IMG/VR virus record: IMGVR_UViG_3300025933_000001
Span: 23,722-87,721 of that record
Strand: one strand, 5' to 3'
Length of the DNA stretch: 64,000 bases
Origin: a virus
Shown here: positions 1 through 64,000 of the stretch, one piece after another
Position numbering within the stretch: the first letter of the stretch is position 1
Layout of the letters: each line of letters starts with the position of its first letter
Made by a program: the position numbers and the translations under genes
The notes under the pieces: model-generated
Database searches by the model: none
What the model was told of the DNA's origin: nothing
What the model saw: only the letters and a program-made list of their open reading frames with translations

Positions 1-70
1 TGGTTGATAAGAGTGATTGGAATACTCTTATTGGTATATGCAAGATTGATTTTAGGAAAGGAATAGCTAA

Positions 71-268
71 ATGACAACATTCATTATTCTATACTTAATT
101 TGGTGGCTTGGAGGTTTTGTAGCCTCAGTGTACGTCAGTACTAAGGAATCAAGCTTCACATACATGGAGCTTTTTATAGGCTTGATGGCATGCATGATTG
201 TAGGTTGGTTTCCTGTTTTTGCAATGACATTAGGTGATAAGATTGCTATTGAACGGAGGAATAAATGA
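71..268 (+). CDS. hypothetical membrane protein
   Basis: Two hydrophobic segments; RBS-like AGGA upstream; ATGA overlap with the next gene. Confidence 0.7.
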   Translation: MTTFIILYLIWWLGGFVASVYVSTKESSFTYMELFIGLMACMIVGWFPVFAMTLGDKIAIERRNK

Positions 269-495
269 GAATATCTGTTATCGAAGGTGATAGTGGTTTT
301 AATTGTTGGCAAGATTTCTCCAAAGCAGTTGTCACACTTGATGGAGAACCTGTATATAATGTGTTAACAGCCGACGAGATGCTTGGCTTTGTCCTTGTAC
401 AAGATAGAAACGAATGGGGATTTCTACAATTTGACGAAGACGGAGAAATTCTTACAAAGAAGCTACGAGGACGTGTAGTTATTACATTCTGTTAA
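265..495 (+). CDS. hypothetical phage protein
   Basis: GGAGGA RBS; translationally coupled to the upstream gene. Confidence 0.7.
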   Translation: MRISVIEGDSGFNCWQDFSKAVVTLDGEPVYNVLTADEMLGFVLVQDRNEWGFLQFDEDGEILTKKLRGRVVITFC

Positions 496-534
496 ATATT
501 ACATTCTCCTAATTCCCTTAAGAAAGGATGTTAC

Positions 535-849
535 ATGGAATCCTGCTCAGAGAGTGACACATCGCTGGCTAATGTTCTTGCTTTCATACAACTAATGCAA
601 CAGAGGGACAAATACACATCTTCTATAAAGAATATATCAGGGATTGTAGCCTCTATCGAAGTGGATGGGAAAGATTGTCACCTATCACTTGATGATTTAG
701 TTGATGTTGCATCCAAAGCAGCATATCTTGGAAGAGTTATGAAACAAACAACTATTGACATTGATCTTTTGACGGAGAACAATCGTCTAAGAGAAAGACT
801 AATGAAGCTTAGGAACGCTTTCATAGAGGAATTGTCCAACGATCTTTAA
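535..849 (+). CDS. hypothetical protein with C-terminal coiled coil
   Basis: ORF with AAGGA RBS, in operon context. Confidence 0.65.
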   Translation: MESCSESDTSLANVLAFIQLMQQRDKYTSSIKNISGIVASIEVDGKDCHLSLDDLVDVASKAAYLGRVMKQTTIDIDLLTENNRLRERLMKLRNAFIEELSNDL

Positions 850-867
850 CCACCTGAAGAGGCAGTC

Positions 868-1110
868 ATGGATACACCTGAAGACTTTGGCACACAACAC
901 AAACAACATCCTATAGCGGATAGTGTTGGAGTGATAACAATCTACGGAATCCCTATGGGATTTACAATAATCCCAGTAGACTGCCCTCCTGAAGTAGAAA
1001 GAGTGATAGAACAAGCTATCAAAGAAGGAAAGACACCAAAGCAAATATGGAGGCTTGCTATCAAACATGCTCCAAGCCTTGGTACTGTAATTTATAAACC
1101 TAAGACTTAA
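868..1110 (+). CDS. hypothetical protein
   Basis: GAGG RBS; operon context. Confidence 0.6.
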   Translation: MDTPEDFGTQHKQHPIADSVGVITIYGIPMGFTIIPVDCPPEVERVIEQAIKEGKTPKQIWRLAIKHAPSLGTVIYKPKT

Positions 1111-1126
1111 AATACAAACAATAAAT

Positions 1127-1441
1127 ATGAGTAAACGTAACAACAGACAGACAAAGGAATTGAATATGACCTCTACCACAGACGCAAGTAATATCAATGT
1201 CGATGAAAATAAGCAATCCCTCCCTCCTGTAACACAATGGGCTGAAGACATGGGTTTTAGCAAAGGAATAAGAGCAGCTTACTCTGTGTATGTGCATGAG
1301 CAGCCAGATACCCCTGTGTTTACAAGTAGCCATAAGTACAAAGCTTCCGTGAAAGATAGTACAGGGAAGGTTTTATGTGATTGTTATACTGTACAGGATG
1401 CTGTAATCATTGCAGAGGCTTTGGAGAAGGCTAAAGCTTAA
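1127..1441 (+). CDS. hypothetical protein
   Basis: ORF followed by a terminator hairpin. Confidence 0.6.
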   Translation: MSKRNNRQTKELNMTSTTDASNINVDENKQSLPPVTQWAEDMGFSKGIRAAYSVYVHEQPDTPVFTSSHKYKASVKDSTGKVLCDCYTVQDAVIIAEALEKAKA

Positions 1442-1462
1442 TAATCAGGAAAGAACTTAAAT

Positions 1463-1490
1463 AGCGCACTATCTTGGTGCGCTTTATTTT
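1463..1490 (+). terminator. intrinsic terminator
   Basis: AGCGCAC...GTGCGCT stem followed by a T-rich tract. Confidence 0.65.
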
Positions 1491-1558
1491 ACCTATATTC
1501 TCTGTAAGGAATATGTTACGAATATTCCTTGTAAGGTATATTTTACAATTAACTTAAG

Positions 1559-1586
1559 AAGGGCACTTTTGGTGCCCTTTTATTTT
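1559..1586 (+). terminator. terminator-like hairpin
   Basis: AAGGGCAC-TTTTG-GTGCCCTT followed by a T tract. Confidence 0.6.
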
Positions 1587-2808
1587 GTCTAATAATAACG
1601 TAGGAAGGATGGAAAGAATGCAGGTTGGAGAGAAATATAAAACAAAACATTGGGGTGAGGTGGAAGTGTTGGAAATCTTACCAAAGAGAATGGTAAAGAT
1701 CGTCTTTCTGAATACAGGGCACATAAAGTCTACAAGAAAAGATGCTCTTGAAATGGGGTACGCAACCGACTCAGAAGCAGAAGAGGGAGGGATGCTTCCT
1801 GAAGTTGAGTATAAGAAAGTCTCGTCCGAGGATGCTTACATACCTTCAGGAACTGTCTTTGAAAGTAAAAATTGGGGAAAATTTGAGGTAGTGGAATACC
1901 TTGGCAGCAAAAATATAAAGATAAGATTTTTAGCTACAGGCTGTGAACAAGTAACACAAAGATACACTATCGAAAACGGACTGGTCAAAGACTACATAGC
2001 AGAAGCCAAGATTAAAGAGGAAAAGAGATTACTGGAGGAAGAACAGAAACGGCAGAAAGAAAAGTTGAGGGAAGAAGCTAAACTAGAGAGATTGAGGAAA
2101 GATAAAGAGATACAAGAAAAACGTAGGAAAGAAAAAGAGTTAAAACAAGCTGAACTACACAGACGTAGGCTGGAAAAAGCAGAGGCTAGGAATGCAGAGT
2201 TTGTAGGGTTCACAAACACTGATACTTACGGATTAGAATATACGGTGGTAGGAAGGAAAGGTATTAACAAAGTATGGGCTGTACAATACAAAGAGTCCGG
2301 CAACACTTATGAATGTAAGGAAGGTCTGATACTGAAAGGCCATGTTTTGGATAAAAATCATCCGAAATTTAAAGAATTAGAGAAAGAATATATAAGGCGT
2401 AAGAGCATAGAGTGGTACGAGAAAAATAGAGAATCGGCTATAGATGCTGCTAAAACTTATCAAAAGAACAATTTAGATAGGGCTAGGATTAAGAATCAGA
2501 AGAGAAGGGCTAAGAGAAAGAAAATTGGTGGAAGTCATACTTTAGAGGAAATTGAACAGATGTTGGAGGATCAAAACTGCCAATGTAATTGTTGTGGAGA
2601 AATATTAACTAAAAGCAATAAACATCTAGATCATATTATGCCTGTAGCGTTAGGTGGCAGTAATTCAATAGAGAATCTTCAATGGCTTTGTCAATTTTGT
2701 AACATTAGCAAGTCAGACAAACATCCAGACGAATGGGCTATCTACTCAGCTACTGAAGAATTTAAGCTGAGAAGACAGGCAAGACTTCAAAATTCAATTT
2801 TAAACTAA
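1585..2808 (+). CDS. HNH homing endonuclease with repeated N-terminal domains (start probably 1609 or 1618)
   Basis: C-terminal CNCC...HLDHIMPVALGGSNSIENLQWLCQFCNISK HNH/Zn motif; repeated K(H/N)WGxxEVxE units. Confidence 0.85.
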   Translation: MSNNNVGRMERMQVGEKYKTKHWGEVEVLEILPKRMVKIVFLNTGHIKSTRKDALEMGYATDSEAEEGGMLPEVEYKKVSSEDAYIPSGTVFESKNWGKFEVVEYLGSKNIKIRFLATGCEQVTQRYTIENGLVKDYIAEAKIKEEKRLLEEEQKRQKEKLREEAKLERLRKDKEIQEKRRKEKELKQAELHRRRLEKAEARNAEFVGFTNTDTYGLEYTVVGRKGINKVWAVQYKESGNTYECKEGLILKGHVLDKNHPKFKELEKEYIRRKSIEWYEKNRESAIDAAKTYQKNNLDRARIKNQKRRAKRKKIGGSHTLEEIEQMLEDQNCQCNCCGEILTKSNKHLDHIMPVALGGSNSIENLQWLCQFCNISKSDKHPDEWAIYSATEEFKLRRQARLQNSILN

Positions 2809-3091
2809 AAATAAAATTTCAAAACACGATTTTCAGGCAGAAACTATAAATTAAGTTCTTGTAATATCCATAGGAGTATGCTTGGAAATTAGTCATTCAG
2901 CGGTTGTGTTGCGAAGCCAGGGACATATCTATCCGATACCGGCCCTAGGTTCTATCAAAAATATCCACAAGCCATTTTCTCTTCAAGTTAGTACCTTCCT
3001 ACCCTCTTTAGCATCGACGCCTCTACGGGCCTCCTATCGCTTCCTATGGCTATGTGTAAAACCTAGAACGATCGTAAATACCTCTTGATTT

Positions 3092-3102
3092 TGTGGTATA
3101 GT
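3092..3102 (+). promoter_or_regulatory. extended -10 promoter for the recombinase
   Basis: TGTGGTATAGT (TGn-TATAGT) about 30 nt upstream of the GAGG RBS and ATG at 3134. Confidence 0.5.
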
Positions 3103-3133
3103 GAACTTTCCACTACTGTATGAAGAGGTTGAT

Positions 3134-3838
3134 ATGAAACAAGCTATAGGGTATGTCCGTGTGAGTACTAAGGAACAAGGCGATAGTAAGCTTGGGCTAG
3201 AGGCACAGAGGAAAGCAATAGAGGAGTTTGCGACAACACATGGTTATGAACTACTCACCACACATGAGGAAGTTGCCAGCGGAGGAAGTGGACTAGATGA
3301 ACGTAAGGTTTTGCGTCAGGCACTATCACAAGCAAAGAAACTGAAGTGTTTTATTCTCATCTCTAAGTTGGATCGGTTATCTCGCGAGGTTAGCCTAGTC
3401 AGTAGTCTGATGACTCAGCGAGTGCCCTTTGTATGCTGTGACCTAGGTGACAGTGTTGATCCATTTGTGTTGCACATCTATGCCGCATTTGCTGAGTCAG
3501 AGCGAAAGCGTAACAGTGACCGTACTAAGGCAGCATTAAAGGCCATTAGGCACAACATAGAGGCCAATGGATACCACATCAGCAAAGCAGGCAATAAGAT
3601 CGATAAGCTAGGCAACCACAACAATTTGCACTTAGGTAGTGCTAAGGGTAGAGCTGCTGTAAAGGCTTACGCTGATGAGTTTGCACACAAACATAAGCCC
3701 TCTATAGAGCGTATGCGTAGTCAAGGAATGACATTACAGGCTATTGCTAGAGAGCTTAATGATCAAGGTGTACCAACACAACGTAACGGTACATGGACTG
3801 CTACGAGTGTTAGTAACCTCATTAAGAGGTGGAAGTAA
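3134..3838 (+). CDS. serine recombinase (resolvase catalytic domain plus C-terminal recombinase DNA-binding domain)
   Basis: GYVRVSTxEQ catalytic Ser motif, KLDRLSR motif, C-terminal TLQAIARELNDQGVPTQRNGTWTATSV. Confidence 0.92.
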   Translation: MKQAIGYVRVSTKEQGDSKLGLEAQRKAIEEFATTHGYELLTTHEEVASGGSGLDERKVLRQALSQAKKLKCFILISKLDRLSREVSLVSSLMTQRVPFVCCDLGDSVDPFVLHIYAAFAESERKRNSDRTKAALKAIRHNIEANGYHISKAGNKIDKLGNHNNLHLGSAKGRAAVKAYADEFAHKHKPSIERMRSQGMTLQAIARELNDQGVPTQRNGTWTATSVSNLIKRWK

Positions 3839-4118
3839 TAACACTACTAATAGTAAGTAACTATTGTACCTACCGTAGTTAATAGTCTTTAGCTACACAA
3901 CTAAGCCCACACACTAAGCTAAGTACTCTAGTTTGTTACTTAGCTTTCTTTCAGCTTGTAAGTAAAAGTCTTTCCATTCTGTTAAGTAATTATTATTTTG
4001 TCATTGTTTGTAGGAAACTAAGGTTTCGTACTCAAATAATAGAACAGTCGTACTATTTTTAAGAAGACTATAGCAGGTTCGCCAAAGTAGCGAAACAAAC
4101 ACACAGCATTACAAATAA

Positions 4119-4168
4119 TGTTAATAACCCTGTGGATAACTTTTAAGTTATTAACAATGTTATCCACA
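4119..4168. promoter_or_regulatory. cluster of four DnaA boxes
   Basis: TGTTAATAA (4119), TGTGGATAA (4131), TTATTAACA (4148), TTATCCACA (4160): two perfect and two 1-mismatch matches to TTATNCACA. Confidence 0.75.
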
Positions 4169-4388
4169 AGCCATAATTGTACTAATAATGGTAATTATGA
4201 TACTACTTAGTAATTATAATCCTCTGTAATTCCCTATAATTCGTACACAAACACATATTCTGTAAAGAAAGATTCTATAGCTTTGCACACACAACAAGGA
4301 TGCTTCTGTAAGTGGGGTATTTTGTACACAACACAAGATATTATTGCGATAGCGTAATAATACATTTACCCCACAACATAGAGATTAT

Positions 4389-4609
4389 GCCGTGAAAACG
4401 GCCATATGCTAGTGCGTCAGCACACAACAACCCTCTATGCGCTGGAAAGCGCCCTATAGCCTGTATTATTTGGTAGGAGGGGGAGATTACGTAAGTAATC
4501 CATTCTCCCCCTATAACATAGCTCTATGGTCGTTATCACGACATGTTCATAAGGCGCTTGCCAGCGCATAATATAGCTACGTAAGATTGCTTTCTACCTA
4601 CGTAAGTAG
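4389..4609. repeat. hairpin and inverted-repeat cluster
   Basis: 18-bp inverted repeat 4436-4453 / 4553-4570 (1 mismatch); stem-loops at 4389, 4439, 4485, 4529 and 4598, mostly with GNRA loops. Confidence 0.75.
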
Positions 4610-4615
4610 TATAAT
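4587..4615 (+). promoter_or_regulatory. sigma70 promoter
   Basis: TTGCTT-17-TATAAT. Confidence 0.65.
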
Positions 4616-4671
4616 AACACTGTTAGGGCTTAGAAGCCCTTTTTGTGTTTCTCTTACAATTTATTAACATT

Positions 4672-5217
4672 ATGTCTAAATTCGTACGCACTACTATAAC
4701 CAACCCTGATGGTAGTATTTCTCCAGCTAGAATTAACACAGAAACTGGGGAGATAAAACCCTATAAACACTGGAAACAGAAAGAGAATGAAGAATTCAGA
4801 AAACAGCTAAAACTTAAGCGAAAAGACGGAATAAATGATGCTACAAAACCTTTATTCTGGGAAATTATTCCTCCTCCGGCGATAGCTGGAGGGAATGAGA
4901 AGAAAGAGAATAAGGCTATTAGGAAGAGTAAAGAAAACGTAAATAACATCTATCTTCAAGAGTTCCTTACACTCTCTGAAGCTATCGAAGATGTACCTAT
5001 TTTAGACAACTTGATTACAGGAGTAAGTAAATTGGATTCAGGAAATAAAAACCCGATCAATAAAGGTTTGTTGTTTAGTATGCTAAGAGATTTAGACGTT
5101 ATCAATGTTACTACAGTGCAACAATACACTGGTTATTCTGAGAGATATTGCCGTAAGCTTGTTCAATACTTGTTTGTGCTTTCTACGGCATTTGATAACG
5201 AGATTGAGAAGAATTGA
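4672..5217 (+). CDS. putative DNA-binding protein with C-terminal HTH-like motif
   Basis: Basic protein; INVTTVQQYTGYSERYCRKL resembles an HTH; has its own promoter (ORF track start 4645). Confidence 0.55.
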   Translation: MSKFVRTTITNPDGSISPARINTETGEIKPYKHWKQKENEEFRKQLKLKRKDGINDATKPLFWEIIPPPAIAGGNEKKENKAIRKSKENVNNIYLQEFLTLSEAIEDVPILDNLITGVSKLDSGNKNPINKGLLFSMLRDLDVINVTTVQQYTGYSERYCRKLVQYLFVLSTAFDNEIEKN

Positions 5218-5308
5218 CGTATTTTATTATAATACTGTGGCCGTAGCATTTTACCCTGATTAATTATTAAGCAAATCCTTGATAGAATGCGGGTTACAGG
5301 CTATCGTC

Positions 5309-5317
5309 TGTGGATAA
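5309..5317 (-). promoter_or_regulatory. perfect DnaA box
   Basis: TGTGGATAA, the reverse complement of TTATCCACA. Confidence 0.55.
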
Positions 5318-5359
5318 CTTACTCATTGGAAACGTAGTAAATAATTGCACAAAAGAAAT

Positions 5360-5394
5360 AAGCCTAGACAGACAGTCTGTGTCTGTCTAGGCTT
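5360..5394. terminator. bidirectional terminator between convergent units
   Basis: Perfect 15-bp stem AAGCCTAGACAGACA / TGTCTGTCTAGGCTT. Confidence 0.8.
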
Positions 5395-5400
5395 TAGTTC

Positions 5401-5553
5401 TCAATAATCTTTGAACTCACTTGTGTCAAAGATTGCAGCAGTGTAACCGTTAGACCATGCTTTGTGCTCACTTGTGCCTTCGGCGTATGGGTTATTGAGG
5501 ACAGATTCCTTATTGTAGAAAGCATTGAATCCTTGTTGGTAAGCTTCAGTCAT
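5401..5553 (-). CDS. Rmf/CrpP-fold small protein (50 aa, not in the ORF track)
   Basis: MTEAYQQGFNAFYNKESVLNNPYAEGTSEHKAWSNGYTAA matches the A-x3-G..A..(C/N)PY..W..G(W/Y) pattern; AAGGA RBS; own promoter. Confidence 0.65.
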   Translation of the reverse strand: MTEAYQQGFNAFYNKESVLNNPYAEGTSEHKAWSNGYTAAIFDTSEFKDY

Positions 5554-5592
5554 GATCTATTCCTTTCCATGAGTGGTTAGTTGATGGAATGA

Positions 5593-5621
5593 ATTATAGA
5601 GAGATTATCTTACTGTGTAAA
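5593..5621 (-). promoter_or_regulatory. early sigma70 promoter, conserved-spacer family
   Basis: TTTACA-CAGTAAGATAATCTCTC-TATAAT. Confidence 0.8.
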
Positions 5622-5624
5622 GCA

Positions 5625-5831
5625 TTATATGTAGAACGTTGATCTTTGCTTTATCATCTCATCTAGAGGCATTACTTTCACTCCTTTGTAATCTCTGTCA
5701 GGCTTCAATACTTCAGGGCTTGCGATCTTCTTTGCTTCTTTCTCTGTGTCTGCTTCTACAATACAGGCGACAACGTGTAAAACGTTGACATATTTGGTTT
5801 GTGGCTGTCTGTACACTAAGAATAGGCTCAT
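5625..5831 (-). CDS. hypothetical early protein
   Basis: Contains VEADTEKEAKKIA; coupled to the upstream gene. Confidence 0.65.
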   Translation of the reverse strand: MSLFLVYRQPQTKYVNVLHVVACIVEADTEKEAKKIASPEVLKPDRDYKGVKVMPLDEMIKQRSTFYI

Positions 5832-6067
5832 TTTATCCCTTTCAACACTCGTTTCAAGTATAACTCCAACATCCCCAATTCAAACTCTACTTTCTGCCTT
5901 CCATTCTTTTTAGCTTTCTGCATAGCATTCTGAATGTCTAGCATTGTCTTGTTAGCTCGATACTGAAGCTGATAATTATTTATCAATGATTGTTCGTTGA
6001 CGTTTACACTGCCAAACATTAAATCTCTGGACAGTTTTTCATAATTACTCATTCTATCCCTCCACAA
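5828..6067 (-). CDS. hypothetical early protein
   Basis: ORF in the leftward operon. Confidence 0.6.
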   Translation of the reverse strand: MWRDRMSNYEKLSRDLMFGSVNVNEQSLINNYQLQYRANKTMLDIQNAMQKAKKNGRQKVEFELGMLELYLKRVLKGIK

Positions 6068-6251
6068 CTCTAAACTGTGTTTGTTCTTCGCCTTCCATCA
6101 TCTCCCATCTGTTTTGAGACTCTATCCACTTAGTAGCATCCTCCTCAGATGAATACTCAGCTAGACAATCAAAATCATGATGTGCTGCAAACCAATTCCC
6201 TGTTTGTGTATTGTAAAACTGTACACTGTACCACTTAGCGTTATCTCTCAT
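6054..6251 (-). CDS. hypothetical early protein
   Basis: ORF in the leftward operon with RBS. Confidence 0.65.
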   Translation of the reverse strand: MRDNAKWYSVQFYNTQTGNWFAAHHDFDCLAEYSSEEDATKWIESQNRWEMMEGEEQTQFRVVEG

Positions 6252-6458
6252 TTATAGCCCCTACAATCGATTATTCTGTGTTGGACATAGGCAGATATGC
6301 CATTGCGTGTTTTGACAGCTTCTAGCCTTGTTTTAACGAAGATAAAACCACTTCTACTAATGCTCCTACTGCTAAAGATAAGCTACTGACTGCCATTACT
6401 GTGAGAAGAATTTCATGGATTGACATTTCATTACTCCTTTGCGTTGTTGATGTATTGA

Positions 6459-6486
6459 ATGATAGTAGGTAATCTTACTCTGTCAA
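6459..6486 (-). promoter_or_regulatory. early sigma70 promoter
   Basis: TTGACA-GAGTAAGATTACCTAC-TATCAT. Confidence 0.65.
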
Positions 6487-6596
6487 TAGAGTTTGTGACT
6501 ACAAATACCTGTTTTAACGAAGATAGACAACTATTCCAGCTACAGAAAGAGAAACATTAAACACTACAATAAGCACGGACAGAATAATTTGTGTTG

Positions 6597-6797
6597 TCAT
6601 TTGTTCTCTTTCTTGTGTTTGTGGAGTGCTCTAGCAACTTCCTTAAGCTTGTTAATTCCATCATCCATGATATAGAGCCAGTTTATACAAGCATCCACGT
6701 TGTCAAATTCCCTTAGTGTTTTATTCAACTCATCCGACAGCATGAATTTCTTAGTTCCTTGCCAAGCATGCCAATTGTTGAAAATAAATGGTTTCAT
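6597..6797 (-). CDS. hypothetical early protein
   Basis: ORF in the leftward operon. Confidence 0.6.
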   Translation of the reverse strand: MKPFIFNNWHAWQGTKKFMLSDELNKTLREFDNVDACINWLYIMDDGINKLKEVARALHKHKKENK

Positions 6798-6936
6798 CTC
6801 TTACCCCACTTCTTTGTTTTGCCTGTTTGCGTATCTGTAATCTCTGCACTTGCCATGCCTGACGATATCAGCCCCACCACAATCAAAACTACAGCAATGG
6901 CGAGAGCACCAATGAATTTTAAAATTAAGTCACCCA

Positions 6937-7408
6937 TCATTCACCAAAATAGAATTGTTGACAAAATGTAATGATAGCCTCTTGTTCTTCCCTGCTAATA
7001 CGTAACTCTTGCCAAGGGGTGCCCCATGACCTGTATTCCAGCCATGTGACAGACGGCTCCTTAAACACATCTAATTCGCCTCTGATCCGTACTTCTGGGC
7101 CTCCTCCGGCAAGCAAGATCATAAACTCCAAGGCTGTTAGTTCTTTGCCAATGTCTTGCCAAGCTGATCTCACTTGTACATCATATGCACTCTCTCTGAT
7201 CTTTTCTTGTACATCATCACGAGATAGGAAATAGTTGTCTGTAATCTTTTGTAATTCTTCCAACTCTTCTTGTTCATCTTCGTCCAATTCCTCCTCATTC
7301 TCTTGCAATTCCTTCAATCTGTCATAATCCACATTCAAAGCTTTAACAAGAGATAGGATTGATTCTAGTTCTGTTTTAGCTACTTCTAGTCCGTCATTTT
7401 GTCCCATG
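6937..7408 (-). CDS. acidic conserved early phage protein
   Basis: Acidic tract plus ILLAGGGPEVRIRGELD...WLEYRSWGTPW; GGGGG RBS before MGQND (ORF track start 7464). Confidence 0.7.
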
Positions 7409-7432
7409 ATTGCCCCCCTATTGTTTAGATAA

Positions 7433-7621
7433 TTAAAGCTTATGACGAATTCTCTGTGACTCACTTACCAAATCAAGCCATTGATCCTCATCTAGATCGT
7501 TTGTGTCTGTTACACACTCAAGCCTAAGCAACTCAAGCATAATTGCTCCGTCTGTATCATCTGCTGAATTTCCCATTAATTCTGCAATCTGACTTGATTT
7601 GGTTTCATCTGTAATTTTCAT
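7433..7621 (-). CDS. small acidic early protein
   Basis: GAGG RBS; acidic composition. Confidence 0.6.
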   Translation of the reverse strand: MKITDETKSSQIAELMGNSADDTDGAIMLELLRLECVTDTNDLDEDQWLDLVSESQRIRHKL

Positions 7622-7623
7622 TG

Positions 7624-7769
7624 TTATACCTCTTGATACGCAACACGCTCTATCATTTCGTTTGTGTGGTCACAGTACAGTTCTTCATTATCCCAATTAA
7701 CAGCGGCACCACAGACACACCATCCTTCAGTGCTTTTTCAAAATCTTCAACGGTTTTGATGAAATCCAT
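7624..7769 (-). pseudogene. internally deleted, frameshifted small phage gene
   Basis: N-terminus MDFIKTVEDFEKALKDG in one frame and C-terminus GWCVCGAAVNWDNEELYCDHTNEMIERVAY in another, joined at GGATGG. Confidence 0.55.
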
Positions 7770-8254
7770 TTTGTTTCCCTCTGCTGTTTGCTGATTCGAT
7801 GAGTTCATTATATCACTGTGACATAATCTTACAAGCTATTTCGTAATTATTTCTTTCATCTTCCCTATGTCAATTTCATTTTGAATACCTTTCAACTCAG
7901 AAACAATCCTGTTTGCATATCTTTCGGCTTTTTCAGTAATCATTTCTATTTCCTTTCAGCAATAATAGTTGTCAACATCTGAGGCCATGAAATAAGCTTG
8001 TGCGATAATATTACTCCATGTTGGGAAGAAAAGGCAACCAAAATCATCGGTATATGTGTAGCGTGAGCGCATCATTCTATTTCCTCAATAATTTAAATAC
8101 TCTCTAACCGCTTGTAACTCTGCTTTCACATCCTCCATTTGCTCGAATGCTTTACCATCCTTGCAATATACAGATGCCACCGTAATAGTATCATCTGAAT
8201 GTCCTACCACTTCAACATTATGCTGTTGGAGGATTTTGATTAGGGTTTGGATAG

Positions 8255-8425
8255 TCATGATTTTTGCAATTCAGATATGTACGCATCCGTTAATTCTATA
8301 GATTCTTTATTATCAAAACCTCCAGCTTTGTAATACTTGAAAATAAGTTCACGAAGGGATGGTTCTGGCCCAAACTTCTTATAATCGGGAAGTTGAGGTT
8401 TTGTGTCGAAGATATCTTTACTCAT
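8255..8425 (-). CDS. hypothetical early protein
   Basis: AAGGA RBS before MSKD, downstream of a promoter. Confidence 0.6.
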   Translation of the reverse strand: MSKDIFDTKPQLPDYKKFGPEPSLRELIFKYYKAGGFDNKESIELTDAYISELQKS

Positions 8426-8456
8426 GCTTTCTTCCTTTCGTCGATTTGTTGAATTC

Positions 8457-8485
8457 ATTTTAGAGAGATTATCTTACTGTGTCAA
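8457..8485 (-). promoter_or_regulatory. early sigma70 promoter, conserved-spacer family
   Basis: TTGACA-CAGTAAGATAATCTCTC-TAAAAT. Confidence 0.85.
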
Positions 8486-8513
8486 GCGTTAAGAAACGCT
8501 GTGACAACAAACA

Positions 8514-8789
8514 CTAAGCAATGCGCAACTCTGGCTTAATCGCTTGAGGCAACATCCTAGACACAGCATAAGAATACAGGCCAAGCTCAACACGTTTTGC
8601 TTCATATGCTGCAATAGCAAACCTATCTCCGAGCACTATTAACATGCTGTGTAGCTGTCTAAAATGATTCATAGCGAATAGCAATTCCTCATTGCTAATT
8701 CTTCCACCATCCAGAAACGAATCGTATATTTGTTGTAAGGTTCTCATGTGTTTTCCCTTAAATAAGCTTTTGTTGAATAGGGCGAGCAT
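8514..8789 (-). CDS. hypothetical early protein (start probably at MRTL)
   Basis: ORF in the leftward operon. Confidence 0.6.
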   Translation of the reverse strand: MLALFNKSLFKGKHMRTLQQIYDSFLDGGRISNEELLFAMNHFRQLHSMLIVLGDRFAIAAYEAKRVELGLYSYAVSRMLPQAIKPELRIA

Positions 8790-8985
8790 TGATTAGTGGC
8801 TTGACTTCGATTCCACGTTTTACTAAGTATTCCTTAGCCTTAATCCACTTTTCCCGAGCATGCATTACGCTTGATTCTTCCACATATTCAGTAATTGGGA
8901 AAGCTTTCTTTGCATCAAGTTGCAAAAGTGCTTCATTATGGATATTGTCAATCATAACTTTGATTTCGTTTTGTTTGGTTTGCAT
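8758..8985 (-). CDS. hypothetical early protein
   Basis: AGGA RBS. Confidence 0.6.
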   Translation of the reverse strand: MQTKQNEIKVMIDNIHNEALLQLDAKKAFPITEYVEESSVMHAREKWIKAKEYLVKRGIEVKPLINARPIQQKLI

Positions 8986-9024
8986 TTTGTCATCCTTCCT
9001 TGAAAAGTTGTTTAAGAGTGTTAC

Positions 9025-9210
9025 TTAATCTTTATATTCACCAAGTTTTAATTCCATTGCAATTTCTTCCATGAGGCAATGTCCATCACAATCTGCCTCA
9101 TCGTAGTGCACTGTTTCACTCAACAGGTTTAGCACATAAAAAGAATTGTTTTGTTTCTGTAGCAGATCGTAAGCCGCCTTTAAGAGTACGTCTTTCCTGT
9201 TCTCATCCAT
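9025..9210 (-). CDS. hypothetical early protein
   Basis: AAGGA RBS, downstream of a promoter. Confidence 0.65.
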   Translation of the reverse strand: MDENRKDVLLKAAYDLLQKQNNSFYVLNLLSETVHYDEADCDGHCLMEEIAMELKLGEYKD

Positions 9211-9242
9211 CTGAGATTCCTTTCTGCGTTTCGTTAATTACT

Positions 9243-9271
9243 ATCGTAAGCTTGTTACTTATCTGTGTCAA
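9243..9271 (-). promoter_or_regulatory. early sigma70 promoter
   Basis: TTGACA-17-TACGAT. Confidence 0.7.
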
Positions 9272-9274
9272 GAG

Positions 9275-9517
9275 TTAGTTGTTTTCGTATATGCCAATGT
9301 GCGCATAGTCTCCATTTGGCAATACGCCAGAAACAATCTCATCCCAATTCCAACCTAATACCTCTTGAAACTTTTTAGCAGCAACATAATGATTTCCAGC
9401 GCTACAAAGCGAATGATCATAAGACACAGTGATTGACTTCACGCCTTCGGCACTTGCCCTAATCTTGCTAGGCTTGGTATCTGTTGGGCTGATGTATTTG
9501 GTTACTATTGCTTTCAT
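9275..9517 (-). CDS. conserved early phage protein
   Basis: IVTKYISPTDTKPSKIRA N-terminal motif; AAGGA RBS. Confidence 0.7.
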   Translation of the reverse strand: MKAIVTKYISPTDTKPSKIRASAEGVKSITVSYDHSLCSAGNHYVAAKKFQEVLGWNWDEIVSGVLPNGDYAHIGIYENN

Positions 9518-9527
9518 GGTTATCCTT

Positions 9528-9713
9528 TCAAAGTTGTTCGTTCAAAGCTTTATAAGCTTCAATGGCTTCCTTCACATTTCCTGCAGCATCGCGCAAAGCT
9601 TTGTATTTAGGCTCTAAACTAGGTACACATCTTTGCAATTGCATTTGATGCATTTCGATAGTAGCTTGCCAAAGGTTTATATGATTTTCGTATATAGGTT
9701 TTTCTTTACTCAT
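9528..9713 (-). CDS. hypothetical early protein
   Basis: AAGGA RBS. Confidence 0.6.
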   Translation of the reverse strand: MSKEKPIYENHINLWQATIEMHQMQLQRCVPSLEPKYKALRDAAGNVKEAIEAYKALNEQL

Positions 9714-9881
9714 GGTTGTTTATCCTTTGTTTAGTTCGTTAGCTTTCTGTTGGCAAAACTTTTTACCACATCCAATGAAGTAATAAACTCTTACCTTTGA
9801 ATCTAAAACAGACCATTTGCCTTGATACTTGGTTACTAGGTAATTCATGATAAGTCCGTTTCTTTGTTCACCGTAAGAATC

Positions 9882-9910
9882 ATTTTAGAGAGATAATCTT
9901 ACTGTGTCAA
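9882..9910 (-). promoter_or_regulatory. early sigma70 promoter, conserved-spacer family
   Basis: TTGACA-CAGTAAGATTATCTCTC-TAAAAT. Confidence 0.85.
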
Positions 9911-10092
9911 GATTGTTTTGTTGCTTTGATGTGTTTTGTGACAGCAATTTTTGCAGCATGTACACTCTTACATTCTCTCTTCCAGTCGTATCCATAACCA
10001 GACGGAGAATGTAACACTATGATGGTTTCCTTTCTGTCAAGGATAGAACCTTGAATGCTGTAATCTTGTTTGTAGTTTATTGACCAAAACAT
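9907..10092 (-). CDS. hypothetical early protein
   Basis: GGAGG RBS before MFWS. Confidence 0.6.
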   Translation of the reverse strand: MFWSINYKQDYSIQGSILDRKETIIVLHSPSGYGYDWKRECKSVHAAKIAVTKHIKATKQS

Positions 10093-10269
10093 TCTACCCT
10101 CCATTCCTAATAGCAATCATTGCCTTAAGTGTACCTTTGATTTCTGCAATATCTTTCTGCTGCTCAAGAATAATCTTCTGCATGCCTTCTAGAACTTTAT
10201 CTTGTTGGATAATCTTTTCTTTCAGAATAGCCACACCGGACATTCTATCGAGCACGTCTGTTAACAAGT

Positions 10270-10473
10270 TCATCGTGCATCCCTCAATCTCTTAATCGCT
10301 GCAAAGAATTCTTCTGCTCTCTTTTGGCTCTGATCAAGAGTTTCATTGATTTCAGCAATATCTTTTTCGGCTTTGTTGATTGCTGCGAATATTAGTTGTG
10401 CCTCGTCCTCTGTTATCACCTCTTGAGAAACATCCTCAAACCTGTTTTGTGGGATATGTGTCAAGATAAACAT
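10270..10473 (-). CDS. hypothetical coiled-coil early protein
   Basis: AAGGAG RBS. Confidence 0.6.
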   Translation of the reverse strand: MFILTHIPQNRFEDVSQEVITEDEAQLIFAAINKAEKDIAEINETLDQSQKRAEEFFAAIKRLRDAR

Positions 10474-10530
10474 GGCAATGCTCCTTTCAGGAATATAATA
10501 TCACTACATTAAGGGAAAACTGCGGATGTG

Positions 10531-10773
10531 TCAACTTACTTGTTTGATATAGATAATGCAACCATCCTCACCCTTGAATGCCTCAGTTCTCATAGTGCCA
10601 AAGCTGATTTCGTACAAAATACCGATCCATGTAAAACCGACACGATGCTTTTTGAGATGTTGCTTTAATGCACGTTTGGCATGCCACATCCAACCGTTGA
10701 CAGTAATTGTTTCGTCTATGTGGCATTCTGTCGTATGGCTCACTACTCGAAATGTCTTAGTACACATTACCAA
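10531..10773 (-). CDS. hypothetical early protein
   Basis: GGGAG RBS. Confidence 0.55.
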   Translation of the reverse strand: MVMCTKTFRVVSHTTECHIDETITVNGWMWHAKRALKQHLKKHRVGFTWIGILYEISFGTMRTEAFKGEDGCIIYIKQVS

Positions 10774-10834
10774 TTCTCCCTATAGATAGTTACCAGTAAG
10801 TTTTTCTGTTTTTGTTATTATTGGTAACAGATTA

Positions 10835-11026
10835 TTACAATTCTTCGAGCAACACAAGTTCTATTTTTCTAAATTGCTCCGGCGTGATTCCGATATATTT
10901 TGTCTTACCTTGTTCAGAACCGATCTGTATCCATAAGCTGCCATTTTTGTTAGCAGGAATCAATGGAAGAGGGCAAGCAAATTCTAATTCCGCTTCTATA
11001 TAGCGTTTCCTTGCATCATTAATCAT
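10835..11026 (-). CDS. hypothetical early protein
   Basis: AAGGA RBS. Confidence 0.6.
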   Translation of the reverse strand: MINDARKRYIEAELEFACPLPLIPANKNGSLWIQIGSEQGKTKYIGITPEQFRKIELVLLEEL

Positions 11027-11199
11027 TTTGTTCCTTCCTTATCCTGTGTTTGTTGATTTCTGAGATTCCTCTGTTGACGTAATACATGGTAAACACTTTC
11101 CCTGCATACGCCAGCTTGTTTAGCGGCTTCTCTAACAGAGATTCCGATTGCCACAAGTTCAAGCGCATGTTTCATTTCTGCCGATTGTTTAGCTGCCAT
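11023..11199 (-). CDS. stand-alone helix-turn-helix protein (58 aa, not in the ORF track)
   Basis: MAAKQSAEMKHALELVAIGISVREAAKQAGVCRESVYHVLR is a classic HTH; AAGGA RBS; ATGA overlap with the next gene. Confidence 0.75.
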   Translation of the reverse strand: MAAKQSAEMKHALELVAIGISVREAAKQAGVCRESVYHVLRQQRNLRNQQTQDKEGTK

Positions 11200-11202
11200 T
11201 TC

Positions 11203-11436
11203 TTATTCCTTCACTTCAAAAATATATTCTTGACAATCGCAAGCCAACACGCCTAGATAGCTAGCATCATGTTGATGTTTAAATCCGTAGTCTTCACAAG
11301 ATAAGGGAAACGACAATCCCTCATTCTTAAGCCAATTATCAATTTCCTCTTCTTCTTCGTCTGTTAAATTTGAAGAATCCCCATTTATCAGGTATGGTGC
11401 CCAATGTGATGGAAGAATATAAGTTTCTGTTTTCAT
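11203..11436 (-). CDS. acidic early protein
   Basis: YILPSHWAPYLINGDSSNLTDEEEEEI; start at MKTE after GAGGG. Confidence 0.65.
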   Translation of the reverse strand: MKTETYILPSHWAPYLINGDSSNLTDEEEEEIDNWLKNEGLSFPLSCEDYGFKHQHDASYLGVLACDCQEYIFEVKE

Positions 11437-11438
11437 GA

Positions 11439-11732
11439 TTATTCCCTCACATAAATCAAATAAATCACACCGTTGCTTCTGTCGCCTTCGCGCCTGACGA
11501 ACTTTGCGCCAAACACGCCAGCTTTTTGCAAAGCAGTTCCTGCATAACAATCTCGTTTGTCGTTATATCCTATCTGCTTTCTCTGTCTTGTTACATATAG
11601 TTCTGCAGATGGATTAGTAATGGCTGTGTCTTTTTCCTTGTATGCAAAAACTGTGTGTCTTGCTATCGGGTTTCCGTTAACATCATGTCCGAAATTATCA
11701 AGCATGACTGCAAAACGTTGGTATTGTTCCAT
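11439..11732 (-). CDS. hypothetical early protein
   Basis: GAGGAGG RBS. Confidence 0.7.
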   Translation of the reverse strand: MEQYQRFAVMLDNFGHDVNGNPIARHTVFAYKEKDTAITNPSAELYVTRQRKQIGYNDKRDCYAGTALQKAGVFGAKFVRREGDRSNGVIYLIYVRE

Positions 11733-11787
11733 GGTTACGCCTCCTCTTAAGTAGTGTGATTATATTACAGCAAATCGCTTTACCTTG

Positions 11788-12045
11788 TCAATACTTATTC
11801 AAAGCTAAGATTCGATAGGCATCTACGCCAAACTTATAAGGCTTGTTGTCTATCATACAAGCTTTAATCACTGCGCAGCGTGCAATGTCAATGATAGTGG
11901 TGATTTCACCCATAACATTTAGCCTTCCACGTAATGCTTTGTCACTGTCAGGCAACATGCTAAAGACAGTTTGTGCCGTTTTATACATCATCATGTAGCG
12001 AGTTGCTTTTGTTCTTGCGGTTAACTTTTTCTCTATCGAATTCAT
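11788..12045 (-). CDS. hypothetical early protein
   Basis: GAGGAGG RBS, downstream of a promoter. Confidence 0.7.
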   Translation of the reverse strand: MNSIEKKLTARTKATRYMMMYKTAQTVFSMLPDSDKALRGRLNVMGEITTIIDIARCAVIKACMIDNKPYKFGVDAYRILALNKY

Positions 12046-12078
12046 TTTTGTTCCCTCCTCTGTTAGTTGATAAGTAGT

Positions 12079-12107
12079 ATTCTAGAGAGATAATCTTACT
12101 GTGTCAA
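12079..12107 (-). promoter_or_regulatory. early sigma70 promoter, conserved-spacer family
   Basis: TTGACA-CAGTAAGATTATCTCTC-TAGAAT. Confidence 0.85.
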
Positions 12108-12110
12108 CTT

Positions 12111-12138
12111 AAAAAAGCCCTTGTGGTTAGCAAGGGCA
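12111..12138 (-). terminator. intrinsic terminator
   Basis: GCCCTTG / CAAGGGC stem with an A6 tract on the plus strand. Confidence 0.75.
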
Positions 12139-12161
12139 ATCTCTTGGGGGTGCAAGAGAAA

Positions 12162-12626
12162 TCAAAGACCAGCTTCAAGTAGTGCTTTTGCGATAGCTAC
12201 AGACAGTTTTTGCAGCTTTTCATCATCAATCTGCTTTCCTTCCTGTTGCATATCGACAGCTTCATTAAGCACATCTGCGACTTGTTGTTCGGCTTCTACG
12301 CGGCGTTTTGCAGCTTCAGAGCGAGCATTAGCACGTCCTTTCTTTTGATCATTGTCAACGGCTAGAATGTTTGGTACTTTGCGGTATGTACGCGGCAAGC
12401 GTTGTCTAATGTATACTTCTTGGCCTGTAGCTTCAGCAAACCGTTTTGCAAGTACTTTGCTATCAGCTTCAGACAATTGAGTTGTGTTCTTGTAATAGTC
12501 GAAACCCACATACTTGGGTTTTTCATCGCCCTCCTGCCATGCTTTCATCCTACCATTGTTGAGAGTATCAGCGATGAAAACTACAGGTTTGTTTTCGTGG
12601 TCAAGGCGGCAAAGAATTTGAGTCAT
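12162..12626 (-). CDS. hypothetical protein
   Basis: 154-aa ORF with GGAG RBS, own promoter (~12701-12730) and terminator. Confidence 0.75.
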   Translation of the reverse strand: MTQILCRLDHENKPVVFIADTLNNGRMKAWQEGDEKPKYVGFDYYKNTTQLSEADSKVLAKRFAEATGQEVYIRQRLPRTYRKVPNILAVDNDQKKGRANARSEAAKRRVEAEQQVADVLNEAVDMQQEGKQIDDEKLQKLSVAIAKALLEAGL

Positions 12627-12744
12627 GTTAAAAGCTCCAGTAAGTTAGTAATAGATTGATTCGTTGCTTGCTTGTTAGAGTTGCGCTGAATCGATAACCG
12701 AATAGTACATAGCGTTTTCTATTTATGCAAGGGTTTTTAACTAA

Positions 12745-13185
12745 ATAATTAACCTTTCCATAATTAGTTATATGGAAAGAGTCACTAGCAGTTAAAAATT
12801 TCTCTTGATAAATGCTGAAAACGTTCTAAGATGCTATAAGCCGATAAAAGTTTGCTCGAAGGTTTCTCTTCGCCTTTCGCAAGCATTGACGGTCTATTAC
12901 ATATAGAGGAGTGATTGCATAACTATTCTTTGTTGATTCTTTAGACCTGTTTTATGGCGTGTGATTGCGCCTGTTGTTTGACGTGTGTCAGAGGGATTGT
13001 TTCGCCCTTTCGTTTCATCCTGCTTATTGCTTGGAGGGTTCGCTATGCCTGTTTAATTACTTGTTACTAATGCTTGATTACTGAAAATGGATAGTAGTTA
13101 GCTATCCATAACAATTTGCTATCTGTTTGCGCTGTTAGCGATGGGCTTTCTATTGCCTTTTCGTTAATAGTGCTAAACATTTCGC
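12745..13185 (-). ncRNA. candidate large structured non-coding RNA
   Basis: No ORF of 60 aa or more; many local and long-range complementary segments; extended -10 at 13188-13197; terminal hairpin 12754-12779. Confidence 0.5.
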
Positions 13186-13219
13186 GCCTATACCACATTT
13201 ACAGGTAGAGGAGGGCAGC

Positions 13220-13362
13220 TATTGTGTAAAAACAACATATTGTTGTATGGAACCAACGTTTTGTTTGTTTCACACGACAGTTTTGTCACGTCTATACAAC
13301 ATTGTTGTATAAAAACAACGGTGTTGCTATTTTACAACTTAAAATTTACAATTTTGACAACA
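13220..13362. repeat. tandem array of 18-bp palindromes TGTTG-N8-CAACA
   Basis: Copies start at 13220, 13241, 13262, 13284, 13303 and 13322, plus a half-site copy at 13345. Confidence 0.8.
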
Positions 13363-13593
13363 CTTTTGGCCTGTCCTCGATCAGAAACTGGAGTTGGGCT
13401 GCGGAGGAAAACACTCTAAGAAGGACTTAAATTTTTCCCCCGAACTTTTTGAGAATTTCAGGCCAAACGAATTTGAGATTCCAAAATGTCTGAAAGTTTT
13501 CCCTGCAGAGCCTTGATGTGTAAACATTGTACTACCATGTGTAAGGAAAATGCAACCAAAAGTGCTGTCAGGGTAAAAGATATTTACAGTTTT

Positions 13594-13914
13594 CTACCAC
13601 AAATCTTCAGTACACAGCGATCCTTTAGTCTGCAACCTTCCACTCTTCACTTGATTAGCAAGCAAGGCGATCATTGCAGCTTCTTCCCTTGTTACAAACT
13701 TGTATTCATTTGTAATGAAGCCATGCTTACCTTTGATAGGATGGGGGTAGTTGCTATCAGCTAATCTTGCCAAGATATGTTTATGTCTATTAGGAGGAGC
13801 AAGCCAATAGCACACTCCGTCATGGTCAGAAATAATAGCAGCAGCTACAATTTTAGGGACATGCGGCTCTGCTGAATTGTATACAGGGAGGAAGTCTACG
13901 TTCTTAACTATCAT
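13594..13914 (-). CDS. conserved phage protein
   Basis: IVAAAI...RH...GFITNEYKFVTREEA...LCTEDLW pattern, common in phages. Confidence 0.7.
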   Translation of the reverse strand: MIVKNVDFLPVYNSAEPHVPKIVAAAIISDHDGVCYWLAPPNRHKHILARLADSNYPHPIKGKHGFITNEYKFVTREEAAMIALLANQVKSGRLQTKGSLCTEDLW

Positions 13915-14109
13915 TTACTCTTTCAACTCTTCGATTAACGATTCCAGCATTTCTGCTGATTCATAATACTCTACCATATCCTTTTGAGGATTGCCAATGT
14001 AACAGCATGACTCATCAGTTTCTATTCTCTTTGCGTGATATCTGCAACCTCTCGCTGCTGTTTTAAGACATTCGATCAATTCTTCATTAACTTCTATGAT
14101 GACTTTCAT
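13915..14109 (-). CDS. hypothetical protein
   Basis: Translationally coupled ORF. Confidence 0.6.
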   Translation of the reverse strand: MKVIIEVNEELIECLKTAARGCRYHAKRIETDESCCYIGNPQKDMVEYYESAEMLESLIEELKE

Positions 14110-14540
14110 ACATCCTCCTCGGTGATTGTCCAGCGTTTGACTTGAAGGTCTTCATGAGATGTGTAGCACAATCGCGTTACCGCCTCTTCCTCAGTCAAGA
14201 AAACTTCTGCTGTATTCCTAAGACCATTATAGCCGTCAAGATATTGCCCTGTCGTGCTACATTTAAGTACAAACACCTCTTTAGTGGTTTTGATAGAAGC
14301 TGTCTCTCCTACAAGTTCGCAGGCTTCTGGTGGGACAAAGAAAGTGTCAAAACCTTCGTATATAGCATTGCCATGGTCACTAATTTTACCAACAACAAAC
14401 TCAAGACCAACTAACCCACGTACATACAGGGTGTGATCCAGAGAGTGTTTGCTTCTTACAATCCTCACCCTCTGCCCAATTTCAAACTTATCCATATCAT
14501 CTCTTCTATATCGTACAAATCCATCAATCAAATCTGGCAA
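14106..14540 (-). CDS. hypothetical protein with SH3-like KFEIGQRVRIV domain (start probably at MDKF)
   Basis: ORF track; motif recognition. Confidence 0.6.
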   Translation of the reverse strand: MPDLIDGFVRYRRDDMDKFEIGQRVRIVRSKHSLDHTLYVRGLVGLEFVVGKISDHGNAIYEGFDTFFVPPEACELVGETASIKTTKEVFVLKCSTTGQYLDGYNGLRNTAEVFLTEEEAVTRLCYTSHEDLQVKRWTITEEDV

Positions 14541-14609
14541 TCTTGGTTCAAATCCTCGAAATGCCTATCCAAATCCCGGAAACACTTGCGGAAATTCCGT
14601 AAACTTAAA

Positions 14610-14999
14610 TCATAAACCGAAAAACTCTTTTATGTCATAGGAACAACAGCTAATACTCTTACTACGAATGAAAAGAGCTTGTGTGTATCCTTTAATAACA
14701 TCCTCTTCGTCTATTTCAAAGACAGAAATAACAAACCCTTTAGCATGTAAATTCATTAGCCAATCGTTATTGTATATCCAGTTTCTAAGCTGACCTAAAG
14801 AAGAGAAGCCAAATATGTATTCTTTCTGTTCTAACAACGTCATCAAACTCCACTGGGTATTAATCAAGCTGTCCCTATACGGTGGAGGATGTTTACCCTC
14901 ATCGATAGGGACGGGGTAATCATCATCAGTGTACGCAGTAATCTTTTTACTCCAATACATACCTACACCTTCTTCATCCTCGATTCTGTAAACAAACAC
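14610..14999 (-). CDS. conserved phage protein
   Basis: AAGGAGAG RBS; VYRIE...HPPP...IFGFSS pattern. Confidence 0.7.
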   Translation of the reverse strand: MFVYRIEDEEGVGMYWSKKITAYTDDDYPVPIDEGKHPPPYRDSLINTQWSLMTLLEQKEYIFGFSSLGQLRNWIYNNDWLMNLHAKGFVISVFEIDEEDVIKGYTQALFIRSKSISCCSYDIKEFFGL

Positions 15000-15030
15000 A
15001 TCACTCTCCTTGTCAGCATTAGATGTAAGA

Positions 15031-15112
15031 ATCTTACTTACCTACTTTATCAGTGTCAATACGTGTTTTATTTTAAATGCGCTTGACAATAGATAAGAAC
15101 GTTACGTACAAT
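15031..15112. promoter_or_regulatory. divergent sigma70 promoters at the strand switch
   Basis: Minus: TTGACA-17-TAAGAT (15031-15059). Plus: TTGACA-18-TACAAT (15083-15112). Palindrome GTAAGAATCTTAC overlaps the minus -10. Confidence 0.75.
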
Positions 15113-15142
15113 GTGTTCATTGTCAAACAAAGGAGAGACGAG

Positions 15143-15346
15143 ATGACTACACTTTACGCAGAATTGGGAGAAACGGTTTATAGATTTCTGGAACGTTGTA
15201 TCCAATATTGCAACGAAGCTTCAGCTAGTTCTGTAAAAGCTGTACATAACGGTGTTACAATATACGTGTACAAAGATGGTAGTATTTCTGATCTGTGCGA
15301 TAAGTGGAGTTTGCAGAGACAAATGAAAAGGATTGATAGTTACTAG
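15143..15346 (+). CDS. hypothetical protein
   Basis: AAGGAGAG RBS before MTTL. Confidence 0.6.
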   Translation: MTTLYAELGETVYRFLERCIQYCNEASASSVKAVHNGVTIYVYKDGSISDLCDKWSLQRQMKRIDSY

Positions 15347-15356
15347 GGGAAGATAA

Positions 15357-15599
15357 ATGGAGTTCGACGATTGCAGCGTGTCACCAACTGGCAAACATAG
15401 TGAATCTTGGTTTGTTAACGATAACTGCCAGTATTGCAAAACAGGATTACGAACAGATGACAAATTCGTAACTTTGCCGATATTATTAACTCCAGAAATG
15501 GAGTCAGTTATCGAAAACAGGAATAGCGTTTATCAATCAGCACAAGAGCTTTTTGACGCACTTGTAGCCGCCGCCCGCGCCGCACAGGAGAAAGCATGA
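15357..15599 (+). CDS. hypothetical protein
   Basis: ORF with a CQYC motif. Confidence 0.6.
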   Translation: MEFDDCSVSPTGKHSESWFVNDNCQYCKTGLRTDDKFVTLPILLTPEMESVIENRNSVYQSAQELFDALVAAARAAQEKA

Positions 15600-15793
15600 A
15601 AAAGTACGTGGTAACAATCACCGTAGATGCGTCTGTTTGGGTTGAGGTCGAAGCCGACAGCGAAGAGCAAGCGAAGGAATTGGGAATGCAAAAGGCCGTG
15701 AATCCTTGTCTGTGCCATCAGTGCTCCAGCGAGGTATTTGTGGGCGACTTGATCGAAGCCGTCGAAGCATCGGAGATCAGCCATGACCACTAA
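15596..15793 (+). CDS. hypothetical protein (EVEADSEEQA family)
   Basis: AGGAG RBS; ATGA overlap. Confidence 0.65.
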   Translation: MKKYVVTITVDASVWVEVEADSEEQAKELGMQKAVNPCLCHQCSSEVFVGDLIEAVEASEISHDH

Positions 15794-16079
15794 CCAAGAC
15801 GCGCTTCGCATGGCGCTGGAAGAAATAAAAGACCTGTTACTGCTGGCGAAAATTCAAGGATCACGCAAGGACTGTAATGGGTTGATAGAGCGTGCCGAAC
15901 TGCTTGTCAATGCTGCTCTCTTAGTGCATCCGGCGAGTAAAGAGAATATAAGAGAGCAGATTGTATCTAAACTTGAGTATGCTATAGATTGTATTAAAGG
16001 CGATGAGTATCGTGCCCTTGATCCTATCCACGATGTTATTGACATAGTGAACAACCTGTTTGTAGAAAGTGACAAATGA
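15783..16079 (+). CDS. hypothetical protein
   Basis: Overlap-coupled ORF. Confidence 0.6.
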   Translation: MTTNQDALRMALEEIKDLLLLAKIQGSRKDCNGLIERAELLVNAALLVHPASKENIREQIVSKLEYAIDCIKGDEYRALDPIHDVIDIVNNLFVESDK

Positions 16080-16570
16080 CCCTAGCCTATGACGCTATGA
16101 TGTTTGCAAGACAAGTGCACAAAGACCAGAAGAGGAAATATACGAATAATCCTTACAGCGATCATCTTGCAGAAGTTGCAGGCATTGTATCCACTGTTCT
16201 TTCTTCCGAGAAAGCAATTGCTGTAGCTTGGCTACATGATTGTATGGAAGATCAAGGTGTATCATTTGATGATCTTTTCAGAATGTTCGGTATTGATGTT
16301 GCTAGAGGTGTGTTGGGGTTATCCGATATGGAGGAAGGTAATCGAGCACAACGCAAAGCAGCTTCAAGGGAACGTCTTGCCAAATCTGACAAATGGATTC
16401 AGACAATCAAGTGTGCCGATTTGATTAGTAACACTTCCAGTATTGTGCAGCATGACCCTAAATTTGCTAAAGTCTATCTGGAAGAGAAGGTATTGTTGCT
16501 AGATGTTTTGACAAAAGCAGATCAACGTCTTAGAAATATTGCTTACAGCCAAGTTTTACAATCTTTGTGA
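16076..16570 (+). CDS. HD-domain hydrolase, RelA/SpoT (Mesh1/small alarmone hydrolase)-like
   Basis: HxxQKRKY..PYxxH, LHDxxED and IKxADLISN motifs. Confidence 0.85.
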   Translation: MTLAYDAMMFARQVHKDQKRKYTNNPYSDHLAEVAGIVSTVLSSEKAIAVAWLHDCMEDQGVSFDDLFRMFGIDVARGVLGLSDMEEGNRAQRKAASRERLAKSDKWIQTIKCADLISNTSSIVQHDPKFAKVYLEEKVLLLDVLTKADQRLRNIAYSQVLQSL

Positions 16571-16594
16571 CAGTTGTCACAACGCTTGCAACAG

Positions 16595-16623
16595 TTGCAC
16601 TATACAAATAGTAGTTGTATAAT
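16595..16623 (+). promoter_or_regulatory. sigma70 promoter of the 699-aa gene
   Basis: TTGCAC-17-TATAAT, preceded by palindrome TTGTGACAGTTGTCACAA. Confidence 0.7.
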
Positions 16624-16716
16624 TAACACTGTTAGTTAACTTTGTGGAGGTAGGTATGTAACAATCTTAAGTGTATTAAATGTAGTAAAAATCTATTAAC
16701 AACTTAAATAAAGAAA

Positions 16717-18816
16717 ATGACTGTACGAAAAACAATTAATAAAGCAGCTTCTGCAGCAATTGCTGCATTTATTCTTGCTGGATGTATGCAAATTCCAGCA
16801 CAAGCAGCCAACTGTGATGATCCTGCAATCACCACTGTTAAAGCGGAAAACCTCACAGGAGCAGCACAAGTAAACCAGCCTATTACTTTCGGGCATGTAT
16901 TTGCCAAGGGCGATATTCCAGCCAACCACTTAGTAGAAGCAAAGCTTGCAGACAACAGTGTTATTCCTCTTCAAAATGATGTGAAAACACGTTACGAAGA
17001 TGGTAGTATTAAACACGTTATCTTGTCAGGCGTGATTCCGAGTATTGCTGCCGGTGAAGTTAAGACTCTTAGCCTCGGTATGTACAATGTCACTGAGCCT
17101 ACGTCCACCTCTAAAGTAGCTAGTTTCTCTGCAAAACATGCCCCTAAAGTTGTTATCACTTTGAATGGTGTGCAATACACTGCAGACCCTGCAGCGAAGC
17201 TCCAGTCTGGCAGCTACAAGCAATGGCTGAGCGGTAGTATTGTCAACGAGTACCTTGTCAATGTACCTCTTACAGATGCTAATGGTGTAGCACACCCTCA
17301 TCTGAATGTTCGTTATGCAATTCGAGCCAATAGCACTGTAGATGCAGGTCGTTTTGACATCACTGTCGAGAATAACTGGGCTTATGAACCTAATCCTTCC
17401 AACCTAACATACGATGTAGCAGTTTATTTAGATGGTCAGAAGGCTTATGAAAAACTTGGTGTGACGCACTACCACCATTCACGTTGGCATAAGGTGTTTA
17501 GCGTAGGTTTGGCAGATAAAGCAAACATCAAGTTTGACCTGCCGTACATGATTAAGACAGGCGCTATTCCTAACTATGATCGTAGTGTTGTTATTACACA
17601 AGCTAATATCGATAGTTGGAAGAGCCAATATGCAAAGGCAAACGTAGATATCATGGGGCTTGGTTTGGTTTTCCCATATATGCCTAACGTTGGTGGTCGC
17701 CCTGACATTGGAATCCTGCCCGGATGGACAGCAACCTACCTGCTAACTCAAGATAAAGACATGAAGGGTATGGTGTTGAACTCTGGAGATGAAGCTGGCA
17801 GTTTTTCTATGCATTATCGTGACAAGAATACGGATCGCCCGTTGCGCCTCATTGATTGGCCATGGGCCGGATGGGGTGGTAACCTTGGAGATTCCAAGAA
17901 TCCAGCCACAGGTAAGTACGAGCGATTTACAGATTGTGTGAATAGCTGTTCTTCACCTTATACGTTTGAAACTGCTCACGTACCGTCTCTATCCTTTGTT
18001 CCTTACATGATTACTGGAGACTATTACTATCTCGAAGAGATGGAATTCTACATGATGGCTTCTGCATATCATATGAATCCTTGGTATCGAGGTACACCTC
18101 CGAGTGATGGATTGTTTGTTAATAATCAAATCAGACAGCAAGCTTGGGAACTGCGCGGATATGCTGAAGGTGCTTTCCTGATCCCGGATAATGACACTCT
18201 TAAGAGTGAAGCTACTCGTATCCTTTCCAAGAATTTGGAATGGTATAACGCACAATACGCTAACAACCCTGCTGCTAACAAGCTTAGTATTTTCGTTCAT
18301 AGCTATGCGTTTAACGAAGAAGATAAGCGTATGTATAAAGATTGGCAAGGAGATTTCTTTACAGCAGCCATCGGACGTGCTGTCGAGCTTGGATTCACAG
18401 ACGCAGTGCCGATGCTGAAATGGAAAGCTAAAGGGCCGGTTGATCGTATGATTGCTCCCGGCTTCTGCTGGATCACTGCAACTCCTTACTACTTCCAAGT
18501 AAGGGATGGTGTAACAAGCGACTATCCAATTTATGACTCATGGGCTAAGGTGTATCAACAATCTCAACCTGATAATGTTCGTGCAACAACTTGTGGTAGT
18601 GCTGAGATGGCTGTTGCTCTTGGTATGCCAAAAGCAGGTATGATGATTGGTAACGATGCTACTAACAGTGGATACCCTGCAAATATGCAAGCTGCTCTTG
18701 CATATGCTGTTAATTCAGGTATTCCGGGAGCTACAGATGCTTGGAACAAGTTCATTTCACGTCCTGTGACAATGCCTTGGTCTTCAGGCCCACAATTCGC
18801 TATTGTTCCTCGCTAA
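16717..18816 (+). CDS. large exported protein or lipoprotein, possibly a polysaccharide lyase (PcRGLX/YetA-like architecture)
   Basis: Signal peptide with LAGC lipobox; QPITFGHVFAKGDIP beta-barrel-like start; aromatic-rich helical C-terminus. Confidence 0.6.
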   Translation: MTVRKTINKAASAAIAAFILAGCMQIPAQAANCDDPAITTVKAENLTGAAQVNQPITFGHVFAKGDIPANHLVEAKLADNSVIPLQNDVKTRYEDGSIKHVILSGVIPSIAAGEVKTLSLGMYNVTEPTSTSKVASFSAKHAPKVVITLNGVQYTADPAAKLQSGSYKQWLSGSIVNEYLVNVPLTDANGVAHPHLNVRYAIRANSTVDAGRFDITVENNWAYEPNPSNLTYDVAVYLDGQKAYEKLGVTHYHHSRWHKVFSVGLADKANIKFDLPYMIKTGAIPNYDRSVVITQANIDSWKSQYAKANVDIMGLGLVFPYMPNVGGRPDIGILPGWTATYLLTQDKDMKGMVLNSGDEAGSFSMHYRDKNTDRPLRLIDWPWAGWGGNLGDSKNPATGKYERFTDCVNSCSSPYTFETAHVPSLSFVPYMITGDYYYLEEMEFYMMASAYHMNPWYRGTPPSDGLFVNNQIRQQAWELRGYAEGAFLIPDNDTLKSEATRILSKNLEWYNAQYANNPAANKLSIFVHSYAFNEEDKRMYKDWQGDFFTAAIGRAVELGFTDAVPMLKWKAKGPVDRMIAPGFCWITATPYYFQVRDGVTSDYPIYDSWAKVYQQSQPDNVRATTCGSAEMAVALGMPKAGMMIGNDATNSGYPANMQAALAYAVNSGIPGATDAWNKFISRPVTMPWSSGPQFAIVPR

Positions 18817-18831
18817 TATGAGGTAATATAG

Positions 18832-18865
18832 AGCCACTACATTCTTACGGGTGTAGTGGCTTTTT
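18832..18865 (+). terminator. intrinsic terminator
   Basis: AGCCACTAC...GTAGTGGCT followed by a T tract. Confidence 0.8.
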
Positions 18866-18949
18866 GTTTATGTAGAGAAGAAATAGTTCTTGACGTAGTA
18901 GGTAGAAACTGTAATACTTAACGTAACAATTTTACTTAAAGGAGAAATC

Positions 18950-19297
18950 ATGACATTAGCTTTATTGGTATATCTGGCAGGTGTATTACATGGTGTACAG
19001 TTTGTTTTTGTTCTCTGTGGAATTGCTCTTGCTGTTATTTCACTCATGGGTGTATTTGACAACTGTAAGAAGAGTGCTGTCAAGTACGGTACTGCAGCAG
19101 CTATTGTATTTTTAATAGCAGCTCTCATCCCTTCGGAGAAGACAATGTATGTTATGGCTGGAGCATACGCGACACAACAGATTGCAGAAAATCCCAACGT
19201 ACAACGTATTGGTGGTAAGATCGTTACAGTGATCGATAAGAAGCTTGATGAGATTATTGATGAGGGTGTTAGCAAGGTTAAGGAGAGTACGAGATGA
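18950..19297 (+). CDS. membrane protein
   Basis: Hydrophobic helices, IPSEKTMY motif, AAGGAG RBS. Confidence 0.75.
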   Translation: MTLALLVYLAGVLHGVQFVFVLCGIALAVISLMGVFDNCKKSAVKYGTAAAIVFLIAALIPSEKTMYVMAGAYATQQIAENPNVQRIGGKIVTVIDKKLDEIIDEGVSKVKESTR

Positions 19298-19482
19298 TTG
19301 TAGCTCTCTTATGGACACTCCTTACAGTGAACGCTTCTTCTACATCTAACATCAATATTGTGGGACATTACGTTCAAGAGGCTGAGTGTAAGAAAATTCG
19401 CAATGTTGTTCTTAACATGAACTCATCTTTAAAAGCAGAGTGTGTATTAGCTGAAACAGTGGTTGTTAAATAGGAGATTGAA

Positions 19483-19674
19483 ATGACTCTCAAAGAAGCC
19501 CTACGTAAAGCTGACGAAGCCGAGAAGGAAATGTATTGTGGACAATGGCCTCAAGCTGTAATAACATTAGCTAAAGAAGTAAAGAAGATACAGAGGAAAT
19601 TGAATAAGCAGGATGTTCTTTTATATGTATGCAGCCAGTGTGGCCTGACAATTAAGGAGAAGAGTGATGAGTAA
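19483..19674 (+). CDS. hypothetical protein
   Basis: AGGAG RBS. Confidence 0.55.
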   Translation: MTLKEALRKADEAEKEMYCGQWPQAVITLAKEVKKIQRKLNKQDVLLYVCSQCGLTIKEKSDE

Positions 19675-20047
19675 ATTCAAAGTTAGTGATTGGGTTATTT
19701 GCATGAATAACGGTTTTTGCGATTTAATGGACAGGCAATTGTATGAAGTTGAAGACGTTGATATTGATGGGTATGTGAAGCTTATTGGGACAGGTAGCTA
19801 CTATTTCCCAGAAAGATTTGAGTTATATTCTACTAAGATTCAACCTCCAAGTAGGCCAGCACCACCTATGCCACAAGTGAATCCACCTAAAGCAGAAGAG
19901 ATTGAGATACCAATTCGTAAGACACCTGAGAAACAACTTCTAGAGATTAAGTACGCAGGCATGACTGTTACGCTTGATCCTGCTAAGCTAGAATCTAAAA
20001 AGTTTGCTACTAATATTATTGACGCTATTTACGAACAGGGCGAGTAG
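19664..20047 (+). CDS. hypothetical protein with FKVxDxVxC...RFEL domain
   Basis: ORF track; domain repeated elsewhere in the window. Confidence 0.65.
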   Translation: MMSKFKVSDWVICMNNGFCDLMDRQLYEVEDVDIDGYVKLIGTGSYYFPERFELYSTKIQPPSRPAPPMPQVNPPKAEEIEIPIRKTPEKQLLEIKYAGMTVTLDPAKLESKKFATNIIDAIYEQGE

Positions 20048-20048
20048 T

Positions 20049-20282
20049 ATGAAAATAACTTCCTTTAGGAACGGACTAACAGTACGTGAGCTAAAAGAGC
20101 TTATCAAGGATTGGCCTGAAGAAGATGTATATGGCAACCCTTGTGAGGTGTGGATGGCAACAGGTAAGGGTCTTTCTTGCATGGTTGTTGAAGTGACACC
20201 ATTGAATTATAGAAAGATAGATGGTTTTGTATGGTCGGACATATTGTTTTGTGTAGACGATAGTATTTGGGAGAGTAAATAA
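20049..20282 (+). CDS. hypothetical protein
   Basis: GLTVRELKELIKDWPE; start at MKIT. Confidence 0.6.
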   Translation: MKITSFRNGLTVRELKELIKDWPEEDVYGNPCEVWMATGKGLSCMVVEVTPLNYRKIDGFVWSDILFCVDDSIWESK

Positions 20283-20456
20283 TGTACGTGTTTCAATTGT
20301 GTGATCAATTAAAAGAATCGTTTGAATTGGTACAAGAAGCTTTGTCCAGAATGCAGGAAAGAGGGGAGATTACAGGGTTTGTTCCTAATGATGAATATGC
20401 TTTCGTAGAGCTTACAGGGAAAACTAGGGCTGTTATGATTTTGAATGGAGATGGAC

Positions 20457-20657
20457 ATGATTGAACAGAAAACTGTCACCATTTCAGTAGACGAATATCG
20501 TGAATTGTTAGAAGATCGGGAAAAGTTAATTATTCTTTATATAATCGGAGCAGATTATTGGAATAAATATAATCTTGCAATGGACGGACTTGATAAACAT
20601 ATGGAGCAGATTTGCGGAGAGGGCGATGGATCAGCAAAAGACAATCACTATCACTGA
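20457..20657 (+). CDS. hypothetical protein, paralog of the next gene
   Basis: QKTVTISVDEY. Confidence 0.6.
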   Translation: MIEQKTVTISVDEYRELLEDREKLIILYIIGADYWNKYNLAMDGLDKHMEQICGEGDGSAKDNHYH

Positions 20658-20799
20658 AGATGAGTATTACGATCTAATGCAAGATTGGGTAATTCTTAAT
20701 GCTCTACGTAATGCTGGAGTGGATAATTGGGAACATTACGATACAGCTATGGAAAATGCTTGTAAGGAGTTGGAAAGGATTGAAGATGACAACGTTTAA
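20626..20799 (+). CDS. conserved phage protein (AGVDNW family)
   Basis: QKTITITEDEY...LNALRNAGVDNWEHY. Confidence 0.65.
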   Translation: MDQQKTITITEDEYYDLMQDWVILNALRNAGVDNWEHYDTAMENACKELERIEDDNV

Positions 20800-21121
20800 G
20801 AAGGGTGACAAGGTTGTTTGTGTTGATGCAGAGAATTCTTCTTTGTTATTGAAGAATGGAAATGTTTACACTGTGAAAGCTTTCGTAAGTAAAGAGATTT
20901 CAGTTAGTGGCGATGACGAAGTTATCCTTGAAGAGTTCGATAATATAGTGAGCGGGGGAGGATTTTTTACTACACGTTTTAAGCTGGCAGAAGAACAACC
21001 ATCTAACAACTTCAAAATCACTGTAGAGAAAGCTGGAGATGTTGTACGTATTGAAGTAGAAGGTAAGGTGACAAAAGAGCAGATGAGTCATGTGTTGTCT
21101 TTGGTGGAGGTGTTGGGATGA
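20786..21121 (+). CDS. hypothetical protein with FKKGDKVVCVD domain
   Basis: Domain repeated elsewhere in the window. Confidence 0.65.
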   Translation: MTTFKKGDKVVCVDAENSSLLLKNGNVYTVKAFVSKEISVSGDDEVILEEFDNIVSGGGFFTTRFKLAEEQPSNNFKITVEKAGDVVRIEVEGKVTKEQMSHVLSLVEVLG

Positions 21122-21339
21122 GCAAGATTAATATTGTTCATCTGTATGATGACAACGATTGCGAGCAGTGTGGAGGAAGCTATGCTGAAGGGTTTGAAGT
21201 GACAATTGATGGAGAGTCTTTTGGTAATTACATGCCTAAAGCTAGCTGTTGTGACAGCCGATCTTACGGTTTTGAAATTCTGTTAGAGCATTTGCTTAAG
21301 CATTTTGGACATGATGTTGAAATGGAGACAATGGTATGA
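21118..21339 (+). CDS. hypothetical protein
   Basis: ATGA overlap; CxxC motif. Confidence 0.6.
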   Translation: MSKINIVHLYDDNDCEQCGGSYAEGFEVTIDGESFGNYMPKASCCDSRSYGFEILLEHLLKHFGHDVEMETMV

Positions 21340-21420
21340 TGGTTAAAGTGGAAGGTAAGTGAAAACCATTTGAATATTTTATACACGTGGAGTATAATAA
21401 CATCTTTATGGAGGTTAATT

Positions 21421-22071
21421 ATGTTAGTTAACGGTAAAGATGTTACGGAAAAGAAGTGTACAAAATGTGGTGAAGTTAAAAGTATTGATAATTTTAGTCC
21501 TACTAAGAGGTTTGAAGATGGGAGTATCAAATATGTCAGCAGTTGGTGTAATTGGTGTAAAAACGAGACCCAGTTACATAAAAAGGGAGGAAGAGTAAAA
21601 CCAATCCCTGTGGTTACAGATGAGGGGAAAGAATGTTTAGAGTGTCATGTTATAAAATCTTTTGACAATTTTTCTCCTGCAGCAAGAGGTAGGATGGGTG
21701 TTTCTGCTTATTGTAAACCTTGTATGAGTAGTAAGGCACAACGTAAACCTGAGTACAAGGAGAAGAACAGAGAGAGTATGCGAAGTTACCGCAAACGCCA
21801 TCAAGCACGTTGGAGAGCTAAACATCGACTACATCAATTCAAACGTAGGCAGAAAATTGAAGCGACAGACGACGGAACGGTAGACGATGTTGTTCTTGAT
21901 ATTATTTACCGTCTTGTGTACTGTTACTGGTGTCAGAAAGAGACTATTCCTGAGGAAAGAACATTGGAGCATATTAAAGAGCTATCCGAAGGCGGAGAAC
22001 ACACTTTAGATAACGTTGCCATGGCTTGCAGGTCATGCAATTCAGCAAGGAAAGGAAGAACAAAGAAATGA
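21421..22071 (+). CDS. HNH homing endonuclease with zinc-finger repeats
   Basis: Multiple CxxC; TLEHIKELSEGGEHTLDNVAMACRSCN; own promoter TTGAAT-17-TATAAT at 21370. Confidence 0.85.
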   Translation: MLVNGKDVTEKKCTKCGEVKSIDNFSPTKRFEDGSIKYVSSWCNWCKNETQLHKKGGRVKPIPVVTDEGKECLECHVIKSFDNFSPAARGRMGVSAYCKPCMSSKAQRKPEYKEKNRESMRSYRKRHQARWRAKHRLHQFKRRQKIEATDDGTVDDVVLDIIYRLVYCYWCQKETIPEERTLEHIKELSEGGEHTLDNVAMACRSCNSARKGRTKK

Positions 22072-23036
22072 AAGAAATTATTGGCAAGGCAGGCATCTCA
22101 GCTAAGGTAATTTGTGACAGCATTAGCGAAGCAGGGGTACGGCTGATAACCTATGAGATTACCTATCCACGACTGGTACTGAGTGAGGTCAACACCCATA
22201 GGATGCTATCTAAGAACTCTGCGAGTAGCCGTGCTATTCCGTTTGCTAAGATGAAGGAACAGCTTACGGGGAAGCCTGTACGGTTTGGGCAAGCTAATCC
22301 GGGTATGCAAGATAAAGGGGAAGATTATGATGGCGTTGTAGCACACCCACGAGATAAGACAATTTTAATGACTCCTCAAGAAGCTTGGGAGAAAGCTAAA
22401 GAAGATGCTGTAGGTTGGTCTGAGGCTTATTACAATGCTGGATTTCACAAACAAGTTTTTAATAGATTAAGTGAAACATTCCAGATGATGAAAACTGTAC
22501 TGACAGGCACAGAGCTTGAGAATTACTTCTGGCTTAGAAATCACGATGCTGCTGATCCGTCAATTTCAGAACTCGCTCGTTGCATGTGGGAAGCTAGAGA
22601 AGATAGTAAGCCTAGGTTGTTGAAAGCTGGTGAGTGGCATTTGCCTTATATCACCACTTATCGACATAATGATGAGATTGTCTACTACATTCTTGACGAA
22701 AAGAACCACAAAGTAGAATTATTTTTAGAAGACGCCATCAAAGTAAGTTGTGCTCGATCTGCCGCAGTTTCCTTCAGGAACACAGATTACGGTGTAGAGA
22801 AATCTCGTGAAGTGTTTGAAAGATTAGTAGGGGATGATCGTAAGCATGGTTCTGCCACAGAACACGTAGCAACGCCCTTAGCGTCAGAATTTGATGGAGA
22901 GTTCCCTTATGGGGCAACACATAAAGACAGGAATGGAGACTTCTGGTCCGGGAATTTCATGGGTTGGTTGCAATACAGGCAGACTATAAAAGGACACAAC
23001 TATGCAAGAAAAGTCATCGATGTTGGATCAGCTTAA
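22068..23036 (+). CDS. thyX: flavin-dependent thymidylate synthase
   Basis: EVNTHRMLSKNSASSRAIP motif and phage-type ThyX C-terminus (HGSATEH...SGNF). Confidence 0.88.
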   Translation: MKEIIGKAGISAKVICDSISEAGVRLITYEITYPRLVLSEVNTHRMLSKNSASSRAIPFAKMKEQLTGKPVRFGQANPGMQDKGEDYDGVVAHPRDKTILMTPQEAWEKAKEDAVGWSEAYYNAGFHKQVFNRLSETFQMMKTVLTGTELENYFWLRNHDAADPSISELARCMWEAREDSKPRLLKAGEWHLPYITTYRHNDEIVYYILDEKNHKVELFLEDAIKVSCARSAAVSFRNTDYGVEKSREVFERLVGDDRKHGSATEHVATPLASEFDGEFPYGATHKDRNGDFWSGNFMGWLQYRQTIKGHNYARKVIDVGSA

Positions 23037-23094
23037 AGAGACATTCTACTATGATGAGACAAGTCCAAGCGGGTTAAGGTGGAAAGACGATTGA
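23002..23094 (+). pseudogene. truncated HNH endonuclease remnant
   Basis: MQEKSSMLDQLKETFYYDETSPSGLRWKDD*; FYYDETSPSGLRW is a typical phage HNH N-terminus. Confidence 0.6.
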
Positions 23095-23104
23095 TGCAGA
23101 GGGT

Positions 23105-23305
23105 ATGAAGTATGCGGAGATGTACCTAGCAAAATATGATGGTGCTATAGGTACTGCAATTCGTCGTAAATTAGATGGTAAAGATGAGGTGTTGTGGTTC
23201 ACTGGAGAGGGAAGTATTACGTCTATGAGTATTCAATATTTCTCTGCATACTACACAATTATTCGTCCCTACCAGCCCGGTGAACAACTGATTATTACAA
23301 GATAA
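23105..23305 (+). CDS. hypothetical protein
   Basis: GAGGG RBS. Confidence 0.55.
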   Translation: MKYAEMYLAKYDGAIGTAIRRKLDGKDEVLWFTGEGSITSMSIQYFSAYYTIIRPYQPGEQLIITR

Positions 23306-23315
23306 GGAGCTTAAC

Positions 23316-23498
23316 GTGAATGTTAAAAGGTACGATACAGATGATTCACTACATGGAGCATTTATGACTGAACGTATTGACGGAGATTATGTTTCTTACA
23401 ATGACTATCTCGATTTGCATGATGAGCTTATTGATACACAACTGGAGCTAAGACGGTTGAGAGAAGTTATCAAGAATGTTTATCTTGAGTATTGTTAA
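23316..23498 (+). CDS. hypothetical protein
   Basis: VKRY...GDYVSYNDY motif; AAGGAG RBS. Confidence 0.6.
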   Translation: MNVKRYDTDDSLHGAFMTERIDGDYVSYNDYLDLHDELIDTQLELRRLREVIKNVYLEYC

Positions 23499-23501
23499 GA
23501 T

Positions 23502-23732
23502 ATGAAAACATACCAAGAAATACTTGATGAAGTATTCTTGCAAATGCAACAATGTCGTACAACACCGACAAGATTGTACGTGAGCGAGGATATTGAAAAT
23601 ATTATCACGGACTATGCAAGAAAGCACTGTATATATCCATCATACTTAGCAGAATATTGTGTGGTTCAGAAGGTGTACGGATTAACTATGTATGTAGTTA
23701 AAGATGAAACTAATCATGTAAAGGTTTGCTAA
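23502..23732 (+). CDS. hypothetical protein
   Basis: Operon context. Confidence 0.55.
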   Translation: MKTYQEILDEVFLQMQQCRTTPTRLYVSEDIENIITDYARKHCIYPSYLAEYCVVQKVYGLTMYVVKDETNHVKVC

Positions 23733-23733
23733 C

Positions 23734-23973
23734 ATGGAACAACTAAAAGGATTATATTTCTTCTTGATGTCTGAGGGAGAATATTCAGATTATGGTGTTA
23801 ATGCTTTGTACGTATCTGATAAACCAATCACAGAGGAAGATTGGCATAACTTCTGCACAGCAGAGTCTGAGTTTAGAGAGAAGGTAGGAAAGCAGACTGT
23901 TACGGCAGCCTACTCTCCTTATGTACCGAGAATGGCAAAAGAAACGAGGTTCTTACGAAGAAATGTTTGCTAA
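23734..23973 (+). CDS. hypothetical protein (GEYSDY family), possibly frameshifted
   Basis: SEGEYSDYGV motif; a plausible C-terminus continues in the +1 frame to 24025. Confidence 0.5.
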   Translation: MEQLKGLYFFLMSEGEYSDYGVNALYVSDKPITEEDWHNFCTAESEFREKVGKQTVTAAYSPYVPRMAKETRFLRRNVC

Positions 23974-24033
23974 GGCTTACAATTTGACGAAAGTGGATTA
24001 TCAAGAGTTGTGGTTTAATTATTGAGGAGAGTA

Positions 24034-25800
24034 ATGGACAACAAGTGGGGTATTGATCTATCTTACGAACATAAAACTCCATGCCCTCGATGCCGTAAGA
24101 ATGGTAGAGACACTTCAGGCAACAATCTACACGTGTACGGTGAGAACAATGGTGCATATTGCTGGTCATGTGAATTCACCATACCAAGCAGGGTGCATCG
24201 TGAAGCTATGGGGTGGGATGATAACGAAGAAGAGGAAGAAGTGAGCACACGAGAAAAGATTACACCAGAAGAAAATACAAAGATTAAATCTTACACAGGG
24301 AACGATTGTAAAGGATGGAGGGGAATCAAGAAGGAGACTAACGCATTCTTCGGGGTACGTTATGAGTACGATGAGGAGACTGGTGAACCTGTTAAGATGT
24401 TTGTACCTACTACAATCAACTACGAGTTGGTAGGATACAAGACACGGACATTTCCTAAAGACTTTACCAATCCTATTGGTATTGTAGGTAAGGACTGTGA
24501 TTTAGTAGGAGAGTTTCGTTTCAAAGACCACACACGCACTTGTCTTATCGTCGGAGGTGAGACGAAGGTATTGTGTGCTTACCAGATGCTCAACGATGAT
24601 CGTCTTAATCGTGGTAAAGAGGATTTTGAGTCTGTAGCAGTAGTAAGTCCTACAGTCGGTGAGAATGGTTGTGCAAAGCAGATTCAAGCACGCTATTCGT
24701 ACTTTGATCGCTTCCAGAAAATCATCATTTGTATGGATGACGACCCCACCGGACAAGAGGCAAACAAAAAGATAGCTAAAGTATTACCAAAAGGTAAGGT
24801 TTATATTATGAAGATGCGGTATAAGGATGCTGACATCTACATTGAGAAAAACGATGAAAAAAGTTTTATCAAGGACTTCTGGAACGCAAAACCTTATACC
24901 CCGGATGGTATTGTTGCTAGTTCGGAGTTAAGTAGTAAGATTCGAGAGGCTGCTTTGATGCCTAAGATTCCGCTACCACCTTTCATGCATAAGTTGCAAA
25001 AGATGATGGCAGGGGGTATACCTCTAAAAGTCATCATTAACCTAGCAAGTGCGAGTGGAACAGGTAAGTCTACTATCGTTGACGAATGCCTTTACTATTG
25101 GATTTTTAACTCTCCTTACCGTATAGGTGTGGTAACTCTTGAGTCAGATTGTGGGCAATGGGGTACAAAGATTCTTAGTAGGCATGTACAACGTAAAATC
25201 GATCTTATCGAGGATACTGAAGAGAAGATGACCTTTCTTGACAGTCCAGAGGTTCTTGAAAAGGAACGTGAGTTGTTCTTCAAAGAAGATGGTACACCTA
25301 GATTCCATCTTATCGAAGAGCGAGACGGCGGAATTGAATCGCTAAAGGAGTTAGTAAACAATCTTATTATTGCATGTGATTGTCAAGTAATCATTCTTGA
25401 TCCTTTGCAAGATATCTTAGATGGTATAAGTAACGAGGAACAGTCTGTGTTTATGCGTTGGATGAAGGGGATGGTTAAAAGCCATGATGTAACCTTTATC
25501 AACGTTAACCATGTACGTAAGAGCAGTGGAAATCAAAAGGCTAATTCTACAGGTGCTGAGATGCATGAAGAAGATATCATGGGGTCTGGGTCGATTCTGA
25601 AAAGTGGAGCTTGTAATCTCCTCTTCACCCGTAATAAAGAGGCTGAAGACGAATTTGAGAAGAATACTACCAAGATGAAGGCTAGTAAGATTCGTTGGAC
25701 AGGCCGGACAGGTGTAGCTGGAGAATACTATTACCACAATGATACGCATACACTGTGGGATAAGGATGATTACTTGATGACACACCCTCAAGAATTCTAA
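24034..25800 (+). CDS. DNA primase-helicase (T7 gp4-like)
   Basis: Zn finger CPRC...CWSC, TOPRIM (GGE...DDD), Walker A ASGTGKST, ILDPL and NHVRK SF4 helicase motifs. Confidence 0.93.
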   Translation: MDNKWGIDLSYEHKTPCPRCRKNGRDTSGNNLHVYGENNGAYCWSCEFTIPSRVHREAMGWDDNEEEEEVSTREKITPEENTKIKSYTGNDCKGWRGIKKETNAFFGVRYEYDEETGEPVKMFVPTTINYELVGYKTRTFPKDFTNPIGIVGKDCDLVGEFRFKDHTRTCLIVGGETKVLCAYQMLNDDRLNRGKEDFESVAVVSPTVGENGCAKQIQARYSYFDRFQKIIICMDDDPTGQEANKKIAKVLPKGKVYIMKMRYKDADIYIEKNDEKSFIKDFWNAKPYTPDGIVASSELSSKIREAALMPKIPLPPFMHKLQKMMAGGIPLKVIINLASASGTGKSTIVDECLYYWIFNSPYRIGVVTLESDCGQWGTKILSRHVQRKIDLIEDTEEKMTFLDSPEVLEKERELFFKEDGTPRFHLIEERDGGIESLKELVNNLIIACDCQVIILDPLQDILDGISNEEQSVFMRWMKGMVKSHDVTFINVNHVRKSSGNQKANSTGAEMHEEDIMGSGSILKSGACNLLFTRNKEAEDEFEKNTTKMKASKIRWTGRTGVAGEYYYHNDTHTLWDKDDYLMTHPQEF

Positions 25801-25897
25801 CAACATTACTTACGGTAAGTAGTCCTACTACCTATTTGCTAGAACTTGACATATTAGTGATTCGTGGTATATTATAGTCTTTAGATAGATAAATAGT

Positions 25898-26491
25898 ATG
25901 CCTACTTACATAAAAGAAGTACCAACAAAGGAGTGGTTGTTAGAACGTTTCTATGTTGAAGGTGGTTTCGTTTACTGGAAGCATAAGACGATTAGTAGAG
26001 GTCGGAAGAGTGAGAGGGGAGGTAAGCGTGTCAATACCTATATCGACGAATGTGGTTATTATAGAATTGGCATTGAACGTAAGACCTACCCTCTTAGTAG
26101 GATTATCTACCAAATGTATTACGGGGATTTAACACCAGAATATGAAGTAGATCATATAGACAGAGATAAGTTAAACAACCACATTACCAACTTACGTAAA
26201 GTGTTGCAGGAGGTTAATAAGAGGAATAAGACTAAGCAAAAGAACGCAGGCTCTGATAACACAGGAGTTTGTCTTAACCGTAAGCACCATCCTGCACCAC
26301 ACCAAGATAAGTACTCTGACTACTACGTAGCAAGATGGTATGATGCAGATGGTGTACTACGAGGTAAGCACTTTAGAATTGATAAACTTGGTGCTGAAGA
26401 AGCATATCGACAAGCTGTTGAATATCGAGCTAAAATGATCGAGCAATTGAATCAACAAGGTCTGAACTATTCAGATACACACGGAACTTAA
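25898..26491 (+). CDS. HNH endonuclease with AP2-like C-terminal domain
   Basis: EVDHIDRDKLNNHITNLR; YVARWYD...KHF; own promoter near 25846. Confidence 0.88.
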   Translation: MPTYIKEVPTKEWLLERFYVEGGFVYWKHKTISRGRKSERGGKRVNTYIDECGYYRIGIERKTYPLSRIIYQMYYGDLTPEYEVDHIDRDKLNNHITNLRKVLQEVNKRNKTKQKNAGSDNTGVCLNRKHHPAPHQDKYSDYYVARWYDADGVLRGKHFRIDKLGAEEAYRQAVEYRAKMIEQLNQQGLNYSDTHGT

Positions 26492-26503
26492 AGGAGAACC
26501 AAA

Positions 26504-26785
26504 ATGGCAACTAAAAAGCCTAGCGTAGCAACACAACTTAAAGCAGCGAAGAATGAAATTGCATTTCTCGCTAATGAGCTTGCAGCAGTAAAGAAAGCTA
26601 AAGAGAGTGCTGAATCAAACAAAGATTATTATTACAAGGAAAAGACCTCTCTTCAGAAAGAGTTATCAGATATTCACGATCTTATCGATGTGCTAGAAGG
26701 TGCAATTCCTAAGCGTAAGGATGGAGAATATACAGACACTCCTGTAATGCTTCGATTGGCTTCTTGGTTGGCAAATAGGAAATAG
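26504..26785 (+). CDS. coiled-coil protein
   Basis: AAGGAG RBS. Confidence 0.7.
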   Translation: MATKKPSVATQLKAAKNEIAFLANELAAVKKAKESAESNKDYYYKEKTSLQKELSDIHDLIDVLEGAIPKRKDGEYTDTPVMLRLASWLANRK

Positions 26786-26793
26786 GAAACTAA

Positions 26794-27141
26794 ATGACCT
26801 ACAGCCTAAGTAGTGAAATCTCGCAAGATCATCCTAAACAAGAACTCTGGAAGCAACAACGTGAAGAACGAGGATTCGATGACACAGAGCTTTGGAACTT
26901 AGATAGTACAATTGCTCAATTCATTCTCCCTCGATTGAAGAGGTTTAAGGAGATGACAGACAAGTACCCCAACCCTGACTTCAGCAGTATGGAGGAATGG
27001 AATGAAGCTCTTGACAAAATGATTGGTGCGTTTCATTTCATGGTGGAAGAGAAGTATGGCTGTTTTGATGGGCCAATGTTTGAAGATGCTGAAGAGGGGT
27101 TGAGATTGTTTGCTCAGTATTTTGGTAATTTGTGGCTGTGA
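26794..27141 (+). CDS. conserved phage protein
   Basis: RGFDDTELWNLDSTIAQFILPRLKRF...LW pattern. Confidence 0.75.
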   Translation: MTYSLSSEISQDHPKQELWKQQREERGFDDTELWNLDSTIAQFILPRLKRFKEMTDKYPNPDFSSMEEWNEALDKMIGAFHFMVEEKYGCFDGPMFEDAEEGLRLFAQYFGNLWL

Positions 27142-27154
27142 ATAAGGAGACTAT

Positions 27155-27907
27155 ATGAAGCTAATGAAATTTAAAGTGAAGAACCCAGAGCATTCTGCGG
27201 AGATTCAGAATGCATTGTTTAAGGCTGGATATGATTGGGCATGGCAAGCAAACAAGGGTGAGGTTATGTTTACCGAGTCTCCTTGGTTGTTTGCAGGTAT
27301 AGGTGCAAAATACGATGAAGATGGTAATCCACGACAAAACGCAATAACTAGGGCTGACACAGATGATTGTTATGAATATGAGGATCATGTAGAAATGTTT
27401 GTTGTGGATGGAGAGATTATGAGTAGAGAGCCTAAGTTTAAGGTTGGAGATAGGGTTGTTTGTGTTGACGATGATGATGGTTTTAATAACTACGTAAGAC
27501 TAGATGAAACTTACACTGTTACTAAAGTGGAAGTTGACGACTATGAAACGTATGTTTATCTTGACGGAGTTGGTGATCAGGCATATGACGGATTTGTTGA
27601 ATCTCGATTCGAGCTGGCTAAGAACGATCCAACCATAGGGCGTAGAATCACTGTAGATGAGATGCTAGATAACATTGCTAAGTCTACTCCGGGAGCTACA
27701 CAAACTATTACTACGTTGGTTGATGAGTATATTGAGGAAAACAAAGAACCTATTGGCTTACGTCCTAAGAGTGTTGTAGACAAAGAGCGTATCTTGGAGA
27801 TTTTGCTAGCTATGGGGAGATTTGTAGATGCTGGTAAGGAAGTTCCTTATAAGTGGCGAGATGAGTTGGAAGATTTGTTTATAGAGGAAAATTATGTTAC
27901 CAAATAA
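27155..27907 (+). CDS. multidomain hypothetical protein
   Basis: MKFKV..EHSAEIQNALF domain, FKVGDRVVCVD domain and PIGLRPK domain. Confidence 0.7.
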   Translation: MKLMKFKVKNPEHSAEIQNALFKAGYDWAWQANKGEVMFTESPWLFAGIGAKYDEDGNPRQNAITRADTDDCYEYEDHVEMFVVDGEIMSREPKFKVGDRVVCVDDDDGFNNYVRLDETYTVTKVEVDDYETYVYLDGVGDQAYDGFVESRFELAKNDPTIGRRITVDEMLDNIAKSTPGATQTITTLVDEYIEENKEPIGLRPKSVVDKERILEILLAMGRFVDAGKEVPYKWRDELEDLFIEENYVTK

Positions 27908-28523
27908 ATTTGTTGTGTCTTGGAATGGAGGAGAAGAGTACAGCTCACTGGTGAGCAAGTTGTACAACCTTGGATACAAGTGGCAGGGTTCAAATGATGA
28001 TGTAGCAATGGCCTGTCAAGAAGGTGTGATATATGCTTACGAGGATAAAGTTCTAAACTACACCAGTTTAGACTACTATCTAAGGTATAAGAAGTGGCAT
28101 GAAGACTTCGTTTTCCTTGAATCATTACCAGACATAAGCAATAAAGAAGATAATATGATTAAATCTAAAGAACTTGATCCAAACGGTATTAATCCTAACA
28201 AACCCGGAGCAAAGCTAGATGCTGGTAAAGCTCCTGTACGTCGAGGATTGCTAGAGTATTTCCCTCGTGCTTGTATGGCTGTAGCTCAAGTGAGTGCTTC
28301 AGGAGCTAAGAAGTACACATGGAATGGTTGGGAGTCTGTAGAGAATGGTATTGATCGCTACGGAGATGCTGAAGTAAGGCATATTTGTAAAGCTGTTATT
28401 GAAGGGCCAGTGGATAATGACTTTGGACATTTGCATGCTATGCACGAGGCTTGGGGAGCTTTAGCAAGGCTTGAGCTTATTCTACGTAAGATGGAGGAAG
28501 AAGGTCATGCTAATCTTTACTAA
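27894..28523 (+). CDS. dATP/dGTP diphosphohydrolase (DUF5664)-domain protein
   Basis: GAKLDAGK...GAKKY..NGW...RY.DA..RH...D...HLHA.H.AW.ALARLEL. Confidence 0.8.
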   Translation: MLPNKFVVSWNGGEEYSSLVSKLYNLGYKWQGSNDDVAMACQEGVIYAYEDKVLNYTSLDYYLRYKKWHEDFVFLESLPDISNKEDNMIKSKELDPNGINPNKPGAKLDAGKAPVRRGLLEYFPRACMAVAQVSASGAKKYTWNGWESVENGIDRYGDAEVRHICKAVIEGPVDNDFGHLHAMHEAWGALARLELILRKMEEEGHANLY

Positions 28524-28678
28524 AATCCTACTCTCCATATTCCTACTATCAGGATTTGGAGCAATCTTTTCAGACATAGTTAAGCACGAGAAAGCTACTA
28601 CTTTCTTCATAATTACTTACATCCTATCTGCTATGTGTCTAGCAGGAGAGGTTATATATTTTATGTGGAAGGCTTGAT

Positions 28679-29155
28679 ATGAAAGAATTAGTAGGAAAAG
28701 TTGTTACTGGTATCTTTGTAAACGAGGATGAAAGTTTTCTTAAATTCGCTACAACAGAAGGGGATATCCTTTATCACGCTGAAGGCGATTGTTGCAGTGA
28801 AACTTGGTTTGCTGACATCATTTTTAGCTATCACGGAGTTTTTGATTCGTCAGGCGTATCAATACTTGTTTCAGAAGTAGAGGTACTTGATATACCAGAG
28901 TGGATGAATGGTTTAGCTACAAAAGATGGGCGATGCAGACAAGAATACGATCAGGTGTACGGCTACAAACTGAAGTTTAAGAGGCGAACGTATTACGGAA
29001 ACGCTGACGAAGATATTGTAATTGTATATCGCAACTCTAGTAATGGATATTATGGCGGAGATTGTGAGTTTATCAAAGACGAGAATCGACACTACTTTAA
29101 AGAACAATTAGATAGTGCAACTTGGACACAAATTACAGATGATTGGAGGGCTTAA
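28679..29155 (+). CDS. conserved phage protein
   Basis: GDCCSETW...SNGYYGG motifs. Confidence 0.7.
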   Translation: MKELVGKVVTGIFVNEDESFLKFATTEGDILYHAEGDCCSETWFADIIFSYHGVFDSSGVSILVSEVEVLDIPEWMNGLATKDGRCRQEYDQVYGYKLKFKRRTYYGNADEDIVIVYRNSSNGYYGGDCEFIKDENRHYFKEQLDSATWTQITDDWRA

Positions 29156-29394
29156 ATGATCTTTACATTTGGCTTTATTACGATGGTAGCATCGTTCTTT
29201 ATCTGGTACGGCATTGGCATGCCTGTAAACACTAAAGTTGCTAAGTTTCTACAGTTTACAGGGGATGTTGGAGTGTTGATGATGGTGATGTCTGTTTGTA
29301 TGGCTATTTGGAAGTATATGCCGTAAGGATGTAATAAGCTTGCGTAATAGTGCTCTTATGTGGCATTATTACGCTTTTTAGTAAAGGGGGAGAA

Positions 29395-31854
29395 GTGAAT
29401 AAACGAAGACTGTATTGGGATATTGAGGCAACTAATCTATTGAATTCTGACTCGGTAGACTATACAGCCTCGCCATACAAGCTTAAAGATGACTTCAAAG
29501 TACATTGCGTAGGACTGATTGATGTTGACACAGAGGAACAGTTTCAATTCCTACAAGAAGATGTCAAGCTTGTTAGAGAGTTTATCTTAGATGAAGCCTG
29601 TGAATTGATTGCCCATAATAGCATTAGTTATGACCACATGGTAATGATGGCTGCTTACGGGATGGATTTTGATATCGGAGGGAATGAAGCTGGTAAGGTA
29701 GATACTGATAAGTTCTATGACAAGCAGGTAGATTTGTTGTGCGGTAAGCCTTTTACCATAACAGATACTCTTACGATGTCAAAAACTTTGAATCCAGACA
29801 GAGCACAACACAGTATTGATTACTTCGGCAGGATGCTTGGTCTTGAGAAAATTGATTGGAGGGCTAAGGCTGTAGAGCTTGGTCTGATTCAACCGAACGA
29901 CCCAAAGGGAGCAGAGTTTAGAACATTCCATCCTGAGATGGTTACGTACATGATGCGTGACTGTGAAGTTGGTATTAAGGTGTGGAAATTCCTACTGAAA
30001 GAATGGGGTGATTGGAATTGGAAGAGTGCTTACGAGCTTGAGAAGCAAGTGGTGCATGTTATCACACGGCAAGAGCATAGAGGTTTTTGGTTCGATGAAT
30101 CTAAAGCTGTAGAATGTGTTAAAGACCTTGATACCAAAATGTCAGAGTTGAAGGAAGTTGTAGAGCCTTTAATTCCACCTAAGCCACTTACCAAAACTGC
30201 AGCTAAGGAATACATTCCACCGAAGATTCAGTTTAAGAAGGATGGTACTCCTAGTGCCAATATCCAGAAATGGGTTAGAGATAAGCACAATGGCAGTTTG
30301 TGGGAAGAGTCGGGAAGTTGGTGGGCTGTCCTGTATGATAAGACGTACAAACTGCCAATTCCAGCAGAGCCTATCATCTCTACGATGCCTGCAACCATTC
30401 GAGACACAACACACATCAAAGGGTGGCTTGTAGAGCTAGGTTGGCAGCCTAGCAACTATAAAGAGCGTGATCTTACGGTAGATAGTAAGAAGAAGAAACT
30501 GACAGAGGAAGCTTACTACGCAGCTTGTGAGCGATATATTGAACAGACTTTGAGCAGTCCGTTCAAGCGGGATAGGCTAGAACATCTGGAAGTAGCTTCT
30601 GAGGCTGGCTTAAGGAAGAAATTACTTAAGCACGACCACATGAAGCGACCTATGAAGGTGCTGACAAACCCTACATTAACAGTTGGCGTGGAGAAAGAAA
30701 TTGATCCTAAACTCCTAGAGATGTCTGACAAGTTTGCACACGCTAAGGATGTTTCTGATTATCTTACGTATAGCCACAGACGTAATAGCATTCTTGGCGG
30801 TGGATTTGATCCCGATGATTTAGATGACGAGGACGAGTACGCAACCAAGGGATGGCTGAGTGTAGAGCGTATTAAGCAAGATGGGCGAATCCCTACACCT
30901 GCAGATACGTGTGGAGCAGGTACAAGTCGATTTAAGCATCGCTTAGTAGCTAATATCCCTCGTGTTACTTCTATTTACGGAGAACAGCTAAGAGAGTTGT
31001 TCGGGGTTGACGTGGAAGCTGGATTTTTCCAGATGGGTTATGACTTCACCTCTCTAGAGGCAATGATCGAATCTCACTATTGCTGGAGATATGACAACGA
31101 AGATAAGGCTTACTGCTTATCTCTTACACAAGAGAAGCCTAATGATGTTCATACGAGAACTGCCTCTAAGATTTCTGAAGTCTTGGGCAGAGTGTTTGGA
31201 CGATCTCCTGCGAAGACAGTTAAATATTGTTGTGCATATGGAGGGCAACCTAAGCGCGTAGCTAAGACGATTGGTTGTGATTTGCAAGATGGACAACTTA
31301 TATTCAATGCTTATTGGGAAGCTGCTTTCCCTCTTGCAAGTCTGGTTGAGAAGTTAAAGCATTATTGGGAAACTGTAGGAGGTAAGAAGTTTATCCTTGG
31401 GCTAGATGGTAGGAAATTACCTACACGTTCGGCTTCAGCTTTAGTGAATACGCTTTTTCAGTCAGCAGGCGTAATTTGTGCTAAGAGAGCTATGGTGATT
31501 CATGATCGTAAGTTGAAAGCTGAAGGATTATCTGTAGACTTTTGGAAAGACGATTGGAAGAATGAGAAGTTTGTGCAACAACTCATAGCGTATCACGATG
31601 AGGCTCAAATGGAGATGCACAAGAGTCTTATCAGGTGGAAGTTATTTCATACTGAGGAAGAGGCTAAGGCTTTTAAAGCTGTAAATCCTGCTTGGTCTGA
31701 AATAGGACATTCTGGTAAGGGGTATTACGTAGGCTGGTGTAGAGCAGGCGAGCTAGTGAAGGAGGCTGTACGCGAAGCCAGTCAATACTACAAATTGAAT
31801 GTAACGTTATCTGCTGACTACATCTTAGGACGTAATTGGGCGGAGTGTCATTAA
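29395..31854 (+). CDS. DNA polymerase, family A, with 3'-5' exonuclease
   Basis: ExoI WDIEA, HN..YD; motif A GYDFTSLE; motif B RSPAKTVKY; motif C YHDE; GRNWAECH. Confidence 0.95.
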   Translation: MNKRRLYWDIEATNLLNSDSVDYTASPYKLKDDFKVHCVGLIDVDTEEQFQFLQEDVKLVREFILDEACELIAHNSISYDHMVMMAAYGMDFDIGGNEAGKVDTDKFYDKQVDLLCGKPFTITDTLTMSKTLNPDRAQHSIDYFGRMLGLEKIDWRAKAVELGLIQPNDPKGAEFRTFHPEMVTYMMRDCEVGIKVWKFLLKEWGDWNWKSAYELEKQVVHVITRQEHRGFWFDESKAVECVKDLDTKMSELKEVVEPLIPPKPLTKTAAKEYIPPKIQFKKDGTPSANIQKWVRDKHNGSLWEESGSWWAVLYDKTYKLPIPAEPIISTMPATIRDTTHIKGWLVELGWQPSNYKERDLTVDSKKKKLTEEAYYAACERYIEQTLSSPFKRDRLEHLEVASEAGLRKKLLKHDHMKRPMKVLTNPTLTVGVEKEIDPKLLEMSDKFAHAKDVSDYLTYSHRRNSILGGGFDPDDLDDEDEYATKGWLSVERIKQDGRIPTPADTCGAGTSRFKHRLVANIPRVTSIYGEQLRELFGVDVEAGFFQMGYDFTSLEAMIESHYCWRYDNEDKAYCLSLTQEKPNDVHTRTASKISEVLGRVFGRSPAKTVKYCCAYGGQPKRVAKTIGCDLQDGQLIFNAYWEAAFPLASLVEKLKHYWETVGGKKFILGLDGRKLPTRSASALVNTLFQSAGVICAKRAMVIHDRKLKAEGLSVDFWKDDWKNEKFVQQLIAYHDEAQMEMHKSLIRWKLFHTEEEAKAFKAVNPAWSEIGHSGKGYYVGWCRAGELVKEAVREASQYYKLNVTLSADYILGRNWAECH

Positions 31855-31868
31855 CAGTGAGGTGAAGT

Positions 31869-32192
31869 ATGAGCAGGTCTTATTCGTTTGATTCTGTGCA
31901 AGTTGTTGATTGTGACATCGTTGGAAGTGTGGTGCAATGCTTACTGAGAGATATGAAAGTAAATTTCTTCTGTTTCTCAGGTTTCCCGTCAATTGGTATA
32001 GATTATGACGAGGATGGTGAAATTTTTATAATTACGCTCAGTCGTAGTAGCGTTATTAAATCTTCGTTTTGCTTGACAAAAGAGCAAGCTATAAACACGA
32101 GTAAGAGATTTAGAGCGGGGGAGTTGGATCATGATAAATCAATTTTTAAAATAGTACAGAGAGCCATCTCTGAAATTGACAGTTTCGATTAA
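31869..32192 (+). CDS. hypothetical protein
   Basis: GAGG RBS. Confidence 0.55.
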   Translation: MSRSYSFDSVQVVDCDIVGSVVQCLLRDMKVNFFCFSGFPSIGIDYDEDGEIFIITLSRSSVIKSSFCLTKEQAINTSKRFRAGELDHDKSIFKIVQRAISEIDSFD

Positions 32193-32360
32193 AACCGCTT
32201 ATGAACATCTCCTACGATCCAAACGAAGCCCATCTATACCACGTTAAACATCTTATCGAAGAGTGGGAAGATGGCTTAATTACTAAAGAGCAATACCAAT
32301 ATAGATTGAAAGAGTTGGTAGCAATATTAAATTTTGAATTGGAAGCATTGGAGGAATGAT

Positions 32361-32582
32361 ATGAAAGGTGCAAGGAGCAGTAGAGGTGATGCATTTCTTG
32401 CTGAACTTCGCAGGCTAAGGGAAGAGAATAAGCGTTTAACTCTGAAGATAAAGCAGTTACGAGAAGTTGTAACAGAAGCTGCTTGGGAATGGCAAAGCTG
32501 TGTAGAAGTTGATTTCGCACCTATGAGTTGTGAGGCACATATTGGTAGAGCATTCGATGAATTCATGGTAAAGGAGAACTGA
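32361..32582 (+). CDS. hypothetical protein
   Basis: GGAGG RBS before MKGA. Confidence 0.55.
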   Translation: MKGARSSRGDAFLAELRRLREENKRLTLKIKQLREVVTEAAWEWQSCVEVDFAPMSCEAHIGRAFDEFMVKEN

Positions 32583-32809
32583 TGGGCAAACAACAATATG
32601 CTTTAATGAAATATGATCCAGCAGACGGTACAGAAAAACCATACCCATCACACGCGCAACAGTGGCGCGAGTATCACGGGCAATCAACTGCGTGGCTCTT
32701 TAATCCGTGGACTGGTACAAGGAGAGGAGCCACTGTAGTTGGCAGTGATACATTTGGGCATCTTATTATTCCTCCAGGCGAACCTGTGTATGCATATGAA
32801 AAGAGTTAA
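32582..32809 (+). CDS. conserved phage protein
   Basis: DPA.G..KPYPSHA.QWR.YHG..AWLFNPWTG motif. Confidence 0.65.
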   Translation: MGKQQYALMKYDPADGTEKPYPSHAQQWREYHGQSTAWLFNPWTGTRRGATVVGSDTFGHLIIPPGEPVYAYEKS

Positions 32810-33170
32810 AGCCACAATCGAACAGATAGAGAAGACAAGCCGTACACAAGGCGCTAAAGAGCAGATGTACAAAGAGATGGCTGTAGCTTGCATACGACAT
32901 CTTATTGCTAGAGAGGAAAACATCTTAATCTCTTTTCCATACTTCGTAAAATTTAAAGCTGGAGGGTTTCCTCCAAAACAATTGGTAAAGAAGACTCCTA
33001 CAAGCAACATTTACAAAATAAAAGTGAAGAGGTTGCTTGACTGGTTATTTGAACGAGGTTATTCTAAGTACAGCAGTGAAGACGTTCTCGAAGCTACGAA
33101 GGAGTTTGCTAAGAACCTTACGATGCTGGAGAATGAGATTGACAATATGTTTGACGGAGGGATCGATTGA
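32796..33170 (+). CDS. hypothetical protein
   Basis: ORF track (start at MKRV). Confidence 0.6.
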   Translation: MKRVKATIEQIEKTSRTQGAKEQMYKEMAVACIRHLIAREENILISFPYFVKFKAGGFPPKQLVKKTPTSNIYKIKVKRLLDWLFERGYSKYSSEDVLEATKEFAKNLTMLENEIDNMFDGGID

Positions 33171-33355
33171 GTGACATATCTAAATGCTTTGGTACATTGT
33201 GCGATCTTAAGAAAAGTTGTTATCGCTATACAGCAGACGACCACCCTTACAGACAGTCGTATTTTGCAATTGTTCCTTTCAACGTAGAAACACAAGAGTG
33301 TGAGTATTTTTGGGATAACAAGGAGTATGAAAGTGGGAAGACCTCTCGGAAGTAA
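33167..33355 (+). CDS. small Cys-rich protein
   Basis: DISKC.G..C..K.SCYRY...QSYF...CEYFW family pattern. Confidence 0.65.
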   Translation: MSDISKCFGTLCDLKKSCYRYTADDHPYRQSYFAIVPFNVETQECEYFWDNKEYESGKTSRK

Positions 33356-33593
33356 GAACAAGCCAAATCAAATCAAAGCAACACCAAATGAAGCATTTAA
33401 AGCTAAAGAGCCTGTTAAAGCTGCTCCACAAACAGGAACATTTCGTGTTGGCAGGATGATCGGTAATGAGTGGGGAATTTATGCATATAGTAGATTTGGT
33501 AGTCCTCCTGTCTGTGTTTTTATATCAGATTCTGAGAGCAAGGTTTGTTCTGTTGCAGAAATACTGAATAAAGCTGTAGAAGGTAGTTTGTGA
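33327..33593 (+). CDS. AT-hook-containing protein
   Basis: GRPLGSKNK motif. Confidence 0.6.
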   Translation: MKVGRPLGSKNKPNQIKATPNEAFKAKEPVKAAPQTGTFRVGRMIGNEWGIYAYSRFGSPPVCVFISDSESKVCSVAEILNKAVEGSL

Positions 33594-33679
33594 TCTATTA
33601 TGTGGTACTATACAATCACACTACTTACTTACGAGATGATGTTAATTTATTGGAATGAGTTACTAAAAGGAGAGACAAA

Positions 33680-34051
33680 ATGAATAGTATGCAACATGAA
33701 TTTAACGCTGTATGTGAGCACTTGATTAAGCAAGGTAAGCCAGCAATGGGTGAAGAAGGTTGTATGTACAGAGCTGAAGATGGTGCTATGTGCGCAGTAG
33801 GCTGTAGAATTCCAGATTCATTGTACAAACCGGAGATGGAAGGAATGATGCTGGAGTCTTTGGTTGCACAGTTTTCAGTGTTTCTACCGCCAGAGATTGT
33901 TGAATATTATGACATGTTTAAAGATATGCAACGAGCACATGACAATATGAGCGTACTCGATTCAGATGAGATGATCCCTTTCTTGAAGAGGCAACTCCGT
34001 AAGGTAGCACACGACTATGCCCTTGAAATCCCTTCCTGCATTTCTGAATAG
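33680..34051 (+). CDS. conserved phage protein (paralog of 35068..35472)
   Basis: HLIKQG...CMYR...CAVGC...Q.AHD. Confidence 0.75.
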   Translation: MNSMQHEFNAVCEHLIKQGKPAMGEEGCMYRAEDGAMCAVGCRIPDSLYKPEMEGMMLESLVAQFSVFLPPEIVEYYDMFKDMQRAHDNMSVLDSDEMIPFLKRQLRKVAHDYALEIPSCISE

Positions 34052-34312
34052 TTGAACAAAGGAATGAATATGTTTACAATTATCACTTGTGCAATAATCT
34101 GGTTTGCCTGTGGATTCATTGCAGCAGGGTATGAATTTGCTTATTGGCAACGTAGATACCCGATGTTGTCTCGCTACACAACCAAGACAGATGCTAGTCA
34201 TGCTTGGATAGATGTCATATTAGGGTGTGCAGCGTTGTTTGTCGTTGTTGCCAGAGGGCACAACAATCATGGCTGGAAGCTTTGGTTCGGAAAAGGATTG
34301 TATGAATATTAG
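34052..34312 (+). CDS. membrane protein
   Basis: Two hydrophobic helices. Confidence 0.6.
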   Translation: MNKGMNMFTIITCAIIWFACGFIAAGYEFAYWQRRYPMLSRYTTKTDASHAWIDVILGCAALFVVVARGHNNHGWKLWFGKGLYEY

Positions 34313-34622
34313 CAACATTGTGGATAAAATTCTCTTGCCCATCTCTGTTTTGATGGTTGTAGGGTCAGTGATTATTTTCAATAACGCAGAAGCCAGAAGC
34401 TCTAAACCTGTAAGACAATTTGTATCTGTTCACGCATGTCCAGTTACGGGGAAGTTTGAAAGGCATTGTCCTGGCTATGTTGTAGACCACATTGTCCCTC
34501 TGTGTGCTGGAGGACCAGATAAGCCAGATAACATGCAATGGCAGGAAGTGAAAGAGTCTTATAAGAAGGATGCTGAGGAAAGGAAGCTTTGTAAGAGGCT
34601 TAAGAAGGAGGGGAAGGTGTGA
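34302..34622 (+). CDS. small HNH nuclease with N-terminal signal peptide
   Basis: Hydrophobic leader ending AEA; CPGYVVDHIVPLCAGGPDKPDNMQWQ. Confidence 0.75.
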   Translation: MNISNIVDKILLPISVLMVVGSVIIFNNAEARSSKPVRQFVSVHACPVTGKFERHCPGYVVDHIVPLCAGGPDKPDNMQWQEVKESYKKDAEERKLCKRLKKEGKV

Positions 34623-35071
34623 AAGTACTATTTCTTGACTTGGATGGGGTTGTCAACTCTCGTCGTACAGCCGTAGCGTGTGATGGCTATCCTTACGACT
34701 TCAGTAAGAAAGAAATGGAAAGGTTTGATCCAATTGCTTTAAAGCTGATACGTAAGTTGTGTGAAGAGACAGGATGTTCTGTTGTACTCTCTTCTGATTG
34801 GAGATATTCTTGCACAGTGCACGAGGTTGCTAACGGGCTTGATCTACCAGTTATAGATTTCACACCAGTAAAAGGGTTGCATAAGAAAAGAGGTGAGGAA
34901 ATTGCAGCATGGATGTTCGATCACCCTGAAGTAACGCAATATGCTATCGTAGATGATAACAACTGGATGCTGTCAGAACAACAAGATAACTTCGTACAAA
35001 CGAATGAAGAGATTGGTCTTACGTTGCGAGATTATCTAGATTTGAAAGCTATTCTTATGAGCGAGGAATGA
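34619..35071 (+). CDS. HAD-family phosphatase (Swiss-army-knife RNA-repair type HAD)
   Basis: FLDLDGV, LSSDWR, YAIVDD. Confidence 0.85.
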   Translation: MKVLFLDLDGVVNSRRTAVACDGYPYDFSKKEMERFDPIALKLIRKLCEETGCSVVLSSDWRYSCTVHEVANGLDLPVIDFTPVKGLHKKRGEEIAAWMFDHPEVTQYAIVDDNNWMLSEQQDNFVQTNEEIGLTLRDYLDLKAILMSEE

Positions 35072-35472
35072 TGAACTCAATGCAACATGAATTTAATGAA
35101 GTATGTAAGCACCTCATAAAACAAGGTAAGAGGGCATCTAAGTATGAAAGGTATGGCGGATGTAAGTATAGGACAGAAGATGGACTTAGTTGTGCAGTAG
35201 GATGTCGCATTCCTGATTATATGTATGATCCTGAATTTGAAGATAGAAATGTCGGCGAATTGATCTCTCGTTACAAAGAGATGATACCTTCTGAATTGAT
35301 TGAATATGAACACATGTTTTCTGCTCTACAATACGTACACGATGATCCAAAAAGTTGGATTACTACAAAAATTTTGAAATTACGACTACGTGAAGTAGCT
35401 AAGTCTTTTGACTTAGAAATTCCAGACATTATCAAGGAGGATAGCAATGAGCAAGAAAGTTGTACACTATAG
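35068..35472 (+). CDS. conserved phage protein (paralog of 33680..34051)
   Basis: MNSMQHEFN...CKYR...CAVGC...QYVHD. Confidence 0.75.
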   Translation: MMNSMQHEFNEVCKHLIKQGKRASKYERYGGCKYRTEDGLSCAVGCRIPDYMYDPEFEDRNVGELISRYKEMIPSELIEYEHMFSALQYVHDDPKSWITTKILKLRLREVAKSFDLEIPDIIKEDSNEQESCTL

Positions 35473-35653
35473 TAGACTGGTATTTTGCCAAGTAGGATGG
35501 GGAGCACGAGTTGTTCCTGTAGATCATACAAACCATGAGCTAGGCCAGCATGCTACTAATGGGGAGTTGAATACTACATCTACTGTACTATTTTATGATC
35601 CATCTACAGGAGAATTTGAAACTAAGAATAGTATTTATAAACCTCTTATCTAG
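35447..35653 (+). CDS. conserved phage protein
   Basis: PVDH...TS.V...FETKNSIY. Confidence 0.65.
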   Translation: MSKKVVHYSRLVFCQVGWGARVVPVDHTNHELGQHATNGELNTTSTVLFYDPSTGEFETKNSIYKPLI

Positions 35654-35673
35654 TGTTTTTATTGTAATAGTAG

Positions 35674-35702
35674 TTGACAAATAGCAGCAAAATCTGTATC
35701 AT
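35674..35702 (+). promoter_or_regulatory. sigma70 promoter
   Basis: TTGACA-17-TATCAT. Confidence 0.75.
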
Positions 35703-35753
35703 TGCGATTGCACATGAACGTGTTCAAATAAACTAAATTTAAAGGAAATACAA

Positions 35754-36665
35754 ATGGCTTTCAAACCAAAGCAAAAGAATACCACTACAACTAGCACCTT
35801 CGAACCTCGTAACTTCCCTGTACCGAAGGGTGGAGCACGTAAGGCTCGTGTCTCTCTGATTGTTGATCTTGGTACACAAATTCGTGAACCTTATGAGGAT
35901 CAAGATGGTAAGCGAGTTGAGCCTAAGCCATGTCAACAAGTCGCTGTCTTTGCTGATCTGGTAGCAGATACAGTAGACTATGGTGGTGAGATTGGTAAGC
36001 AACACTATCGTCTTATGCTGAATAAGTCGTTTGCTGGTGTTGTGCAAGGAATCAACTTCGCTTTTGTTCCCCCGAAGGATGCTAAAGGTAATTTGCTGGA
36101 AGGAAAGCCTTGGACTCTTCACCCTGCTAATCTTCTTACAAAGCTTGCTAAGGCAGTGGGAAAGCCTGAAGTAGCTACGACAGGCGATATTGAGCAATTG
36201 CTTGGTGAAGCCTTCATTGCTGAAGTTGAGGTGAATGAGTCAGAAGATAAGAATGGCAAGAAGGATAACGATGGTAATATCATTGTCTACAGGAATGTAA
36301 ACTACAAAGGAGCTTCTAAGGTTCCTATGGTGGAAACTGGAGAGGAAGATGAGGATGGTAATCCGATTGAAGCTCCAACACCTGTAGCAGAACTCAAACA
36401 ACCTGCTCGCTGTGTTACGTTTGAGAATGCGACAGTGGAAGACATCAAGTTTATCCGTCCTAACTTGATTAAGATTATCAAGCAAGCTACCGACTATGCT
36501 GGTAGCCAGATGCAGAAAGCTATCGAAGCTTTTGAAGCACAGCAAGCTAGCAAGAAACAGGAGACAGAAGAGAAGGAAGAAGAACCTAAAAAGCCAGCAG
36601 CTAAGAAGCCTGCAAAAGCTGCTTCTCCGGTGGAAGATGATGAGGATGAAAATATTCCGTTCTAG
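35754..36665 (+). CDS. putative single-stranded DNA-binding or recombination protein
   Basis: IVDLGTQ motif; acidic tail ending EDDEDENIPF; own promoter and terminator. Confidence 0.75.
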   Translation: MAFKPKQKNTTTTSTFEPRNFPVPKGGARKARVSLIVDLGTQIREPYEDQDGKRVEPKPCQQVAVFADLVADTVDYGGEIGKQHYRLMLNKSFAGVVQGINFAFVPPKDAKGNLLEGKPWTLHPANLLTKLAKAVGKPEVATTGDIEQLLGEAFIAEVEVNESEDKNGKKDNDGNIIVYRNVNYKGASKVPMVETGEEDEDGNPIEAPTPVAELKQPARCVTFENATVEDIKFIRPNLIKIIKQATDYAGSQMQKAIEAFEAQQASKKQETEEKEEEPKKPAAKKPAKAASPVEDDEDENIPF

Positions 36666-36677
36666 TATGTAACTAAC

Positions 36678-36711
36678 AGCCCTTACTCTTTATAGGGTAG
36701 GGGTTTTTTTT
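36678..36711 (+). terminator. intrinsic terminator
   Basis: GCCCTTAC...GTAGGGGT followed by T8. Confidence 0.75.
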
Positions 36712-36728
36712 GCTTATGGAGGAAGTAA

Positions 36729-37037
36729 ATGACACGAACAATTAAAGTATTCCCTGATTATTGCAGCACAGGGCTGTGGGAGAATCAAATAAGTGTTGAT
36801 GTAGAGCAATTTGATTGGTTGCCTTTCTCTGCAACTATGGCTCTTCGGTATTGGCATCGTGCATGGGAGATGCTGTACGACTACGAATCTTGTAAGTGGA
36901 TGGGGTCTACTTCATACTATAAAGAGTGGTACGAAGACGGTAAAGAGCTTGTGAATATTATGAATGAGTATTGTCACTACCATGGTATTGAGTTTACCTA
37001 TGCGGCTGAGACGCCTGAAGAATTGTTCGGAGGGTAG
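36729..37037 (+). CDS. hypothetical protein
   Basis: GGAGG RBS; PDYCSTGLW. Confidence 0.65.
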   Translation: MTRTIKVFPDYCSTGLWENQISVDVEQFDWLPFSATMALRYWHRAWEMLYDYESCKWMGSTSYYKEWYEDGKELVNIMNEYCHYHGIEFTYAAETPEELFGG

Positions 37038-38093
37038 ATGACTAGATTATGTTTTGATATAGATTTTATCCTCTTTGCAGCAGCCTCTGTGGCAGAACAA
37101 AACTACATTGTTGCTACTCACATTCCTACTGGTGAAAAGATGGAATTCGAGAACCGTACAGCACTATGGGGAGATTGGCGTAAGAAGAATGGTGGATGGC
37201 TTGGGCAACAAAATAAAGAAGCTGGAGAAACAATCTATCTAGCAGAAGAGTTTGTTGTAGAAGAGTGTAAACGCCCTAGAATGCTTACGTTTGACGGTAA
37301 GGTAGTAAGCCCTCTCAATGGAGCAAAACGTTTAGTAGACCAGAAGATTGAAGAAATCTGTAAGAAGCTTGGTACGAATACGTATTACGGATACACTGGA
37401 AGAGGGGAAGTATTTAGGCATGACGTAGCTACTTTACAGCCTTATAAGGGCCAGCGCAGTGAAGTTAAACCTCTTATCCTAGAAGAGTTAAAAGATTATG
37501 TAATCGAGAAACATAACATCCAGCTTGTTACAGGTATTGAAGCCGATGATGCCGTTAACATGGATACTCACCAAGCTTACGAACGTTGGAAGAAGTCTAA
37601 AAGTGACGATGATAAGCTTGTGGCTGTGGCAATAGATAAGGACAATAAACAGACGCAAGGCTTCCACTACAACCCTGACAAGGACAGTGCTGTACGTGAA
37701 ATTAATGGTTTCGGTAAGCTGTGGTTGGACAAGAAAGGGGAAGTGGATGGTGAGGGGAGATGTTGGCTTTACTACCAAATATGCTCTAAAGATCAAGCAG
37801 ACAACTATGCCGCTAACTGCATGTCTGAGGTGAAATGGGGAGAAAAGTCAGCCTACGAGGCATTGAAAGACTGTAAGAACGATAGAGAAGCTTGGGAAGC
37901 AATTGTTAGAGTATTCAAGAGGCTTTATCCTGAACCTAAGACAATTAAGAACTTCAGAGGGGATGTTATAACTATTGACTATCTTCATGTTATGCAAGAA
38001 ATGGCTACATTAGCTATGATGCTTAGGTATGCTAATGGAGATAAGATCGACGTAAAAGCTGTACTAACTAAATTAGGAATTGAACATGACTAA
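37038..38093 (+). CDS. 5'-3' exonuclease (T7 gp6/FEN-like)
   Basis: DIDF, YKGQR, IEADD, IDKD and D..DNY motifs. Confidence 0.88.
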   Translation: MTRLCFDIDFILFAAASVAEQNYIVATHIPTGEKMEFENRTALWGDWRKKNGGWLGQQNKEAGETIYLAEEFVVEECKRPRMLTFDGKVVSPLNGAKRLVDQKIEEICKKLGTNTYYGYTGRGEVFRHDVATLQPYKGQRSEVKPLILEELKDYVIEKHNIQLVTGIEADDAVNMDTHQAYERWKKSKSDDDKLVAVAIDKDNKQTQGFHYNPDKDSAVREINGFGKLWLDKKGEVDGEGRCWLYYQICSKDQADNYAANCMSEVKWGEKSAYEALKDCKNDREAWEAIVRVFKRLYPEPKTIKNFRGDVITIDYLHVMQEMATLAMMLRYANGDKIDVKAVLTKLGIEHD

Positions 38094-38239
38094 GGCAGAC
38101 TTAATCTTAGCTATCCTTGTGGCTACGCAAGAGAGGACAATATTAGTTCCGAGTAGTGGCTGGTATTCGACGAAAGATTACTACGAAGATACCCTGTATT
38201 ACATTGACCCACAAACACTAATTCAACAGCTAGAGAGGA

Positions 38240-38536
38240 TTGGACAAAATGACTAAGAGAAAGATTACAAAACGTATAGAGTCGTTTATTGACATTAATG
38301 GTTGTTCGATTGAGCAGGTTATCCATTTACTTACGGTTTTTAAGAATCATCATGGTGAAAATGCTATCTTTCTTTACGATTATTGTGACGATGGTTATGA
38401 CATTCATCTTGTGACAGAACGAGAAGAAACGGATGAAGAATACAAAACTCGCACAGACAAGGAGAAGGAACAGAGACAAAAGACAATTGAATACCACCAG
38501 AGGCAACTTGAAATGTTGAAGACACAGAATGGCTAA
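38240..38536 (+). CDS. hypothetical protein
   Basis: REETDEEY..R motif. Confidence 0.6.
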   Translation: MDKMTKRKITKRIESFIDINGCSIEQVIHLLTVFKNHHGENAIFLYDYCDDGYDIHLVTEREETDEEYKTRTDKEKEQRQKTIEYHQRQLEMLKTQNG

Positions 38537-38685
38537 ATACAAAATGCTAATGGAGGGTGAGGATGGTAAAGAATATCGCATCTTCGTTGACTACGATGAT
38601 GAAATTGCTCTAATTATGACTGTGGATGAAAAAGGCTACACAATAACTTGGGAAGGGCACCCTGATAAGTTTCAAGAGGCTTTGA

Positions 38686-39426
38686 ATGAACTCCAAGGGA
38701 AATGAACTCAAATGTTACACGGGTGGAAGAGGAGGGGGTAAGTCGATAGCTAAGGATATTGCAAGAGCTAAAGCTTATCTCGACAGCACTCGTGAGGAGT
38801 TTCGTAAGAATGTAGAAGCTGCTAAGAAGCATATTGTAGAGGAAGGAGGGGCTTTGTGTGGGCCTGTGGCTTCTAAAGAACCTTGGTTAGTACCCGGAGT
38901 ACCTTGGGCCTCTGAAGCCGCCTTCTGGGGATGGGTACGAGGTGTGCTACGTAAAGGTTGGAGTCGTCACCCTGTCAAAACTGAATATATTAAGAATAAC
39001 CGTAAGAAGATTAAGAACCCTAAACCAAGTAAACGCTTTCCAGAGGTATGGGGAATGACTTGTGCAATCTGTGAGAAAGATACTGTACAATCTGAAATAG
39101 AGATTGACCATATATCAGACACAGGAGGTACGTTTAGAGGCTTAGAAGATGTAAGAAACTATGTAGCTTACTTATACTTGATTGACTTCGACAGTCTTCG
39201 TTGCTTGTGTAAGACATGTCACAAAATCGTCAATTACGCGCAAGCTGAAGGTTTATCTTTCGACGAAGCTAAAGCTGTTAAGGAAGCGTTGGAGTTCCTT
39301 AAGAAAGATAAGAAGATAGTGATTGACTATCTTGCTAAAATGAATTACAATGGTAGCTCTGTAAGTAATGCAGATAAGCGTAGGGAGCTTGTGATTGAGT
39401 TATTTAAGAAAGGAGAAAGACCGTGA
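38686..39426 (+). CDS. conserved phage HNH-type endonuclease
   Basis: WVRGVLRKGWSRHP, CAIC, EIDH, LCKTCH. Confidence 0.8.
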   Translation: MNSKGNELKCYTGGRGGGKSIAKDIARAKAYLDSTREEFRKNVEAAKKHIVEEGGALCGPVASKEPWLVPGVPWASEAAFWGWVRGVLRKGWSRHPVKTEYIKNNRKKIKNPKPSKRFPEVWGMTCAICEKDTVQSEIEIDHISDTGGTFRGLEDVRNYVAYLYLIDFDSLRCLCKTCHKIVNYAQAEGLSFDEAKAVKEALEFLKKDKKIVIDYLAKMNYNGSSVSNADKRRELVIELFKKGERP

Positions 39427-39469
39427 AAGAAGAACTTAATAAGCTAGAAGGACAACTGAGGGAGATGGA

Positions 39470-40456
39470 ATGAAGAATATTGATTGGCACAGTGACGCGA
39501 TTCGATTGGCAGAGACAGGTGTACTCTCTTGGCGTGGAATAGCTAAAGCACTAAATGTACCTAAGAGTTCTGTTTCTGACCTACTCCGTAACTATTACAA
39601 GTGGAAGAAGGAAGAGTGTGTTGCAGAATCAGTTAAAGAGGATACTATCTTCAGCATCGAAACTTCTAAAGATGTGGAAGGACCAGTACACCTGTTCATT
39701 CCTGATTCACAAGTCAAGCCGGGAGTTGATCTTTCTTATCTTGACTGGATTGGTCAATATATTGTACGTAAGAAGCCTGATGTGATTGTTCATGCTGGAG
39801 ACTTCGGGGACATGTCTTCTTTGAGCAGCTATGATAAAGGCAAGCGCACTGCTGAAGGTAAGCGAGTTAACGAAGATATTGCCGTAGCTATCGAAGGTAT
39901 GAAACGATTGTTAAAGCCTTTGTACGAACTACAACAACAGGAACTCAAGCAGCTTGGTAAGATTTTATACAAACCTCGTCTAGTTATTACTTTAGGAAAT
40001 CATGAGTATCGTATAGACAGGTATGTAGATGCTAATCCTGAGTTACATGGATTTCTTAGTACAGGCGATTTGAAATTTGCTGAGATGGGATGGGAAGTCT
40101 ACCCCTTTCTCACTCCTGTCGTGATTAACAAGATTTCTTACTGTCACTATTACCCTAATGTGATGACAGGGAAGCCTTTGTCTGGAACAGCAGCAAACAT
40201 GCTTAAAACTCTTGGTACGAGTTTTACCATGGGCCACCGTCAAACTCTAGACATAGCTACACGTTTCTTACAGACTACGGGCGAGCAGCAGTGGGGAATT
40301 ATCGCAGGCTCTTGCTATCTTCATCCAGAGGAATATAAAGGCGTCCAAGGCGACCATTCATGGAAAGGAGTTATTGTAAAGCACAACGTTAAGAATGGTT
40401 CTTACGATCCTTTGTTCGTAAGCCTGGATTGGCTGAAGGAGGAATACGGATCATGA
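39470..40456 (+). CDS. metallophosphoesterase with N-terminal HTH
   Basis: PDSQ, GDFGD, GNHE and MGH motifs; SWRGIAKALNVPKSSVSD HTH. Confidence 0.85.
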   Translation: MKNIDWHSDAIRLAETGVLSWRGIAKALNVPKSSVSDLLRNYYKWKKEECVAESVKEDTIFSIETSKDVEGPVHLFIPDSQVKPGVDLSYLDWIGQYIVRKKPDVIVHAGDFGDMSSLSSYDKGKRTAEGKRVNEDIAVAIEGMKRLLKPLYELQQQELKQLGKILYKPRLVITLGNHEYRIDRYVDANPELHGFLSTGDLKFAEMGWEVYPFLTPVVINKISYCHYYPNVMTGKPLSGTAANMLKTLGTSFTMGHRQTLDIATRFLQTTGEQQWGIIAGSCYLHPEEYKGVQGDHSWKGVIVKHNVKNGSYDPLFVSLDWLKEEYGS

Positions 40457-40695
40457 TCCAGAACAAACTCCTGATAGGAAATAACCATCACTCGACACTC
40501 TCTGTAACAATTACAGAAACAGAAGATGAGTTTATATTCGATTGGTATGATTGCTTTGATGATCTATATCATGAAAAACTCAAGAAAGGGATGTATCTGT
40601 CAGAAGCTTATGATGGAGTAGCTAGAATGAATTGTTTTGAGGGAGTGCTCGAAGACTTGAAAAAGAGATTCGCTTACGTATGGGTACTGCAATGA
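40453..40695 (+). CDS. hypothetical protein
   Basis: ATGA overlap; resembles the next gene. Confidence 0.55.
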   Translation: MIQNKLLIGNNHHSTLSVTITETEDEFIFDWYDCFDDLYHEKLKKGMYLSEAYDGVARMNCFEGVLEDLKKRFAYVWVLQ

Positions 40696-40895
40696 ACCAA
40701 TTCACCCTACTAATAGGCCACAGAGAAGATTCGATGCCCTTCCTAATAACAGAGACAGATAGCTTATTTAACATAGCTTGGCAAATAAATGGGTTGTGGT
40801 TTAGCATAGAAGAAGAGAAGAATGATTCTCTACGTAACAAGCAAGATTTGATAGCAGCTTTAAAGAGGAAATATAACAACGTGGAGGAAGTGTGA
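40692..40895 (+). CDS. hypothetical protein
   Basis: ATGA overlap. Confidence 0.55.
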   Translation: MNQFTLLIGHREDSMPFLITETDSLFNIAWQINGLWFSIEEEKNDSLRNKQDLIAALKRKYNNVEEV

Positions 40896-41146
40896 TGTTC
40901 CTACAAAAAGACATTGGTGAAGGATTCCCTGTAAGCCTGATTCTTATCCCTACTGGAGAGATTGCTTTCGCACCTAAGTTCTCCTTTAAAGGGATGTTTG
41001 ATTACAGTACAGAAGGTGTGGAAGTGTTCTTTGATGAAGCTGGTATAGTGATTAATGGAAATGATTATGGCTACCACACACCACTAGCTTACAAAGAGTT
41101 CCCGGATTTGCTTAAGTGGTTGCAAGAGTTGAAGATGACGTTTTAA
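40892..41146 (+). CDS. hypothetical protein
   Basis: GGAGG RBS. Confidence 0.55.
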   Translation: MMFLQKDIGEGFPVSLILIPTGEIAFAPKFSFKGMFDYSTEGVEVFFDEAGIVINGNDYGYHTPLAYKEFPDLLKWLQELKMTF

Positions 41147-41156
41147 AGGAAATGAG

Positions 41157-41627
41157 ATGACTATTACTAAAGATACAATTGGTACTTCTTACGAAGAGAT
41201 TAAGAAGTTTAATGACATCTCTTCTAACTTGGAAGGAAACCTTGTAGAGAAAGTAGACAATCAGCTTGGTTTTATCTTCGAGGAACTGTCAGAGACTATC
41301 GAAGCATTTGAGAATAAGGATGCTGTAGGACTTCTTGATGGTGCTGTAGATGCATGGGTAACTGTCGGAGGATTGTTGCAGAAGCTTGAAGCCGCAGGGT
41401 TCGATGTAGCTTCAGCTATTCGGAGAGTGGATGAGAATAATCTCAGTAAGTTCGTGCCTACAGAGAACTTTAAGGCTCTTGTTATTCCAAAGGAGTATAA
41501 AGCTACTCTCAACGAGAGGCACAATGTTCTCGTACTTAAGGATCAGAACGGGAAGATTCGTAAGCCGCATAACTTCGTTCCTGTAAGTCTTGGTGATCTT
41601 GTGCCAGATAACTTCTTCGGAGAGTAG
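41157..41627 (+). CDS. MazG-like all-alpha NTP pyrophosphohydrolase
   Basis: FIFEELSE...LLDGAVD...NNLSK...GKIRKP. Confidence 0.8.
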   Translation: MTITKDTIGTSYEEIKKFNDISSNLEGNLVEKVDNQLGFIFEELSETIEAFENKDAVGLLDGAVDAWVTVGGLLQKLEAAGFDVASAIRRVDENNLSKFVPTENFKALVIPKEYKATLNERHNVLVLKDQNGKIRKPHNFVPVSLGDLVPDNFFGE

Positions 41628-41628
41628 G

Positions 41629-42201
41629 ATGTATGTGAAGAGTTATACTGAAAATGGTAAAATGGTTAGAACTAGGGAAGGTGGGTTGTGGTTGAGGATG
41701 AATTCTAGGTGCAACCATCTGCAACTATACCCCTCCTATGTAGGCTGCAGAACATCTGAAAACTTTAAGAATTTTCAATATTTTGCTGAGTGGTGTAATA
41801 AACAAAAAGGATTCTTAGAGAAGAATGAGAACGGCACACACTGGGCGTTGGACAAAGACTTGTTAGGTAATGGGAAAATATACAGTGAAGATGTTTGTGT
41901 GTTTATCCCTTATGAAATTAACGGGTTTCTTGTGAATATGGACAAAAACGTTCGCAGTATTCCAACAGGAGTTACGTTCGATAAATCCAGAGGTTTATAC
42001 AAAGCGAAAATGGGTGAAAAGTACAATCTAGGTCGATTTGAAACCTACGAAGAAGCTGCTGAAGTTTATAAAGTCGCTAAAGAAAGATATGCAAAAGACT
42101 TAGCTATGAAATACGACGAAAAACTTGACAAACGGGTGTATGAATACCTGATGTCTTTTAAAGTAAAAAGGAATACATATGAAGTCAATCAGTGTCACTG
42201 A
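41629..42201 (+). CDS. HNH-like homing endonuclease with AP2-like domain
   Basis: W..M..RC...Y.GC..SENFKNFQYFAEWC...LDKDLL...YS...C.FIP..IN; LGRFETYEEA. Confidence 0.8.
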   Translation: MYVKSYTENGKMVRTREGGLWLRMNSRCNHLQLYPSYVGCRTSENFKNFQYFAEWCNKQKGFLEKNENGTHWALDKDLLGNGKIYSEDVCVFIPYEINGFLVNMDKNVRSIPTGVTFDKSRGLYKAKMGEKYNLGRFETYEEAAEVYKVAKERYAKDLAMKYDEKLDKRVYEYLMSFKVKRNTYEVNQCH

Positions 42202-42715
42202 TCTAAAACTCGTACCAGAACTGTCACATCTCAATTATTTTGAGATGATTGATCCGAAGAACGATCATCTGGTAAATCCCTTCCTAGAAATCATGGGCAT
42301 GGATTTGGATTATCCGCTACAATATGTAGCTAAACAACATCGCAACTTACAAAATAAAGTTGTTGTCAATTATATGATTATTGGGGAGACGAATATTAGT
42401 CGTAGCCATGTTACAGGTGAGTGGGGCAGTCTTACAGATCGTATGATTGCAGCAGCTTACCAAGACCCTTCGTTGTGCAGGGAATTGTGTAATCATCTAA
42501 ACACTTCACTGGACTATAACGCTTTTAAAGGTGGGAAAGATCAGCCAGAAGAACAACCTAGTGCTGCAGATTTCCCTGTTACAGAAGAAGAACGGATGAT
42601 TACTGCACAAATTAAACAGTTAGAGGAGCTACTTCTGTTTATTCGAGGCGATCAGCGACGTGAAGATGGAGGGTATAAGTATCCTCACGAGTACAGTGTT
42701 AAGGAAGATAAGTGA
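42179..42715 (+). CDS. hypothetical protein
   Basis: AAGGA RBS; 178 aa. Confidence 0.7.
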   Translation: MKSISVTDLKLVPELSHLNYFEMIDPKNDHLVNPFLEIMGMDLDYPLQYVAKQHRNLQNKVVVNYMIIGETNISRSHVTGEWGSLTDRMIAAAYQDPSLCRELCNHLNTSLDYNAFKGGKDQPEEQPSAADFPVTEEERMITAQIKQLEELLLFIRGDQRREDGGYKYPHEYSVKEDK

Positions 42716-42972
42716 ACACGATAGAAGAACTTAAGAAAGAGCTTGCAGAGAAGCAAGAATATATTTTACAACTAGAAAAGTATATCAAGCTCTTTAAGAA
42801 AGCAGATACACTAAGCTGGACAGATCGTCTAGGTTGTAAGCACATTGTAACAGTAGAATATGCTACAGAAGTTCTTCACCAATTCTTTGACGATTGGCCC
42901 GGAGGGTTTGAAGAGATTGAAGCAGAACTGAATTATTGGAAGAAGCAAGCTGGTAAGTTGGAGGATGAATGA
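42712..42972 (+). CDS. hypothetical protein
   Basis: Overlap-coupled ORF. Confidence 0.6.
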   Translation: MNTIEELKKELAEKQEYILQLEKYIKLFKKADTLSWTDRLGCKHIVTVEYATEVLHQFFDDWPGGFEEIEAELNYWKKQAGKLEDE

Positions 42973-43961
42973 AGCAAGCAAATATTAAGACGTGGAAAGA
43001 TGGGTACGTAGATGAGTACCCCGAATTTTCAAAACTAGCTGATGAACAGATTAAAATCTTCTGGCCTTGGAATGAGATTAAGGTAGAGAAAGATAAGCAA
43101 GACTTACTGGTAGGAATGACAGAAGCAGAGAAGCATGGTGTTATTTCTGTGTTGAAATTATTTACCAAGTATGAACTGTATGTAGGTAATGAGCATTGGG
43201 GGAGTCGGGTAACAAAAGCTTATCCTCAAGTTGGAGTACAAAGGATGGCATCTGCTTTCGCTCACGTAGAACTTAACAGTCACGCACCTTTCTATGACAA
43301 GATTAACAAGGAGCTTGGTCTGTCGAACTATACGTTCTACACAGAGTACTTGAATGATCCTGTGTTGAAAGCACGTATGGACTTTATTGATAGTATGATT
43401 GCTAATCCTGACGATGAATTATCTATTGCTGTGTTTAGTATGACAGAAGGGGGTGTATTGTATTCTCAGTTTGCTTACCTGAAGCATAATCAGAGTCAAG
43501 GTAAGAACAAGACACAGAATATTGTCCGTGGTATTAATATGTCAGCACGAGATGAAAATCTACACGCTATTGGCGGCAGTGGTCTTGTTCGTACAGCACT
43601 GAAAGAGCAGGAACGTAGTGAATATGAGATGACTCAGTTCAGGCAAGCAGTGCAAGAAGCTGCACAGGTTATCTACGAACATGAGATGCAAATCAATGCA
43701 AAGATTTTTGAGAAAGGTAAAGTTGATGGTATTACGGAACATCAATTGAATAACTTCTCTCAGAGTAGACTAGACCTTTGCCTTGATTATTTAAATGTCC
43801 CTCGTATCTTCCATGTTAAATATAACCCTATAGCAGATTGGTTCTACAAAGGCATCAATGATTTCCAGTACAATGATTTCTTCCAAGGAATAGGTAGAGA
43901 ATATCAAAGAGATTGGGTTAAGACTAACTTTGTATGGCCTAAGAAGCAAATTGAAGCATAA
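42969..43961 (+). CDS. nrdB: ribonucleotide reductase class I beta subunit
   Basis: FWPWNE, ELNSH..FY (radical Tyr), EG..LYS.F, RDENLH, DFF tail. Confidence 0.92.
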   Translation: MKQANIKTWKDGYVDEYPEFSKLADEQIKIFWPWNEIKVEKDKQDLLVGMTEAEKHGVISVLKLFTKYELYVGNEHWGSRVTKAYPQVGVQRMASAFAHVELNSHAPFYDKINKELGLSNYTFYTEYLNDPVLKARMDFIDSMIANPDDELSIAVFSMTEGGVLYSQFAYLKHNQSQGKNKTQNIVRGINMSARDENLHAIGGSGLVRTALKEQERSEYEMTQFRQAVQEAAQVIYEHEMQINAKIFEKGKVDGITEHQLNNFSQSRLDLCLDYLNVPRIFHVKYNPIADWFYKGINDFQYNDFFQGIGREYQRDWVKTNFVWPKKQIEA

Positions 43962-43970
43962 AGGAACTAA

Positions 43971-45710
43971 ATGGATTCACTATACGAAAAACTAAGTAAA
44001 GAACGGAAAGAACTACAAGACGCAGGGCTTATGCAAGATTGGTGGTCTACCGGAGCATGGCAACTGTTTAAAGGTAAGTATTTATATAAAGCTGACAATC
44101 CCCGAGAACAGTACGAGCGTATTGCTAAAACTTTGGCACAATACATCAATGTTTACCCGGATTGGTGGGAGACTGAGTTTGCTTCTAAAATCACTGCTAA
44201 AGGAAAATACACTTGGGCAGATGCTTTCTTTGATCAAATGTGGATTGGCGATCTGTCTGGTTCTACACCTGTTGTTAGTAACACTGGTACTGATCGTGGA
44301 TTTTCTATCTCATGTTCAGGGAACGTGGTTCCTAACAGCATCGTAGGTATTTACGAAGCTAAGAAGGAAGTTGCTGTACTTACAAAGAATGGGTTTGGGA
44401 CAGCAAGCTACCTCGGAGACATTCAGCATCGTGGCACTGTAACAAACAAAGGTGTCGTAAGTACAGGTGTTGTTCCTGTAATCCAAGGGTTTGTACAGGA
44501 TACCGGATATGTAGCACAAGGTAGTAACAGGCGTGGTGCGTGGGCAGGTTATCTCCCTATAGAGCATGGTGACTTCTACGAAGTTGCCTCCTATGTAGAA
44601 GAGTTGCCAGATGGTGTTAACATTGGCTGGAATGTACCAAACAGTTTTATTGATAGATTGGATGCAGACGATCTTGAAGCACTTGACAGGTTTCAGACAG
44701 CTAAAACATTGAAAATGAAGACTGGTAAAGGGTACTATAGCTTCATTGATAAGATTAATGCGTTACGTCCTCAGATGTACAAAGACCTTGGGTTGGAAGT
44801 TGTTTCACAACAACTGTGTGCGGAAATTTGCCTACACAGTTCCCCTGATTTGACGTACACATGTGTTCTGTCTTCTATGAACTCTGCACGTTGGAATGAA
44901 TGGAAAGATACTAAGTCTGTGTTTATTGCTACCGTGTTCTTAGATTGTGTTGTAAGCGATTTCCTAGCTAAAGCTAAAGGTGTTGCAGGGATGGAAAAGG
45001 CTGTTAAGTTCACAGAGCTTGGCAGACCTCTTGGATTGGGTGTTTGTGGATTGCATACATTGTTTCAGAAGATGCGTATTCCTTTTGACAGCTTTGAAGC
45101 GCATATGCTGAATAATCAAATCTTCAAGCACATTCATGACCAATCTTTGGAAGCTTCTCAGTGGATGGCTAAGGCTCTTGGAGAACCTGAGTGGTGTAAG
45201 GGCTATGGTGTACGTAATACTCACAGGACTGCCGTAGCTCCAACTAAAAGTAGTGCTCTACTTATGGCTGGTGTGAGTGAAGGTATTAACCCTGATCCTG
45301 GTATGACATTTACACAGCTTACACCTGCAGGGGAGGTAGACCGTGCTAATCCTATCCTCTTAGCTATTATGAAGGAACGAGGTGTGTATGATAAGAAGCA
45401 TATGAAGGAGCTTACTGATGCTCAAGGAAGTGTACAGAATGTCGATTGGTTAACTGACCATGAAAAGCAAGTGTTTAAAACAGCTTTCGAGATTGATCAG
45501 AGAGCTATTATTCGTCTAGCTGCTGCACGACAGCGATATATTTGTCAAGGGCAGAGTCTTAATTTGTTCTTCAGTGCAGATGAAGAAGAGGAGTATATCG
45601 CAGAGGTTCATGCGGAAGCGTTTAGGAATCCTATGATTACAAGTTTGTACTATTGCTACAGCAAGGCTGGCGTTACAGCATCTAAAGGCGAATGTGGAGC
45701 ATGTCAATGA
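43971..45710 (+). CDS. nrdA: ribonucleotide reductase class I alpha subunit
   Basis: STP..SN.G, SC, Q...RRG, LCAEI, C.LSS.N, APT.SS, QGQSLN, SLYY, C-terminal CxxC. Confidence 0.93.
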   Translation: MDSLYEKLSKERKELQDAGLMQDWWSTGAWQLFKGKYLYKADNPREQYERIAKTLAQYINVYPDWWETEFASKITAKGKYTWADAFFDQMWIGDLSGSTPVVSNTGTDRGFSISCSGNVVPNSIVGIYEAKKEVAVLTKNGFGTASYLGDIQHRGTVTNKGVVSTGVVPVIQGFVQDTGYVAQGSNRRGAWAGYLPIEHGDFYEVASYVEELPDGVNIGWNVPNSFIDRLDADDLEALDRFQTAKTLKMKTGKGYYSFIDKINALRPQMYKDLGLEVVSQQLCAEICLHSSPDLTYTCVLSSMNSARWNEWKDTKSVFIATVFLDCVVSDFLAKAKGVAGMEKAVKFTELGRPLGLGVCGLHTLFQKMRIPFDSFEAHMLNNQIFKHIHDQSLEASQWMAKALGEPEWCKGYGVRNTHRTAVAPTKSSALLMAGVSEGINPDPGMTFTQLTPAGEVDRANPILLAIMKERGVYDKKHMKELTDAQGSVQNVDWLTDHEKQVFKTAFEIDQRAIIRLAAARQRYICQGQSLNLFFSADEEEEYIAEVHAEAFRNPMITSLYYCYSKAGVTASKGECGACQ

Positions 45711-45871
45711 ACAACCGTAACAACTACGATTCATGGGAATGGAAGCTCATCGAAATGCGCGTAAGAGAGTTAATCCTACAAGGCTGCTCTAACAAAGAAG
45801 CTTGGAGGATTGCTGAAGAGGAGTATGAAGATTCTTTGGAAGATAGTGAAGAAGAATTTTAAGTAAATGTG

Positions 45872-45900
45872 TTGACAGCAACGTATGTAGTAAGTAATAT
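45872..45900 (+). promoter_or_regulatory. sigma70 promoter
   Basis: TTGACA-17-TAATAT. Confidence 0.65.
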
Positions 45901-45947
45901 TATGTACATCGTACAACATACGTTGCAACTAACTAAGGAGAAGAGAA

Positions 45948-46166
45948 ATGTTCTTACCTGTAGATGGAAATCTTGACACCAGTATTGAGGGGTTTATATA
46001 CACAAATAGGGAGCAATGCACCGAGTATGTAATCTTGTATGACAAAACCATCGAGATTCAAGATAGCAGTGAATGCAAATGTTGTATATACATAGAAGAC
46101 ATCCCAAAGCTAATCAAGGCTCTCGAAGCTGCCTACAAACATCAGAAAGGAAAGGAAGTGGTATGA
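45948..46166 (+). CDS. hypothetical protein
   Basis: AAGGAG RBS; DIPKLIKALEAA. Confidence 0.6.
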   Translation: MFLPVDGNLDTSIEGFIYTNREQCTEYVILYDKTIEIQDSSECKCCIYIEDIPKLIKALEAAYKHQKGKEVV

Positions 46167-46369
46167 AAGTTGAACAGAAGGAGAAGGGATTCAACCCAGT
46201 AGTTATCACTCTGGAATCCCAAGAGGAAGTTAATCTTATTGCAGGATTGTTGGGTGCTACCACGGAAACTATTGCTGGAAGATATGGTTGTAACAACTGT
46301 TTTGAGATGTACGATGTACTTAGTAATTTCTCAACAAATTCAGGGCCAAGCAAAGTGAGTATTGCTTAA
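46163..46369 (+). CDS. hypothetical protein
   Basis: FNPVVITLESQEE motif; ATGA overlap. Confidence 0.6.
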   Translation: MKVEQKEKGFNPVVITLESQEEVNLIAGLLGATTETIAGRYGCNNCFEMYDVLSNFSTNSGPSKVSIA

Positions 46370-46438
46370 GTGAAGAATTAACAACTGTAGTTAACAAATT
46401 AACACAGTAAGATTTTTATACAACAAAGGAATGACAAA

Positions 46439-46702
46439 ATGACTAAAGTAGTAAACATTGATAATGCAATTGTAGACACAGAGAAGTTTCGTAGTTACAA
46501 TGATCGTGCTCAACAAATTCTTGAAGAGATTGAACTTCTTCAAGATGACTTTAAAGAGTTGGTAGCAACTATTGCTAAAGAAACAAAGCTAGAGAAGAAG
46601 GAGGTAAGTGGTTATTTCAAAGCAAAAAAGAAAGCCAAAATCAAGGAAGCTGTAAAGAAGGGTGAGTTGTACGATGCCCTTGATGCAGTGTTGGAAGATT
46701 GA
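46439..46702 (+). CDS. double-stranded DNA-binding protein (T4 DsbA/GapR-like)
   Basis: Coiled coil ILEEIELLQDDFKEL followed by LEKKEV..YFKAKKK. Confidence 0.6.
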   Translation: MTKVVNIDNAIVDTEKFRSYNDRAQQILEEIELLQDDFKELVATIAKETKLEKKEVSGYFKAKKKAKIKEAVKKGELYDALDAVLED

Positions 46703-46749
46703 TAGTTAACGAGACAAATACATAACTAAATTAACAAAGGACTAATAAC

Positions 46750-47031
46750 ATGAACGCAATTAAAATTGGAACTATCGTTGTAAAGCTACTGCCTGTTATC
46801 ACTGACACCATTCGCCGGATCGAGGAACTGGACTCCTCTCCCGGCAAAGGTAGCCAAAAACTTGATCTTGCATTGAATATCATCCGTGGAATTTACGAAA
46901 CAACAGACGCCAATCCAGAAGTTTCGTTCGATGACTTGGTTGCAACTATCAAGAAGGTGATTACAGCACTTGTCACTTTCTATAACAGCATTGGTGTATT
47001 TGTTAAGAACCTGAAACAAGACGCGGCGTAA
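46750..47031 (+). CDS. hypothetical protein
   Basis: AAGGA RBS; amphipathic helices. Confidence 0.7.
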   Translation: MNAIKIGTIVVKLLPVITDTIRRIEELDSSPGKGSQKLDLALNIIRGIYETTDANPEVSFDDLVATIKKVITALVTFYNSIGVFVKNLKQDAA

Positions 47032-47038
47032 GTGTAAC

Positions 47039-47071
47039 AAAAAAGGGCATGCTCCGCAAGGAGACATGCCC
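47039..47071 (-). terminator. terminator of the late/lysis transcript
   Basis: GGGCATG...CATGCCC stem with an A tract on the plus strand. Confidence 0.75.
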
Positions 47072-47248
47072 AATATTGCTCTACCACGAGCATTAAGAAG
47101 GCTTGTGGGTTGCTGAAAGCAACAATCCACGAGCATAATAAAGACAGTGCTGTGGTGAACACTGAACGCAAGAGAGTGAAACACATCAGAGAGATTTCAG
47201 ATGCACCTCAATTAAACCACACATCTTGCAAACAATGCAACACCCTCG

Positions 47249-47290
47249 ATCCTGCCCATCTCTTCTTTGAGGAGGTCGGCGGGATTTTTG
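47249..47290 (+). terminator. putative plus-strand terminator
   Basis: ATCCTGCC...GGCGGGAT followed by a T tract. Confidence 0.55.
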
Positions 47291-47293
47291 TTC

Positions 47294-47671
47294 TCAGCCT
47301 TTGTAGATGTCTCCGTCAAATTTATTGTCAGGAGCTTCATTGACAGATGGCAATTGTTTTGTTGCTTTGGCATCTGTAGACTTTTGCATAGACTCGGCAG
47401 GCTTGACTGCTGGCAAAATTCCAGCTCTTTTGCTTGTAGTGTTGTGTACAACAAACTGGACAGCAGAAACAATCCCGAGAGCAATAGTTGTAGCTTCCTC
47501 GGTTGACAGTTGAACGTTAACAAGATTAAAATCTCCAGCCAATTTAACAAGGGCTACAAGGAATGGTACAAGTAATGTTGCAGCGTTTCCTCCATCTTTC
47601 CATTGTTCTGCGTTCGCAAGCTCATTGCCTTTGCGAAAGAGTGATAACATATCTAATAATCTATTCAACAT
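47294..47671 (-). CDS. membrane protein of the lysis cassette (holin/spanin-like)
   Basis: Two hydrophobic segments; overlaps the endolysin stop. Confidence 0.65.
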   Translation of the reverse strand: MLNRLLDMLSLFRKGNELANAEQWKDGGNAATLLVPFLVALVKLAGDFNLVNVQLSTEEATTIALGIVSAVQFVVHNTTSKRAGILPAVKPAESMQKSTDAKATKQLPSVNEAPDNKFDGDIYKG

Positions 47672-48221
47672 TGTTGTTTTCCTTGTACAGTATTTTCTTT
47701 GCTAATTCGTAGTACTTCTGCCTATCTTCCCAACCGTTAGGTAGGCCAGTTGTTTTGTTTCTTCCATTAATTCGGATGCTTATCTTCAGGAAATCACCCT
47801 CGTCTGCAAGGGTGTTAAGTCCTTTTAGCTGCCAGAACCAAGCAGCACTTCTGCAAGCATTCTCAGGTTGTTCTAACAGTTCGGGGTGTTCTACACAATC
47901 CACACCTGAAGACATCATGAACGAGATGTAATTGAACTTACCTGTCAGTTGGATGAGTCCGCGCCCTTTGTACTTAAGGCCATCCCCTTGTTTCGTATTT
48001 CCAAGATCAAGACGCATCTCGTAAGCTCTACCAGATGCTATCTCCTTCACATATTTAAGCTCCCCACTCTCATGTGCTATTTGTGCTAAGAAAGCTGCTT
48101 GTCTAGCTGGAGTGTTGATGCTATATTCTTCCATTGCTTTGTTGAGATAAGGAAGAAAGATTTCTGCCCTAGAGCCAGCGTTGGGCATTATCTTCCTAAG
48201 CTGCTCTAAGGAAATGTCCAT
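47661..48221 (-). CDS. endolysin, glycoside hydrolase family 19
   Basis: FLAQIAHES, YKGRGLIQLTGKFNY, SAAWFW, ING..NG..DR. Confidence 0.93.
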   Translation of the reverse strand: MDISLEQLRKIMPNAGSRAEIFLPYLNKAMEEYSINTPARQAAFLAQIAHESGELKYVKEIASGRAYEMRLDLGNTKQGDGLKYKGRGLIQLTGKFNYISFMMSSGVDCVEHPELLEQPENACRSAAWFWQLKGLNTLADEGDFLKISIRINGRNKTTGLPNGWEDRQKYYELAKKILYKENNNVE

Positions 48222-48223
48222 GA

Positions 48224-48532
48224 TTAACTCAACCCCTTGAGAAACTTATCGAGAATCTTGCCAAACAAACTAATAGCTCTATCACTGAATCTCCCTGATA
48301 TGCCACCAAGAGCTACAGCCGCTAATTCTGGCAACCCTACAGCTTCACACAGCAAAAACACTATAATTGCTGCAAAAGCTGCTGTTACAATCTCGATAAG
48401 AAGATCAGTAAGTTTCCACTTCCTTCCTGTCTTCAGCTTATTCAAATACGACACAACTCCTCCAAATATAGCTAGCAACACTACACATAAATATGTAACC
48501 CATGTAAAATGTTCTGGATTCTTGTCCAGCAT
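48224..48532 (-). CDS. holin (LydA-like)
   Basis: Three transmembrane helices; GGVVSY; immediately upstream of the endolysin. Confidence 0.85.
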   Translation of the reverse strand: MLDKNPEHFTWVTYLCVVLLAIFGGVVSYLNKLKTGRKWKLTDLLIEIVTAAFAAIIVFLLCEAVGLPELAAVALGGISGRFSDRAISLFGKILDKFLKGLS

Positions 48533-48536
48533 ATTG

Positions 48537-49058
48537 TTATTCCTTTTTATTTGTTATGTATTGAAGCGAATAACCAAGCTCTAAAGCTTTCTGTACTACA
48601 CCGCTTGGCGTAACCTTACCCCCTAAATCTAGTCCTGATAACCTCCTCATAGCGATTGTAAACTCACTGCATTGCCAGAGATTGTCAGTACCAACTTCCA
48701 ACATATTAAGCTGACCCTCTATAGCCTGCAGTTTAGAATATTCTCCCACCCCCACCCATTTCAAGCCGTATTCCAACTCTGCATCAGTCATTGGCTTATC
48801 TGGAGTTTGAATAAGATAGAATCCTTCATCTGCTAGATTTGACAGAGGGAAGATTCTTACTTTCGGCTCTACTGATTCGATAACAAACACCCTACCAGCT
48901 ACAACCCAAGCTACACAGATGTGGCTATATTCAGATTCTGTAAACACTCTTACAGCCTGCACTTGTAAGTCATACAGGCTGCTCCAAGCCTTGTGTGTTA
49001 GAGCCACTAGATCACCAGACTTAATTTGACTCCTTGCTTCTACGTACGTAGTCATCAT
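48537..49058 (-). CDS. permuted papain-like (YiiX/NlpC-P60) amidase
   Basis: IKSGDL...SEYSH...IES...Y...WQCSE...VTP. Confidence 0.8.
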   Translation of the reverse strand: MMTTYVEARSQIKSGDLVALTHKAWSSLYDLQVQAVRVFTESEYSHICVAWVVAGRVFVIESVEPKVRIFPLSNLADEGFYLIQTPDKPMTDAELEYGLKWVGVGEYSKLQAIEGQLNMLEVGTDNLWQCSEFTIAMRRLSGLDLGGKVTPSGVVQKALELGYSLQYITNKKE

Positions 49059-50143
49059 TTTCTCTCAAAGTACTTACCTATCTTCTTAATTACTGTGACA
49101 GCTAGAATAAACAGTCCGAGCACTTTTACTCCACCTTCATCTTTCTTCTTTGGTTCTGGCTTTGGAGGATTTACAGGTGCTGGTGGAACAACCGGAGGAA
49201 CTATAGGTGGTGTAGGAATCGGCTGAACATTTGTGTCAGGAACTGGAGGCACAGGTGTAGGAATAGGATCAGATTTTATAGGAGTTGGCTTAGGTTGTGT
49301 TAAGTCTTTTCCTACACGTTCTATTCCATTGAATCCTTGGATGGCCCATAGATCAATTACATCTACTACAGCAACCCCTGCAAGACATAGGAAGAATCCA
49401 TTATCACCCCAATCCTTGCCCCAAGAGTTCTGAACAATCCAGCACAATCTTCCATACTTATCTTTCGTATATCCGACAATAAGCATTTCATGATTGCCCC
49501 AATAAGGGTTAGTTGTTGGGTTGACAAATGTGTAAACCTCGTCTTTAGGTAGGTCACGAAGTTTTTCACCAATCCTTAGTCCTAACGCAACGGGCCATCC
49601 TTTAGCAAGAGCGTATTTAATCCTGTAGATCACTTCCTCAGTGCTTGAGAATCTTCCATCAATCTCTTTTAGAGCAATACGAGAATACTTGTCTATCTTA
49701 AAGTTTTTAGCATCATCATAAGCCTCTTGAGGAGGCTCATCGTTTACTTTAGAGAGAATATATGGATAAACTTTCTCTCGTGCTACACCAAAGGTTTTAG
49801 CAGCTTTAAGAGCCATTCTCGCTGTGCTACCACCATCTACCAAAGGGGTGTTAGGGGATAGCAGCTTTCTAGATGTAGCATAGTTAAATAGGATTGATAA
49901 ATCCTTATCATCTACAGCGTCGGTGTCTTGGAATAAGCCTGCTGAAATTAAGAACATCTCGCAAGCTTTAACTCCAATACTGGCTGCTGTGCAAGAACCT
50001 AGAGAAAGTTGATCTTCCCTGATTCCTGCATACTCACGCATATCAACTTCTTCTGGTAGAATGCTATCCTCTGTCTCCAAGATAAAGTCTCTTGGGTCTT
50101 GAGGATCAGGTTGTAGTTTAGCTAGGTAGATGTTCTTATCCAT
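49055..50143 (-). CDS. C1 (papain) family cysteine peptidase with Pro-rich linker and C-terminal membrane anchor
   Basis: PD..D.RDF, DQ..LGSCTA, GNHEMLIVGY, VQNSWGKDWGDNG. Confidence 0.9.
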   Translation of the reverse strand: MDKNIYLAKLQPDPQDPRDFILETEDSILPEEVDMREYAGIREDQLSLGSCTAASIGVKACEMFLISAGLFQDTDAVDDKDLSILFNYATSRKLLSPNTPLVDGGSTARMALKAAKTFGVAREKVYPYILSKVNDEPPQEAYDDAKNFKIDKYSRIALKEIDGRFSSTEEVIYRIKYALAKGWPVALGLRIGEKLRDLPKDEVYTFVNPTTNPYWGNHEMLIVGYTKDKYGRLCWIVQNSWGKDWGDNGFFLCLAGVAVVDVIDLWAIQGFNGIERVGKDLTQPKPTPIKSDPIPTPVPPVPDTNVQPIPTPPIVPPVVPPAPVNPPKPEPKKKDEGGVKVLGLFILAVTVIKKIGKYFERK

Positions 50144-50162
50144 TATTATTCCTTTTAATTTA

Positions 50163-50615
50163 TTACAGATTGTTTGCTTGTACGAACAACAACCTAATAT
50201 CTTCATCGGACAAGCCTAGAGCTGCTCCAATAGTTTTTATAAGAGGCTCATCACGTTGGAAGGTGAGAGATTCTTTCCAGTAGATTTCAGCAGTGCGTCT
50301 CTGTACCTCATCAGGAATAGCAGCAATAACTTGGGGGACTAAATCGATAAGACGTGCCCCGTCTTTCTCGTTTAGCATGAGAGCTAACATTGCCTGCCTA
50401 CGAGTGACAAACTCTGGGTAATCAGGTATTGCGTCGCCCGGAGTATCGTCCTCTTCTGAGGGAGGAACCCAACCTTCTGGTACTTCAAATATTTGAGACT
50501 GACCTATTACGTCGAATTGCATTTCAAGATTGCCGTCTATAAGGTAGCGATCAGATAGCACCTCTACTGTTTGGAATGGCCCAAACGTATCGTGTAAAGT
50601 TCCTATTACTTTCAT
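50163..50615 (-). CDS. tail fibre-associated protein or chaperone
   Basis: VTRRQA.LAL...W....F.R......IG.ALGLS...LF..A family; follows the fibre gene. Confidence 0.7.
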   Translation of the reverse strand: MKVIGTLHDTFGPFQTVEVLSDRYLIDGNLEMQFDVIGQSQIFEVPEGWVPPSEEDDTPGDAIPDYPEFVTRRQAMLALMLNEKDGARLIDLVPQVIAAIPDEVQRRTAEIYWKESLTFQRDEPLIKTIGAALGLSDEDIRLLFVQANNL

Positions 50616-52660
50616 GCTGCTGCCTCCACTCTGCAAAGGGTAATACCTGTAGAACTACTGACGGTGTTTATTAACCATGTTTCATTGCTTGCACCGGATG
50701 CACCAGAACTTCCGTTAGCCGCTATAAATGGTGGAACATGCATTGTAGATATGCTTGCTGAGTTAGCAACAAGACTCTCCACTTGCCCAACTGTGGTTGA
50801 TGTACCTACGGTGTATAACGTATTACCTCCGATTATGTTTTGATATGACCTGACATTCCATAAATCAGGTACGCTTGCTGGAACAATGGACGATGCCATT
50901 GACTGCACCAGAGAAGTCAGTGAAGGTGATGTACCGGAAGAATCAATGTTAATAACAACACCAACAGTGCTGGCAGCAAGAAAGAAAGTACATATTGAAC
51001 CGGATAATCCTATTGCAGAAATTCCCGCTCCCGCGGACACGTTATTCTTAACCGCTTGTGTTAACTCTGTCCCTGCAGAGGCTGTACCAGATGTATCTAT
51101 CAGGTGATTTATACCTACAGTAGAACTACCACCTGTGTACACTACACAAAGCTTTGTATTACTAACTGCAATAGTATCGAACGTACTAACAGCATTGGCT
51201 GGAGTTACAGCACTGCTTAACGTAGCTACGCTAATTGCTGCTACAGTACCTGACACAGATACAATTGCACCTTTAAACGAGGTGTTCAAGTGAAATACAG
51301 CGATGTTCCCAGACCCCATTGCTTGGGATCGGTAATTACTTGCTGATGTAGATGTAGTCGCTTCCGTTCCAGCAGACAGGGTTGATCCACTAACTGTCCA
51401 AGGCTTGGCATACAAAGTGGATGAAGTTAACTCGATTGCAAGGACAACACTAGAACTCATTGTGTAAATCGTAGGCGAAGAGTTTACACCACTAGCACTT
51501 GTAGCAGATTGTTCAGAACCGATAGTAGGTGTAGTCCCGGAGATACTAATTGCTCTAATGGCAGATGTTGTTGTATCCCTACCATAAGCCACTACAAACG
51601 AGCTACCTACTGCTTTCAGTTGTCCCATCCCTGCAAAGTTGCCAGCCAGTGTTGCAGTACCCTTAGTACCACTGTTTACAGTAATACCTGTAGTGGCATC
51701 AATTGACAACGTAACTGCTTCCATTGCAGTTGTTGAGTTGAACGACACCACCAACACCTGATTTGTTGCTGACAATATGGCTGCAAAAGGTGTACCAGTG
51801 GTAATACCTGTACGGACTGTTGCAACACTGCCCCACGATGCCGTACTTGCATCGAACACCACTGCATAAAGATTAGTGCTACTGAATACCAAGCATGTAC
51901 GATTAGAGTCAATTACCACACGCTTAATAGCAGTACTTGTATTAGTAACAGAGGTATTTACAAGCTGTGCAGTAATACCAACCTTCTCCAAGTTACTAAT
52001 AATCCAAGTACCTGCAGCAGTGCTCTTACCTGATAAGCTAACTACAGCAACCTTTCCGGGCCTAATCCAACCAAGTTGTGTGCCTGATGCATTCTTGATA
52101 CCGTAATCGTAATTACCTGCATTGTGAACCACAAACAAACCTGCACCAAGATCGCAGGTGGTAGCATCAGGTAGAGTTACATACCAACCGGGAGCAGAAG
52201 GGGTGACTGTTTGTGCACCAGCACTTGATGCAACAAGGGTGAGATTACCTGTCGCAGAGGTGCTACCATTGTCCCCTCTGTTGGGGACAGGATAACCCCA
52301 TGTTGTATTATCTAGCGAAGGATCAGTAGTGCTTACACCGGCAACTTTACAACGATATGTCTTGAAGTTGATCGGACTGTAAACGCAAGTTCCTAATGTG
52401 TAGTTTGTACCAGATACCCAAGCACTAGCGCCTGACCCTGAAGCAGCAGCCGCAGCACTAGCAGCAGCAGCAGAAGCTGATGCAGCAGCGTTTGTAGCTG
52501 CAGTTGACGCTGTAGTTTGTTTTGTGCTAACATCTGCAGCAAGAGCATTTGCTTCAGTAACGAACGTAGGCAAAGCAGCTACAAAAGCATCTGCTGTAGT
52601 TGCAAATGCTGCTGGAGTTTGTGACCGTTGTGGTGCTGACGGTAGAGTTGTAATTGTCAT
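50612..52660 (-). CDS. tail fibre / receptor-binding protein
   Basis: N-terminal LP.AP.R..P..F..AD anchor, Ala-rich coil, AWVSGTNY module, S/T-rich SGT..T.G.E repeats. Confidence 0.8.
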   Translation of the reverse strand: MTITTLPSAPQRSQTPAAFATTADAFVAALPTFVTEANALAADVSTKQTTASTAATNAAASASAAAASAAAAASGSGASAWVSGTNYTLGTCVYSPINFKTYRCKVAGVSTTDPSLDNTTWGYPVPNRGDNGSTSATGNLTLVASSAGAQTVTPSAPGWYVTLPDATTCDLGAGLFVVHNAGNYDYGIKNASGTQLGWIRPGKVAVVSLSGKSTAAGTWIISNLEKVGITAQLVNTSVTNTSTAIKRVVIDSNRTCLVFSSTNLYAVVFDASTASWGSVATVRTGITTGTPFAAILSATNQVLVVSFNSTTAMEAVTLSIDATTGITVNSGTKGTATLAGNFAGMGQLKAVGSSFVVAYGRDTTTSAIRAISISGTTPTIGSEQSATSASGVNSSPTIYTMSSSVVLAIELTSSTLYAKPWTVSGSTLSAGTEATTSTSASNYRSQAMGSGNIAVFHLNTSFKGAIVSVSGTVAAISVATLSSAVTPANAVSTFDTIAVSNTKLCVVYTGGSSTVGINHLIDTSGTASAGTELTQAVKNNVSAGAGISAIGLSGSICTFFLAASTVGVVINIDSSGTSPSLTSLVQSMASSIVPASVPDLWNVRSYQNIIGGNTLYTVGTSTTVGQVESLVANSASISTMHVPPFIAANGSSGASGASNETWLINTVSSSTGITLCRVEAAA

Positions 52661-52669
52661 ATATTATCC

Positions 52670-54520
52670 TTAAACCAATCCTTCTAAATCTAACGAACAC
52701 ACTGAGAGGCCATCCATGTATCCAATATCTATGTCAAAATTCTTATAGAAGCCGTAGACAATTGTCGGCTCGAAGCCATCTCCAACTTCTCCTATATACA
52801 CAACAGGGGTTGCGCGGTAGGAAGCAAGCATGTTTGCTAAGAAAGCTACTGTGGTTGTTTCACAATAGATTGTGAAACTGGCTCTCTTTGCATAAGCACG
52901 TTCTGTGATCGTGAAGTTACCGAAGTTATCTCTAGTCTTAACAGAATAGTCTTGAATACCTATCTTGGCATTTACTTGTGTAGCTCCAATATCTCTTGAC
53001 AAACCTGCTGTAGCAACACCACACAATGCCGTACCACCTGTGTTGTAGACGATGATATTGATTGTAGCGTTAGCGTAGAGAGGTAATCCTGTTACAGCAA
53101 AGTCAGTCTTATAAATGATTGTCTCAAAAAAGTATGAGTACCAATCAGAAACACCATCGTTGTTAATCCCATCTAACAACTGGTCGTAAACAACACCATC
53201 TGTAGCGTCACGAATGAGAATCCTCGCTCCTTGACCTTGAATGTTTAACAGCGTTACAGTGTCGATGGCAGAGCTTAACTTAATAGCTACCATTACTGCA
53301 TCAGCGTTGGAAGTTTGAGATTGAACACTTGTGTCAAACATCTTCCAACGATTCGTATTGCCGTAATCAAGCCAGTAAGTAGGGTTATCTGCAGGAGTTT
53401 TGTTAAGATTGGGGCCAGCTACAGCAGTATGAACACCGGATTGAGTCCCAGATGTGTTGATTGCTCCTGAACCATCCGCTATACTGGAGATACAAAACGA
53501 GTTAGTAAACAGGTTAGTTGTTGACACATAGTATGTAGTCCCTGCTGTAATACCTGTAGGTAGAGCACCTGTCGTACTAAACTGAATAGGTGTTCCGGCA
53601 GAGAATCCGTGTGCTGTCCAGCTTACTACCCCCGGAGATGCAATAGATATTGTTACTGTTGAACTATGACCTTGTAAGGATTGATAAATTTTATGAGTAC
53701 CACTCCCCGGACTACCAACCACCATAACAAAATCACCAGTGTTGTATACTCTTGTGCTGCTATATGCTGTATAGTCATTCTCAGCTACGTTACTAATCAT
53801 TCCAGAAGTATTCACATCAGCAGCACGAGTAGCACTGCTAGAAGTAGTGGTGATATAACTTGTAGCTGCACTACCAGTTTCGAGTTGCATTCCCCAAGCA
53901 TAAAACGAGCCTGATGAGGTTCCATCATTATTACGGATAGAGATTGTAGCTGTCGTACTGGTAGAGGTGAAAGCTAGATATAATCTATACCAACCTAGCG
54001 TTCCTATTTGCTCAATTGTTGCGGTACCTGACCCACTAGTAATAGTAGCTGTCTCTGTAGATAAATCATAATCTGCTTGTACACCACTCACAGTATCTAA
54101 TACTCTTATTTTAGAAGAAGCATTAGCTTTTGCATATAAAGAATCTATGTAAGCAACACCATTACTTACTGTTACAGACTGTGAAATACCCCCTGTTGCT
54201 GCACTGACTGTAATCATATCAGCAGTTGCATTACCATCTGGTGCAGTAGTAGCATTAGCTGTAACACTACAATTTGTTTTAGTCCATGCTGCGTTATCGG
54301 CTTGTTCGCTGTACAATAACAAGTTTGTAGCAGCAGATTCTTCAAGTAATCCTATGGGAATCAATGTTGTAGGGTCGTAACTAAATCTAGGAGTGTCTGT
54401 TGTAGCAGTTTGTAATACTCCAGATTTATCGTAATATTTAGCAGAGCTTGCTCTTGTGAAAGAGCCTGCGTCTGATACTGTAAGTGGTCTAATGATCTTC
54501 AATAGTATCACCTCTTTCAA
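52670..54520 (-). CDS. tail tip (distal) protein with inserted accessory domains
   Basis: KIIRP N-terminus and TNRWKMFD...GIQDYS core; follows the tape measure. Confidence 0.75.
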   Translation of the reverse strand: MKEVILLKIIRPLTVSDAGSFTRASSAKYYDKSGVLQTATTDTPRFSYDPTTLIPIGLLEESAATNLLLYSEQADNAAWTKTNCSVTANATTAPDGNATADMITVSAATGGISQSVTVSNGVAYIDSLYAKANASSKIRVLDTVSGVQADYDLSTETATITSGSGTATIEQIGTLGWYRLYLAFTSTSTTATISIRNNDGTSSGSFYAWGMQLETGSAATSYITTTSSSATRAADVNTSGMISNVAENDYTAYSSTRVYNTGDFVMVVGSPGSGTHKIYQSLQGHSSTVTISIASPGVVSWTAHGFSAGTPIQFSTTGALPTGITAGTTYYVSTTNLFTNSFCISSIADGSGAINTSGTQSGVHTAVAGPNLNKTPADNPTYWLDYGNTNRWKMFDTSVQSQTSNADAVMVAIKLSSAIDTVTLLNIQGQGARILIRDATDGVVYDQLLDGINNDGVSDWYSYFFETIIYKTDFAVTGLPLYANATINIIVYNTGGTALCGVATAGLSRDIGATQVNAKIGIQDYSVKTRDNFGNFTITERAYAKRASFTIYCETTTVAFLANMLASYRATPVVYIGEVGDGFEPTIVYGFYKNFDIDIGYMDGLSVCSLDLEGLV

Positions 54521-54525
54521 AAGAA

Positions 54526-54556
54526 AATAGGGAGAGCTTTTTGCTCTCCCTTTTTA
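54526..54556 (-). terminator. hairpin/terminator after the tape measure
   Basis: AGGGAGAGC...GCTCTCCCT stem flanked by A/T tracts. Confidence 0.7.
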
Positions 54557-54557
54557 T

Positions 54558-57500
54558 TTACGCATCTACATCTCTAGTTTCAGGCATACCATCAGTATCA
54601 AACTTCTTCAGATACTTAACGATTTCCTTAGTTTGTTGGACATTAGCCACATCACCAGAAATAATGCACTGTTTTAACTCGGCAATTGCTGCTACAACAT
54701 CCGCATGACTTTGCTGAGTTTCAGAGTTCTTAAGCCTACGCATCAACTCAGCATTATCAGCGGCAGGTATGATTCGCTCACCTTCATGAATCTGCGCTAC
54801 CATATCGTGAGGAACATAGTCAGTACCGACATCGAAAGAAGGTAGTTTATTCTTGTACTCATCAGAATTCATGAACGCAGATTTAATGGAATCTAGAGAT
54901 TCCCCTGCATCAAGTTTTCTAGTCCAGAAGTCTACACCAGCAGCTTCACCAACTCTGCCTAAAATAGAAGAGTACAACTGTTGCACTTTAGCTTCATTGG
55001 AGTTTTGGATAGCATCTACTACAGAAGCTACAGACGCGCCTGCTGCAACCTTATCTTTCCAATGCTCTAATCCAGCATCTTCTGCATTGCGGTGCAGGGA
55101 GTCTTGGTAAGCTTTAGAGATAGCTCCTGTGGAAGAAGCATAAGCATTTCCGTTAACATTCCCAACAGCCAAGTTAAAGTTTTGCAAAGCAGCTTCGACA
55201 GATTTTACAGAGCTATCGACACCTTTTATGGCATCAATCTGCTCTTGAGCCTTGCTAACAATACCATCAAGTCGTCCAAGTTCTGCATCTCTTGTAGATT
55301 CTAAGGCTGCTACTTGTGTGTCAGATGTAGTATTTATACTATCAATTGTAGCATTAATAGCATCTATTGTCAATTGAGCAGCATCTTTCTGTCCACCTGC
55401 AGCAGTTGTTAACCCCCCTATCAAGTTGGCTGTTCTGGCCTGATCTGCTGCGTACTCTTGGAATGTAGAGAACATCTGTTCAGCAGGTTTAGCTATTACT
55501 TGTAGAGCGTCATCTAGACCTTGGAACTTCGTCAGATCGCCACCAGAGCCAGCAAATCTCATAGCAGAATCCAAAGTACCTTGAGCTTCCCTTCTACGAG
55601 CAGCCGTAAGAGCAGCAGATTCCACTTGCGTAGACTTCATAGCGTTCTTCAGAGAATCGAAGATTGAGCTAATGGCCTTCTGAGATTCTGTAGCAGCGTC
55701 TAAGGCTTTCTTCTGCAATGCAACATCAGCTTGAGCTTTATCTTTCACTGCTTTGATCTGTGCTTCGTAAGAATCCGTTACCGTCTTCTTCTGGGCTTCT
55801 ACAGACCTCTGCAAGCCTTCAAACGATGAATCGAGTTCACTTACTAAGAAAGTCTCCGCACTTTGCGCTAAAGCCTTTGTAGCAGACTCTGCGGACTCTG
55901 TTACATCAGCAAATGCACTTGACAAACTCAACAACTTACCAACTAGCTTTTCACCCTCGTCACTGCCATCATCCATGCGTTGAACAAGAGCTTTAAACTC
56001 GTCTCTTGTTTTCGGCATAGTTAGGTTCATAGCGTCGAACTCTCTGCTAAGGATTTTGGTCTGTGCTGCAGCTTTCTCTGAATCTGTGTAGAACTTATCA
56101 AAGAACGTTTCAACACCGGACTTGAGAGAATCTAAACCACCAGCACCACGAATAGTAGAACGACTTAACGCACCACCATTCAACCCTGCGGAGTTCATCA
56201 GATCACGAATACTTACCAGTTGCTTGTACGTGTCTATGAGGTCTTGAGCACTTCCGTCCATCGTCGAGATGATGTCAGCAATACCGTTAGAAACATTAAC
56301 CGTCGCATTGTTGAAGTCAGCACCTGTCAGGTTGCTTACCATCTTCATGATTTGCTTATCAGCATCATTTGCAGCACGAGTGTAAGTCTCATGAGCCACA
56401 ATACTGTCACGGATAATCTCAGTCTCTACATCTCCTTGCTTGTTAGCGATACCTGTGTAGTTCACAGCAGTGATGTTCAGCTTTTCAAGAGCATACTGTG
56501 CAGTGTCCACACCGTTAGCTACACGAATAAGCGTCTGGAATGCACCTTCACCAACCTTAGAGAATTGTGCGATGCTAGGCATTGCTGCCTCTGCCATCTT
56601 ATCCCCGAGTGCTCCAAATACAGATTCTAGTTGCTTCTGCACTTCTTCCCCGGATAACCCTTTCAGGCTTACTTTGAATATGCCTGCCTGATCTAGATTA
56701 ACTGCCCTCACAGCATCCTTAATCACACTGCTGTTCTCGCCTAAAGCTGATGCGGATGTGAGAATACTCTGATACGTGTTAGAGATAGTCTTTACAAACT
56801 GATCTCTTAGCTCAGGTGGTAAGTCAGTGAGAATTTGCTGATTAGAAGAACTCTTTGACAATCCAAAGAATGAAGATTTCTCACTATGTACATCAGAGTA
56901 ACCTCTTGCAAAGATATTGTTAGTATCCAGAATCCTACCGATTGTTTGTGGAGTCCAAACAGCAGTTTCCCAATGTTCCAGCGCATCCTTCAGAGGGCTT
57001 ACCAGTTCTCTTTCAAACACGATACCCGAGTCAACCAGCTCTTTAGACGATGAACTAAATCCGAGGAATGACTTAGAGCTTCCTACACCAAGAGCACGTT
57101 GATCTGCATCTGTACCACGTAACATTGAAGTACGAGAGATAGCAGCAGACATGCCAGCAATACCGTCGTTAATACTCTTCAGGTAGTTCACCATGCTTGA
57201 TGTGTAGCTCAGAGCAATGTCAGAGTTAGATTTCAAGAGTTCTAGAGACTTAGTGATAGATTCTGACTTCTTATCTTCTGCTCCGAGGACAGTGCCTGTG
57301 CCTTGAGTTGCTTGTCGTTGTTTTGCAATATCGACAGAAGCTCCGCCACCTCCTCTACCACCAACCATCAACCCTAAGCCTGCCATAATAGCTGCCATTG
57401 CAGCCATACGGAAGAATGCAGAGTAAGGATCACCGTTGGCTTGGTTAGACACGCCAGATACAGCATTAGCTTGAGCTACAGCCATCTTTGCGCCAACTTC

Positions 57501-60500
57501 AGTACCAGCAGATGTAACAGCACTGGTAGCTTGCTCTGTATTACCTGAGACAACCGCTGCAGTTGTTGCTTGAGTGAAGAACATCTTCTTCATGAATAGC
57601 TCAATCTCTCCAGCCAACTGCATAGCACGAAAACCTTGCTCAACTGCTTGCAATACTTGATAGCCTTTGGACTTCTCGTTAAAGAAGTTTTTAGCTGCGC
57701 CAGCCATGTTTGCATACGAAGATAGTTCAGCTTTCTCGCCATCCTTGATTGCTTTCATGTTCACAGCATCAATCTTTGCCTGATCTTTTCCAGCAAGGAT
57801 TAGCCCTGCTTTACGAGCATTTTCAATCTTCTCTTGTGTTGCTTGTTGCTTCACAAATGCAGAAGTAAGCTTACCAACAGCACCTACTGCAGTACCGAAT
57901 GAGGACTCTAAACTAGAAGCAAAATCGTCAGCACCTTTAGCAGCGTCATCCCACATAGTGTCGAATGACAAAGCTGTCTGTTGTACTTGACCTTTAATCT
58001 TCTCTGCTTGAGCAATTAGTTGCTCATTACCAGAAGATTTAGCAGTTGCCATCAACTTATCAGACATTTCTTGCAAAGCAGGAAGTGCATTAGCACGGAT
58101 ACTGTTAGCAAGGCCAGCAGCATTGAACTTAGATTCCCAATCTCCACCAGCTTTAGCAGCAAGATTGATTGTGTTGATGGAATTCTCCATCTCCCTGAAT
58201 TCTGCTTTAAACTTAAAAGAGCCTGTATTAAACAGAGCAACATCTTCCTTAGCTTTAGATTCAGCAGTGAATGCATCACGAGCAGCTTTAAGGGAGTTTA
58301 GTTTTTGAGTAAGTGTTTCAAACGCATTGCCACCATCTGTACCCATATTATTGAAAGCATTAGTCACCTTCTGCTCAGTTGTAGAAATGTCGCTGTCAAG
58401 ATTGCCTAAACTGACTTTCTCTAGCTGACCAAATTTTAGGGCATTAGCTTTAACAAACTCTCCACGAGCTTCCAACTCTTTGACAAGATGTTCTGTAGTA
58501 AACTTCTCGACCTCAGCGAAACGGATAGACTCTTGTTCTTTCATACGCAGTGCTTCGTCACTAGCACTTCTTTGAGCATCTTTTAGTTTATTACCTATCG
58601 ATGCTTTTACAGTTTCCTTGTTCTTAGGGGCAGCAACATCGATCATATTCTGGTAAGCTTGTGCCTCCTTCCGATACATGGCAATTGCAGCCTCACCATT
58701 TCGTTGAATTTGCTCAAGTCTACCAATCTGACCAGTTTTAAATAAAGCATCGTTCTTAGATTCAACATTCTTCAGTTCATGTTTTGCTTCATTCACCTGA
58801 TCTTGAATACGTTTCAACTCAGCTTCATACAAATCATTAGCTCTTGCAGCAGCACCTGGATTATTTCCAAGCTGTGAAAGAACTCCTGTGCCTGCTGCCA
58901 CCTTAGAATTGTCCCTAGCTTGTTTTTCAGAAAGATCGGCAAGCTCTTTAGCTTTCTTACGGACAGCTTCAGCTTTCTTCTCTGCTTCTCCGTAGGCTTT
59001 AGTAGAATCATTCTGAGCTTGTACTAAATCACGCTCTGCCTTCAACACAGCATTAACGTTACTGAGTAGTTGAATACTAGGAGCACCAATCTGATGAGCA
59101 CGATCTAATGAACGTAGCTCAGATGGAGAAAGCTCTGCTTTTAACTTATCAAGGTCTTTTTGCTTCTGTGATACATATTCTGCACCTTGAGCTTTAATCA
59201 TCTCTAATTGTCTTGCTCTCAGAGACTCAGTGTAAGCATCACTAGCATTCTTACCCTTCTTCATCAACTCGATCTGTTTATCGAGACGAGTTGCCTCTTC
59301 GTCCAAAGATTTTGTAAAATCATTGATATAGTTCAAAGAGGCTTGTGCTTCTGCAGACTTACCAATCTCAGATTTCTTAGTCATGAAGTATGTAACTGCT
59401 GCACCAACGGCTAATAGAGCTGCACCTAACAAACCTAAAGACGCTTGAAAGCTGATAGCAGAAATCTTAGCCACGTCAAAAGCGGTTTTAAGAGCTACTA
59501 ACCCTTCGCCAATCCCAACAATCAATCCAGCAACAAAAGATACCGTCTTAAATGTCAAAAACACTTGGACAAGAGTGGTAATAGTATCAATGTTCTTCGT
59601 AACCCATACAGCCATTTCCGCTAAAGCCATTGATATGCTCTGTACTCCAGAAATAAACTCAGGAGAGTTGAACGTTGCTTTCATATGCGTAGCAATCATT
59701 GACAGTTTGGGTGCAATGCCGTCAAATGATTGCATCAATGACGTCTTTAAGGTATTGCTAACACTCTTAAATTGGTTTTCAACAGTAAGTGCCATTGCCG
59801 CAGCACCTATTGCCGTCATACCTGCAGATTCTGCAATCTTGGATTGTAGGTCTTCAAATTCCGAAGCTGCTTCACCTGACTTTTGCCTGTACATGTCAAG
59901 CAATTCGACAAGTGTCTTTAGACCACGCTCATTCGCTAGTCTGTTAAGAGCTACTTTCTGTTCACTGGCAGTTAACTTACTCAAGCCGTCTGACAAGATC
60001 GGGAGGATTTCCGATAGCGACTTAAAGTTACCTTCTTTATCTTTCAAATCCTCGTTAACTGTAATACCAACATCTTTGAAGGTTTGAGTTACCTTTTTCC
60101 CTTCCGAAGCTAGCTCTTTATAAAAGTTCTTCAGTGATGTACCTGCAGCAGAGCCTTGAATACCTAAATTGGACAGAGCTGCGAAAGCAACACCAATATC
60201 TGTCAGTGTCACCCCATACAATTTACCTACTACAGAGCCTGATTTAAATGCTTCAGAAATGCTTTCAACAGATGACATAGAAGCTGCTGCTGTTGCTGCA
60301 ATAGTATCTGCAACATGGTCAAATCCGTTAGCTGTCATACCTAAAGATGTGGACACCTGCACCAAAGTGTACGCAGATTTCTCAATTGTTGTACCACCTA
60401 CAGTGGCCAAATTAAGTGCAGCATGAATACCTATTAAAGATTCTTCAGCACTCTTACCAGCTAAAATGAGCGTTTCAAAAGCTTTTGCAACTTCTTGAGG

Positions 60501-61172
60501 ACCGTAAATACCTTTACCAAGTTCAGTGATAGCCAGCCTCATCTGATTCACACTCTCGATAGATTCGTTACCTTTAACACGAATACTCTCCAAAGTGTGT
60601 TCAACATCTTTACCGACCGATACAATTTGTTTAAAACCTGTGCCTATAGCTAAACCTGCCGCCAATGGGATCATGCTTCCGTAAGTGACCCATAGAGCAC
60701 CTAAAGAGCCAGACAAGCCACGAGCTGCAGCATGTGCATCTTGCATTGCACCTGTATGAGACATAATAGCTTGTGCGCTCTTTCTGGCAGCATTAGCTGA
60801 TTGGTCATAAGCAGCATTCATCTTCAAAGCTTCAGCGTGAGCATCTGCATACGCCTTAGCACGAAGATTAAACATTTCAATATCTCTCTTCTGCTCAACA
60901 GAAAGCTGAGACAATGCCTTAGTAGTAGCATTCGTGCTATCATTTACACGGATACTAATGTTTGTCATTGTGCTCATGGCAGACGAGAAAGCTTGAGCAA
61001 CGACAAGGTTTTGTTGAAATACGTTGGAAAGCTTCTCAATAGAAGCAGTTAAAGAAGTGGCCCTTCTCTCTGCTTTTTCAGCAGTTTGAGAGAATCTGTT
61101 GAGGCCATCGTTAGCCTCTCTAATACCTGTAGAACGTACTTCTACGCCAAGCGTCGCTATATCTAAACTCAT
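54558..61172 (-). CDS. tail tape measure protein (TP901-type core) with C-terminal DUF4214-like repeats
   Basis: 2204-aa Ala-rich helical protein; LSNLGIQGSAAGTSLK; LY..ILGR..EAAG..FW; FDVGT..VP.DM.AQIHEGERI. Confidence 0.93.
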   Translation of the reverse strand: MSLDIATLGVEVRSTGIREANDGLNRFSQTAEKAERRATSLTASIEKLSNVFQQNLVVAQAFSSAMSTMTNISIRVNDSTNATTKALSQLSVEQKRDIEMFNLRAKAYADAHAEALKMNAAYDQSANAARKSAQAIMSHTGAMQDAHAAARGLSGSLGALWVTYGSMIPLAAGLAIGTGFKQIVSVGKDVEHTLESIRVKGNESIESVNQMRLAITELGKGIYGPQEVAKAFETLILAGKSAEESLIGIHAALNLATVGGTTIEKSAYTLVQVSTSLGMTANGFDHVADTIAATAAASMSSVESISEAFKSGSVVGKLYGVTLTDIGVAFAALSNLGIQGSAAGTSLKNFYKELASEGKKVTQTFKDVGITVNEDLKDKEGNFKSLSEILPILSDGLSKLTASEQKVALNRLANERGLKTLVELLDMYRQKSGEAASEFEDLQSKIAESAGMTAIGAAAMALTVENQFKSVSNTLKTSLMQSFDGIAPKLSMIATHMKATFNSPEFISGVQSISMALAEMAVWVTKNIDTITTLVQVFLTFKTVSFVAGLIVGIGEGLVALKTAFDVAKISAISFQASLGLLGAALLAVGAAVTYFMTKKSEIGKSAEAQASLNYINDFTKSLDEEATRLDKQIELMKKGKNASDAYTESLRARQLEMIKAQGAEYVSQKQKDLDKLKAELSPSELRSLDRAHQIGAPSIQLLSNVNAVLKAERDLVQAQNDSTKAYGEAEKKAEAVRKKAKELADLSEKQARDNSKVAAGTGVLSQLGNNPGAAARANDLYEAELKRIQDQVNEAKHELKNVESKNDALFKTGQIGRLEQIQRNGEAAIAMYRKEAQAYQNMIDVAAPKNKETVKASIGNKLKDAQRSASDEALRMKEQESIRFAEVEKFTTEHLVKELEARGEFVKANALKFGQLEKVSLGNLDSDISTTEQKVTNAFNNMGTDGGNAFETLTQKLNSLKAARDAFTAESKAKEDVALFNTGSFKFKAEFREMENSINTINLAAKAGGDWESKFNAAGLANSIRANALPALQEMSDKLMATAKSSGNEQLIAQAEKIKGQVQQTALSFDTMWDDAAKGADDFASSLESSFGTAVGAVGKLTSAFVKQQATQEKIENARKAGLILAGKDQAKIDAVNMKAIKDGEKAELSSYANMAGAAKNFFNEKSKGYQVLQAVEQGFRAMQLAGEIELFMKKMFFTQATTAAVVSGNTEQATSAVTSAGTEVGAKMAVAQANAVSGVSNQANGDPYSAFFRMAAMAAIMAGLGLMVGGRGGGGASVDIAKQRQATQGTGTVLGAEDKKSESITKSLELLKSNSDIALSYTSSMVNYLKSINDGIAGMSAAISRTSMLRGTDADQRALGVGSSKSFLGFSSSSKELVDSGIVFERELVSPLKDALEHWETAVWTPQTIGRILDTNNIFARGYSDVHSEKSSFFGLSKSSSNQQILTDLPPELRDQFVKTISNTYQSILTSASALGENSSVIKDAVRAVNLDQAGIFKVSLKGLSGEEVQKQLESVFGALGDKMAEAAMPSIAQFSKVGEGAFQTLIRVANGVDTAQYALEKLNITAVNYTGIANKQGDVETEIIRDSIVAHETYTRAANDADKQIMKMVSNLTGADFNNATVNVSNGIADIISTMDGSAQDLIDTYKQLVSIRDLMNSAGLNGGALSRSTIRGAGGLDSLKSGVETFFDKFYTDSEKAAAQTKILSREFDAMNLTMPKTRDEFKALVQRMDDGSDEGEKLVGKLLSLSSAFADVTESAESATKALAQSAETFLVSELDSSFEGLQRSVEAQKKTVTDSYEAQIKAVKDKAQADVALQKKALDAATESQKAISSIFDSLKNAMKSTQVESAALTAARRREAQGTLDSAMRFAGSGGDLTKFQGLDDALQVIAKPAEQMFSTFQEYAADQARTANLIGGLTTAAGGQKDAAQLTIDAINATIDSINTTSDTQVAALESTRDAELGRLDGIVSKAQEQIDAIKGVDSSVKSVEAALQNFNLAVGNVNGNAYASSTGAISKAYQDSLHRNAEDAGLEHWKDKVAAGASVASVVDAIQNSNEAKVQQLYSSILGRVGEAAGVDFWTRKLDAGESLDSIKSAFMNSDEYKNKLPSFDVGTDYVPHDMVAQIHEGERIIPAADNAELMRRLKNSETQQSHADVVAAIAELKQCIISGDVANVQQTKEIVKYLKKFDTDGMPETRDVDA

Positions 61173-61175
61173 GCC

Positions 61176-61679
61176 TTACCCTTCTGTTTTTCTCTTGAAC
61201 ATACTCAATACATTTCTTGTTTGTTTCTCAATTGCATCTCTGTCGATTTCATCTACACTTACTTGCTTGCTGTAAGGAGGTCTTCGTTTAGGATCAGATG
61301 CTTTGCTATACTCTGAAGTGTAAGCTTCAGATAATCTACGAACCACTTGCAATTCCCACGGGGTGATGCTATCCTCTAAACCACTGCATCGTGCCCATGC
61401 TTCTATTTCTTGCCAACTGAGAGGAACTAATCCCATGCCTGTAGGCATAGCCGAGCCAGCACCATAAAAAAGACCTATCAGGTATTCGGCCCCCGGAGGA
61501 ATCTCAGGAAACGGAATCTCTGATAGGTCTTCAGATGCTTCATTTAAATTGTCTTCTTCGTCGTCGGAATCTATGATAACAGTATTATCTTCTTCCTTCT
61601 TACCTTCTCGTTGCTCTCGACGACTTAGTTTGCTGCCATCAGGCGTAGCAGCGAAATATGCTATCTGCCTGACATACAA
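61176..61679 (-). CDS. tail assembly chaperone, T part (reached by -1 frameshift)
   Basis: PLSWQEIEAW...PWE motif; in the -1 frame of the upstream slippery site. Confidence 0.8.
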   Translation of the reverse strand: MYVRQIAYFAATPDGSKLSRREQREGKKEEDNTVIIDSDDEEDNLNEASEDLSEIPFPEIPPGAEYLIGLFYGAGSAMPTGMGLVPLSWQEIEAWARCSGLEDSITPWELQVVRRLSEAYTSEYSKASDPKRRPPYSKQVSVDEIDRDAIEKQTRNVLSMFKRKTEG

Positions 61680-61693
61680 GACTAACGCATCGA

Positions 61694-62095
61694 CTATGCC
61701 TTGATGAAATTTGCCAAGTCGCTAACGTAACTGTCTACTTGCTCTTTAATCCAACTAAATTTATCATCCGAATACATGCGACGGAATGCATCTGGATTAT
61801 CCAAAGCTTCGCCATTGTAAGTAAAGTTTTCACCTCGTTGTGAACATGCTACAAGAATTTCAACACCCTCTTCTCGTGCAAGCTCTGCAGTCATCTCTTT
61901 ACTCTTACGCTTCAGGCGACGATTCTGAGCAGCATTAGAAGCTGCACGATAAGCCTTAGAGCTTGTACTCCAGAGGACGATTTGGACAGGTTTTGTTTTT
62001 TCTTCATCTGCATACAGAAGCTCTCCTGTGGCAGGGTGAGTCAAGTGTAAAGTGTCAGAATCTTTTACAGCCAAAGTGTTAATGTCGAAACTCAT
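61694..62095 (-). CDS. tail assembly chaperone G
   Basis: LTHPATGE.L...WIKEQVD...D.ANF; lies between tail tube and tape measure. Confidence 0.85.
   Translation of the reverse strand: MSFDINTLAVKDSDTLHLTHPATGELLYADEEKTKPVQIVLWSTSSKAYRAASNAAQNRRLKRKSKEMTAELAREEGVEILVACSQRGENFTYNGEALDNPDAFRRMYSDDKFSWIKEQVDSYVSDLANFIKA
61706..61712 (-). other. programmed -1 frameshift slippery site A AAT TTC
   Basis: X XXY YYZ heptamer in the correct phase; -1 frame is open into the next ORF. Confidence 0.8.
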
Positions 62096-62225
62096 AGTGG
62101 TAGAACCTTTCTGTTTAGTTTATAATTAAAAGAATGAATAAGCGTTTGTGCGCTTTTATGTGATATACTACTTGTGGAATTTAGGTAGGAAAGAAGGAGT
62201 TGTTAAAGCTCCTTCTTATCTTGCT

Positions 62226-62254
62226 ATTATAGCAGCACTACTTACTTAAGTCAA
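62226..62254 (-). promoter_or_regulatory. sigma70-like promoter upstream of the tail chaperones
   Basis: TTGACT-17-TATAAT. Confidence 0.6.
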
Positions 62255-62263
62255 ATGTTGCTA

Positions 62264-62710
62264 TCAGACAACTATGATATCATTGTCTAGCTCAAGTTCT
62301 ACTTCATAGCCAGTGATGTTATCTACGCCACCAACGTTAGTTACGATGCCCATGCACTGCGCGGTAAAGTAGTTGATTTCCCCATTCTGCAGAACAATCT
62401 TCACAGAGATAGAGTTGTCAGAAGCTTCTGCAGTACGCAACGCAGTTTGACCAGCATCAGAAGTTCCCGACTTAGCCAGCTTAAGTTGCAGCGTACCATT
62501 GTCATACGAACCACGACGCTTCACAACACGACGATCTGCCAGCGGCATGTGCGTAACTTTGTTATACTTCTTACCGTAGGAGCCGATGTCAGTAACTTCG
62601 CCAACTGCAGTGAACGTGACTGCGGCAAAACCTGAAGCATCGTAGGTAGCAGGGGCAGCACCAATAGAGAACGTAGTACCAGCACTGGTAAAAGCATGAG
62701 AAACAGCCAT
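62264..62710 (-). CDS. major tail tube protein
   Basis: TSAGT...PATYD..GF...VGEVTDIG..G......H.PL..R...K.RGSYDNG. Confidence 0.88.
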   Translation of the reverse strand: MAVSHAFTSAGTTFSIGAAPATYDASGFAAVTFTAVGEVTDIGSYGKKYNKVTHMPLADRRVVKRRGSYDNGTLQLKLAKSGTSDAGQTALRTAEASDNSISVKIVLQNGEINYFTAQCMGIVTNVGGVDNITGYEVELELDNDIIVV

Positions 62711-62728
62711 TGTAGTTTTCCTTTTTAA

Positions 62729-63076
62729 TTAGACGAGAATGTAGGCAACAGCGGTAGCTGCACCAGTAACAGTAACCGTACCGGCAAGATAAGCAGCGAT
62801 CTTATCCAGACGTACAGCTTTAGCAGCACCTGCCGCAACGGTGATAGCATAACCACCAGACACATCCACTGTGCCACCAAGACCTTCAGGAGAAATCGTA
62901 GTAGAGCCACTACCATCAATAGTGGCAGTAAGAGAGCCACCAGTTGGGTTTTCAATAACAAGAATCTGACCACCACCACTTACGTAAGTAATCGTGTCAG
63001 AAGCACCGAGAGTAGTACGTGTAAGAGTTACGGTTCCATTTGTTCCCGTAATCGTATTAGAAGCAATAACTGCCAT
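62729..63076 (-). CDS. virion structural protein
   Basis: Rich in small residues and beta-like; lies between terminator and tube genes. Confidence 0.7.
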   Translation of the reverse strand: MAVIASNTITGTNGTVTLTRTTLGASDTITYVSGGGQILVIENPTGGSLTATIDGSGSTTISPEGLGGTVDVSGGYAITVAAGAAKAVRLDKIAAYLAGTVTVTGAATAVAYILV

Positions 63077-63154
63077 TTATATTTCCTTTAATAATTAATT
63101 ATTAACACAACAACATCTAGCAGATGGCTGTTTGCCACTCTAATAGAATCGTTT

Positions 63155-63550
63155 TCATCGTTCCTGCCTATACTTGAATGTAAGAGGAATCACCCAGTAA
63201 CCATCATCTCTGCTAAAACCTGTACCAACTTGAGGTGGTTGTTCAATAGAAACAGTTCCTGTCTTCGGTACTACGGGATACAAAGCTTTTACACTTGTGA
63301 TAAGATCGCTTGCAGCTTTTGTTCCTACCCCTTCCGGGATACAAATGTTGATTTGCATTAACCCTGTTTCCCTCTCTGTGTCAGCATTAACTGAAGGGTT
63401 GATAGTTACAGACGCTAGAAACTTAATCTCCAAGAAAGCCTTGCCATTTGGTTTTGTAAATGGTACATTCTGCACTGAGACAGGAATTGCAGGAGACTGA
63501 GAAGCACCAAATGTAATTAACTTGCTTTCTAATTCACTGCGTATTGTCAT
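63155..63550 (-). CDS. tail terminator-like protein (DUF4128-like)
   Basis: NVPF..P...G..QINI..P.G.G pattern; gene position. Confidence 0.8.
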   Translation of the reverse strand: MTIRSELESKLITFGASQSPAIPVSVQNVPFTKPNGKAFLEIKFLASVTINPSVNADTERETGLMQINICIPEGVGTKAASDLITSVKALYPVVPKTGTVSIEQPPQVGTGFSRDDGYWVIPLTFKYRQER

Positions 63551-63972
63551 TTGTATTTAGCTCCTGCTATAATTACACTGTTACGGATAAAGCCTTCAGG
63601 AACATTCTTAGAATGTCTGTCATACTCAATTCTATGGAGGTAGGGTACGCTCGAACAGAAAGATAGAAACCCATCTTTACCGTAGAATGTACCAAGATTA
63701 GCTACAAGACTTATGCGCCCTAAACTACCAGCACCTGTCACATCGGAATGAGGGCCAAGCTTACTATCACCGTTTTCATCTACTTTAGTGAAGACAGTGG
63801 TGTTGTACCCATTAGCAGCTACATGGAAATCGTTGATAAGATTTCCTCTTAATACAGGACAGTTGTAGATAACTGTGGAAGCTAGATCAGCAAACACTGT
63901 ATAGCATTTCTGATCTATTTCCTGTTTCACCCTCTCTATATTCCTTTTTAGGCTATCTGTAAAACTTCCCAT
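63547..63972 (-). CDS. neck/tail-completion protein (HK97 gp10-like)
   Basis: PV..G.L...PY..RIEY..HS...P.G.IR. Confidence 0.75.
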   Translation of the reverse strand: MGSFTDSLKRNIERVKQEIDQKCYTVFADLASTVIYNCPVLRGNLINDFHVAANGYNTTVFTKVDENGDSKLGPHSDVTGAGSLGRISLVANLGTFYGKDGFLSFCSSVPYLHRIEYDRHSKNVPEGFIRNSVIIAGAKYK

Positions 63973-64000
63973 AAAGCCCTTTCTTATCTTGTAATTGTAG

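Follow-up and report, generated by a model that had tools for sequence, protein, structure and literature searches.

Why should a phage that encodes its own replication enzymes carry, between a serine recombinase gene and a gene for a HTH-like protein, a cluster of binding sites for the bacterial initiator DnaA? The locus lies in a 64,000-nt window (positions 23,722 to 87,721 of IMGVR_UViG_3300025933_000001; whole genome 87.7 kb), and the coordinates given here are those of the window. It belongs to an uncultured, lytic-type soil phage that encodes a T7-type primase-helicase and Pol A; the cultured phages closest to it are virulent myophages. A virulent phage that brings a complete set of replication genes is usually taken to be DnaA-independent and, to our knowledge, no replication origin has been mapped for phages of the PAK_P1 or KIL type or for their relatives. 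Neither DnaA domain IV (PF08299) nor the DnaA AAA+ domain (PF00308) was found anywhere in the phage genome, so that the binder of the boxes must be the host protein. Nucleotide and protein searches of GenBank phages returned no match to the region or to the HTH-like product (ORF190), and single-protein scans of IMG/VR with ORF190 and with the recombinase found nothing. The two closest contigs carry P0002 and P0003 (58–60% identity).

The initial annotation described four clustered DnaA boxes in opposed pairs and a fifth perfect box further downstream. The opposed pairs are present (Table 1) and comprise two perfect and two 2-mismatch boxes; the downstream box, perfect as claimed, is consequently the third of its kind. 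Perfect TTATCCACA boxes number four in the genome, at 4131(−), 4160(+), 5309(−) and 34319, the last inside a gene, against an expectation of 0.89 per 87.7-kb genome; three of the four fall within 1.2 kb (P ~4e-5). Two exact 13-mers are repeated, CTGTGGATAACTT at 4130 and 5308 (D19) and ATCCACAAGCCAT at 2963 and 4162 (D3), and 4119–4168 contains an imperfect palindrome of 12-2-12 type (I3). Across 2700–5700 the repeats form two-copy families only, with no tandem or phased iterons (at least three direct copies of 17–22 bp). Judging from sequence and setting, we infer DnaA binding and regard the boxes as host-DnaA sites that are almost certainly functional, in an origin-like context.

Table 1. 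Features of the locus, in window coordinates
Feature	Position	Strand	Remarks
One-mismatch DnaA box ATATCCACA	2961–2969	+	Upstream of the recombinase gene; 3′ flank like that of box 4160 (repeat D3)
Small serine recombinase, 234 aa	3134–3838	+	PF00239 E 1.5e-23; PF07508 E 1e-7
AT-rich spacer, hypervariable between strains	3839–4118		29–35% GC
Left-facing box pair	4119–4139	−	Perfect TTATCCACA 4131–4139 and 2-mismatch TTATTAACA 4119–4127; 12 bp start to start
Duplex of lowest stability in the 87.7-kb genome	4135–4285		Nearest-neighbour stability scan
Right-facing box pair	4148–4168	+	2-mismatch TTATTAACA 4148–4156, ATG, perfect TTATCCACA 4160–4168
AGCC spacer, then an uninterrupted run of twelve nTn triplets (nAn on the opposite strand)	4169–4208	+	DnaA-trio-like; candidate unwinding element
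Four CACAACA motifs	4290–4429	+	Spacings 37, 45 and 51 bp
Hairpin cluster, candidate structured RNA	4336–4574	+	Loops ATAG, GAAA, GGAA, GTAA, TATC, TGCC
Terminator-like hairpin with T-run	4625–4645	+	Stem-loop 4625–4640; directly before ORF190
ORF190, 181 aa from ATG 4672	4672–5217	+	Unnamed family; C-terminal HTH-like domain
GGGYTACAGKCT motif, 6-bp hairpin and perfect DnaA box 5309–5317	5293–5317	−	Box 92 bp past the ORF190 stop
Terminator, perfect 15-bp stem	5360–5394		+ and − strand genes converge here (I10)

The right-facing half of this arrangement resembles the basal unwinding system (BUS) of bacterial oriC, which combines DnaA boxes in tandem with a short spacer rich in GC, DnaA-trios and AT-rich DNA (PMC6669920, PMC8287927). 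Published search rules take a box with at most two mismatches to TTATCCACA, a second tandem box within 3 bp bearing at most four mismatches, and a spacer of at most 16 bp followed by at least three nAn trios on the correct strand (PMC8287927). In the phage, the boxes at 4131(−) and 4160(+) are perfect, each with a 2-mismatch TTATTAACA 3 bp away, and the box at 4160 leads through the 4-bp AGCC into twelve triplets, each having A at its centre on the bound strand; no period-3 run in the 64-kb window is longer (P = 3e-5, local shuffles). The orientation from box 4160 to the triplets matches that of R1 towards the DUE in E. coli oriC. The triplets fall within the most meltable DNA of the genome: in the nearest-neighbour scan of the whole genome, 4135–4285 ranks first at 40 and 100 bp and second (tied) at 60 and 150 bp, and GC content across 3900–4300 is 27–35%, in agreement with the AT-rich flank of the initial annotation. 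The likeness has limits. The site lies not beside dnaA/dnaN but in the genome of a lytic-type phage that encodes a helicase-primase and a polymerase of its own, most of its triplets depart from the GAT consensus, the proximal box is the stronger of the two, and there is a second, opposed half that is not conserved between strains. Relatives, moreover, have the boxes without a long trio run: their triplets reach five at most (G004) and usually number one to three.

Comparison with one co-occurring strain variant delimits a core of 4131–4223 that is identical, with heavy divergence on both sides. On the left, 3839–4118 differs by substitutions and by a 70-nt block (4002–4071) that is replaced or skipped, and 4102–4130 by eight substitutions and one deletion; the substitutions reach the box edge (4127, 4129 and 4130) while all nine bases of 4131–4139 are intact. 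On the right, a 10-nt deletion begins at 4224. The right-facing pair and the trio-like run carry no strain change, whereas the left-facing half varies. The 3′ flank common to the boxes at 2961 and 4160 is altered (2974 A>C), which suggests that this extended repeat is probably not functional.

Beyond the strain level, perfect boxes form tight clusters of two to six in 12 of the 14 uncultured relatives, against 0–1 matches to a reversed control pattern. Spacings are often 11–12 bp, and some arrays hold four to six boxes; a single box is present in G012 (55% complete), and there is none in G014 (38% complete). No perfect-box clusters were found in the cultured relatives PAK_P1, KIL1, Bobbio and PseuGes_254. 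The least stable 60–100 bp lie within 114 bp of a perfect box in 7 of 12 loci (11 relatives), a link inflated by the general AT-richness of non-coding DNA. Box clusters are also present in four relatives that have no ORF190 homolog (G001, G002, G003 and G005), indicating that ORF190 is not the protein that binds the boxes.

Collectively, the observed sequence architecture, with its fit to the BUS and the least stable duplex of the genome, the statistics of box clustering, the strain conservation of 4131–4223 and the clade-wide box clusters beside easily melted DNA favour reading 4119–4285 as a docking and unwinding site for host DnaA and, most likely, as the phage replication origin, a reading to which we assign a probability of roughly 0.45. 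We infer unwinding and origin function along the following lines. Host DnaA would bind the two perfect boxes and spread cooperatively onto the weaker boxes 12 bp away; a DnaA filament growing from box 4160 would bridge the 4-bp spacer, reach the twelve trio-like triplets and melt the least stable DNA of the genome, and the phage T7-type primase-helicase, or host DnaB, would load on the resulting bubble. Several observations weigh against this origin. With its own primase-helicase and Pol A the phage may be able to do without DnaA; the long trio run is not shared by relatives and the left-facing half is strain-variable; forks leaving the site would run head-on into transcription in either direction; and G014 lacks a perfect box although it carries the recombinase and a homolog of ORF190. 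Rival origin candidates also lie elsewhere in the genome, namely AT-rich DNA at 16.6 kb and a palindrome array at 13.2–13.4 kb. GC skew tracks gene orientation and transcription, does not mark the box site and is uninformative about the origin.

The DNA between the recombinase gene and ORF190 had been described as an 800-bp non-coding stretch with CACAACA-type repeats and a hairpin cluster, and all three descriptions proved accurate. No ORF of at least 50 aa is present in 3839–4671. CACAACA occurs 24 times in the window against 12.6 expected, a count reached in 0 of 100 shuffles; the last three of the four motifs in Table 1 are each followed, 5–10 nt downstream, by a hairpin with a 4-nt loop, and no such CACAACA-plus-hairpin array was found elsewhere in the genome. 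The hairpin block 4270–4650 has a fold z-score of −7.0 on either strand, and three GNRA-loop hairpins, out of 11 on that strand genome-wide, fall within 100 nt. Its fold is ambiguous between local hairpins and a long-range stem, the segments 4436–4457 and 4549–4570 being able to pair mutually (inverted repeat I2). Strain changes respect this structure: G4445A converts the loop GGAA to GAAA, which keeps the GNRA pattern, the changes at 4513 and 4632/4633 are at unpaired or loop positions, and the terminator-like hairpin at 4625–4645 varies in its loop only. Rfam yielded no family for the block at E ≤ 1, one sRNA match remaining sub-threshold (17 bits vs 68), and no tRNA or tmRNA was found. The block was also considered as the RNA partner of an RNA-guided recombinase and rejected in that role, because the recombinase of G001 has no adjacent long non-coding block and the block goes with the boxes, not with the recombinase.

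The GNRA-hairpin block (4290–4645) probably corresponds to a + strand RNA or leader whose start would lie near the melted region and whose end would be the 4625 terminator, and it may serve as a primer or activator transcript, or as a leader controlling ORF190. The origins of T7, T4 and ColE1 are transcript-activated. As in these and in lambda, the phage has DnaA sites, a possible promoter and a predicted structured transcript beside the unwinding region, and it supplies its own replication proteins; it differs in having neither an O/P-type initiator nor a mapped promoter, its RNA being suggested by structure, GNRA loops and the terminator only. The hairpin at 5360–5394, previously called a strong bidirectional terminator, does have a perfect stem and a good T-run on the − strand, but its + strand T-run is weak.

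ORF190 is a real gene, with eight close homologs and 194 family (cluster) representatives. Its predicted structure (pLDDT 89.6) begins with a three-strand beta unit at the N-terminus, from which a flexible linker leads to a helical, HTH-like domain at the C-terminus. No match was found in Pfam, PHROG, NCBIfam or PDB sequences, and the ESM Atlas gave no usable match; a few family members match Sigma70_r4_2, HTH_23 or HTH_7 weakly. Fold searches with two models (Foldseek, VIA-align) returned nothing convincing, the best Z of 5.5 being to generic helical domains, in a comparison that effectively covered the C-terminal domain only. The earlier suggestion of a Rep protein thus found no counterpart in sequence or, over the domain effectively searched, in predicted structure. 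As for the 'promoter-driven HTH-like ORF' of the initial annotation, the ORF stands, whereas the promoter is weak at best and is separated from the start codon by the terminator-like hairpin 4625–4640.

The family is nonetheless closely associated with DnaA boxes. A perfect box lies within 0.5 kb of an ORF190-family gene in six of eight lineages, for example 22–30 bp before the gene start in G013 and in G015, and 35–200 bp upstream of a strong consensus promoter at the ORF190-family locus in L061 and L050. The homologs in L050 and L061 (44–47% aa identity) also carry the GGGYTACAGKCT-hairpin-box element 80–95 bp past the stop, with the 6-bp stem kept through G-C, G-T and T-G changes; a pattern scan for this element returned L050 and L051 only, and the sole return of a metagenome scan was a duplicate of L051. 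Because ORF190-family genes repeatedly carry their own box, the protein would be either DnaA-controlled or acting with or against DnaA.

This association also sustains the alternative that survives best, which we consider possible though on the unlikely side, namely that the site gates transcription. Host DnaA-ATP would switch a promoter for the structured RNA and, by readthrough of the 4625 hairpin, for ORF190, with single boxes controlling ORF190-family genes, and the phage would thereby sense the replication state of its host. DnaA is a known transcription factor, which counts for this proposal, as do the TATAAT elements found 50–100 bp downstream of the boxes, at 4215 and 4235, the perfect boxes close to ORF190-family genes in six of eight lineages, and the terminator-like hairpin and 380-nt structured block ahead of an ORF190 that has no Shine-Dalgarno sequence. 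A phage precedent exists in the stimulation of lambda pR by DnaA (PMC3985674). However, no good sigma-70 promoter scored beside the boxes, and in G001, G002 and G009 the box region (1.1–1.5 kb) lies between the ends of convergent genes, which argues against a divergent mRNA promoter hub. In addition, four to six boxes with 11–12 bp phasing next to the most meltable DNA go beyond what a promoter needs.

A sponge or modulator of DnaA appears improbable. E. coli datA and DARS are DnaA-box clusters that titrate or recharge DnaA, and the phage likewise has a high-affinity box cluster outside a chromosomal origin. Amplified during infection, such boxes would soak up or inactivate host DnaA and block host initiation, with no replication start at the site itself. 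The conservation of perfect, high-affinity boxes across phages of very different GC content, the extra single boxes scattered in the same genomes and the phage's own replication enzymes are consistent with this. Yet each genome offers only three to six boxes, which, unlike those of datA and DARS, abut a DUE-like element, and titration would leave unexplained the unwinding-type element, the trio-like run and the strict conservation of 4169–4223. That the boxes are so tightly linked to the most meltable DNA speaks for unwinding rather than for a sponge alone.

The initial annotation had preferred a plasmid-like carrier state, in which ORF190 would act as Rep, the boxes would bind a host cofactor and the recombinase would serve as a dimer resolvase or integrase, allowing episomal persistence. 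Resolvase genes beside origins are typical of plasmids, and the recurrence of boxes, HTH-like gene and recombinase as a group is genuine: the three lie within ~8.5 kb wherever all occur (the window, G004, G006, G008, G013 and G015). Iteron replicons such as P1 oriR, F, pSC101 and RK2 use host DnaA boxes (PMC4980987). Like them, the phage is a mobile element with host DnaA boxes next to AT-rich DNA, a gene for a DNA-binding protein close by and a site-specific recombinase (compare P1 Cre-lox and plasmid resolvases), but it differs in having no iterons, recognisable Rep homolog, partition genes or signs of episomal maintenance. ORF190 shows no Rep homology and, over the C-terminal domain effectively compared, no Rep-like fold match, no iterons occur in 2700–5700, and neither ParB (ParB_N) nor a tyrosine integrase was found in the genome. 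Integrated forms and junctions, which that annotation had proposed to look for, did not appear either: there were no copies or relatives in 185,579 bacterial species genomes and no recombination, inversion or deletion joints in four metagenome assemblies, whose contigs hide rare forms. The virulence of the nearest cultured relatives and the box clusters without an ORF190 homolog point the same way, and we consider this carrier state very improbable.

Nor does the recombinase suit such a role. The initial annotation called it intact, rightly so: a resolvase-type catalytic domain is followed by a short recombinase-type C-terminal HTH, as in small serine recombinases, and the catalytic motifs RVS..Q, DRLSR and E.ER..RT are present. 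Orthologs (43–48% identity) keep YVRVSTKEQ, LDRLSR and ESERKRNSDRT, and strain differences fall mostly at third codon positions, consistent with a gene that is under purifying selection. The protein is assigned to PHROG 125 ('DNA invertase'), its matches to HTH_62 and HTH_38 are weak, and its linker is atypically long, with an 11-aa insertion. It scored 26–38 bits against the NCBIfam subfamilies (Mpi invertase, XisF, CcrA/B, IS607 TnpA, YneB), below cut-offs of 110–900 in every case. By its sequence it is too generic and, at a length far below that of large serine integrases, too small for an integrase. It often adjoins the box cluster but is 13–14 kb distant in three relatives, which speaks against the plasmid-like arrangement as well; in the origin reading it would be a functional accessory gene, a frequent neighbour rather than an obligatory part of the unit. 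The remaining idea, that the TTATCCACA-containing repeats (CTGTGGATAACTT, ATCCACAAGCCAT) are crossover or binding sites of the recombinase between which inversion or excision occurs, draws on the two exact 13-mers flanking the recombinase gene and the ORF190 segment and on the imperfect palindrome, but is largely refuted and retains next to no credence, since the strain alters the flanks of the 9-mer (2974, 4127, 4129, 4130) and leaves its core perfect, 9-mer clusters occur at that same distance from the recombinase in the three relatives, the assemblies hold no inversion or deletion joints, and the flanks of five orthologous recombinase genes share no common 10-mer.

For Pseudomonas phage vB_PseuGesM_254, an AT-rich origin with DnaA boxes has been proposed by its authors using Ori-Finder (PMC11512268). 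Like the phage studied here, it is one of a broad group of ~90-kb myophages that have terminal repeats, primase/helicase and Pol A, but perfect TTATCCACA boxes are absent from its genome and its one-mismatch boxes do not exceed the control (12 vs 22), whereas the clade studied here has perfect clusters. For annotation, this means that the published 'DnaA-box origin' rests on degenerate matches only, and that perfect-box clusters set the uncultured clade apart from its cultured relatives. A broader proposition, which we regard as unlikely, is that this whole clade of ~90-kb lytic-type soil myophages, each encoding its own primase-helicase and Pol A, uses chromosome-style opening by DnaA as its origin, with an ORF190-family protein as partner or antagonist of DnaA and a GNRA-rich RNA made from the opened region. 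Should the origin reading be true, 4119–4285 would provide a concrete origin candidate for the clade, ORF190 would represent a new protein family tied to DnaA boxes, and lytic phages would be able to couple replication or early decisions to the state of the host initiator.

The exact DnaA box TTATCCACA occurs three times within 1.2 kb of the window (table), a density with a chance probability of about 4e-5 given the ~0.89 perfect boxes expected per genome. A fourth copy, which overlaps the opening codons of a small, hydrophobic ORF starting at ATG 34304 and precedes six nTn triplets, may be a chance occurrence, given an expectation of one stray box per genome. The initial annotation described four boxes in opposed pairs; the paired layout holds, but only two of the four are perfect, each accompanied 12 bp away by the two-mismatch partner TTATTAACA. 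The remaining elements of that description, namely the AT-rich flank, four CACAACA motifs, the hairpin cluster and a terminator with a 15-bp stem, were all recovered, and the set as a whole proved stronger than was first apparent.

Features of the region and of other sites in the window
Feature	Position	Strand	Description
HNH endonuclease gene	1585-2808	+	407 aa
Serine recombinase gene	3134-3838		PF00239, E 1.5e-23
Non-coding interval	3839-4671		no ORF of at least 50 aa
Perfect DnaA box	4131	-	exact 9-mer
Perfect DnaA box	4160	+	exact 9-mer
Triplet run	4173-4208		twelve consecutive nTn
Hairpin block	4270-4650		
CACAACA motifs	4290-4429		
ORF190	4672-5217	+	181 aa from ATG
Perfect DnaA box	5309	-	exact 9-mer
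50-aa ORF	5401-5553	-	PF04957, 30 bits (cut-off 27.9)
Near-consensus promoter	5593-5621	-	TTTACA-17-TATAAT
Palindrome array	13220-13362 (and 12700-12760)		TGTTG-N8-CAACA, non-coding
Unstable duplex	16595-16700		second least stable of genome
Fourth perfect DnaA box	34319-34327	-	

The IMG/VR virus record is 87,721 bp long, carries terminal repeats and is rated 100% complete; its bases 23722-87721 form the window. It represents a phage present in public rhizosphere metagenomes, with a replication gene set of T7-type primase-helicase, Pol A, exonuclease and ribonucleotide reductase. Its closest cultured relatives are virulent ~90 kb myophages (PAK_P1-like, KIL1-like and Otagovirus; ~55% identity in the primase-helicase), and uncultured IMG/VR relatives, labelled G001-G015, are closer (51-68% identity). 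The promoter-like site at 5593-5621 precedes a 50-aa ORF matching ribosome modulation factor, a possible phage-borne ribosome hibernation factor whose PF04957 match hints at a gammaproteobacterial host.

Absence of the boxes from related phages was named at the outset as one of the grounds for rejecting the initial reading; tight clusters of perfect boxes are present in every complete or large relative, a reversed control pattern giving 0-1 matches. These comprise six boxes in G001 (within 0.8 kb) and in G009, four in G002, G008 (75 bp) and G013, three in G003 and G005 (64 bp) and two pairs in G004, with further clusters in G006, G007, G010, G011 and G015. Spacings of 11-12 bp are common, and the 9-mer remains exact despite wide differences in GC content. 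The cultured relatives PAK_P1, KIL1, Bobbio and PseuGes_254 hold 0-1 perfect boxes; a DnaA-box origin has been predicted for PseuGes_254 (PMC11512268). The open literature searched offered no precedent for clusters of perfect boxes in this group of phages. A search for a DnaA gene in the phage genome found none, and relatives lacking ORF190 have clusters too, so that the binder is almost certainly host DnaA; docking of DnaA at the boxes is very probable.

Immediately 3' of box 4160, an AGCC spacer leads into the triplet run; no period-3 run in the window is longer (P 3e-5, local shuffles). Under the published search rules for the bacterial basal unwinding system of oriC (PMC8287927), tandem boxes stand no more than 3 bp apart, the spacer does not exceed 16 bp and three or more nAn trios follow; the box 4160 region has all of these. 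The triplet-run stretch is also the least stable duplex genome-wide (ranking first at 40 and 100 bp and second at 60 and 150 bp). Of 12 loci taken from 11 relatives, 7 have their least stable 60-100 bp no further than 114 bp from a perfect box. Box 4160 faces the run as E. coli R1 faces its unwinding element. We consider a DnaA-assisted origin the most likely role of the region, with a probability of roughly 0.45. Counting against it, no long triplet runs occur in the relatives (maximum five triplets), GC skew only mirrors transcription, and rival AT-rich or palindrome-rich sites lie at 12.7-16.7 kb. Among the latter, the palindrome array, beside very unstable DNA, is a candidate alternative control site or origin, and its CAACA half-sites resemble the CACAACA motifs. 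The unstable duplex at 16595-16700 immediately precedes a 699-aa ORF, which had no PHROG match.

DnaA-gated transcription, in which the boxes would serve gene control, is a somewhat unlikely alternative. The box region of G001, G002 and G009 lies between convergent genes, arguing against a simple divergent promoter hub. In these high-GC relatives it forms an alignable non-coding region of 1.1-1.5 kb (L043:3698-5105, L044:3729-5290, L054:2464-3600) with 11-bp-phased box arrays (TGTGGATAA-CC-TGTGGACAA-GC-TGTGCACAA), inverted repeats of CTCTTATAYAAGAG and a conserved block, GCCGTTTAAACGCGTTTTAAGGGGGCGCC.

The hairpin block, which travels with the box region and not with the recombinase, folds much more stably than shuffled sequence (z = -7.0). 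Its seven hairpins all have 4-nt loops, and a CACAACA motif precedes each of three hairpins. Three + strand loops are GNRA (GAAA, GGAA, GTAA; 11 such hairpins genome-wide) and this strand ends in a terminator; no Rfam family matched the block, which we read as a putative + strand RNA or leader.

ORF190 is a genuine gene, with homologs at 42-60% identity and 194 cluster representatives in its family. In a confident model (pLDDT 89.6), a linker connects a small beta unit to a helical domain at the C-terminus; no profile library or fold search gave it a name, and matches to sigma region 4 or HTH were weak and limited to few family members. A perfect box lies near the family gene in most lineages, the exceptions being G006 and G014: 80-95 bp past the stop in the window and in the related phage loci L050 and L061, accompanied there by a conserved GGGYTACAGKCT motif and a hairpin with a covarying stem, and ahead of the start by 22-30 bp (G013, G015), 354 bp (L063) or about 550 bp (G004). 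After this box, the two diverged phages of L050 (6790-6860) and L061 (3630-3700) carry a near-identical strong promoter and leader, CCCTCTTGACAA..N..TAnAnTGCGCAACATTAGAAGAAAGCAGGAGAGCA.

The initial annotation had proposed either titration of host DnaA or a plasmid-like carrier state, an interpretation that is partly supported. A DnaA sponge is an improbable role for the region. The carrier state is unsupported, since the genome yielded no ParB, tyrosine integrase or iterons and no copies were found among 185,579 bacterial species genomes; a plasmid-type replicon is very improbable.

The serine recombinase is intact, as described initially, and its catalytic motifs are retained in orthologs; no curated subfamily fits it, and a search for cognate sites and recombination products found none. 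The distance between its gene and the box cluster ranges from 0.3 kb (window) through 0.4 kb (G006), 0.7 kb (G005, G008), 2.1 kb (G013, G015), 2.5 kb (G004) and 3.9 kb (G003) to 13-14 kb (G001, G002, G009). The non-coding, strongly G-rich and purine-skewed stretch between cluster and recombinase gene in G005 (L041:5230-5420) may be R-loop-prone. The HNH endonuclease, whose homolog (family F9) adjoins the recombinase in G006 too, carries a pair of WG.xEV.E repeats at its N-terminus and a long coiled segment rich in Lys and Glu; its NCBIfam matches to IscB and Cas9d are confined to the HNH domain.

A co-occurring strain in two other rhizosphere samples, compared with the window over 1500-6500, is near-identical outside the region (4 differences in 1500-3715, zero in 5244-6500), its divergence being confined to 3716-4934 (1.2 kb); a third, lower-depth variant spans 4905-5244. 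Differences in the recombinase gene fall nearly all at third codon positions, and in the hairpin block G4445A converts GGAA to GAAA, so that the loop is still GNRA, the remaining changes lying in loops or unpaired positions. A 70-nt block (4002-4071) has been replaced or is skipped, 8 substitutions and a deletion fall in 4102-4130 (4127, 4129 and 4130, abutting the box, are changed) and 10 bases are deleted at 4224, whereas 4131-4223 is identical, and with it the two perfect boxes, the weak box on the right, the spacer and the run of triplets. Loss of the left weak box and of the longer 13-mer repeats indicates that the conserved unit is the 9-bp DnaA core rather than a longer recombinase site; boxes and repeats acting as recombinase sites are scarcely credible. 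The 3716-4934 mosaic looks like an origin-like cassette swapped by homologous recombination.

Follow-up and report, generated by a model that had tools for sequence, protein, structure and literature searches.

An array of phased 18-bp dyads from a phage-specific motif family as a candidate origin-type platform in a rhizosphere phage

Introduction

The replication origin of phage lambda consists of four phased dyads of 18-19 bp with A-tracts, which are bound by O dimers and located inside gene O, followed by an A+T-rich region. The primary origin of T7 is composed of promoters followed by an A+T-rich stretch, and oriF and oriG of T4 combine a middle promoter with an unwinding element. To our knowledge these transcription-activated origins of T7 and T4 are free of iteron arrays. 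Repeated binding sites for the small terminase adjoin the terminase genes in cosB of lambda and in the pac sites of SPP1 and P1. The sites of the Ogr/Delta/B activators at the late promoters of P2, P4 and 186 follow the pattern TGT-N12-ACA (PMC3931495).

Hardly any uncultured phage has had its origins, packaging sites or regulatory hubs mapped. Here we analyse a tandem array of 18-bp dyads in such a genome. The stretch under study (the window, 64,000 nt; positions refer to it unless genome positions are indicated) represents bases 23722-87721 of an 87,721-bp phage record in IMG/VR that was derived from rhizosphere metagenomes. The record ends overlap by 99 bp, indicating a circular assembly. 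The gene content is of the lytic phage type. Replication is represented by a T7-type primase-helicase and PolA, and further genes code for an exonuclease, ribonucleotide reductase, thymidylate synthase and many HNH endonucleases. Pseudomonas myoviruses (Pakpunavirus, Nankokuvirus, KIL-like) have primase-helicases and large terminases that share 40-55% identity with those of this phage, and its large terminase also resembles that of Felix-O1-like phages (about 37%). The array is located at 13220-13362 (genome 36941-37083) and was first noticed in an initial annotation of the window made from the letters alone.

Results

Six phased dyads and a half-site

Direct reading of the sequence reproduced the coordinates, site sequences and spacings of the initial annotation in full. 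The region comprises six TGTTG-N8-CAACA dyads and one half-site (Table 1). Hence the original count of six to seven palindromes holds for six of them, the seventh being a right half-site only. The term palindrome is likewise justified for the inverted arms but not for the complete unit, which is better described by an asymmetric consensus, TGTTG-YRTAAAAA-CAACA. The starts of consecutive sites are 21, 21, 22, 19, 19 and 23 bp apart, with a mean of 20.8 bp that corresponds to two helical turns. The N8 spacer is constant within every dyad while neighbouring dyads are separated by 1 to 4 bp (5 bp in front of the half-site), which confirms the 18-bp register chosen in the initial annotation. The orientations of sites 1 to 6 are + + - - + -, and iterons 4 and 5 together form a perfect 19-bp palindrome (13293-13311).

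Allowing at most one mismatch, eight sites are found in the 64-kb window, four of which lie inside 120 bp. The densest 125 bp contain four sites at this threshold and six with at most two mismatches. Markov simulations were run with the composition of the window and with that of the gap itself, and none of 300 simulated 64-kb sequences reached even three or five sites, respectively (maxima two and four). An origin of the array by chance is thereby excluded, and the helical phasing that had been claimed for the sites is real.

Table 1. Features of the array and its surroundings (window positions; bits refer to a weight matrix built from sites of other phages).
Feature	Position	Strand	Remarks
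Flanking gene, 154 aa, next downstream	12162..12626	-	no Pfam or PHROG family
Non-coding gap holding the array, ~970 bp	12627..13593		no ORF of >=50 aa on the gene strand
Iteron 1, TATTG-tgtaaaaa-CAACA	13220..13237	+	strong, 21.7 bits, second-best matrix match in the 87.7-kb genome
Iteron 2, TGTTG-tatggaac-CAACG	13241..13258	+	strong, 21.1 bits, genome rank 3
Iteron 3, TGTTT-N8-CGACA	13262..13279	-	weak, 13.4 bits on the minus strand, genome rank 4; two arm mismatches
Iteron 4, TGTCA-N8-CAACA	13284..13301	-	weak, 8.1 bits on the minus strand
Iteron 5, TGTTG-tataaaaa-CAACG	13303..13320	+	best site, 25.7 bits, genome rank 1
Iteron 6, TGTTG-N8-CAACT	13322..13339	-	weak, 9.9 bits on the minus strand; left arm gives the -35-like TTGCTA
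Sigma-70-like promoter element, TTGCTA-17-TACAAT, rightward, right edge of the array	13324..13352	+	9/12 match
Half-site	13345..13362		only the CAACA arm fits; overlaps the -10-like hexamer; absent from the matrix matches
Inverted repeat, 15 nt, arms 13355-13369 and 13556-13570, enclosing 186 nt right of the array	13355..13570		93% complementary
Flanking gene, 106 aa, phrog_839, upstream	13594..13914	-	PHROG match

Surroundings of the array

From ~5.3 to 15.0 kb the window carries small leftward genes of early type, and the gap with the array lies inside this block. Divergent consensus promoters are located at 15031-15112. The gap has no match in Rfam, no tRNA was found in it, and neither gap nor array shows DNA similarity to any of 50,697 GenBank phages. 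Both flanking genes are without close relatives in IMG/VR, and the ESM Atlas look-alikes of residues 1-84 of the 154-aa protein are viral hypothetical proteins only. A 65-aa ORF with a good Shine-Dalgarno sequence (13222-13419) overlaps the array. It was rejected as a gene and treated as non-coding, since four of the five codons changed in a variant strain (see below) are altered non-synonymously.

The promoter-like element at the right edge sits within sites 6 and 7. Around eight matches of this grade are expected by chance in the scanned 3.5-kb stretch. Its orientation with respect to the strong iterons is the same as that of consensus promoters beside the arrays of three other phages (L129, L013 and L137). 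According to the initial annotation the array abuts a candidate ncRNA promoter, but no good leftward promoter was found beside the array in the promoter scan. To the right, the inverted repeat closes predicted folds on both strands, with z-scores of -1.9 (plus) and -2.6 (minus) that are modest compared to shuffles.

The A/T tracts reported for 13430-13500 turned out to be only 65% A+T versus a genome mean of 60% and do not form an outstanding unwinding element. When the genome is ranked by DNA stability, the right end of the array belongs to the lowest 2.6% and a window 169 bp left of the array to the lowest 0.9%. The minimum among all 40-bp windows is found at 4180, adjoining a cluster of DnaA boxes (4119-4168).

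A phage-specific motif family

Scanning IMG/VR for two adjacent dyads yielded more than 119 loci, and ~35 among the matches listed are arrays of 3-7 dyads with a spacing of 18-23 bp. Many of these arrays share the spacer as well as the arms and thus the asymmetric consensus given above. A stricter tandem pattern that includes the spacer retrieved 34 IMG/VR loci from ~15 unrelated phage lineages with 36-61% G+C, compared to ~0.2 loci expected by chance according to our own estimate, which assumes ~10^11 bases in the collection. The arrays hold 2-7 copies, pairs of sites being the commonest form, and in each genome examined the array is present once. The same tandem pattern gave a single match in the genomes of 185,579 bacterial and archaeal species (596 Gb), about the number expected by chance. 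Set against the 34 viral loci, this indicates that the element is phage-specific and rare in prophages.

In line with a check proposed in the initial annotation, we built a weight matrix, using 61 sites of other phages only, and scanned the whole 87.7-kb genome. The three top matches are sites 5, 1 and 2, followed by site 3, so all four are inside the array. Accordingly, the sites can be divided into strong (1, 2 and 5; 21-26 bits) and weak ones (3, 4 and 6; 8-13 bits). The maxima in five shuffled genomes amounted to 9.7-11.8 bits in four cases and 17.8 bits in one. As no comparable matrix site occurs elsewhere in the genome, it is a single-copy cis element, and the scores obtained with an external matrix show that it truly belongs to the family, with no second member in this genome. 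At least two of its sites fit the asymmetric consensus at a distance of 18-23 bp, as in the other phages, and iteron 2 shares 16 of 18 bases with iterons of L018.

The closest available relatives of the phage (L170 and L165 from IMG/VR, whose primase-helicases are 57% and 43% identical) have no such array. The same is true for cultured relatives of carrier lineages (HTVC027P, 023Pt_psg01) and of this phage (vB_PaeM_G1). Since the closest available relatives are devoid of it, the element was apparently gained by individual lineages. A literature search by motif returned nothing relevant.

Contexts of the motif in other phages

In L142/L147 the 18-mer TGTTGCGTAGAAACAACA and a second contiguous copy are placed in frame (MLRRNN-MLRKNN) within a lambda-O-like initiator gene, just after the N-terminal winged-helix domain of the 218-aa initiator, an arrangement like that of ori-lambda in gene O. 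One of these two iterons recurs as an identical 18-mer in lineages A and C. Arrays of TGTTG-N8-CAACA occupy the equivalent place in initiator-like ORFs of L072, L056, L118 and L045. However, among the arrays in initiator genes only those of L142/L147 share the spacer consensus, the others having in common only the arms, which were the search query.

In at least eight lineages (A, B, C, D, E, J, K and O) the array is located 0.06-1.7 kb from TerS/TerL, and in L119 TerS (phrog_12559) begins ~130 bp past the array. These arrays are usually found where a leftward early/replication arm and a rightward late arm diverge; such a divergence point carries the array in lineages A-D and in the complete 44-kb genome G002. 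Array and TerL of lineage B are separated by F9, an ORF with relatives among HNH-type endonuclease ORFs.

Three lineages, B (L129), H (L013) and N (L137), exhibit a consensus sigma-70 promoter (11-12 of 12 positions) 14-22 bp past the last iteron. The orientation of these promoters is constant with respect to the asymmetric iteron, and the sites are located near -60 and -85. Easily melted DNA is also often close by: of 17 loci, 8 have their least stable 60 bp no more than 200 bp away from the array. For G003, a complete genome of 60 kb, this window is the least stable one genome-wide and begins 3 bp beyond the array, and G003 and like carriers show the order array, consensus promoter, least stable DNA of the genome. 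Several carriers (G002/L140/L141, L106, L093 and L086) resemble our phage in encoding a T7-type primase-helicase and PolA together with no recognisable initiator. Contig ends at the arrays of L127 and L128 were considered as physical termini and rejected, because an overlap of ~100 bp followed by divergence represents an assembly branch.

A natural variant of the array

Contigs from two other samples reveal a variant strain with six differences within one 126-bp contig piece (13272-13397). Two of them affect the one-base linkers beside iteron 5 (13302 and 13321), the remaining ones are located at 13339, 13349, 13350 and 13367. Position 13339 is already off consensus, and 13349 and 13350 belong to the non-matching left half of the half-site. 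Not a single base matching the arm consensus is changed, including the arms of iteron 5. With six changes such an outcome has a chance probability of ~15%, and the sparing of these bases is only suggestive. Two adjacent changes convert the -10-like hexamer TACAAT into TATGAT, which still matches at five of six positions, and the change at 13367 breaks one pair of the inverted repeat with no compensating change. The divergence amounts to 11 changes in 240 bp (13302-13541), compared to one in 1200 bp leftward and three in 1959 bp rightward.

We also considered the array as the edge of a 10.6-kb terminal repeat. This was rejected, as the unitig depth either side of 13457 is equal (217-222 in X2, 398-416 in X3). 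Contigs bridge the array, and no repeat is common to the boundaries at 2.8 kb and 13.4 kb.

Search for the binding protein

Searches with phrog_270, phrog_428, PF04492, PF13730 and a profile of the array-bearing initiators gave no match to an O-like initiator in this genome, with L142 being detected as positive control. Comparing the O-like initiator profile to every ORF of three genomes (hhalign) resulted in probabilities of at most 6%. The Ogr_Delta zinc finger (PF04606) had no match in this genome at E-values up to 10, and an HTH_36 protein was not found in it either. All-against-all comparisons with BLAST and phmmer, covering the ORFs around ~150 arrays and those of three complete carrier genomes, revealed no protein family that unites the carriers. 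At E below 0.01 the three complete genomes have a single protein in common, PolA. Where lineages share the iteron, their candidate TerS proteins are not similar to one another.

GP88 (PF17338/phrog_1617) is encoded 0.05-3.4 kb from the array in nearly all loci carrying it (7.6 kb in one), at least nine in number, and is absent from this phage. It was rejected as the binder: no fold clearly matches its model (pLDDT 65), and the weak matches are enzyme-like, including radical-SAM enzymes. A multi-zinc-ribbon protein adjoins the arrays in three lineages and has no homologue in this phage. The putative binder is probably a dimeric, sequence-specific protein that is phage-encoded and fast-evolving.

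Discussion

The array is almost certainly a docking site at which a dimeric, sequence-specific protein is predicted to bind cooperatively. The proposal of a cooperative array on one DNA face made in the initial annotation has thus gained support from the phasing, the recurrence in ~15 unrelated lineages and the variant that spares the arm-consensus bases. With dyads averaging two helical turns apart, bound dimers would come to lie on one face.

Regarding function, we tentatively favour a candidate origin-type iteron platform that is coupled to transcription, although the probability of this reading stays below even. The array would serve as a cis-acting docking platform on which six dimers, each on an 18-bp dyad and about two turns from the next, are aligned along one face of the DNA. 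The A-tracts of the spacers may add phased bends, and bends and dimers together would wrap ~140 bp into a single nucleoprotein complex. Such a lambda-ori-type assembly could be coupled to the small rightward promoter in the right edge of the array, complex and transcript opening the neighbouring DNA so that the T7-like replisome of primase-helicase and PolA would be loaded. Binder, wrapping and origin function are parts of this scenario that we infer. It is ranked first since initiator genes elsewhere contain the iterons, six to seven sites are contiguous, each genome has one copy, unstable DNA adjoins arrays family-wide, and a T7-type replisome with no initiator is shared. Further points in its favour are the arrays at arm-divergence points in G002 and lineages A-D, the low stability of the right end and of the window left of the array, and the variant with its spared arm-consensus bases and largely preserved -10-like hexamer.

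The likeness to ori-lambda comprises 18-bp units, inverted arms around an A-rich centre, a near-contiguous spacing of about two turns and the single copy; moreover other phages carry the same motif in frame within O-like genes, right after the DNA-binding domain. Unlike ori-lambda, the array has a different sequence, is intergenic, is not flanked by the least stable DNA of its genome and belongs to a phage with a T7-like replisome in place of host DnaB and a P-type loader. Thus at least three phased dyad iterons are present as in lambda-type origins, but an O-like initiator gene is found neither in nor beside the array. The iteron-like element suggested in the initial annotation is supported to the extent that the motif occurs in O-like initiator genes elsewhere, but not by any initiator match in this genome. 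With T7 and T4 the locus shares the transcriptional component: the replisome is of T7 type, and carriers such as G003 combine array, promoter and least stable DNA. In contrast to those origins, the promoter of our phage is weak and its unwinding element modest.

Several findings speak against the origin-type platform. No initiator was found in this genome, and its best unwinding element beside the DnaA boxes is a competing origin candidate. The AT-richness by arrays may merely reflect promoter-rich intergenic DNA, and the TerS/TerL-side arrays of at least eight lineages and the promoter-side arrays of three are explained equally well or better by packaging or transcription control. The lack of the array in the closest available relatives and the restriction of the spacer consensus to L142/L147 among initiator-gene arrays are further objections.

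Nearly as likely, close behind and not exclusive to the origin-type platform, is an operator or enhancer array linked to a promoter, where a phage-encoded dimeric regulator would bind the dyads with no role in replication; by itself we regard this as possible yet somewhat doubtful. The regulator might either activate or repress the adjacent TTGCTA-17-TACAAT promoter, which points rightward and antisense to the early genes, or block leftward early read-through into distal early genes. This would account for the consensus promoters at fixed orientation in lineages B, H and N. Sites 6 and 7 of our phage contain a promoter-like element that points the same way, with its -10 preserved at five of six positions in the variant, and pairs of sites, the commonest form of the family, are typical of operators. 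Conversely, the local promoter is of a grade expected repeatedly by chance and has no obvious gene to drive. A regulator would not usually have six or seven contiguous sites and only one target in 88 kb, the in-frame arrays inside initiator genes are left unexplained, and the array-side promoters elsewhere are already consensus and should need no activator. Regarding the operator/enhancer for an ncRNA in the initial annotation, the regulatory part is backed by the proximity of arrays and promoters elsewhere and by the promoter-like element here, but the link to an ncRNA promoter is not.

A known counterpart of such an operator would be the Ogr/Delta sites. The dyads of 18 bp with outer TGT and ACA literally fit the pattern at P2 late promoters (PMC3931495), TGTTG-N8-CAACA being a subset of it. 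Moreover, a P2 site is located between the divergent portal-terminase and capsid-TerS operons, resembling the TerS/TerL-side arrays of other carriers. P2, however, has single sites at four dispersed late promoters, and their real arms are GTTG and CAAC-like, 13-14 bp apart. Ogr/Delta sites are centred near -55, whereas here six are clustered in tandem while the structural and terminase operons have none, and this phage has no gene for an Ogr/Delta-like zinc finger.

A packaging site similar to pac or cosB, at which TerS or an accessory factor on the dyads would direct the first concatemer cut nearby, appears improbable for this phage. The idea fits other carriers: as in cosB and pac, repeated and phased putative protein sites are adjacent to TerS/TerL (at least eight lineages), the array is single-copy, and in lineage B the HNH-related ORF F9 separates it from TerL. 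HNH genes beside the terminase are typical of cos-type packaging modules. Here, however, TerL (genome 14020-15471) and the putative TerS (genome 15486-16112, no family match) are 21 kb away, with nothing comparable to the array upstream of them. Arrays inside initiator genes do not fit, nor do the mutually unrelated TerS candidates of the carriers. The contig ends at the arrays of L127 and L128 are 100-bp assembly overlaps and not physical ends, and in our phage contigs bridge the array at equal depth on either side. The terminase recognition site of the initial annotation is hence a suitable description for TerS/TerL-side arrays of other phages, but a poor one for this locus given the distance of its terminase genes and the unrelated TerS proteins.

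Very unlikely is a centromere-like or architectural site, i.e. a parC-type segrosome or an anchor for DNA positioning. The parC sites of type II partition systems do resemble contiguous repeats of ~20 bp on one DNA face, and the array is likewise single-copy in its genome. On the other hand, no look-alike of ParA, ParM or TubZ was found among ~35 ORFs scanned (Pfam/PHROGs), the gene content is that of a lytic phage, and other carriers have no partition genes beside their arrays. The least probable reading is the sponge titrating a host transcription factor mentioned in the initial annotation: many tandem sites and the lack of a conserved phage-encoded binder across three complete carrier genomes would suit it, but the near absence of the tandem motif from cellular genomes disfavours it, we know of no host regulator with a consensus of the type TGTTG-N8-CAACA, and the carriers' range of 36-61% G+C and of marine or freshwater (judged by cultured relatives of some carriers) and rhizosphere habitats makes a single host factor unlikely.

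Extending the origin-type platform to the whole family leads to a more speculative picture, which we consider rather unlikely as it stands. The array would belong to a hitherto undescribed system of cis elements that spreads horizontally, is carried by mostly virulent phages and is paired with a rapidly evolving binder. For T7-type replisomes without any classical initiator, the array could serve as an origin or organiser coupled to transcription, the box being reused in O-like genes, at promoters of late operons and at module boundaries. If this held true, the binder would define a new and widespread family of phage DNA-binding proteins as well as a predictive origin marker.

Taken together, an 18-bp box that forms arrays in ~15 unrelated lineages and is nearly absent from cells provides a rare sequence-level handle on a hub of uncultured phages. 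Provided that the box is a marker of origins or master promoters, it would allow these elements to be annotated in metagenomic phages. Its putative binder would represent a new, widespread DNA-binding specificity, for which the array constitutes a precise 143-bp target in this phage.

Sequence and strain variation beside the array

Features overlapping or neighbouring the iteron arrays (coordinates refer to the window unless a locus is named).
Feature	Position	Strand	Remarks
65-aa ORF	13222-13419	+	TTG start 7 nt after GGAGG; overlaps the whole array
Inverted repeat, 15 nt	13355-13369 with 13556-13570		93% complementary; 186 nt enclosed
GP88 (PF17338 / phrog_1617)	L105:361-1089, L036:1168-1929, L013:12533-13084 and others		~240 aa
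Multi-CxxC zinc-ribbon protein	L013:12151-12438, L137:5106-5387, L136:6347-6715		~95 aa; conserved

Strain variation is concentrated in a hot spot at 13302-13541, with 11 changes in 240 bp compared to 1 change in 1200 bp on the left and 3 changes in 1959 bp on the right. A similar variable segment immediately follows the array of another phage (L127/L128) and accounts for the contig break between these two loci. The ORF that covers the array is probably no gene, since four of the five codons altered in the variant strain (contigs from two other samples) carry non-synonymous changes. To the right, the 15-nt inverted repeat closes a predicted fold on either strand (z of -1.9 and -2.6). In the variant strain one arm is changed at position 13367 with no compensating change.

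Four further TGTTG-N8-CAACA sites, each with two mismatches, are located at 12208-12360, within the 154-aa gene. All of them score low on the family matrix, which was built from iteron sites of other phages, and hence they probably reflect chance or codon bias.

Origin and terminal repeat candidates

Across the entire 87.7-kb genome, DNA stability is lowest in a 40-bp stretch that begins at ~4180 in window coordinates, with a cluster of DnaA boxes (4119-4168) directly next to it. Owing to this combination of DnaA boxes and an unwinding element, we consider 4119-4220 a competing origin candidate. A 10.6-kb terminal repeat, proposed to lie within 2810-13500 and to end near 13457, was rejected, as unitig depth is equal on both sides of this position in two samples (217-222 in X2, 398-416 in X3); comparison of the two proposed boundaries revealed no repeat in common.

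Arrays and neighbouring proteins in other phages

The closest relatives found for this phage are IMGVR_UViG_3300021088_000001 (L170) and L165, whose proteins show identities of 65-66% (HD protein), 49-52% (thymidylate synthase) and 43-57% (primase-helicase). In L170, the corresponding divergent region (2030-2900) contains no iteron array.

Among the array carriers, at least nine loci encode GP88; its gene and the array are nearly always separated by 0.05-3.4 kb, with one locus at 7.6 kb. The protein contains three invariant cysteines. No known fold was clearly matched by its structure model, and the weak hits obtained are enzyme-like, radical-SAM enzymes among them. In three lineages the gene of the zinc-ribbon protein lies within 0.25-0.75 kb of the array. 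A homologue was sought in this phage and none was found; in its three lineages the protein is a candidate array binder.

In lineage A the array sits in a 0.65-kb non-coding region together with further repeat families. Here, L094:2390-2720 holds two copies of CTAGGTTGCA, two ACTGTATATAAAA-like copies and a G-run immediately past the iterons. It is a multi-repeat region of the sort commonly termed an origin or packaging region.
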